Made by a program: the position numbers and the translations under genes. A stretch of 20,000 nt of DNA, from the IMG/VR virus record IMGVR_UViG_3300020123_000428; one strand, 5' to 3'. Shown piece after piece: positions 1 to 20,000 of the stretch (its first letter is position 1; the number at the start of each line of letters is the position of its first letter). Source of the stretch: an uncultured virus (IMG/VR IMGVR_UViG_3300020123_000428). Taxonomy: Duplodnaviria; Heunggongvirae; Uroviricota; Caudoviricetes. The notes under the pieces were generated by a model, which worked only from the letters and a program-made list of their open reading frames with translations, searched no databases and had not been told where the DNA came from.

Positions 1-435
1 CTCCATCAGGTCCCGCGCGTCCTCGGGGAGTTCGCTCATGCCGCCGACGCGCTCGGCCGAGTCTCGCCACAGCAGGTACACGCGCCGGTTGTCGTGAAAC
101 TCGCCAGTGTCCTTGACCACGTGGTAGTGGACGCAGATCGGCGCCACGAGCTGGTTGGCCAGAGTGGCCGCGAACTCGGCCTCGGTGTGGTCGGTGGTGA
201 TCTTCAGGACCACCGCCGGATCCAGCGTGGGGATCACGCAGCCGTACGCGCCGCAGCCGTACTCCTTGACCGCGGCGACCACGCGACTCCCGCGGGCGAC
301 CGGGCGGACGTCCATGAGCCGCGGCAGCCATCGCGACGGCATCGAGTCCTCGAGATCCTCGTAGACCCGGCCGATGATCTCCGCCACCCAGGGCGGGTTC
401 TGGACGAAGGCGTCGGGTGACGGGCGCGCGCGCAT
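1..435 (-). CDS. Protein kinase-like protein, N-terminal part (3' end runs off the window)
   Basis: Manual translation from ATG at 435 is open to position 1 (145 codons): MRARPSPDAF...KEYGCGAYGCVIPTLDPAVVLKITTDHTEAEF...RRVYLLWRDS. It shows a GxGxxGxV Gly-rich loop, the VxxK lysine and a helix-C-like Glu. Catalytic loop/DFG not visible in the window. Confidence 0.75.
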   Translation of the reverse strand, partial: MRARPSPDAFVQNPPWVAEIIGRVYEDLEDSMPSRWLPRLMDVRPVARGSRVVAAVKEYGCGAYGCVIPTLDPAVVLKITTDHTEAEFAATLANQLVAPICVHYHVVKDTGEFHDNRRVYLLWRDSAERVGGMSELPEDARDLME

Positions 436-457
436 GGTGGTATCTTACGAGGGATTC
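436..457. promoter_or_regulatory. Putative bidirectional promoter with overlapping -10 elements
   Basis: Plus strand TG-G-TATCTT (-10 at 441-446) and minus strand TAAGAT (447-442); predicted starts ~453 and 435, the latter being the A of the kinase ATG (leaderless). Confidence 0.5.
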
Positions 458-1321
458 ATGGAGATCTCCGAGAAGAACCTGTCGGGGTTCCGCGACTGGC
501 TCCGGGGGCGCGGGCGGACCGAGGGGACGGCCGAGACCTACTGCATGAACCTCCGCACCTGTGGCGCCGACCCCAAGGGGCTGACCCACCGCCTGATCGC
601 CGGCGACCTCGCCCCGACCACGCTGCGCTGTAACCTCGCGTCCCTCCGAGCCTGGGCGCTGTACGCCAAGGACGGCACCCTGTCCCAGACCCTGGCCGAC
701 CTGCGCCTCCCGCCGCCGCGCCGCATGAAGTCCCGTGATCCGCTGGATCGCGAGGACTGGAAGCGGATAGTGCGCCACCTCCAGACCTGCGACATGACCA
801 ACGAGGCCATGCGTCAGATCCTGCTCATCATGGCGCTCCGGGGCCTCAGGTCCGGCGACGTTCTGCGGCTCCGCCGCGCCGAGGTCGTCCGCGCCGTTGC
901 CAGCGGCAAGCTCTCCTACGAGGGCAAAGGCAGGAAGCGCATCGAGCTCTCGGCGGCGCCGATCCGGGGGCCGCTCGAGGCGCTCGCGCAGATGCGCGGC
1001 TGGGACCGCGTGCGTGACCTCCTCGGAACCGCTCGCTCCGGCGAGACGCTTGCATCGTCGGCGCTGCGCAAGAAGGTGTGGCGTGCCGCGATCCGCACCG
1101 GCGCCGCGGCCGGCATCGACGAGATGAACCCGCACCGCTACCGGCACACGTTCGCGACGCAGTACCTGGCCCAGCTCGCTGGCGACCCCAATAGCATCGT
1201 GAAGCTGCAGCGGTACATGCACTGGGAGTCGATGGGGACCGCGGCGCGGTACGTCGACCACGTGTCCCGCGAGCAACTCGATAAGGTGGGCGACGACATG
1301 GTGTCCGACCTCCTGACCTGA
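458..1321 (+). CDS. Tyrosine recombinase (XerC/Cre-like, ~287 aa)
   Basis: Catalytic motifs GLRSGD (R), GKGRKR (K), PHRYRH (HxxR), YMHWESMGTAARY (W/Y). ATG 458 is preferred because upstream starts would overlap the divergent kinase gene. Confidence 0.93.
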   Translation: MEISEKNLSGFRDWLRGRGRTEGTAETYCMNLRTCGADPKGLTHRLIAGDLAPTTLRCNLASLRAWALYAKDGTLSQTLADLRLPPPRRMKSRDPLDREDWKRIVRHLQTCDMTNEAMRQILLIMALRGLRSGDVLRLRRAEVVRAVASGKLSYEGKGRKRIELSAAPIRGPLEALAQMRGWDRVRDLLGTARSGETLASSALRKKVWRAAIRTGAAAGIDEMNPHRYRHTFATQYLAQLAGDPNSIVKLQRYMHWESMGTAARYVDHVSREQLDKVGDDMVSDLLT

Positions 1322-1383
1322 CCCCGGCCATTGCAGGGGGCTATCCACGGGCGCGCGGTCGCTGATAGCATCAGCGCCAGCCC

Positions 1384-3147
1384 ATGCCAGACAAACTCTA
1401 CGCCATCCTCGAGTTCACCGGAATTCCCGTCGATGGCACGCAGACGCTGCCCCACGGCCTGACGATCAACGGCCAAGTGCTGGTGCCGGACTTTGTGTCC
1501 CCGCAGTACCCGGGGACGTTCGAGGTGACCAGCACGACGACCTCGGGCATCACGCTCCACAACGTCTCGAGCGCCAGTGGCAACTGCTTGGTCTGGTGCT
1601 ACGCGATCCACCCGGTGGCCCGATCGTTCGGGGCACCGCCCGACGATGGGAACATCCACCAGCATCTGACGCCCCAGCCGTTCGTGCTGGGGTCGCCGAA
1701 TGTCCCGGCGGGATCCTTTGATCAGTTCAACGTGAAGAACTTCGGCGCCATCGGCGACGGGGTGCACGACGACACCGGAGCCATCAACCGCGCGATGGCG
1801 GCGGCGGCGCTCGTCCAGCTCAGCGGGGCGTTCGGGGCCATGGTGTTCTTCCCGAAGGGGGTCTACAGCGTGAGCGCGCCGGTGCAGGTACCAGACGGCG
1901 TGGGGTTACAGGGCGTGGGGACGCCGGGCTCGGTCATCCGCGCGTCGGCGACGTTCAATGGGACGGCGCTGGTCCAGAACCTCCATCAGGACGGCACGCA
2001 GGAGTTCATGTTCGTCGAGGGGCTCACGCTCGACGGCAACCATGCGGCGGGGGCGGTGTGCAGCACCGCGGTGCTGGACATCGTGTCGATCTTCGTGAAC
2101 TCGTTCGTCCGCGACGTCGAGATCCTGAACGGCAGCAGCGTCGGCTTGCACGTGGGCGCTCTCCGCGCGATGGGGCCGATCCTGTTCGACAACATCTGGG
2201 TGGCGAACAACCTGGGCGACGGCATCTGGTGCCAGGAGATGCCCGGGAACGTCGGCGCCTGCGACGGGCTGCTGTTTCTCCACACCGCGAGCGAGCACCA
2301 GGGGTCCAACCACGTGGCGCTGCGTCTCACGGGGCTGGGGAGCGCATCGGGCTGGTCCTTCATCAACCTCCACATCGAGCAGGGCCAGATCGGGGCCACG
2401 TCGCAGACGTGCATCGTGCTGGATGGTGTGCCGGACGTGTTCTTCGACAACGTGCAGCTGCTGACCGGCAACGCGCCGCAGACGACGGGAATCGTGATCA
2501 CGAACGCGGTCCAGAACGTCCGGTACCAGTTCCGTGGGATCGAGAATGCGAACCTCATCAACCCGGTGATCAGCGATCTGAAGAACAGCGTCACGTGGGG
2601 CGCGATCGGCGCGATTCCGTGGTACGTGGCCCCGGACGTGGTCATGCGCGGTGGCCTACGGTTTCTGCCGGCCGCCACATCTGGATCCAAGAGTGTCGCG
2701 TTTCAGAATGCCGGAGGGACCGACGCCGCGTGGTTCGATGATCAGGGCATGCTGATCGGCAACAGCCTCGATGGGGCGCTGGATGTCGCGGCGAACAGTG
2801 CCGACGGGGCGACGGGTCGGGTGATGACGTGGTTTAACCATGCGCAGAACCGCGGGTTTGGTTTTTACTTTCCCGACGGGAACTTCTTCACATTCAGGTA
2901 TGTCACCGGCGGAACCGATGTCTTCGACATCGACAACAGCGGGTTCATGCGTGTGTTGACGCTGCTGACGATCGTCGGGGCGCTGAAGGGGACCGCGACC
3001 CACACGGCGCCGCCCAGCACCGGTGCGCACGGGGTGGGCGAGATCGTCTTCAACGCCGATCCGATCGCGGGCGGTTTCATCGGATGGGTCTGCGTCACGG
3101 CAGGAACGCCAGGAACCTGGAAAACCTGGGGCGTCATCAGTCCGTAG
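1384..3147 (+). CDS. Spike / receptor-binding protein with pectate-lyase-like right-handed beta-helix (putative depolymerase)
   Basis: FNVKNFGAIGDGVHDDTGAINRA...VFFPKGVY beta-helix cap motif, Asn/Gly-rich beta repeats, and C-terminal GEIVFNADP..GWVCVTAGTPGTWKTWG typical of phage spikes. Confidence 0.85.
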   Translation: MPDKLYAILEFTGIPVDGTQTLPHGLTINGQVLVPDFVSPQYPGTFEVTSTTTSGITLHNVSSASGNCLVWCYAIHPVARSFGAPPDDGNIHQHLTPQPFVLGSPNVPAGSFDQFNVKNFGAIGDGVHDDTGAINRAMAAAALVQLSGAFGAMVFFPKGVYSVSAPVQVPDGVGLQGVGTPGSVIRASATFNGTALVQNLHQDGTQEFMFVEGLTLDGNHAAGAVCSTAVLDIVSIFVNSFVRDVEILNGSSVGLHVGALRAMGPILFDNIWVANNLGDGIWCQEMPGNVGACDGLLFLHTASEHQGSNHVALRLTGLGSASGWSFINLHIEQGQIGATSQTCIVLDGVPDVFFDNVQLLTGNAPQTTGIVITNAVQNVRYQFRGIENANLINPVISDLKNSVTWGAIGAIPWYVAPDVVMRGGLRFLPAATSGSKSVAFQNAGGTDAAWFDDQGMLIGNSLDGALDVAANSADGATGRVMTWFNHAQNRGFGFYFPDGNFFTFRYVTGGTDVFDIDNSGFMRVLTLLTIVGALKGTATHTAPPSTGAHGVGEIVFNADPIAGGFIGWVCVTAGTPGTWKTWGVISP

Positions 3148-3158
3148 CGTCCGAACGC

Positions 3159-3262
3159 GTCTCCGACGCCAAGCTGGGTAACCTCAAACAGGCGACGTCT
3201 CGGTTTTCACCGAGCCCAAACCAACTAACCACTGTCGGCACGACGTCTCGGCACGGCCGAGC
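3159..3262 (+). repeat. Hairpin cluster A (GT-CTCGG-loop-CCGAG-C)
   Basis: GTCTCGG-TTTTCA-CCGAGC (3197-3215), GTCTCGG-CACGG-CCGAGC (3245-3262), half-site GTCTCC at 3159. Confidence 0.8.
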
Positions 3263-3365
3263 ACTACCAGTAGCGTCATCCTACCGGGAGATCCCACACA
3301 AGTGGTGGATCATCGGATGTGGATTGCGTACGCTGTGTGGGATGGCACCCACAAGATCCGTGATC

Positions 3366-3695
3366 ATGAACGACGATGCGCCGCCGGCGATGGCGCCGGG
3401 CTCCCAGGCGGGGTACGTGGACATCGACCGGCTGGCGAACTCGGACCGCATCGTGGCGGTGTTCAGCCAGCGGCGGTGGGACGGAGAGATCACCTTCGCG
3501 ATCTTCCGCGAGTTCGACAAGTTCGAGCGCGGACAGGTCGTGGTGAGCCGTACGGGGTTCATCCCGGCGTCGCTGTCCGAGTCGTACCAGTCCCATGTGC
3601 AGCTCGCGATCGCTCACATCGGGACGCTGGCGCAACGTCGGCGCGAGCGGAAACTGCCCTTCCCCGAGGGCGGTGAGCAGCGAGGGCGGCGGTGA
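3366..3695 (+). CDS. Hypothetical protein (~109 aa; beta-sheet plus C-terminal helix)
   Basis: 3' part of ORF 3084..3695, protein-like composition, stop overlaps the endolysin start (GTGA). Start could be 3342 or 3366. Confidence 0.65.
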   Translation: MNDDAPPAMAPGSQAGYVDIDRLANSDRIVAVFSQRRWDGEITFAIFREFDKFERGQVVVSRTGFIPASLSESYQSHVQLAIAHIGTLAQRRRERKLPFPEGGEQRGRR

Positions 3696-4564
3696 TCGTC
3701 GGGGTGGACTACGCGTCGGTCGATGGCAACGCGCCGCCGGACTGGGACGTGTTCCAGGCGGCGTGCTCGAGCAGCGGATCGTCGGCCGGCATCGCGATCT
3801 TCCGCGGCGCATACGGCGCGAGCCCGGACGCTACGGTGCTCCGTGACTGGAGGCGCGCGCAGGCGGCGGGCCTCGTCACCGGCGCCTACCTGTTCCTGCG
3901 CAGTTCGCAGCCGGTGGTCGATCAGGTGCACGCGTTCGCCGACAACGTCGGCGTGCTGACCGCCCGGGATCTGGTGCCCATCCTGGATGTCGAGGACCAG
4001 TGGCCCGGTGGCCCCGAGGCCGAGCTCGAGGCAGTGCACGAGGCGTGGACGGCCATGAAGGGCATCTACGGCGCGCCGCCGATGATCTACGACTCCGGCC
4101 GGGTCTGGCTCGAGGATCTCCACAGCCTCCCCGCCGGCGAGATGCTGGACTCGGCGCAATGGGTCGCCAAGCCGTGGCCGTGGGCGGTCCACAAGCCCGC
4201 GATGCTGTCGCCGGGGCCGTTCCAGGGGACGACCTATGATCCGGTCGTGCCGGCGCCGTGGGGGCCCGGCAACTGGTGGCTGCACCAGTACCAGGGCGAC
4301 GCGCACCCGGTGCCAGGGTTCACCAACACGGTGGACCTGTCGCGGTTCCACCTGATGCAGTACGGCGAGACCGGCGCGCGCGTGCGGTGGGTGCAGACCC
4401 GCCTGGGCATGCCGGTCACCGGCATCTTCGACAGCGCGATGGGGACCCGCGTACGCGCGTTCCAGACCGCGCACGGCCTGGTCGCGGACGCCGTAATCGG
4501 CCCCCGGACGTTCGTGCTGATCGCGTGGGCCACGCCCATCACGAGCTCGCCCCGCGCGGCATGA
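3692..4564 (+). CDS. Endolysin: GH25 muramidase plus C-terminal peptidoglycan-binding domain
   Basis: GVDYAS N-terminal Asp, GAYLF, ILDVE (DxE), WLHQY, VDLS; PG-binding pattern G..VRWVQTRLG..TGIFD....VRAFQTAHGLVADAVIGPRT. Confidence 0.9.
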   Translation: MIVGVDYASVDGNAPPDWDVFQAACSSSGSSAGIAIFRGAYGASPDATVLRDWRRAQAAGLVTGAYLFLRSSQPVVDQVHAFADNVGVLTARDLVPILDVEDQWPGGPEAELEAVHEAWTAMKGIYGAPPMIYDSGRVWLEDLHSLPAGEMLDSAQWVAKPWPWAVHKPAMLSPGPFQGTTYDPVVPAPWGPGNWWLHQYQGDAHPVPGFTNTVDLSRFHLMQYGETGARVRWVQTRLGMPVTGIFDSAMGTRVRAFQTAHGLVADAVIGPRTFVLIAWATPITSSPRAA

Positions 4565-5163
4565 CCTGCATCGCCCCGCGGGCACCCGGCGATCGCGCGC
4601 GCTGCGGTCAGCCCCGTGAGCCCGGGAGCCTGTTCTGCCGCGGCCACGAGCGGGCGCCGGCCGCGCAGCGGGGCGGCTGGTTGTCCGCCGAGCGGCGCCG
4701 GCGCAAGATAGCCTCGGAGCAACCCATGGACGCCTCGAACGTGGCCACACGGCTCTGGATCGGCGCCCGCCCGCCGGCCGACGTCGATCTACCCGATATC
4801 GACGTGCTGGTCTTGTGCGCGGAGGAGATCCAGCCCGAGCGCATGGCGTTCCACGGGCGGATCATCCGCTGCCCGCTGCCGGACGCCGCCCTGAACACGC
4901 CGCAGGCCGCGCGCGCGGTCCTGGCCGGTCAGGCGGTCGCCGAGGCACTGGCGACCGGCCAGCGCGTGCTGGTGACCTGCGCGATGGGGATCAACCGATC
5001 CTCGCTGGTCGCTGGCCTGGCGCTGGCGCGCGTCACCCGGATGGGCTGGTCGGAGATCGTCTCCCTGATCCGCGCCCACCGCCACCCGCTGGCGCTGAGC
5101 AACCCGCACTTCCTGCACCTCTTGCGGCAGGTCGCGCGGGACGGTCGCGCGCCGATCCGCTGA
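4561..5163 (+). CDS. Dual-specificity / tyrosine protein phosphatase with N-terminal CCCH finger
   Basis: VLVTCAMGINRS (CX5R P-loop), LWIG, PLPD acid loop, SNPHF; ATG 4561 overlaps the endolysin stop (ATGA). Confidence 0.88.
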   Translation: MTCIAPRAPGDRARCGQPREPGSLFCRGHERAPAAQRGGWLSAERRRRKIASEQPMDASNVATRLWIGARPPADVDLPDIDVLVLCAEEIQPERMAFHGRIIRCPLPDAALNTPQAARAVLAGQAVAEALATGQRVLVTCAMGINRSSLVAGLALARVTRMGWSEIVSLIRAHRHPLALSNPHFLHLLRQVARDGRAPIR

Positions 5164-5221
5164 TGTCATCTCCAGTCTGTGGAGACCGCCACAGCGCGTC
5201 TGGGTGATCCATGCACCTCAA

Positions 5222-5377
5222 GTCTCGGGGACGATCCCAGTTCCCGTCTCGGCACCCCGAGCAGTGTCTCATCGGTGTCGTGTCACGTCCCGGTCGTCGG
5301 GCTCGTCTAGAACAGATTCGCAGGCGTCTCGGTCATGGTCTCGGTTCGCACGATTCTTACGTCTCGGTAGACCGAGC
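5222..5377 (+). repeat. Hairpin cluster B (in the convergent intergenic region)
   Basis: GTCTCGG-CACC-CCGAGC (5246-5262), GTCCCGG-TCG-TCGGGC (5287-5302), GTCTCGG-TAGA-CCGAGC (5361-5377); further GTCTC at 5222, 5266, 5326, 5338. Confidence 0.8.
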
Positions 5378-5426
5378 AACTCTCACGTTCCATGTAGCTG
5401 ATGTCTACCAGCGCGGGTAGCCGGCC

Positions 5427-5780
5427 TCAGAAGCCGATGATGGTGTTGTAGCTCGCCAGGAGCGTCAGCGCCTGGGTGTTCGAGATGGCGCCGGTGCCCT
5501 GGAGAAAACTCGCCATCCAGCACAGCCGGTACACCGCCTCCGCGGCGTCCGTGAGCTGGGTGATCGGTGGCACCCCGGTGGGCATCACCTGACCCAGCGC
5601 CGCGATGATCACCAGCCAGTTGCTCACCGGGTGGCTCGCCTGGATCTGCTGCGGGAACAGATCCAGGTTGGCGGACCAGAAGTTGATGAGGGTGTTCTTG
5701 AGCTGGCTCGACAGCCAGCGGACCTGCAGGTTGTCGAACGCCTGGCCGGCGGCTTGCGCCAGTGATGTCGCGGTCGCCAT
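5427..5780 (-). CDS. Hypothetical protein (117 aa), putative virion/membrane-associated
   Basis: Clean ORF at the end of the minus-strand operon, hydrophobic helical stretches. Confidence 0.75.
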   Translation of the reverse strand: MATATSLAQAAGQAFDNLQVRWLSSQLKNTLINFWSANLDLFPQQIQASHPVSNWLVIIAALGQVMPTGVPPITQLTDAAEAVYRLCWMASFLQGTGAISNTQALTLLASYNTIIGF

Positions 5781-5784
5781 CGGT

Positions 5785-6567
5785 TCACCCCTGATCCTGA
5801 TCGGACATCACGATCCGGAGCGGCGCCGGACCGGCGTTGGTCACGCTGAAGATCAGCGCGTCGAACGTGCCCTGGTTCTTTGCCGTGATGATCTGCGTGA
5901 CCGAGTTCCCCGAGGTCACCGTGGCCGCCGCGTGGATCACCGTCTCCTGGTGGTACGGGTTCGGGGAGCCATCCTGGGTGATGGCGTAGTTGACCGCCGA
6001 GATCCCGTAGGTGGTCGGGTCGGTCGCGTTGCGGTTGGTGAACTGGGTGAAGCAATACTTCCGGCCGTAGTACGGCACGACGATGTACAGCGTCCCGGTG
6101 ATCACCGAGTAGTCCTGGAACACGAACGACTTGTCCTGGCGCGCCGGGCCCAGCGACGGCGGCGAGATGAAATACTCGAGCACGTCCAGGCGCGGCGCCA
6201 CGAACTCGATCTTGTCGCCGCTCACGAACGCGCGCGGGCGGAAGTTCGGGTCGTAGATGTCGTCCGACCAGAACAGGATCTTGCCGGGCCGACCGGCGGG
6301 CGCGTAGCTCGCCTCGTTGCGCGCGTCCAGGCGCCCGACCAGCGCGCGGTTCGGCGAGATCACCGCGAACTGCATGAACGTGTCCACCTGGTCATCGAAG
6401 TAGGCGACGTTGACGTTGGCGATGTCGGAGTCCGGGCCGACCGCGAACCCCAGGCCCGACTGCGACGACTCGTAGATGTCGCCGGGCGAGGACAGGAGCG
6501 TGTTCAGCCGGAAGAACTGGTATCCGCCGGTCGCGTACTTGTCGGCATCGGGCTGTGGGTACGACAT
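5785..6567 (-). CDS. Putative virion structural protein (260 aa, beta-rich)
   Basis: Strong GC3 bias, alternating hydrophobic beta-strand patterns, purine-rich RBS (AAAGAGG). Confidence 0.75.
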   Translation of the reverse strand: MSYPQPDADKYATGGYQFFRLNTLLSSPGDIYESSQSGLGFAVGPDSDIANVNVAYFDDQVDTFMQFAVISPNRALVGRLDARNEASYAPAGRPGKILFWSDDIYDPNFRPRAFVSGDKIEFVAPRLDVLEYFISPPSLGPARQDKSFVFQDYSVITGTLYIVVPYYGRKYCFTQFTNRNATDPTTYGISAVNYAITQDGSPNPYHQETVIHAAATVTSGNSVTQIITAKNQGTFDALIFSVTNAGPAPLRIVMSDQDQG

Positions 6568-6600
6568 GTGCCTCTTTCGTCGCGTCTTGCGGGTGGCAAG

Positions 6601-7083
6601 CTACCGCTTGGTGAGCGCCGACACCACGGCCGGCGCGCCGCGCACGGCGGCCATGAACGAGGTGAACAGGCCCGTGATGGTCTCGAGCCACGGGTAGGGC
6701 TCGACCACGACGCTGATCCGGTTTGCGCCGGTCGCGGCGACGTAGAGCTTGTTGCCCTTGGCGATGTTGAACACGGTGGGCACGCCGGTCTGGAGAAGTT
6801 GGCCCTTGCCCGAGAGCACCGGAGTGAGCTGGCTCGACTCGCCGACCGCCACAGGTCCGGCGGTCTCGAGCGTGAGCGTGACCTTCGCCCACTGGCGATC
6901 GCCGTTGTAGATGATCGGCGTCTCCGCGCCGACCACGGGAACATTGGTGAAGTAGGTCCGGACGTTGACCTTGATCTCCGCGTTGCCGGTCGTGTCGGCG
7001 GGGACCGGCGACTGGGCGACGTTGCGATTAAGCGAGACCGCATGGATCTTGCTGATCTTCCGGGGTGGCACGGGTGGGGTCAT
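6601..7083 (-). CDS. Putative virion protein (160 aa, small beta-sandwich plus amphipathic C-terminal helix)
   Basis: 3' part of ORF 6601..7749 starting MTPPVPP at ATG 7083, which overlaps the upstream stop (ATGA); beta-rich core. Confidence 0.75.
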   Translation of the reverse strand: MTPPVPPRKISKIHAVSLNRNVAQSPVPADTTGNAEIKVNVRTYFTNVPVVGAETPIIYNGDRQWAKVTLTLETAGPVAVGESSQLTPVLSGKGQLLQTGVPTVFNIAKGNKLYVAATGANRISVVVEPYPWLETITGLFTSFMAAVRGAPAVVSALTKR

Positions 7084-7871
7084 GGGCGTCTCGTGTAGAG
7101 GAGGTAGCCCAGAGCGAGACCACCCAGTACGAGCAGCATGGTACCCGAGATCGGCTCCACGAAGAAAGGAGCAACATCGGCCGGCAGGGTGTAGGGGCCG
7201 GCGGGGGGATCCGGGATGATCATGGGCGGTCCCGAGAGCCCGGCGGCGACGGCCTGGCCGATGGCCCACTGCCGATCGATATCGATCACGCGCTTGGCCA
7301 CGGTCGCCGCGCTCTGCGTGCCCAGCGGCGCGCCGCCGGTCTGGCTCACGTAGCGCACGATGTCGTGGTAGACGTCGCCGGTCGTGAGGCCGCCCAGCGC
7401 GGCGCGCGCGTTGGTGGCGAGCTGGTGAGAGCCGGCGCGGCCGACCGCGAACGCGAGGCGCGCGAGCTTCCACGAATCGGCGGTGCCCAGTTTGACCTCG
7501 GGGAAGGCCAGCGACCAGTACACCGCCTCCATCGCGTACTCCAGCGAGCCGATCGCGATGTTCGACTCCGGATCGGTGCGGGCGTCGGCGTCGTAGCCGA
7601 AGAGGGGTGGCACGTACGCGGCAATCTGGAGGTAGCCGACCTCGCCCAGCGATGGGTCCCCGGGCGCGTTGAAGTTGCCGCCGCTCTCGTGGGCGATCGC
7701 GGCCGCGAGGAAGCCGGCCGGCATGCCGCCGTGGTACATGTCGATCCACGGGCCGAGTTGGTCGTAGACGGCCTGAGCGACCGCGACATCGGCGTCGAAG
7801 GTTGGGTCAGTCGCCACCCGGTGTAGTGTATCACCGCCGCCCGCGATAGGCGGCGCCTCGTCTAGGCCCAT
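7080..7871 (-). CDS. Lytic transglycosylase (SLT-like) with C-terminal transmembrane anchor
   Basis: AIAHESGGN (catalytic ES), GYLQI, DPESNIAIG..Y, LAFAVG in place of AYNAG; C-terminal MLLVLGGLALGYLLYTRRP. Confidence 0.8.
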   Translation of the reverse strand: MGLDEAPPIAGGGDTLHRVATDPTFDADVAVAQAVYDQLGPWIDMYHGGMPAGFLAAAIAHESGGNFNAPGDPSLGEVGYLQIAAYVPPLFGYDADARTDPESNIAIGSLEYAMEAVYWSLAFPEVKLGTADSWKLARLAFAVGRAGSHQLATNARAALGGLTTGDVYHDIVRYVSQTGGAPLGTQSAATVAKRVIDIDRQWAIGQAVAAGLSGPPMIIPDPPAGPYTLPADVAPFFVEPISGTMLLVLGGLALGYLLYTRRP

Positions 7872-7897
7872 CGCCTAGCTGCTCTCGGCCCGGCGGG

Positions 7898-8593
7898 TCA
7901 GTACACCATGCGACTCAGGAGGCCGGAGAGGTGGATCCACACCGCCGGCTCGTGAATGTGCGACAGCGACAGCATCATCTCGAGGAGGCGGGCGGTCGTT
8001 CGGGATTCCGGGACGACCTCGACGTAGAACATCTGACGGACACTGATTGGGACGGGGCGCGGCTGGGCGGCGACGAACTCCGCGACCGCGCACCAAGCCG
8101 ACACCTCATCGTGGCCAAGTTCGGCGAAGTCGCGCCGGCCATGCCGGCTGCTGGACATGTAGATCAAGTAGAGGCGCTGGGCGAGCGCGTGGGTCTCCGG
8201 GGAGACGTACGCCTCGTACCGCAGTCGCTTGGCGTCGTCGTCTTCTTCGACCGCGCCGCCGAACCCGCTCTCTCGCCTCGGCTGGACCAACTCCGCCAGC
8301 GGTCGCTCGCTCATGACCTTGAGGCCGACGACCAACCGGACGGTGACCGCGTTGGCCCACTCGGCGTAGGCTGGCAAGTCCTCCGGGAGGTTCGTGCGGG
8401 CATACCAGTTCGTGACGAGCGCGCTGGAATCGGAGGGAAGCACCCCTCCCGTCATCATGTTCGTCATGCGACCCACGCCGATGTTGCGGTTGCCGAACAA
8501 CCGGACGGGTCGTCCATCCAAGCAATCTCGTGGCGAGAACGCATCGTAGACGTTGAGGTTGACGCGATCGAGGTCGGAGTGAGGGAGGATCAT
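7898..8593 (-). CDS. Hypothetical protein (231 aa), possibly single jelly-roll capsid-like
   Basis: Clean ORF; N- and C-terminal beta-strand segments (VYD..RLFG..TNMMTGGVLP; PISVRQMFYVEV..VWIHLSG) flanking a helical insert. The fold call is inference. Confidence 0.6.
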   Translation of the reverse strand: MILPHSDLDRVNLNVYDAFSPRDCLDGRPVRLFGNRNIGVGRMTNMMTGGVLPSDSSALVTNWYARTNLPEDLPAYAEWANAVTVRLVVGLKVMSERPLAELVQPRRESGFGGAVEEDDDAKRLRYEAYVSPETHALAQRLYLIYMSSSRHGRRDFAELGHDEVSAWCAVAEFVAAQPRPVPISVRQMFYVEVVPESRTTARLLEMMLSLSHIHEPAVWIHLSGLLSRMVY

Positions 8594-8606
8594 CGTGCGT
8601 CCGATG

Positions 8607-9188
8607 TTACAACGCCGCCAGCAACACGTCGGCGGCGTCGTTGATGATCGCCACCCGCTCGGGCGATCCCCCCGTCCGGTCCGGGTGGTGCTTCTTGTTC
8701 AGCGCCCGCCGGCGGTCCTTGATCATCGCCTCGGTGAGCGGCTCGCTCTGGGCGAACCCCAGCACCTGGCGCGCGATCCGACGCTTCTCGATCTCCGGAT
8801 CGATCGGCGGCGGGGCCGGTGGGCGCTGTCCGCCCGCAGCTGCAGCGCCAGCGCCGGGCCACCACCGGGGGGTGCCGCTCTGCGCCCGCCGGTGGGCGCT
8901 CGCCTCCGACTCCCCGTCGAACACCTCGGGGCGGTACCCGCCGGCCATGCCGGTCCACTGCTCGGCCAAGTCCTGCACCGCGCCGATGGTCGCCTCGCGG
9001 TTGATGGCCTTGCCCTGGAGCAGATCGACCAGCGTGCTCGCCAGCACCTCGGAGGGTGGCCGGGGCCGCGCTGCGGTGGCGAGGGCGATGCGATGCGGTG
9101 AGCACAGCGCCGGCGACCCCTCGCCCGGGTATGGGCAGCGGCGTCCGCCCTCGGTGTAGGTGCAGCGCGGGTGCTTGATCTTGGGCAT
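8607..9188 (-). CDS. J-domain (DnaJ-type) protein with N-terminal CCCH finger
   Basis: C-terminal ARQVLG...IKDRRRALNKKHHPDRTGGS...INDAADVL with HPD. ATG 9188 is preceded by AGAAGG; the longer start runs through hairpin cluster C. Confidence 0.85.
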   Translation of the reverse strand: MPKIKHPRCTYTEGGRRCPYPGEGSPALCSPHRIALATAARPRPPSEVLASTLVDLLQGKAINREATIGAVQDLAEQWTGMAGGYRPEVFDGESEASAHRRAQSGTPRWWPGAGAAAAGGQRPPAPPPIDPEIEKRRIARQVLGFAQSEPLTEAMIKDRRRALNKKHHPDRTGGSPERVAIINDAADVLLAAL

Positions 9189-9196
9189 CCTTCTGC

Positions 9197-9434
9197 GTCT
9201 CAGCGTACCCTGAGCCGAACCGGAAGTCGCACGTCTCGGCGATTCGTCACGCACAGCAGTCTCGGGCTGTCTCGGATGCCGAGCCATTCCTAGCGGAGGC
9301 GATCCGATGGTCTCCCAGGGTACGGGGGAGCCGGTTCTAGCACGCGGACGTCTCGGAGCCGTTCAGGGTCTGGTCTCGGGCTTCCCCGAGCCGAGCCGTT
9401 CGACGCCGAGCACTGCGTCTCGGGAGTTCCGAGC
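9197..9434 (+). repeat. Hairpin cluster C
   Basis: GTCTCAG-CGTACC-CTGAGC (9197-9215), GTCTCGG-ATG-CCGAGC (9269-9284), GTCTCCC-N9-GGGAGC (9310-9331), GTCTCGGG-CTTC-CCCGAGC (9373-9391), GTCTCGG-GAGTT-CCGAGC (9417-9434); half-sites at 9233, 9259, 9350. Confidence 0.85.
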
Positions 9435-9437
9435 GCT

Positions 9438-9752
9438 TTACTTGCTGGGCGCGGCGGGCGCCGGCGGGAACTTCGTATCCGCTGCGGCGTCGATGGCGGC
9501 GTTGTTGGCCGCGAGCGCGGCCTTGAACGCGTCGAGCTGGCCCTGCATGGCGTCCGGGGTCAGGTCCCCGGTGACGCCCTTCTGGATCGTGTCGCCGACC
9601 GCGACGATCCCGTTCAGGAACGAGAGGATCGTGTCGGTCGTCGGGGTGCTGGCGAGCAGCCCCTTGGACGCGGTGACGATCGCATCGATCGCATGGAGCG
9701 CGGTCATCGCGCCGGTGAAGACGGACTGGGCCTTGTCGGTGGCGGCGGACAT
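9438..9752 (-). CDS. Hypothetical Ala-rich amphipathic helical protein (104 aa)
   Basis: 3' part of ORF 9438..10259 from MSAATDK; starts 2 nt after the upstream stop. Confidence 0.75.
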   Translation of the reverse strand: MSAATDKAQSVFTGAMTALHAIDAIVTASKGLLASTPTTDTILSFLNGIVAVGDTIQKGVTGDLTPDAMQGQLDAFKAALAANNAAIDAAADTKFPPAPAAPSK

Positions 9753-9754
9753 GG

Positions 9755-10159
9755 TCACTTGCTCCCGATCATCTGCTTGATGGTGGCGATCAGATCCTGG
9801 GACGCCGCGATCGCGGCGGTGAGGCTCGGATCGTCGGTCTGGGTGGCGGCGATCGCCAGGGTCTTGTAGGCCAGCGTGATGCCGGTGGCAATCTCCGCTT
9901 GCCTCGCGCGGTAGGCGGCGATGGCCTTGTCGTACTCCTCGCGCGTCGGGGCCGCATCGAGGATGGCCTGCTGGTGCTGCTTGTCCCACGGCAGGAATCC
10001 CTTCTCGGCGGCCTGCACCGCGAGCACGCTGGCATGGAGCGTGTCCTGCCGCTGGCTCTGGTTGCACGCCGACATGGTCGACGTGGTGAACAGCAGCATG
10101 CAGACGGTCGCGATGAAGTAGAGCGAGACGGCGGACGGGCGAACGCGGAGGATGGGCAC
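9755..10159 (-). CDS. Putative lipoprotein (134 aa, helical)
   Basis: GTG start with AAGGAG RBS; basic N-terminus, hydrophobic stretch, then MSA-C lipobox-like site. Confidence 0.7.
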   Translation of the reverse strand: MPILRVRPSAVSLYFIATVCMLLFTTSTMSACNQSQRQDTLHASVLAVQAAEKGFLPWDKQHQQAILDAAPTREEYDKAIAAYRARQAEIATGITLAYKTLAIAATQTDDPSLTAAIAASQDLIATIKQMIGSK

Positions 10160-10161
10160 GA

Positions 10162-10545
10162 TCAGGACTCCTTGACGGGGGTGGGCGGAGCGGAAGCGGT
10201 TGGGATGGGCGGCGGAGGCGGGGGCGCCTTGAAGACGGTGTGGTCCAGCGATGCGGCACCGCCGGTGGATACCGGGATCTGGACGATGTGAGGCGTGGCC
10301 GGCGGCGCCGGGGCCGGCAGCGTGACCGGCGCGGGCGTCGAGCTGGGGTCGCTGCTCTTGGACATGGTCTCCACCGAGCTCGTGACGGTCTTGGCCGCCG
10401 CGTAGGTGATGAAGATCCACTTCGTGTAGTCGAGCCACTGCGTTGGGGTGATGAACCCCATGCCGGTGAGCACGGTGACAGCGGCGATCAGCGCGATGGC
10501 AACGAGCCCGCGCTCGCTCTGCCAGAGATCCTTGAGTGCACCCAT
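10162..10545 (-). CDS. Holin-like membrane protein with Pro-rich tail (127 aa)
   Basis: MGALKDLWQSERGLVAIALIAAVTVLTGMGFITPTQWLDYTKWIFITYAAAKT: two short hydrophobic helices as in small phage holins. Confidence 0.6.
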   Translation of the reverse strand: MGALKDLWQSERGLVAIALIAAVTVLTGMGFITPTQWLDYTKWIFITYAAAKTVTSSVETMSKSSDPSSTPAPVTLPAPAPPATPHIVQIPVSTGGAASLDHTVFKAPPPPPPIPTASAPPTPVKES

Positions 10546-10609
10546 ATGGTGGAAGGCTTTCACGGGTGGCGTGGAGATGTCCAGCGCTAGTTGCGAGCGG
10601 CGGTCAGCG

Positions 10610-10926
10610 TCAGGGATCTCTTGCGCTGCCCAGATTCGGCTTGTACCAGAGGTCATGCAGGTGGCAGTCATTGAGGACGGTCCCGGTCGGCCACCAGTTG
10701 CGGCCTTCCTTGCGGTAGTACGCCTCATCGTCCGGGTGCGGTGATGGCGACAAGTCGAACGCCGGGAGGCCGCTGCTAGCGGCGCAACCATCCAGCATGA
10801 CGAGTATGCTGTGCACCAGTCCCGACATCCGATACCGGGGTGATGTCGATCGGACTCATGGATGCCTCGGTGGCCGAGAACCATGTTGCGCATCTCCTCG
10901 ACGGTATGCGCGCGCGGCTTGCTCAC
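10610..10926 (-). pseudogene. Frameshifted small phage gene (or sequencing indels)
   Basis: GTG 10926 overlaps the ParB stop and reads VSKPRAHTVEEMRNMVLGH; the coherent continuation RYRMSGLVHSILVMLDG...PHPDDEAYY is in another frame; span is 317 nt, not a multiple of 3. Confidence 0.55.
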
Positions 10927-12167
10927 TTGCGACGCCCCTTCTTCCCGCCGCCCTTCCGCTCGGGCTTGGCCGGCTTGGCCCTGGGCTTCCTCACCTCGCG
11001 CACCCCGTGCAGGTGCATCATGTAGGTGTGCCACGGCTTGGGCAGGTCGGCTGTGTCCATGAGACCCGCCGCGCACCGGATCCCCAGGAGCACGCCCTTC
11101 ACCAACTCGTGGGTCGGCGGCTTGCCTGCCGTGGTGGTGAGCAGATCCTCCACGACCGCGAACGGCATCGCCTTGCGCGGCGGCGTGGCGGGCATCTGGG
11201 TCTGGCTACCGACCGACGCCTTGCCCTTGGCCGGCTTGCTCTCGGCAGCCGCTTCCGACTTCGCTAGTTCGCGCTGCTCCTTGACGGCCGCGCGCGCGGC
11301 CGACTTGTCGCCGCTCTTGCGGGCCTCCACGGCCTCCGCCGCGATGGCCTTCTGCTTGCCAGCGTCCTTGACGGACGCCAGGTCCTTGAACTGCTCGTCC
11401 GTGATCTCACCATCACGCCAGCTGTGGAGGACCGCCTTGGTCGCGCTGGACCTGGCCGCCAGGATGCGCGACACCCACGACTCGCTCCGGCCGATGGCCG
11501 CCGCGATCTGCGCCAGCGTGTACGGCTTCCTGGTCGCCGGGTCCGTGCTCTCCCGCAGCCGCTCGGCGTTCTCGGAGAGCTCGAACGAGCTCAGGCCCGC
11601 CCGGGTCCCGACCACCTCGAGCGCGGTCATGAGGTACTGCGCGGCAAGTTCCTTCGTCCACTTGACCGGTACGGTCTCCTGATCCACCACCGGGACCAGC
11701 ACGTCCGGTCCCAGGCCGGCCATGCGGGCCGCCATGATCCGGCGCTGGCCGTCAGTCGCGAGGAGGACGACCTCCTTGCCGTCCTGGATCTGGACCACCC
11801 GGACGGGGTCCATGATGCCGGCATACATGTGGGAGTCGGTCGAAGCGGTCCTCGAGAGGATGCTCTTGGCCAGGGGCTCGAGGTCGGGCTGCGACAGCCC
11901 GGTCACGCTGCGGGGGTTCTTCCAGAACCTGTAGTCCAAGAGGATTTTTCCCAGCGGCACGTGACGGTCGGCGCCGGCGGACTCGGGCGCCGCCTCGACC
12001 ACGTCTGTCGCGTCATCCGCATCGTCGGGATGCTCGTCCCCGTCCGGGGGATCGGGGTGTTCGTCCTCCAGCTCGTTGCCATCGTCGGACTCGTCACCCT
12101 CGATGCCGGGAGTCACGTCGTCATCATGGGTCAAGGCGTCATCGTCGTCGAACGCAGGATCTTGCAT
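10923..12167 (-). CDS. ParB/Spo0J-family protein (ParB N-domain plus HTH)
   Basis: KNPR, GIMDPVRV, TDGQRRIMAA (GxxRxxA), HTH YTLAQIAAAIGRSESWVSRIL; AAGGAG RBS; acidic N-tail and basic C-tail. Confidence 0.85.
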   Translation of the reverse strand: MQDPAFDDDDALTHDDDVTPGIEGDESDDGNELEDEHPDPPDGDEHPDDADDATDVVEAAPESAGADRHVPLGKILLDYRFWKNPRSVTGLSQPDLEPLAKSILSRTASTDSHMYAGIMDPVRVVQIQDGKEVVLLATDGQRRIMAARMAGLGPDVLVPVVDQETVPVKWTKELAAQYLMTALEVVGTRAGLSSFELSENAERLRESTDPATRKPYTLAQIAAAIGRSESWVSRILAARSSATKAVLHSWRDGEITDEQFKDLASVKDAGKQKAIAAEAVEARKSGDKSAARAAVKEQRELAKSEAAAESKPAKGKASVGSQTQMPATPPRKAMPFAVVEDLLTTTAGKPPTHELVKGVLLGIRCAAGLMDTADLPKPWHTYMMHLHGVREVRKPRAKPAKPERKGGGKKGRRK

Positions 12168-12193
12168 CTCGGTCTCCTTGGGGTTGCTCGGCC

Positions 12194-12222
12194 ATCATGC
12201 ACACGTCGGTTGCCACTGGCAA
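12194..12222 (-). promoter_or_regulatory. Sigma70-type promoter of the parB-like gene with a palindrome over the -35
   Basis: Minus strand TTGCCA-N17-CATGAT; TTGCCA-C-TGGCAA palindrome at 12210-12222. Confidence 0.55.
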
Positions 12223-12239
12223 GCCGGCCTCGGGATCTC

Positions 12240-13340
12240 TCACTCGCCTCGGGCCAGGAGGTGGGCGATGGCGTCCAGCGACGCCCGGATGAACTCAGCG
12301 GCTACTTGCGGGACGAGCGAGTTCCCGTAGCCCCGCAGAAGTCCCACGCGATCGGGTAGCCCTGTAACCAGCGGCTCAAGCCCGGGTTCAATTGGCCGGG
12401 CGACGGGCGGACCGCCGCTGGGGTCTCGGCAGAGGATCCAGTCGGCGGGGTGCCAGAATCCGGCGGTGGATCCTGGAGGGACATCGCCGCTGCGGCATGC
12501 AAGGTAAGCTGGGCCCGGGTCGGACTTCCTCCGCCGTTGGCGTCCCCGGACACTGGCGTCGCCCAGTGGCTGGCTCTCGCCTGTCCCAGGAGCGTCAGGT
12601 TGCCGCGCTTGAACTTCCCTCCGGCCTTTTCGTCCGTTGCGAGCGGCGTGTTCCACGCGGTCAGCCGTGCTACCTCGTTCAGGGGTCGGGCGTTGTCCCC
12701 GTGCTTGTTGCTGGCTGACGACTTCCAGTCCCTCGCGGTCGCGGTCGGCCAGGAGGCCAGTTTCGCGGCGCCGGCCAGCTTGAGGGTCGGGGACTCGTGG
12801 TCCCCGCGCGCGTACGAGTAGTCCCCTCTCGAGACCGTCGGCGTAGGCCACGAAGAACAGGCGCTGTCGGATGTGCGGGGCGCCGACGCTCGCAGCGCAC
12901 AGATCCGCCGCCCCGACGGTGTAACCGCATCGTTCCAGGTCAGAGAAAACAAGGTCGAGCCACTCGAGGCCAAGTTGACTCGCAACCTGCTCTCCAAAGA
13001 TGATTGGAGGGCGGCACTCCTCGATGAGTGGGAGCCATGCTGGCCAAAGATGTCTAGGGTCGAGAAACCCGCGCCTCTGGCCCGCGTCCGAGAGTCCCTG
13101 GCAGGGGCACGAGCCGGTCCAGATGGGGGCGTCATCGGGGACCCCGGCGAGCCGGAGGGCGAGGGACCACCCGGCGATCCCGGCGAAGAAGTGCCGCTGT
13201 CCAGGCCCGGCAACGTCGGCTGCGGTGAGGTCGGCGATGGAGCGTCGGTCGACCCGTCCGGGCGCGATCTGCTCATGGGTGATGAGCCTCTCCAGCCAGT
13301 CGGCTGCGAACGGGTCGATCTCGTTGTAGAGAGCGGGCAC
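12240..13340 (-). CDS. DNA (cytosine-5) methyltransferase, main chain
   Basis: Motif I FFAGIAG, IV GSCPCQGLS, VI EQV, VIII PHIRQRLFFVA, X GYGNSLVPQVAAEFI. Confidence 0.9.
   Translation of the reverse strand: MPALYNEIDPFAADWLERLITHEQIAPGRVDRRSIADLTAADVAGPGQRHFFAGIAGWSLALRLAGVPDDAPIWTGSCPCQGLSDAGQRRGFLDPRHLWPAWLPLIEECRPPIIFGEQVASQLGLEWLDLVFSDLERCGYTVGAADLCAASVGAPHIRQRLFFVAYADGLERGLLVRARGPRVPDPQAGRRRETGLLADRDREGLEVVSQQQARGQRPTPERGSTADRVEHAARNGRKGRREVQARQPDAPGTGESQPLGDASVRGRQRRRKSDPGPAYLACRSGDVPPGSTAGFWHPADWILCRDPSGGPPVARPIEPGLEPLVTGLPDRVGLLRGYGNSLVPQVAAEFIRASLDAIAHLLARGE
12302..13135 (-). CDS. Nested alternative-frame ORF: putative second MTase chain (W-x-T repeats plus motif IX)
   Basis: Same strand, different frame; WPTP/WPTA/WNTP/WATP repeats and LNPGLSRWLQGYPIAW. 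Start uncertain (frame open to 13507). Confidence 0.65.
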   Translation of the reverse strand: MTPPSGPARAPARDSRTRARGAGFSTLDIFGQHGSHSSRSAALQSSLESRLRVNLASSGSTLFSLTWNDAVTPSGRRICALRASAPRTSDSACSSWPTPTVSRGDYSYARGDHESPTLKLAGAAKLASWPTATARDWKSSASNKHGDNARPLNEVARLTAWNTPLATDEKAGGKFKRGNLTLLGQARASHWATPVSGDANGGGSPTRAQLTLHAAAAMSLQDPPPDSGTPPTGSSAETPAAVRPSPGQLNPGLSRWLQGYPIAWDFCGATGTRSSRK

Positions 13341-13346
13341 GCCGGA

Positions 13347-13550
13347 TCATGCGCTGTTGCGGGCGAGCCTGGAATCGACGGTGCAGACCATGCCGCCGTT
13401 GAACCAGACCCAATTTGCGCGCTTGTCGACATACTGCTCGGCGTGTCGTCGTTGGTTGAAGCGCATCGCCTCGCCAATAGTCCCTCCGCGAGGAGACTTG
13501 GGGCCACGGAAGAACGACCCGTTGCGGAACTCGATCACGTAGCGATTCAC
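13347..13550 (-). CDS. Hypothetical protein (67 aa)
   Basis: GTG start with GGAGG RBS; VNRYVIEFRNGSFF... Confidence 0.65.
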   Translation of the reverse strand: MNRYVIEFRNGSFFRGPKSPRGGTIGEAMRFNQRRHAEQYVDKRANWVWFNGGMVCTVDSRLARNSA

Positions 13551-13711
13551 CGTGCACCTCCGTTGCGGATGCGTCCGCACCGCGTGTGCTCTCCATCCGC
13601 ATCGCCCGCGCTTGCGGTCCGCTCGACGGGTCGCATCTGCAGGTACAACTCCACGTGATACCAGATCAACGCGCCGCCACTGACCACGGCGATCACCCAC
13701 CCGAGAACCAA
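13547..13711 (-). CDS. Possible small membrane protein (~54 aa)
   Basis: Manual translation LVLGWVIAVVSGGALIWYHVELY...GGAR*; the stop overlaps the next GTG; TTG start is uncertain. Confidence 0.35.
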   Translation of the reverse strand: MVLGWVIAVVSGGALIWYHVELYLQMRPVERTASAGDADGEHTRCGRIRNGGAR

Positions 13712-13891
13712 TCATTGTCCATCGCTCCTTGCGAGCCGCTCGGCGTACGCGCGGCGCTCGGCTTCCAGCAGTGTGTTCTGTTCCGCGGGGTCCTGTTCGA
13801 CCGTCTGCGCGCGCCCCACCGCGATCTCGGACGGGGTCAACTCTTCGGGGAACCGTGCCCAGACGGTGCGCCACTGATCGGACTGTGACAT
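13712..13891 (-). CDS. Hypothetical protein (59 aa)
   Basis: MSQSDQWRTVWARFPEE..., GGAG RBS upstream. Confidence 0.6.
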   Translation of the reverse strand: MSQSDQWRTVWARFPEELTPSEIAVGRAQTVEQDPAEQNTLLEAERRAYAERLARSDGQ

Positions 13892-13971
13892 CTCGGAACT
13901 CCAGACTGGCAGCATGGCACAGACCTGTGCCCCAAGGCCACCGCGCCGATGATCAGCGCTCCCCCGATCTC

Positions 13972-14517
13972 CTACAGTGCGTACTCGCGGCTCAAGACCC
14001 GGCCGGCCCAGTGGATGGTGACCAGGGCGGAGTTCTGCGAGGTCTCCCCCTGGCACTGGCTGCACACCCCGCGGTGCTGGCGCACCTCCACGAACACCCG
14101 GCTCCCGCCCGCGAGGCCGTCCATCTCGTGCCAGGGGTGACGCTCGGCGTCCCGCATGGCGTCGCGGATGCGGTTGAGGCTCAGCCACTGGGTCCCCACG
14201 AGCTCGGGCCGGGGGGTGGTGGTCCAGGTAACCATCGCGTCCACGGTGCCGGCGGGAGCGTTCAGCGCGCACCGGGTGAGACCATCCTCCTTGGGATGGG
14301 GGACGGCGCGGAAGGTCAGCCGGCGATAGCGCTGGAGGTGGCTGAACGCCCGGAAGAGATGTGCGCGGGCCAGGTCCAGCAGCTCCGACTCGGGCAGGGT
14401 GCCCATGACCCAGGCTTGCCGCTGGTGCGGGTCGCCCGCGGTGCGGATGGCCTCGGTCTCCTGCCAAGCGATGAGGTTTGCGGTCTGTAGTCTCTCGGTG
14501 ATCGTGGTCGTCGTCAT
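13972..14517 (-). CDS. Hypothetical protein (181 aa, CxxC near the C-terminus)
   Basis: Clean ORF, GAGGA RBS, protein-like composition. Confidence 0.75.
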   Translation of the reverse strand: MTTTTITERLQTANLIAWQETEAIRTAGDPHQRQAWVMGTLPESELLDLARAHLFRAFSHLQRYRRLTFRAVPHPKEDGLTRCALNAPAGTVDAMVTWTTTPRPELVGTQWLSLNRIRDAMRDAERHPWHEMDGLAGGSRVFVEVRQHRGVCSQCQGETSQNSALVTIHWAGRVLSREYAL

Positions 14518-14520
14518 GCG

Positions 14521-14679
14521 TCACTTCCTCGCGAGTCGCTGACACCACTCGGTCAGCAGTTGCTTGCGTTGCTTCAGCTCGCATCCGGTGCAGGGCGCAC
14601 CGGTGCGGTGGGGGCATGGGGTCAAGGTGGCGGTGATGAGGGCAGCAGCGGTCCAGTCCGAAGCGTGGTCGTCCGTCAT
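14521..14679 (-). CDS. Small Cys-containing protein (52 aa)
   Basis: Manual translation MTDDHASDWT...CPHRTGAPCTGCELK...LARK*; ATGA overlap and GGAGG RBS; below the ORF-track cutoff. Confidence 0.55.
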   Translation of the reverse strand: MTDDHASDWTAAALITATLTPCPHRTGAPCTGCELKQRKQLLTEWCQRLARK

Positions 14680-15041
14680 TCGACGTCCTCCGTCAGACGT
14701 AACGCCTGCGAGATCGCGGCCAAGCGACCGACCGGCGCCGGGGCCACGAACATCATGATCTTGCCACGGACCGCCGCACGCCTGATCACGCAGTCGAGCC
14801 CCAGGAGGGGTGGAGCGTCGCCATCGCTGGCCAAGCTCGTGGCCGCCAGGATGTCGAACGCCTGCAGGAAACTCTCACGCTCGAGCACCACGTGCGCGGC
14901 GGTGATCCGGGCCCGGTACGCCTCCTGACGGGACCCCGGCGGCCGGGTGATCCGCTGGATCAGCGTCTGCTCGACCGGCGCGTGCGGATCCGGATCGTCG
15001 AAGTACAGCCGGCCATGAGACACGATCAGCTTGGAACTCAT
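14676..15041 (-). CDS. Hypothetical protein (121 aa)
   Basis: AAGGAG RBS, fits operon packing. Confidence 0.7.
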   Translation of the reverse strand: MSSKLIVSHGRLYFDDPDPHAPVEQTLIQRITRPPGSRQEAYRARITAAHVVLERESFLQAFDILAATSLASDGDAPPLLGLDCVIRRAAVRGKIMMFVAPAPVGRLAAISQALRLTEDVE

Positions 15042-15125
15042 AGAACTCCTTGGCCCTCCAGGAGGGTCGGTGGTAGGCGCGGTATCGCTCCACCGAGCGC
15101 GGGGCTCGGAGGAACTGGACCGCCC

Positions 15126-15422
15126 CTACAGGCTGCGGATCTCGCTCACGTCGACGTTGAAGGTGATCTCGACAGCGCCACCCGCATCGGGGAGCGCCTT
15201 GACCTCCGCGGACAGGAGCGTGAACCCAGCGTCATCGAGCGCGCGGCGCGCGAGTTGAATGATCTCGCGGGCCCGCTCGTGGGACACGGTCCGCCCGGTG
15301 ACGGTGTAGATGCCATCGGGCGCCTCCGCATCGGGCAGCGGCGGATAGAGGCGCTCGGTGGCCTCCCCAGTGAACTGGACCTCGATGATGGCGCGTGCAT
15401 GCGTGCAACGATCTACGGACAT
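15126..15422 (-). CDS. Hypothetical protein (98 aa)
   Basis: GGGAG RBS, protein-like composition. Confidence 0.7.
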   Translation of the reverse strand: MSVDRCTHARAIIEVQFTGEATERLYPPLPDAEAPDGIYTVTGRTVSHERAREIIQLARRALDDAGFTLLSAEVKALPDAGGAVEITFNVDVSEIRSL

Positions 15423-15460
15423 GGCTGTCTTCTCCCTCTGTCTTCCCTGTTGTTGGTCAC

Positions 15461-15530
15461 GGACTGATGTCCGGCGAAGCGCCGAGCACGGCTCGGTACC
15501 TCGACGGGCATAAGGCCCAGAGGTCGGCTG
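15461..15530 (-). repeat. Structured intergenic leader repeat, copy 1
   Basis: Shares CTCGACGGGCAYAAGGCCCAG..GGTC and GTCCGGC with copy 2; central hairpin CCGAGC-ACG-GCTCGG. Confidence 0.75.
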
Positions 15531-15582
15531 CAGTGCGGGGATCGCGTCGCGCGTGTTGGCGTTGCGCGGCGATCCGAGTGGC

Positions 15583-15792
15583 TCAGTGCTCGAGGATGGT
15601 GATCTCGTTCGCCGTGCAGAACTCGCGCAACCCCTGCACGGCGGCGTCGAGGCTGTTCCGAGGCTCGTGGGTGACGGCGAGGGGCGCCCCGGGCCACGAC
15701 TCCGGGAGCACGGTCGTCGGGACCGCGGTCTTCCGGCCGTCGTCTCCGGCGAACACGGGGAGGCGGATGGTGATGTCGTAGAGGTGCTTCAT
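15583..15792 (-). CDS. Hypothetical protein (69 aa)
   Basis: MKHLYDITIRLPVF... following a purine-rich leader; lies between the two leader repeats. Confidence 0.65.
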   Translation of the reverse strand: MKHLYDITIRLPVFAGDDGRKTAVPTTVLPESWPGAPLAVTHEPRNSLDAAVQGLREFCTANEITILEH

Positions 15793-15815
15793 GGTCTCTT
15801 CGTCTCTTGCTTTCT

Positions 15816-15886
15816 GGACGTGGCGTCCGGCCAACCCTCGACTCCGCGTCGAGGGCTCGACGGGCACAAGGCCCAGTGGTCAGCCG
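15816..15886 (-). repeat. Structured intergenic leader repeat, copy 2
   Basis: 27/31 identity to copy 1 (15856-15886 vs 15500-15530); central hairpin CCCTCGAC-TCCGC-GTCGAGGG. Confidence 0.75.
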
Positions 15887-15892
15887 TCGGTG

Positions 15893-16750
15893 CTATCGGT
15901 ACTGCACGCGCTCGCCGACCTCGCCCGCGACTCGCGCCGTGGTCCACATCAGGTGCGGGATCGCGTTCCTCGTATACACGTTGCGAGGCGAGCCGAGTTG
16001 GTGCTCCACGACTGCCGCGCATGCTGTCCGGGCATCGGCCTCGCTGGCATGCCGGGATAGGATCAGTCCATACGAGGTCCCTTCGCGGATATCGAGCACT
16101 GCCCAGTCATCGCCCGGAATGATGCCCGCTCGACGCGCGCGCTCGACGGCCCGATCCTCCCAGCCGGACAGCGGCTCGATCTCCTCGAGATCGGCGATCT
16201 GCTGCACCACGGGATCGGTGGCGGAGGGGTCCCGGCTCACAACGATCCGCGTGTCTCCCGGGTCGGTCGCCAGCCAGTGCGCGACCCAACCCACGGGGAG
16301 CGCATTGCGGACGCGCTCCAACTGGTCTTCGATCCAGCGCGGTCCAGCCTCATCCCCCGGCGTGAGGTAGCCGGTAGCGTACTCGGGGCCCCGCTCCGAA
16401 CCGGAGGGCCGCAGCAGCGGATGGACCACGTACGGCAGGGTAGTGAGCTCGGCCGGGACGCTCCGGGCCATCCTCGGTGACTCGACCGACCGCTCCCAGC
16501 TCGGCGGCGGACGGTGCAGTGCCGGCTGGGCGTGCGGAATCACCTCCGCCAGCATCTCGGGGCAACCTGGGGCGCGCTGACGGTCCACGACCACCCGCGT
16601 TCCGTCATCGAGCGTCGAGTCCCGGGTCTCGACGCTGCGGTCGTCCTCGAGCCCAGCGAGCCGTGCGACCGCCCGCAGAACCGCGGTGCGAGGTCCCTGG
16701 ATCACGATGTCGGTGTCGGGGCCGGGGATGAACATCTTGACAGTGAACAT
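15893..16750 (-). CDS. Hypothetical protein (285 aa)
   Basis: AAGGAG RBS, fills the gap between neighbours; no motif recognised. Confidence 0.7.
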   Translation of the reverse strand: MFTVKMFIPGPDTDIVIQGPRTAVLRAVARLAGLEDDRSVETRDSTLDDGTRVVVDRQRAPGCPEMLAEVIPHAQPALHRPPPSWERSVESPRMARSVPAELTTLPYVVHPLLRPSGSERGPEYATGYLTPGDEAGPRWIEDQLERVRNALPVGWVAHWLATDPGDTRIVVSRDPSATDPVVQQIADLEEIEPLSGWEDRAVERARRAGIIPGDDWAVLDIREGTSYGLILSRHASEADARTACAAVVEHQLGSPRNVYTRNAIPHLMWTTARVAGEVGERVQYR

Positions 16751-16780
16751 GTGTAAGATCTCCTTGAGGTGAAAACTGGC

Positions 16781-17680
16781 CTACTCGACATCGTCGCCGA
16801 GCACGTACTCACCAGCGGCCAGGCCGTTCAGTTGCTTCACCAGGTCCAGCCGCTTGAACTCCAGGTGAAGATTGCGATTCTTGAAGCACTTGTAGCGGAA
16901 ATAGACGGTCTCGCCGCGCCCCGACTTGTCGCCATCGTTGATGGCCTTCACCAGCGGGCCCTTGTTCTCGCGCATGATCCCCTTGCCGTCCAGCAGGTGG
17001 AAGATCCCATCGATCGCCGTGAGCGTCTGCTCGCTACCGTAATGGACGCGGAACCCGCCGCTGTAGCCCTGCTCCACCTTCCAGGGCAGGATCACCCGAC
17101 GTCCGACACGGAACGCGTTGTTGGTCGCGTACTGGCCGCCCCAGTGACCTTGCGGTCGGAGCATGTCGAACACCTCGCGCGCGGCCTCCTTGGCGAAGTC
17201 CTGGGCCTGATCGGTCAGGCCGACCAGCGTCGCGATGATCGTCTGCTCGCTCACCGAAGGGAGTTCGCCGGACTTCAGTTGCTCGTCGAACACCTTGCGC
17301 TTGGCGACGGACATCACGTTCTTGATCCCGAGGGTGTCCACGAGGACATCCCACGCTCGGCGCTCCATCGCCTTGAACATGTCGTCCATGTCGATGTTGC
17401 GATGGCCGTCGTAGCTCAGGCCGATCCCAAAGCGGCTGTAGTGATAGTCACCGTCCTCCGGCGTGCGAAACGCGGCATCCATCCGCTCGGTCTGGATCTG
17501 GAGTGCGCTCACGAGCCGAGCGATCTCGGCGGTCGCCTCGCTGAACTCGCGGGCCATGTGGCATGCGGTCCGCTCGAACTCTGGGGATCCGGGATCCGGC
17601 AGTGCTGCGGTGGTGGTCGTGCTGTCGGTCGGTCGCACGATCAGTGCGGTCTCGGTGGTCTCGCGGTCGGTTCCGTCCAT
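16781..17680 (-). CDS. DUF4942-like protein (299 aa)
   Basis: FDMLRP...YATNNAFRVGRRVIL...IDGIFHLLDGKG...ETVYFRYKCFKNRNLHLEFKRLDLVKQLN pattern; ATG 17680 has an AAGGAG RBS. Confidence 0.8.
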   Translation of the reverse strand: MDGTDRETTETALIVRPTDSTTTTAALPDPGSPEFERTACHMAREFSEATAEIARLVSALQIQTERMDAAFRTPEDGDYHYSRFGIGLSYDGHRNIDMDDMFKAMERRAWDVLVDTLGIKNVMSVAKRKVFDEQLKSGELPSVSEQTIIATLVGLTDQAQDFAKEAAREVFDMLRPQGHWGGQYATNNAFRVGRRVILPWKVEQGYSGGFRVHYGSEQTLTAIDGIFHLLDGKGIMRENKGPLVKAINDGDKSGRGETVYFRYKCFKNRNLHLEFKRLDLVKQLNGLAAGEYVLGDDVE

Positions 17681-17776
17681 GACGATCTCCTTGCCCTCCA
17701 AGAGGGACTTGCGTTTGTGAGTGGCGCTGCATCGGTCCACCGAGCAATCGGTGAGCCTGTGCAGAGCCAGCCGGGA

Positions 17777-18070
17777 CTAGTTCCAGGTCGCCCGACAGAC
17801 GGCCGGCTCGATGTCCGGGGTAGGCGAGGCAGCGATCGCATCGAGGCACGCCTCCTGTGCATCTGCAGCGACGGTGCCATCCGGACCGTGCTGGGCGCAC
17901 TGGCCCCACGTGTACCACGACCAGCACCCCGCCACATCGAAGCCAGCTCGCGCACACCACGCGTGAGCTTGCTCCTGGCAAGCCTCGGGCCGGGGGATGT
18001 CTGCGGTGGCCTGCTCGGCGCACCCCACGATCGCCAGGCCGAGCACCGCGAGTAGCAGGGAGCGGCGCAT
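17777..18070 (-). CDS. Small Cys-rich lipoprotein (97 aa)
   Basis: MRRSLLLAVLGLAIVG-C signal II/lipobox; six further Cys. Confidence 0.75.
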   Translation of the reverse strand: MRRSLLLAVLGLAIVGCAEQATADIPRPEACQEQAHAWCARAGFDVAGCWSWYTWGQCAQHGPDGTVAADAQEACLDAIAASPTPDIEPAVCRATWN

Positions 18071-18072
18071 GG

Positions 18073-18510
18073 CTACTTGCCCTCACTGACGAGCGGCGAG
18101 CGCAAGCGGCCAGTGGCCAGCCGATACGCCGGGGTCGCCCAATCGACCCGCCAGCCATCGGGCGCAGCGGACTCGACGGTCGCAGCGTCGTCGTCGGGAC
18201 TGTACTCGATGCGCGGACCGTTCGGCGTGTCGAGTTCCACGGTGATGTCAATCATCGAAGTCTCCTTCAGGGCTGGGCAATTCCCGCGGTGGTAGCCTAC
18301 CCCCTGGCAGAGGGAGCAGTGGCTCATTTCGACCTGACAGAGGAGGCACAGTCCGTCTGGCCCCTCGTGGCACAGCGCGCCAGCGGCCGTCTCGTGTAGG
18401 TCGCGGTGTGCCTGGATGTACGCCTCGATCTCGATGGCGTGCGCGGCGGCATCGTGCGGCCGGTCGTGGTAGCAGTCGCCGCACCGGCCATCGTAGTCCG
18501 GCTGTGTCAT
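18073..18510 (-). CDS. Hypothetical protein with Cys/His-rich N-half (145 aa; possible internal start at MIDITV)
   Basis: CxxC clusters; GGGAGG RBS; second AAGGAG-N5-ATG internally. Confidence 0.65.
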   Translation of the reverse strand: MTQPDYDGRCGDCYHDRPHDAAAHAIEIEAYIQAHRDLHETAAGALCHEGPDGLCLLCQVEMSHCSLCQGVGYHRGNCPALKETSMIDITVELDTPNGPRIEYSPDDDAATVESAAPDGWRVDWATPAYRLATGRLRSPLVSEGK

Positions 18511-18778
18511 GCGACCCTCCCAAACCGGCGAGCGCGCTCGGCGAGGCGCCGCATGGCGTCAGAGAAGAATGAGCGGGTGATCTCGACCACGGGCGCCGAC
18601 TCGACCACGGGCGCCGACTCGACCACGGGCGCCGACTCGACCACGGGTGGGCGCGGCGGCGCTGGGGCTTGATCTCGCGCATCTTGCGCAGGATCTCATC
18701 CCTTTTATCCGAGGTGAGGGTGAGAGCAGAGGCCCAGCGGATCACCGCGTTGCCTACGGTGTCGGTGTCGGTCGCCAT
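18507..18778 (-). pseudogene. Small gene with a 1-nt frameshift and APVVES repeats
   Basis: MATDTDT...REIKP; one extra C in the C4 run would give PAPPRPPVVESAPVVES...RFGRVA* ending in an ATGA overlap with the next gene. Confidence 0.55.
18582..18647. repeat. 18-bp tandem repeat x3.7 (CTCGACCACGGGCGCCGA)
   Basis: Perfect copies at 18582, 18600 and 18618, partial at 18636. Confidence 0.95.
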
Positions 18779-18780
18779 GG

Positions 18781-19290
18781 CTACTTTCCCTCCCACGTAT
18801 CCACGACCACGAAAGGCTCACCGTATCGGTGGGCCCATTGGGATGCGAGATCCTCGCCAGCCCTGCGGTCCGCGACCTCCCCGGGAACCAGCGTCGACGA
18901 GCGCTCGGTCTTGACCATGTAGCGCTTCTCGACGAGATCACGGAGTCGCTCGTCCGCAGCGGCGGCGCTGTGCATGGGTTGCAGTGCGCAACTGTCCCAC
19001 ACGTAGAAGCGACACTCGCGACCGTCGAACGCCTCTGCGACGGCGGTCATGGTGAGCATCGTCTGCTTACGGATCCACGGCTGCGGCAGCACGGCGCGAC
19101 CGACGTGCGTACCGTCGGCGCGCAAACACCACGTGAATGGCTCCCGCGGTAGCATCTTGCCGATCGCGGTGGCGTCGTGGTCAAGGTCGGTGGCGAACCG
19201 TTCAGGCCACCCAACACGCTGAGACTCGGCTCGAATGGCGAGCAACGCAGGAGGGAGGGACACCACCTGTATCCGCTGTCGGCGCGCCAT
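18781..19290 (-). CDS. Hypothetical phage protein (169 aa)
   Basis: MARRQRIQ... with GAGGGG RBS; FTWCLRADGTH motif. Confidence 0.7.
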   Translation of the reverse strand: MARRQRIQVVSLPPALLAIRAESQRVGWPERFATDLDHDATAIGKMLPREPFTWCLRADGTHVGRAVLPQPWIRKQTMLTMTAVAEAFDGRECRFYVWDSCALQPMHSAAAADERLRDLVEKRYMVKTERSSTLVPGEVADRRAGEDLASQWAHRYGEPFVVVDTWEGK

Positions 19291-19292
19291 GA

Positions 19293-19604
19293 CTAGCGCC
19301 CCCTCGTCACAGTGTAGAGCGTGGGGAGGCACTGATTCGACCGCTCGCGGTCGGCGCAGGCTGCGAGCGACTGCCACTGGAACGTGGTCAGTTGCGGGAT
19401 GACCTCGCGAGCGCGGTCAACGTGGTGATCGCACGCCGGGAACCCCCGGCCGGGACCGAACGCCAGGCCTTCCGTCCAATGGGTCTCATCCAGGTGGATC
19501 TGGCCATCCTGATCGGGGGCGAGAACGAATTCGGCCTCGATATAGCGGAGTGCTTCTGCTACTTCGGCCTCTGTAGGGGCGCGGTACGTGGGAAAGTGCG
19601 ACAT
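19293..19604 (-). CDS. Hypothetical protein (103 aa)
   Basis: MSHFPTYRAP... with GGAGG RBS. Confidence 0.7.
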   Translation of the reverse strand: MSHFPTYRAPTEAEVAEALRYIEAEFVLAPDQDGQIHLDETHWTEGLAFGPGRGFPACDHHVDRAREVIPQLTTFQWQSLAACADRERSNQCLPTLYTVTRGR

Positions 19605-19686
19605 CTGCGTAACCTCCAAGAGGTGGTGAGAAAGCGTCGGTGGACCACAGCGAGCACATGCGGAGCATGTGCCGACTAGGATCTCG

Positions 19687-19968
19687 CTACGCCAGTTGGC
19701 CGGAGTCGTCGCGTGGCCTCGAGTCCATCGCCAGCGCGCGGATGTCGTCGGGCAGTCGACCGTCATCCTCGCTCCACTTGCCATCAATGAATGTCGCCAC
19801 TAGGCAGCGGTTGATCATCGACGACACAAAGCAGTTTCCGTTGCGGTACCAGTCGATGCAGTACAGCGCACGGGCGCGAATCGTCTTGACAGGGATCTCG
19901 TCGACGACGACCGGCGGACCCGATCCCTCTTCGACCGAGATCTCGCCGAGGTATTTGCGGTATGGCAT
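19687..19968 (-). CDS. Hypothetical protein (93 aa)
   Basis: Clean ORF, AAGG upstream. Confidence 0.65.
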   Translation of the reverse strand: MPYRKYLGEISVEEGSGPPVVVDEIPVKTIRARALYCIDWYRNGNCFVSSMINRCLVATFIDGKWSEDDGRLPDDIRALAMDSRPRDDSGQLA

Positions 19969-20000
19969 TGGTGCCTTGCGGCGCGCAGAGCGGGCATCCC

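Follow-up and report, generated by a model that had tools for sequence, protein, structure and literature searches.

Ten short hairpins in three gaps between genes of the window, the 20,000-nucleotide stretch of DNA of an uncultured soil phage (Caudoviricetes) analysed here, are very probably mimics of the type V-M (Cas12m) crRNA scaffold. Read as minus-strand RNA, each hairpin has the form 5'-G[CUCNN-loop-N'N'GAG]AC-3', made up of a helix of 5-8 bp, a G:A pair that closes it, and then C(-1). The initial annotation did not recognise the motif, which matches the helix at the end of type V-M CRISPR repeats. It had also pointed to an asymmetry between the arms (GT on the left, C on the right), which is real and is the key feature. 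The proposed G-C closing pair with a bulged T or A is not supported; on the opposite strand the asymmetry makes better sense, namely as the non-canonical G:A pair and C(-1) of a Cas12m crRNA scaffold.

Hairpins of the window

All ten hairpins listed in the initial annotation were found in the sequence where it had placed them, each with GT in the left arm and C in the right, with loops of 3-9 nt, and with compensatory stems among them (CTCAG/CTGAG, CTCCC/GGGAG and CCCG/CGGG). The extra GTCTC half-sites reported for the three gaps are also real, but there are eight of them (3159, 5222, 5266, 5326, 5338, 9233, 9259 and 9350), not seven. The features are as follows.

9417..9434, minus strand: hairpin 1 of gap 3; RNA G-CUCGG-loop-CCGAG-AC, -11.4 kcal/mol; starts 3 nt past the stop of the upstream minus-strand ORF
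9373..9391, minus strand: hairpin 2 of gap 3; 6-bp stem CTCGGG/CCCGAG, -14.5 kcal/mol; a second CCGAGC follows at 9391-9396
9310..9331, minus strand: hairpin 3 of gap 3; compensatory stem CTCCC/GGGAG, 9-nt loop
9269..9284, minus strand: hairpin 4 of gap 3; 3-nt loop; the same right arm can pair with the half-site at 9259
9233..9239, minus strand: half-site GTCTCGG with no matching right arm; more half-sites at 9259-9265 and 9350-9356
9197..9215, minus strand: hairpin 5 of gap 3; compensatory stem CTCAG/CTGAG; its end is 8 nt upstream of the start codon (ATG, 9188) of a DnaJ-like gene (8607-9188)
5427..9188, minus strand: operon with hairpins at its junctions and 3' end; ORFs 5427-5780, 5785-6567, 6601-7083, 7080-7871, 7898-8593 and 8607-9188
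5361..5377, minus strand: hairpin of gap 2, in the 3' untranslated region of the operon, at least 49 nt past the stop of gene 5427-5780
5287..5302, minus strand: variant hairpin of gap 2, GT-CCCG-loop-CGGG-C, -7.0 kcal/mol; lacks the CTC/GAG base pairs and was missed by the scanner
5246..5262, minus strand: hairpin of gap 2, matched by the scanner and by folding
5222..5228, minus strand: half-site GTCTCGG; further half-sites at 5326-5332 and 5338-5344, bare GTCTC at 5266
3245..3262, no strand assigned: hairpin of gap 1; both flanking genes are encoded on its GTCTC strand
3197..3215, no strand assigned: hairpin of gap 1, oriented to its neighbouring genes like 3245-3262

GTCTCGG occurs 16 times in the window (15 on the plus strand, 1 on the minus), compared to 7.34 +/- 2.61 in shuffles, a count reached in 1 of 200 of them, and 13 of the 16 lie inside the three gaps. 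The comparison with shuffles, named beforehand in the initial annotation, was also made with a scanner for GTCTC, at least two Watson-Crick pairs, a loop and GAGC. It gave 12 matches in the window, whereas 100 shuffles gave 0.4 on average and never more than 4. Ten of these are in the gaps, including one alternative pairing at 9259, while those at 1031 (minus) and 16626 (plus) are inside genes and look like chance. Among the loose GTCTC..GAGC pairs of the window the inner bases were paired in 12 of 15, compared to none of 6 in the mirrored sequence. Folded singly, all ten hairpins formed the stem predicted for them, with energies from -6.7 to -14.5 kcal/mol; whole gaps folded no better than their shuffles (z = -1.25 and +0.49). 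Bare GTCTC is found 45 times on the plus strand and 14 times on the minus, but much of that excess is due to GGAGAC ribosome-binding sites of minus-strand genes and not to the motif.

The minus-strand operon has a GC3 of 0.86-0.95 on that strand and is syntenic with relatives. The two gap-1 hairpins are antisense to the local mRNA, and probably arrived with the tail-spike module.

Several clusters are at operon 3' ends and convergent junctions, and one copy (9419-9433) scored as terminator-like, which would suit ordinary RNA stabiliser or terminator hairpins acting with no dedicated protein. That origin, or one as dsDNA operator sites, is very unlikely. Terminators were ruled out, as the stems are not followed by a U-tract and terminator-like sites were near the shuffle level (3 versus 1.9); arrays with as many as 13 hairpins in 500 bp would also be excessive. 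The unpaired flanks G..AC and the lower stem CUC/GAG do not vary, which speaks for specific recognition, and a dimeric duplex operator could not accommodate arms whose spacing varies from 3 to 16 nt.

Resemblance to type V-M repeats

The crRNA template of TtCas12m2 contains the same G-stem-AC helix (PMC10442227, Supplementary Table 1), and the lower stem CU(C/U)GG of the hairpins is that of TtCas12m2 except for one compensatory pair. In TtCas12m2, His269/Arg270 make base-specific contacts with C(-1) and with the G(-23):A(-2) pair, and the stem is contacted via its backbone (PMC10442227). The fixed G..AC and covarying inner pairs of the hairpins fit that mode of recognition, in which the flanks are read by base and the stem is not.

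Three other phage contigs (G006, G007 and G008) carry CRISPR arrays of 36-nt repeats adjoining genes for Cas12m homologues. Like the hairpins, these repeats have about six Watson-Crick pairs, a G:A closing pair and C(-1), ending in GCUCGG-loop-CCGAGAC on the sense strand of the cas gene. Since the arrays were found by scanning for the hairpin motif itself, some of this agreement is built into the search. When IMG/VR was instead scanned with a protein profile of this Cas12m clade, it gave 4 contigs, and the hairpin was present in all 4. The V-M repeat of the one bacterial family tried has a different stem, and four bacterial genomes had dispersed copies of the motif at a density of 3-4 per Mb (controls, 2-15).

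True CRISPR arrays were rejected as an identity for the hairpins. At 16-25 nt they are shorter than the 36-nt V-M repeats, lacking the 5' segment and the long pseudoknot loop, and their spacing is irregular (6-73 nt) compared to V-M periods of about 72 bp. They are not separated by spacer-like unique segments with detectable targets, and the copies are dispersed over more than 60 kb instead of forming one array. The crRNA-like regulatory mini-arrays (Shmakov et al. 2023, preprint 10.1101/2023.03.03.530964) also have degenerate repeats and short spacers near cas genes. Known mini-arrays direct a partly complementary guide to a promoter, whereas no guide-target pair was found here, and the hairpins spread far past the cas locus.

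Copies in a complete relative

The complete phage G001 (86,334 bp, with direct terminal repeats) has the gene order of the window and proteins 27-72% identical to those of the window. It contains 38 strict hairpins, a density of about 440 per Mb, compared to none with a reversed-pattern control, and 66 generalised hairpins versus 2.3 in shuffles. Inner bases were paired in 66 of its 90 loose GTCTC..GAGC pairs, but in 2 of 33 in the mirror sequence. Hairpins of this lineage are placed at junctions within operons, at 3' ends, and in 5' leaders, where 8-35 nt separate them from the start codon; all 66 of G001 are in sense with the adjacent or containing gene. The 26 copies between 3.5 and 27.2 kb all share one strand and the 40 between 28.6 and 67.9 kb all share the other, the flip coinciding with that of gene direction. 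The single copy in an opposite-strand integrase module has a start codon and ribosome-binding site 23 nt on, on its own strand.

In L132 and L135, which are about 99% identical to G001, the sequences flanking the hairpins are identical to those of G001, while the hairpins themselves have kept their arms but show swapped loops, compensatory changes in the stem, one deletion and one insertion. These comparisons indicate that the arms are under selection. They also bear out the initial annotation in that selection acts on a folded single strand and not on a fixed-spacing duplex operator, as inner pairs covary and loops vary around a fixed GTCTC/GAGC.

A Cas12m-family gene is intact in G001 (L198:13467-15347, minus strand, 626 aa). 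Its product aligned from end to end with a Cas12m of solved structure, 23vw_A (E = 3.4e-46), and also matched Cas12m2 (8hio/8hhl) at E = 2e-21. TtCas12m2 residues His269, Arg270, Arg237, Arg241 and Arg245 align with H, R, R, R and R, respectively, and the RuvC site of this Cas12m2-like protein is non-canonical. No canonical CRISPR array was found in G001. Directly upstream of cas12m are seven hairpins, the last 30 nt before the ATG; in the same place G007 has a mini-array of three repeats, the last 29 nt before the ATG. Two other complete relatives, G002 and G003, gave 1 and 0 scanner matches and have no cas12m, so that the presence and absence of hairpins and of the gene agree.

Of the 66 copies, 49 are within 23.0-36.8 kb (13.8 kb) around cas12m. 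Such clustering would suit functionless, decayed and reshuffled remnants of a former V-M array and its mini-arrays that spread through duplication and recombination nearby and were tolerated between genes, as would tandem units whose similar spacers denote local duplication, half-sites with no partner arm, and the gap-1 copies of the window, which resemble passengers of module exchange. We regard this origin as improbable. Compensatory changes keep the arms and the G..AC flanks in 78 scored copies, both are kept across genomes only 40-70% identical in protein, near-identical strains change loops and inner pairs but not arms, and a sense orientation in 66 of 66 copies would be unexpected of debris.

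REP and BIME elements, associated with RAYT transposases and including CGTC-tagged REPs, form intergenic clusters with a conserved foot and a variable copy number. The hairpins share these traits: they cluster between genes with a conserved foot and an unpaired base, their copy number varies among close relatives, and 6 of 9 copies in the window start with CGTCTC. They could be selfish elements like REPs, MITEs or PATEs, mobilised in single-stranded form by an Ssn-type enzyme or one of the Y1/HUH group (RAYT or IS200-type), with replication direction setting their strand bias. In G001 this bias reverses at one place, between 27.2 and 28.6 kb. Such mobile hairpins are the least likely of the origins considered. 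The analogy with IS200/IS605 hairpins drawn in the initial annotation is not supported in G001, where no Y1_Tnp match was obtained in six frames at E <= 1 while control genomes matched. The position preceding GTCTC varies (it is C in 23 of 78 scored copies), the strand flip coincides with the one in gene direction, the integrase-module copy has a start codon after it on its own strand, and the motif is far sparser in the four bacterial genomes than in G001. REPs were ruled out for want of a RAYT/Y1 gene and a conserved tetranucleotide tag, and by the strict sense orientation and the link to Cas12m, which selfish mobility leaves unexplained.

Candidate binders and roles

The reading we tentatively prefer, with some reserve as to the whole, is that the hairpins are V-M scaffold mimics bound by the phage's own array-less Cas12m and act in cis. 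They would be transcribed as minimal copies of the scaffold helix and would act through binding by a Cas12m-family protein, the likeliest binder in this lineage being a putatively nuclease-inactive Cas12m2-like protein such as that of G001. At junctions, leaders and 3' ends they could then serve as handles by which this protein marks, processes or represses phage messages with no guide used. Transcription, binding and regulatory outcome are what we infer. Against this reading, the co-occurrence of hairpins and cas12m is within one complete genome, the window having no cas gene in its 20 kb; two of its ten hairpins are antisense; and its whole gaps fold like shuffles. Binding by Cas12m is not assured, because the 5' repeat half and the pseudoknot-forming long loop are absent. 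No promoter-like site was found, and clustering near cas12m could reflect mere descent from a decayed array.

A phage that makes Cas12m and floods its own RNA with handles might just as well be doing so to titrate an enzyme of foreign origin. The hairpins would then be decoys aimed at the Cas12m of the host, its plasmids or competing phages, a possible and only somewhat less likely role in which dozens of handles on abundant transcripts load the enzyme with harmless pseudo-guides and relieve transcriptional silencing. They would be a pared-down version, in many copies, of the RNA anti-CRISPRs (Racrs); the latter are solitary repeat units in phages that act by binding Cas proteins (PMC10651486). 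V-M systems are enriched on plasmids, present in some prophages, and bind DNA rather than cutting it (PMC11656645; PMC11013384), which would suit a decoy role. The lack of a cas gene in the window is also in its favour, as are inter-hairpin segments that are often 6-16 nt, too short for guides, and had no match in the genomes compared; cluster turnover between strains, rapid as in an arms race; and the same helix in full V-M arrays of other phages of this collection (G006, G007 and G008). However, the sole complete hairpin-bearing genome encodes its own Cas12m, intact and with conserved scaffold-contact residues, and a decoy would poison that enzyme too. None of the 40 spacers from the three contigs matched the window's phage group beyond 18 nt, and the bacterial V-M repeat tried differs in its stem. 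An RNA sponge is the only one of the four roles suggested in the initial annotation that is still live; nothing points to packaging, replication or partition, and the partners it proposed (ParB, the recombinase, the 3366 protein and capsid-like proteins) are conserved in relatives that lack the hairpins.

Racrs (PMC10651486) are CRISPR-repeat mimics in intergenic phage DNA, whose proposed action, like that of the hairpins, is to bind Cas proteins. They are single near-full-length repeats, whereas the hairpins consist of the terminal helix alone, in 10 to 66 copies that are often arrayed, and G001 has its own effector gene. SRUFinder needs at least 90% repeat coverage and drops clustered matches, on both of which counts the hairpins would have escaped it.

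The myxophage MV-1 (10.64898/2026.09.14.751636) is, like G001, a high-GC soil phage with a compact Cas12m and without cas1, cas2 or cas4. Dispersed hairpins are absent from that preprint, in the text of which the word 'hairpin' occurs 0 times. Unlike in G001, a normal array of eight spacers is present in MV-1, and its Cas12m has canonical RuvC residues.

Hairpin copies in the window and in related phages

The window appears to belong to a temperate phage. Its GC content is 67%, and it spans roughly a quarter of the genome length expected. Its gene blocks and hairpin-bearing gaps are as follows.

Gene blocks and gaps of the window
374-5163, plus strand: genes for an integrase, a pectate-lyase-like tail spike, a 109-aa ORF at 3366, a GH25 lysozyme and a dual-specificity phosphatase
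5427 onward, nearly all minus strand: genes including a DnaJ-like ORF (8607-9188), a ParB-HTH protein and a DNA methyltransferase
3148-3365: gap 1, flanked by plus-strand genes
5164-5426: gap 2, a convergent junction
9189-9437: gap 3, flanked by minus-strand genes

All ten GT-CTCGG-loop-CCGAG-C hairpins listed in the initial annotation were found in place, and the motif exceeds chance: a scanner requiring GTCTC, two or more Watson-Crick pairs, a loop and GAGC gave 12 sites in the window against 0.4 in shuffled sequence. The scanner sites at 1031 and 16626 lie within genes and look like chance matches. The units measure 16-22 nt, with loops of 3-9 nt. The inner bases were paired in 12 of 15 loose GTCTC..GAGC pairs, compared to none of six in the mirrored sequence. 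GTCTCGG itself occurs 16 times (7.3 +/- 2.6 in shuffles), 15 times on the plus strand and 13 times inside the three gaps. Bare GTCTC is also in wider excess on the plus strand, and much of this excess corresponds to GGAGAC, the ribosome-binding site of the minus-strand genes; this hexamer stands directly before the start codons of several of them (eg 10367, 12172 and 18260). A recurrent ribosome-binding context, AAGGAGATT.GAG-ATG, is seen in G001, a complete relative of the window. Over-represented 7-mers, scored by a Markov model, were uninformative. Single hairpins each folded as expected, at -6.7 to -14.5 kcal/mol, and folding of whole gaps was no better than that of shuffles, which places the signal in the small units and not in a large structure.

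Syntenic phage contigs were reached through the 260-aa protein encoded at 5785-6567 of the window. Two complete relatives of about 80 kb each, G002 and G003, lack hairpins both at the corresponding gaps and in the rest of the genome (one and zero scanner matches, respectively, with zero also in L123, a 20.8-kb locus of a related phage). In another such locus, L125 (8.3 kb), there are five, all in the same relative strand orientation; their loops measure 8-14 nt, and three of the five are at the gap-2 position. G001 was found by scanning IMG/VR for two adjacent hairpins. It is 86,334 bp long with direct terminal repeats, and has the gene order of the window, the proteins being 27-72% identical. 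A scan of IMG/VR with a single-hairpin pattern gave only single, chance-like hits among the matches listed, and an exact 43-mer from gap 3 had no match there. The whole window had no megablast match among INPHARED phages or PLSDB plasmids. A first protein-based scan of GTDB genomes gave no match; a second gave one 8.5-kb contig that encodes a partial homologue and lacks hairpins, from a MAG with the label Bradyrhizobium sp.

Strict hairpins number 38 in G001, against 0 for the reversed control, and generalised hairpins 66, against 2.3 in shuffles, with clusters of up to 13 per 500 bp. The inner stem pairs are free, GC, CG, AT and TA all occurring at both scored positions (variant stems include GCC/GGC, GTG/CAC and TG/CA), while GTCTC and GAGC are constant. 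L132 and L135, strains with about 99% protein identity to G001, differ from it in the hairpins of the cluster at 23.0-23.2 kb, the flanks being identical and the arms retained. The changes comprise loop swaps, the deletion of one hairpin, the insertion of another, and the replacement of GTGG/CCAC by GGT/ACC, a compensated change in the stem.

The strand of the G001 hairpins tracks gene direction: the 26 copies at 3.5-27.2 kb all share a strand, and the 40 copies at 28.6-67.9 kb all lie on the opposite one. The coding-strand RNA always reads GCUC...GAGAC. A copy within the opposite-strand integrase module is followed, 23 nt on, by a start codon that has a ribosome-binding site, on the copy's own strand. 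Clusters often start 0-12 nt past a stop codon and finish 8-35 nt ahead of a start codon. The window hairpins of gaps 2 and 3 are on the plus strand because these gaps are part of transcripts from the minus strand. Only the two copies in gap 1 depart from sense orientation in the window. They follow the tail-spike gene, whose N-terminus is 60% identical to the G001 gene at 28752-29387; as the latter is likewise trailed by same-strand hairpins, the gap-1 copies probably arrived with the tail-spike module.

Comparison with the Cas12m scaffold and other repeats

In the crRNA of TtCas12m2, G(-23) and A(-2) form a non-canonical pair and C(-22) to C(-17) pair with G(-8) to G(-3); His269 and Arg270 read C(-1) and the G:A pair base-specifically, and the stem is gripped via its backbone (PMC10442227). 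The crRNA template in Supplementary Table 1 of that paper parses exactly to the published numbering. Its helix, CUUGGC/GCCAAG, and the window consensus, CUCGG/CCGAG, are one compensatory pair apart, and since the template was not found via the motif pattern, this constitutes an independent check. Read on the minus strand, all ten window hairpins have the G-[5-8 bp]-AC plan of the terminal helix of type V-M (Cas12m) repeats, in which the G:A pair closes about six Watson-Crick pairs and C(-1) adjoins the guide. The asymmetry noticed in the initial annotation, with GT on the left and C on the right, corresponds on the other strand to the 5' G, A(-2) and C(-1) of the Cas12m2 scaffold.

The two-hairpin scan that found G001 also found three other phage contigs, G006, G007 and G008, in which it forms part of 36-nt repeats. 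Their arrays, of 26, 19 and about 5 to 9 repeats, respectively, have a period of about 72 bp and adjoin proteins of 530 and 488 aa, which are 41% identical to each other; the 488-aa protein matches a solved Cas12m (23vw_A, E = 3.8e-36). On the sense strand of the cas gene the repeats end in GCUCGG-loop-CCGAGAC with the spacer right after, and a repeat helix directly before the spacer is typical of type V. When IMG/VR was scanned with a profile of this Cas12m clade, four contigs were returned, every one a hairpin carrier; G002 and G003 have neither cas12m nor hairpins. The MAG labelled Bradyrhizobium sp. has no Cas12m. A Cas12m-like gene was present in three of 301 genomes of its family, and only one of those loci (G030) has an array, in which the G-stem-AC plan is kept with a different stem sequence.

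Given the motif, its covariation, the sense orientation, the V-M helix match and the co-occurrence with cas12m, the hairpins are very probably Cas12m scaffold mimics. They differ from a complete V-M repeat, which is about 36 nt long and whose 5' part and loop build a pseudoknot and a second stem; no conserved sequence was found 5' of the helix in the hairpin copies. A CRISPR array was rejected, the units being 16-25 nt long and irregularly spaced, without spacer-like targets. In G001, Tandem Repeats Finder (TRF) detected no periods other than those of 24-34 nt, whereas the period in both G006 and G007 is about 72. The array spacers of G006-G008 matched nothing beyond 18 nt in the window's phage group, and neither the hairpin-adjacent 'guides' nor the inter-hairpin segments had convincing targets in any of the genomes compared. 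A full solitary repeat unit, as defined in the work on RNA anti-CRISPRs (Racrs), was also rejected: only about half of the repeat is present and the copies are clustered. As described in PMC10651486, SRUFinder requires repeat coverage of at least 90% and discards clustered matches. Elements such as these would escape standard repeat searches. Rfam gave no matches at gathering score in the window, in L198 (the locus carrying the G001 cas12m) or in locus L139.

REP or BIME sequences with a RAYT, and IS200/IS605-derived PATEs, were considered and rejected, there being no cognate Y1 transposase in G001: PF01797 matched none of its six frames at E <= 1, and did match the control genomes. REP/BIME sequences tagged with GTAG or CGTC were rejected as there is no conserved tetranucleotide tag at the foot of the hairpin, the base 5' of GTCTC in 78 copies being G in 24, C in 23, T in 19 and A in 12. 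REPs would be expected in tens to hundreds of copies in the host chromosome; four genomes of one candidate family, of 3.7-8.3 Mb, gave 12-28 scattered matches (2-15 in controls). Because there is no Y1 in G001, no tag base, and only scattered, low-density matches in the four bacterial genomes, the hairpins are very unlikely to be REPs. Intrinsic terminators, GC-rich stems with a trailing U-tract, were likewise rejected (three terminator-like sites against 1.9 in shuffles, with one of the ten hairpins flagged), and a promoter scan gave no sigma-70-like sites. Debris, REP-like mobility and plain stabiliser hairpins are improbable explanations, even when taken jointly.

Candidate roles of the hairpins

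The Cas12m homologue of G001 (L198:13467-15347, ie G001 33,467-35,347, minus strand) is an intact protein of 626 aa. Its full length aligns with 23vw_A (E = 3.4e-46), and it also matches Cas12m2 (8hio/8hhl) with E = 2e-21. In the alignment to 8hio, residues His269, Arg270, Arg237, Arg241 and Arg245 correspond to H, R, R, R and R. The RuvC-I position is occupied by Asn, compared to His in TtCas12m2, and the protein should therefore, judging from its sequence, bind rather than cut. No canonical CRISPR array was found in G001, nor were cas1, cas2 or cas4. Within the 13.8 kb around cas12m lie 49 of the 66 hairpin copies, and the cas12m leader contains seven, the last 30 nt before the ATG. These mirror the three-repeat mini-array, with spacers of 14-24 nt, in the cas12m leader of the 135-kb phage G007 (L127:4940-5087), whose last repeat is 29 nt before the ATG. 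The G007 mini-array may be an autoregulatory element; regulatory mini-arrays are known (10.1101/2023.03.03.530964).

We infer that the hairpins are transcribed and bound by a Cas12m-family protein. There is close to an even chance that they are handles for the phage's own array-less Cas12m. Counted in favour were the intact gene, the conserved scaffold-contact residues, the concentration of copies near the gene, the seven in its leader, and the common placement of copies 8-35 nt ahead of start codons. The hairpins would then be bound by the phage's own array-less Cas12m-family protein, which ahead of start codons could block ribosome access or direct processing, and the virus would be re-using a CRISPR effector to manage its own messages. 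It is rather unlikely that a nuclease-dead CRISPR effector has turned into an RNA-operator regulator, the array having been lost and only the helix of about 18 nt kept, with copies spread by the dozen over operon junctions and 5' leaders, the cas12m leader among them. If so, one protein would govern, with no guide, how the messages of a genome-wide phage regulon are processed or translated, and a CRISPR protein would have been exapted for guide-independent post-transcriptional control.

An RNA sponge against a foreign Cas12m is the other serious possibility, which we rate somewhat lower than the handles. Racrs, small RNAs that bind a Cas protein and inhibit interference, offer a precedent (PMC10651486), and V-M systems, which are typical of plasmids and occur in some prophages, act by binding (PMC11656645, PMC11013384). 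Neither cas12m nor any other cas gene is present in the 20-kb window, which also speaks for a sponge, though the window is only about a quarter of the expected genome. Such a sponge would be the most extreme RNA anti-CRISPR of its kind yet seen, directed against a DNA-binding, non-cutting effector.

Solitary repeat units and Racrs have been described (PMC10651486), and a September 2026 preprint presented the Cas12m of a myxophage, which has a normal array, as the first known from a phage (10.64898/2026.09.14.751636); Myxococcota are a tentative lead to the host from that work. No description of dispersed minimal V-M hairpins was found in the literature searched. The phage CRISPR-repeat mimics known so far are single, near-full-length repeats, whereas here tens of putative minimal Cas12m handles occur in one lineage, and the complete relative adds to them a Cas12m without an array. 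Their natural variation delimits a putative minimal RNA determinant of Cas12m binding, namely the G:A pair, C(-1), a CUC/GAG lower stem and free loops, which would be of use to the compact Cas12m tools under engineering.

Other features of the phage group

The window's phage group is largely uncharted. A Pfam match (E <= 1e-4) was obtained for seven of the 85 G001 ORFs submitted (at least 80 aa and not spanning a locus border), and nothing in G002 or G003 corresponds to a 17-kb block of G001 (38.6-56 kb). Sequencing runs matching window 3000-9600 comprised three soil DNA runs, with small shares, and no RNA run. The tail-spike (1384-3147) and GH25 lysozyme (3692-4564) genes are not at these positions in L121 and L122, loci of related phages, and the tail-spike N-terminus is found twice in G001, at 24.3 and 28.8 kb; from these sequence comparisons, module exchange is the indicated explanation.

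The most conserved protein of the group, encoded at window 7080-7871 (minus strand), is 64-73% identical across six genomes and contains an HESGGNF motif. It had no Pfam or PHROG match, and we take it to resemble a lytic transglycosylase. The adjacent 231-aa ORF at 7898-8593 (minus strand), also without a family match, belongs to a multi-copy family in the group, with paralogues in G001 at 5143-5835 and 63636-64217 and in G002 and G003. Its product was considered as a hairpin partner when it seemed limited to hairpin-bearing genomes, but was rejected in view of the paralogues in G002 and G003. Between 9438 and 10500 the best minus-strand coding frame switches twice in about 1 kb (ORFs 9438.., 9755-10438 and 10162..), which could reflect short overlapping genes or frameshifts. 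Finally, a 21-nt hairpin of the form GTCTCGG..CCGAGC occurs as three tandem copies within each terminal repeat, at both contig ends, of G009 (loci L147/L162), a 103-kb phage of 36% GC that is compositionally unrelated to the window's group.

Follow-up and report, generated by a model that had tools for sequence, protein, structure and literature searches.

The window, a 20-kb stretch of an 81.6-kb viral contig, contains a run of five genes, E-D-C-B-A, read from position 8593 to position 5427 (Table 1). GC3 frame analysis indicated that the five genes are co-directional on the minus strand, in agreement with the operon proposed in the first-pass annotation, and that they converge with plus-strand genes ending at position 5163. 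The description of this operon as encoding small beta-rich and hydrophobic proteins was accurate in part: protein B was predicted to be all-beta, but a hydropathy scan identified D as the only carrier of a transmembrane (TM)-like segment in the module, with the small TM proteins lying upstream of the operon, at 9755-10563. A tRNA scan of the window and of a related genome (G001) found none.

Table 1. Features of the E-D-C-B-A module and of its surroundings in the window
Feature	Position	Strand	Length	Description
E	7898..8593	-	231 aa	Paralogue of a conserved 191-aa protein, by profile comparison
D	7080..7871	-	263 aa (245 aa from alternative start 7817)	Putative SLT-like protein with C-terminal anchor
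C	6601..7071/7083	-	About 156 aa	Conserved protein
B	5785..6567	-	260 aa	Two predicted tandem jelly-roll-like beta-sandwich domains
A	5427..5780	-	117 aa	Last gene of the operon
F	8607..9287	-	Up to 226 aa	Upstream conserved gene; weak J-domain-like C-terminus
Receptor-binding/depolymerase-like protein	1384..3147	+	587 aa	Pfam and PHROG matches
Endolysin	3692..4564	+		GH25 and PG_binding_1; convergent with the operon

To place these genes in context, we compared 12 related loci. Gene A followed B in all 12, the order C-B-A was kept in ten, and D lay upstream in nine of those ten. F preceded D (or E) in 10 of the 12 loci; it matched phrog_9210 (E 1.7e-8) and Pfam DnaJ at an E value of 0.0054, which is under the curated cut-off. 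No family was found for A in Pfam, PHROGs or NCBIfam. The endolysin (Glyco_hydro_25, E 8.6e-10; PG_binding_1, E 6.7e-8) was present at the same place in 4 out of 12 loci (L005, L006, L007 and L009). In G001, the module is about 8 kb from a block of genes conserved among the related genomes, surrounded by integrase, phosphatase, ParB and endolysin genes.

Scanning of 30 window open reading frames (ORFs) against Pfam and PHROGs detected no terminase, portal or tape measure gene, as had been noted before. The accompanying statement that the window has no tail genes did not hold, however. The receptor-binding/depolymerase-like protein matched Pfam Pect-lyase_RHGA_epim (E 3.8e-17) and 19 PHROG families, of which 16 are classed as tail or connector (tail fibre, tail spike, tail protein, EPS depolymerase and pre-neck appendage). 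Its N-terminal adaptor of about 105 aa was 33-61% identical to the corresponding part of seven proteins of 193-1124 aa, encoded by G001 (three), G002, G003 and G004 (two).

The first-pass annotation had compared D with PRD1 P7, a lytic transglycosylase of the virion membrane encoded by gene VII of that member of the Tectiviridae, and the comparison of domain order held for both layout and motifs. The two proteins are of similar length (263 aa for D and 265 aa for P7), and each combines an N-terminal SLT block (E-S, G-L/Y-M/L-Q, D-P-x-x-N-I) with a single C-terminal hydrophobic helix, at residues 236-254 of the 263-aa form of D (Kyte-Doolittle 1.76) and at residues 221-239 of P7. The HESGGN, GYLQ and DPESNI motifs of D were invariant in all five family members and aligned with TESSGN, GLMQ and DPTQNI of P7 (hhalign E 0.011, probability 3.8). 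The anchor and the SLT-like motifs were thus as claimed, but profile scores were weak: Pfam SLT (PF01464) gave an E value of 0.1 for D of the window (12.6 bits against a cut-off of 21.3) and matched two of the five family members at E values of up to 10, with a best value of 0.015. One PHROG transglycosylase family matched (phrog_12507, E 1.1e-3), and a profile search against PDB sequences gave no match. D may be a lytic transglycosylase of SLT-like type that is anchored in a membrane at its C-terminus, an assignment that is statistically weak. Unlike D, which is known here from its gene, P7 is encoded in a 15-kb genome together with a double jelly-roll (DJR) capsid protein and the P9 ATPase. 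A second wall hydrolase (M23) in G001 was also tail-anchored.

Structure prediction for B yielded a confident all-beta model (AF2 pLDDT 95, pTM 0.90) with two domains, at about residues 15-110 and 115-258, both predicted to be jelly-roll-like beta-sandwiches. The best Foldseek matches were to STIV A223, a turret or penton base protein (6bo3_A, E 4.2e-5; 3j31_Q, E 8.1e-5). A223 shares with B two consecutive jelly-roll-like domains in a chain of about 220-260 aa and was the only match spanning both domains among the best 50 VIA-align rows; its score against 3j31_Q (Z 7.9, rmsd 5.2, 178 residues) is at or below the level typical of this tool for models without a clear match. In contrast to these likenesses, identity between B and A223 was only 8%, and the host of STIV is archaeal. 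A DJR capsid protein and a packaging ATPase, both of which STIV possesses, were not found here. The jelly-roll folds sought by structure prediction were thus predicted in B, as two tandem jelly-roll-like domains, but none of the three fold searches listed a DJR capsid protein among its top 50 matches. The strongest single-domain matches were to GOLD domains (Z 10.4 for the C-terminal domain) and to XepA and YomS rather than to capsid proteins, and every fold match of B, like every one of the 191-aa protein described below, involves a very common beta-sandwich. Matches of B in BFVD were mostly uncharacterised tailed-phage proteins. For B, the ESM Atlas offered a poor model (pLDDT 0.44) and uninformative neighbours, labelled Uroviricota. 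Searching PDB sequences with B at the sequence or profile level gave no match. With 197 homologues, 307 clusters at 50% identity and a fixed length, B is highly conserved for a protein that is not an enzyme.

The likeness of B to XepA and YomS, of the Bacillus prophages PBSX and SPbeta, underlies the main rival to a role of the module in the virion. The module could instead be a lysis cassette, in which B, and perhaps C, would act as oligomeric beta-sandwich proteins on the cytoplasmic membrane in the manner of XepA and YomS, D would be a tethered muralytic enzyme, and both would help the GH25 endolysin and the small TM proteins to release progeny. We consider this unlikely. In its favour, the C-terminal sandwich of B superposed on XepA (Z 9.1-9.2, rmsd 2.4, 94 residues) and YomS (Z 9.0), Foldseek placed XepA over both B domains (E 1.6e-4), and XepA, too, has two beta domains. 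According to PMC6834076, XepA and YomS are encoded in the lytic cassettes of Bacillus prophages, with XepA adjoining lysis genes, and XepA is cytotoxic. The endolysin adjoins the module here, and the small TM proteins lie upstream. However, a Pfam scan that included the XepA model (PF27453) matched neither B nor C at E <= 0.01, so that B is without a sequence-family match, the superposition is confined to one domain, and the source of XepA is a tailed (defective) phage. The endolysin was also missing from its place in 8 out of 12 loci, whereas B and A were always present, and in our judgement the conservation and fixed length of B over 307 clusters would be unusual for a lysis accessory. Moreover, PMC8812541 likens XepA itself to penton capsomers and single jelly-roll capsid proteins; because of this resemblance, the fold of B cannot separate a vertex role from a lysis role.

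Protein C had 309 homologues, none with a Pfam domain, and its core of about 100 aa is probably beta-rich. In an Atlas feature search, which we treat only as a lead, 32% of the members of the nearest named cluster carried PRD1_P5_spike_N (score 0.90, 159 shared features). In hhalign comparisons, C could not be linked to the PRD1 proteins P31 and P5, to B, or to the conserved 191-aa and 210-aa families; nor could B be linked to either of these two families, or the two families to each other. C had no match among PDB sequences.

Protein E, for which no family was found in Pfam, PHROG or NCBIfam, provided the connection to the conserved block. Its family aligned end to end with that of the 191-aa protein (hhalign probability 99.4, E 1.4e-21, 183 columns), which makes E, as judged from sequence, a clear paralogue. 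The 191-aa protein is the most conserved gene product of the five related genomes (76-86% identical), with 667 homologues of nearly fixed length; that a paralogue of this protein is encoded in the same operon as B and D counts against a lysis cassette. In G001, the E homologue (66576-67331) lies just downstream of the last gene of the conserved block. The 191-aa protein was modelled, with moderate confidence (pLDDT 66), as an eight-stranded sandwich. Its top fold rows were viral single jelly-roll capsid proteins, namely SPV1 (Z 6.7) and P23-77 VP17 (Z 5.2); VP16 gave Z 4.8. All these values are under the noise level of the tool, and Foldseek returned no match at E <= 1e-3. By this model, and for E through paralogy, the proteins may resemble those of SPV1 (Portogloboviridae) and of P23-77 and SH1 (Helvetiavirae). 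In the related genomes, the 191-aa gene adjoins a conserved 210-aa gene, whose product is predicted to be beta-rich, an arrangement that recalls the paired capsid genes of helvetiaviruses. We propose that E is a minor capsid or vertex (penton-like) protein. Unlike SPV1, P23-77 and SH1, the viruses considered here have genomes 3-5 times larger and peptidoglycan-bearing hosts.

We searched for hallmark genes in five related IMG/VR records of 75.6-86.3 kb, estimated by CheckV to be 94-100% complete. In six-frame searches in which positive controls were found, none of the five genomes contained Terminase_6N or TerL_ATPase (PF03237, PF03354), Phage_capsid (PF05065) or Phage_portal (PF04860). Terminase, capsid and portal were also absent among 100 ORFs of G001 (Pfam and PHROGs) and 86 ORFs of G004 (Pfam). 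The HK97 capsid, terminase and portal genes that would be expected of a tailed phage were thus not found in relatives of this element; fold predictions covered B and the 191-aa protein, and for the rest of the conserved block the negative result for HK97 is at the profile level. NCBIfam searches of 71 proteins gave only weak matches far under the curated cut-offs, none of them structural, and the conserved-block proteins of 191, 210, 530, 563 and 187 aa had no match among PDB sequences.

It is very unlikely, in our view, that these genomes belong to highly divergent tailed phages in which the module supplies tail-tip, baseplate or accessory proteins and the capsid, portal and terminase are beyond the reach of profiles. 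The tailspike-like pectate-lyase protein in PHROG tail families, the BFVD matches of B and the Uroviricota labels of the Atlas neighbours would suit such phages, as would the genome size and the accessory genes of the relatives (methylases, QueD, DUF5131 and GP88), which are typical of tailed phages. Against this, the four hallmark families were absent from all five genomes while controls were positive. Terminases are P-loop ATPases, and no orthologous P-loop (Walker A) motif common to the five genomes was detected in any frame; the sole AAA ATPase found by scanning was an accessory gene in G002, with the same Walker A motif in G003. Nor was there an ORF long enough for the tape measure of an 80-kb phage: the longest conserved-block proteins, of about 530-610 aa, were coiled-coil or had a C-terminal TM helix, and profile searches of the PDB gave no match for them. 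The conserved block was rich in tail-anchored membrane proteins, and TM-like segments were present in 23 of the 100 G001 ORFs. Because hallmark genes are absent from near-complete relatives and the block is rich in tail-anchored proteins, the tailless, membrane-containing virus first suggested for this locus is supported, also by the P7-like layout of D; the virus is known from its genes, and the membrane is deduced from the tail-anchored proteins.

The assignment to a Varidnaviria-type virus fared differently. An FtsK/HerA-type ATPase (PF01580) was found in none of the five genomes, in searches whose controls were positive in 12 of 14 cases. Membership of Varidnaviria is not supported, because neither this packaging ATPase nor a double jelly-roll capsid protein was found. 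To our knowledge, SPV1 has no packaging ATPase, and in this the relatives resemble it. By contrast, helvetiaviruses acquired a packaging ATPase according to PMC8812541, and no FtsK-like ATPase was found in the relatives of the window.

The missing ATPase would also suit a particle that lacks an icosahedral shell and is enveloped or pleomorphic and vesicle-like, or a vesicle-making plasmid, with B, C and E as membrane-associated spike or matrix proteins. Membrane proteins are numerous, a 272-aa protein whose arginine-rich N-terminus precedes hydrophobic stretches could condense DNA at a membrane, and the presence of a ParB-like gene and an integrase suggests maintenance in the manner of a plasmid. 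However, tblastn with B found no match among 72,556 plasmids (PLSDB), the endolysins and the depolymerase-like receptor-binding proteins indicate a lytic virus, and the 191-aa protein, being extremely conserved and fixed in length, better fits, in our judgement, a protein that forms a lattice. We regard such a particle as quite improbable. Three further candidates were rejected: a conjugative element, as neither its ATPase nor a relaxase was found in Pfam; a haloarchaeal virus, against which the peptidoglycan enzymes argue; and direct terminal repeats. The repeats in question were 90, 123, 127 and 123 bp long, and because the genome starts fall at different genes we take them to be overlaps left by the assembly of circular or permuted genomes.

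Taking these results together, we tentatively favour, at somewhat less than even chances, the interpretation that E-D-C-B-A encodes the vertex and entry apparatus of a circularly assembling dsDNA virus of ~80 kb. The virion would consist of proteins of jelly-roll type together with numerous small membrane-anchored proteins instead of the HK97, portal and terminase set. E would be a divergent duplicate of the 191-aa protein, the main component of the shell, and would occupy special (five-fold) positions; B, possibly with C, would form a turret or spike base at the vertex, in the way that A223 does in STIV. Variable receptor-binding proteins sharing one N-terminal adaptor would dock there, and D, with its C-terminal helix in the viral membrane, would cut peptidoglycan at genome delivery, as PRD1 P7 does. 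We favour this interpretation because the two-domain match of B is to A223, E is paralogous to the 191-aa protein, D has a P7-like layout, the tailed-phage hallmarks are absent and the block is rich in membrane proteins. The conserved C-B-A order, the location of the G001 E homologue beside the conserved block, the modular receptor-binding proteins and the conservation of B add to this. On the other side are the commonness of the beta-sandwich fold, Z values at or below noise level, the moderate quality of the 191-aa model and the neighbourhood of the module in G001, which fits an accessory or lysis role equally well. Since no packaging ATPase was found, a vertex apparatus also leaves the entry of 80 kb of DNA into the shell unexplained.

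As judged from its genes, the operon belongs to a widespread, undescribed group of virus genomes of roughly 80 kb. Searches with tblastn of B and the 191-aa protein against 50,697 GenBank phage records gave no match. An integrase and a ParB-like gene would allow for the temperate lifestyle proposed in the first-pass annotation, but among single genomes of 185,579 species only one relative was found, on an 88.7-kb contig in the size class of the free genomes. A limited literature search, which is not proof of novelty, found no description of such a lineage. Even the most cautious reading yields a well-modelled family with two jelly-rolls and a P7-like anchored transglycosylase. A bolder and rather doubtful possibility is that these bacterial dsDNA viruses form a new lineage of high rank, with circular genomes of about 75-89 kb, a single jelly-roll shell of the 191-aa protein and E, a membrane with a dozen tail-anchored proteins, turrets of B and ATPase-free condensation of DNA by a basic membrane-bound protein. 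The tailless phages with a membrane described so far have small genomes, of about 10-45 kb, and in all those known to us a capsid protein and a packaging ATPase can be recognised. If true, the lineage would correspond, in bacteria, to the archaeal portoglobovirus design, would exceed every known membrane-containing phage several-fold in size, and would fall within neither Duplodnaviria nor Varidnaviria as currently defined. The group is abundant (307 B clusters and 667 homologues of the 191-aa protein) and has none of the hallmark genes on which the assignment of viruses to realms is based. If its particles match its genes, the range of bacterial virion designs would be wider than recognised, marker-based surveys would be overlooking a whole group, and these viruses would offer a model in which to test ATPase-free genome packaging.

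We called genes in the window (67% G+C) and its relatives ourselves, placed the window genes by third-position G+C, and scanned the gene families of the window against Pfam and PHROGs. The plus-strand genes extend to 5163 and a long minus-strand run converges on them; the final five genes of this run form the module E-D-C-B-A. None of A, B, C and E matched a family in Pfam, PHROGs or NCBIfam. Upstream of the module lie three small ORFs, two of them with TM-like segments, and a gene whose product matches the J domain weakly; Pfam and PHROGs also identified there a ParB-like protein, a C5 DNA methylase and a DUF4942 protein. The last is weakly similar to a PHROG that carries a DNA methyltransferase annotation and was found in none of five related IMG/VR genomes (G001–G005). 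At 12240–13534 on the minus strand, two overlapping frames each match DNA methyltransferase PHROGs: 12240–13340 (phrog_363, E 4e-70, plus Pfam DNA_methylase), which is in frame and collinear with G003, and 12302–13507 (phrog_1008, E 4.7e-22, plus phrog_31772). Third-position G+C alternates between the two, and the region may represent either an intact gene overlapped by a look-alike frame or a gene that has been frameshifted.

Table. Genes located in the window
Feature	Position	Strand	Basis
Tyrosine integrase	374–1321	+	Pfam/PHROGs
587-aa protein, pectate-lyase-like domain	1384–3147	+	Pfam/PHROGs
Small conserved ORF	ends 3695	+	
GH25 + PG_binding_1 endolysin	3692–4564	+	Pfam/PHROGs
Dual-specificity phosphatase	ends 5163	+	Pfam/PHROGs
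A, 117 aa	5427–5780	-	third-position G+C
B, 260 aa	5785–6567	-	third-position G+C
C, about 156 aa	6601–7071	-	third-position G+C
D, 263 aa	7080–7871	-	third-position G+C
E, 231 aa	7898–8593	-	third-position G+C
DUF4942 protein	16781–17680	-	Pfam E 1.2e-36

Of 12 related loci compared, five of which lie in G001–G005, 10 retained the order C-B-A and 10 the flanking phosphatase, and D was retained in nine; in the two most distant loci, B-A alone could be recognised. E proved homologous end to end with a 191-aa protein (hhalign probability 99.4, E 1.4e-21), and its homologue in G001 lies directly downstream of the conserved block that encodes that protein. D scores under the Pfam SLT cut-off; its motifs HESGGN, GYLQ and DPESNI are kept in all five members and align with the counterpart motifs of PRD1 P7, at a weak score (E 0.011). 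D (263 aa) and P7 (265 aa) have one C-terminal hydrophobic helix each, and the P7 analogy drawn in the first-pass annotation was borne out in layout. C, with 309 homologues, showed no relation to any family compared, its sole lead being a feature-space neighbour cluster with PRD1_P5_spike_N in 32% of members.

AF2 models were made for two proteins, B and the 191-aa protein. The B model, built from a 141-sequence alignment (pLDDT 95, pTM 0.90), has about 20 strands in two sandwiches. Its best PDB matches by Foldseek were to the STIV turret protein A223 (E 4.2e-5 and 8.1e-5), at low TM-scores of 0.20–0.34. In a second VIA-align search, A223 (3j31_Q; Z 7.9, rmsd 5.2, 178 residues, model 13–255) was the sole row among the best 50 to span both domains. 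Strong VIA-align matches were confined to the C-terminal domain: GOLD domains (Z 10.4), XepA (9.1), YomS (9.0), and the nanovirus (8.6) and STNV (8.2) coat proteins. We tentatively read the module, at slightly under even confidence, as a vertex and entry set in which E would be a penton-like paralogue, B, possibly together with C, a turret-like part, and D an anchored transglycosylase. The chief rival, which we consider unlikely, is a XepA-like lysis cassette adjoining the endolysin. The fold evidence does not separate the two, because XepA itself is described as resembling penton capsomers (PMC8812541, PMC6834076).

The syntenic block common to all five genomes (G001 47472–66553) has the 191-aa protein as its most conserved product (76–86% identity; its 667 homologues hardly vary in length, and one of them is on a contig of 81,604 bp, as long as that of the window). 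Its model was moderate (pLDDT 66), with eight main strands. Foldseek returned no matches at E <= 1e-3, and the VIA-align scores for the top-ranked SPV1 (Z 6.7, rmsd 4.0, 126 residues), a phage cement protein (5.8), P23-77 VP17 (5.2) and PRD1 P5 (5.0) all fall under the noise bar of 7–8. A C-terminal hydrophobic helix occurs in block proteins of 563, 157, 222, 242, 151, 201, 114, 125 and 86 aa. A 272-aa block protein (G001 57934–58752; L015:17934–18752 in local positions; homologues 205 to 492 aa) has a mostly arginine start of about 65 residues followed by hydrophobic stretches and could be a membrane-bound DNA-condensing protein. These membrane proteins would also fit a pleomorphic, vesicle-type particle, which we regard as improbable. 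Downstream of the block, an M23 peptidase (G001 69205–69816; L016:9205–9816) has a C-terminal hydrophobic anchor, making it a second tail-anchored wall hydrolase alongside D. A 187-aa block protein (G001 50316–50879; L015:10316–10879), 75–79% identical between genomes, had no match in Pfam or PDB; C108, H146 and D163 are invariant in it, a set reminiscent of a transglutaminase-like cysteine protease.

B has 197 homologues (full-length members 255–274 aa), many on 75–89 kb contigs (the copy in the window belongs to a contig of 81,604 bp); an exhaustive profile search gave 307 clusters at 50% identity. Neither B nor the 191-aa protein matched any of 50,697 GenBank phage records, and B matched none of 72,556 plasmids. 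B is present on 11 IMG/VR contigs, five with CheckV completeness of 94–100%, four of these with terminal repeats. These five genomes (75.6–86.3 kb, 65–68% G+C) are read as circular or permuted, given terminal repeats of 90, 123, 127, 123 and 0 bp and differing start genes. A search of 185,579 species, each represented by one genome, yielded a single relative; it lies on an 88.7 kb contig from a metagenome-assembled genome, and the set thus shows no sign of common integration.

In G001, accessory functions are all that Pfam and PHROGs name (100 ORFs: integrase, phosphatase, ParB-like, methylases, PAPS reductase, QueD, DUF5131, GP88, DUF1643, M23 peptidase, ice-binding-like protein, glycosyltransferase and HTH regulators), and Pfam gave the same picture for G004 (86 ORFs). 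Genes of DNA-modification and counter-defence-like type cluster at L013:3183–12503 in G001 (DUF1643, PAPS reductase, DUF6283, C5 methylase, QueD-like PTPS), among them one for a 387-aa protein whose Acb2/Tad1 hairpin domain matches at E 2e-6. The ice-binding-like protein (L016:10119–11066; Pfam E 2.8e-48; NCBIfam E 6.8e-15, under cut-off) has homologues in the other related genomes that are partial. A 622-aa ORF in G004 (L029:13467–15335) with a Cas12f1-like TNB domain (E 3.9e-5, under cut-off) is possibly a TnpB-type transposon nuclease within a virus genome.

Six-frame searches, independent of our gene calls and positive in control genomes every time, found Terminase_6N, TerL_ATPase, Phage_capsid, Phage_portal and FtsK_SpoIIIE each in 0 out of 5 related genomes (94–100% complete). 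These negative searches thus apply to the relatives; of the window's own contig, the analysis covered the 20 kb of the window. No long ORF lay in the gaps between called genes in G001. These results speak against a very diverged tailed phage, a reading we hold to be very improbable; the 587-aa protein, for which 16 of 19 matched PHROG families are of tail or connector category, speaks for it. The first ~105 residues of this protein are common to seven proteins (193–1124 aa) in four genomes, an arrangement typical of interchangeable receptor-binding proteins built on a single adaptor.

The first-pass annotation had also proposed a Varidnaviria-type virus, and this part was not supported: no Walker A motif was common to orthologous proteins across the five genomes, the sole AAA ATPase being an accessory gene in G002 and G003, and no double jelly-roll capsid protein was among the fold matches listed for B. 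Because these two defining features, packaging ATPase and double jelly-roll capsid protein, were not found, the module is placed in no known family. The first-pass proposal of a tailless, internal-membrane virus was not refuted: profile searches for HK97 capsid, terminase and portal in the five relatives were negative, and these relatives look like viruses built of jelly-roll and membrane proteins.
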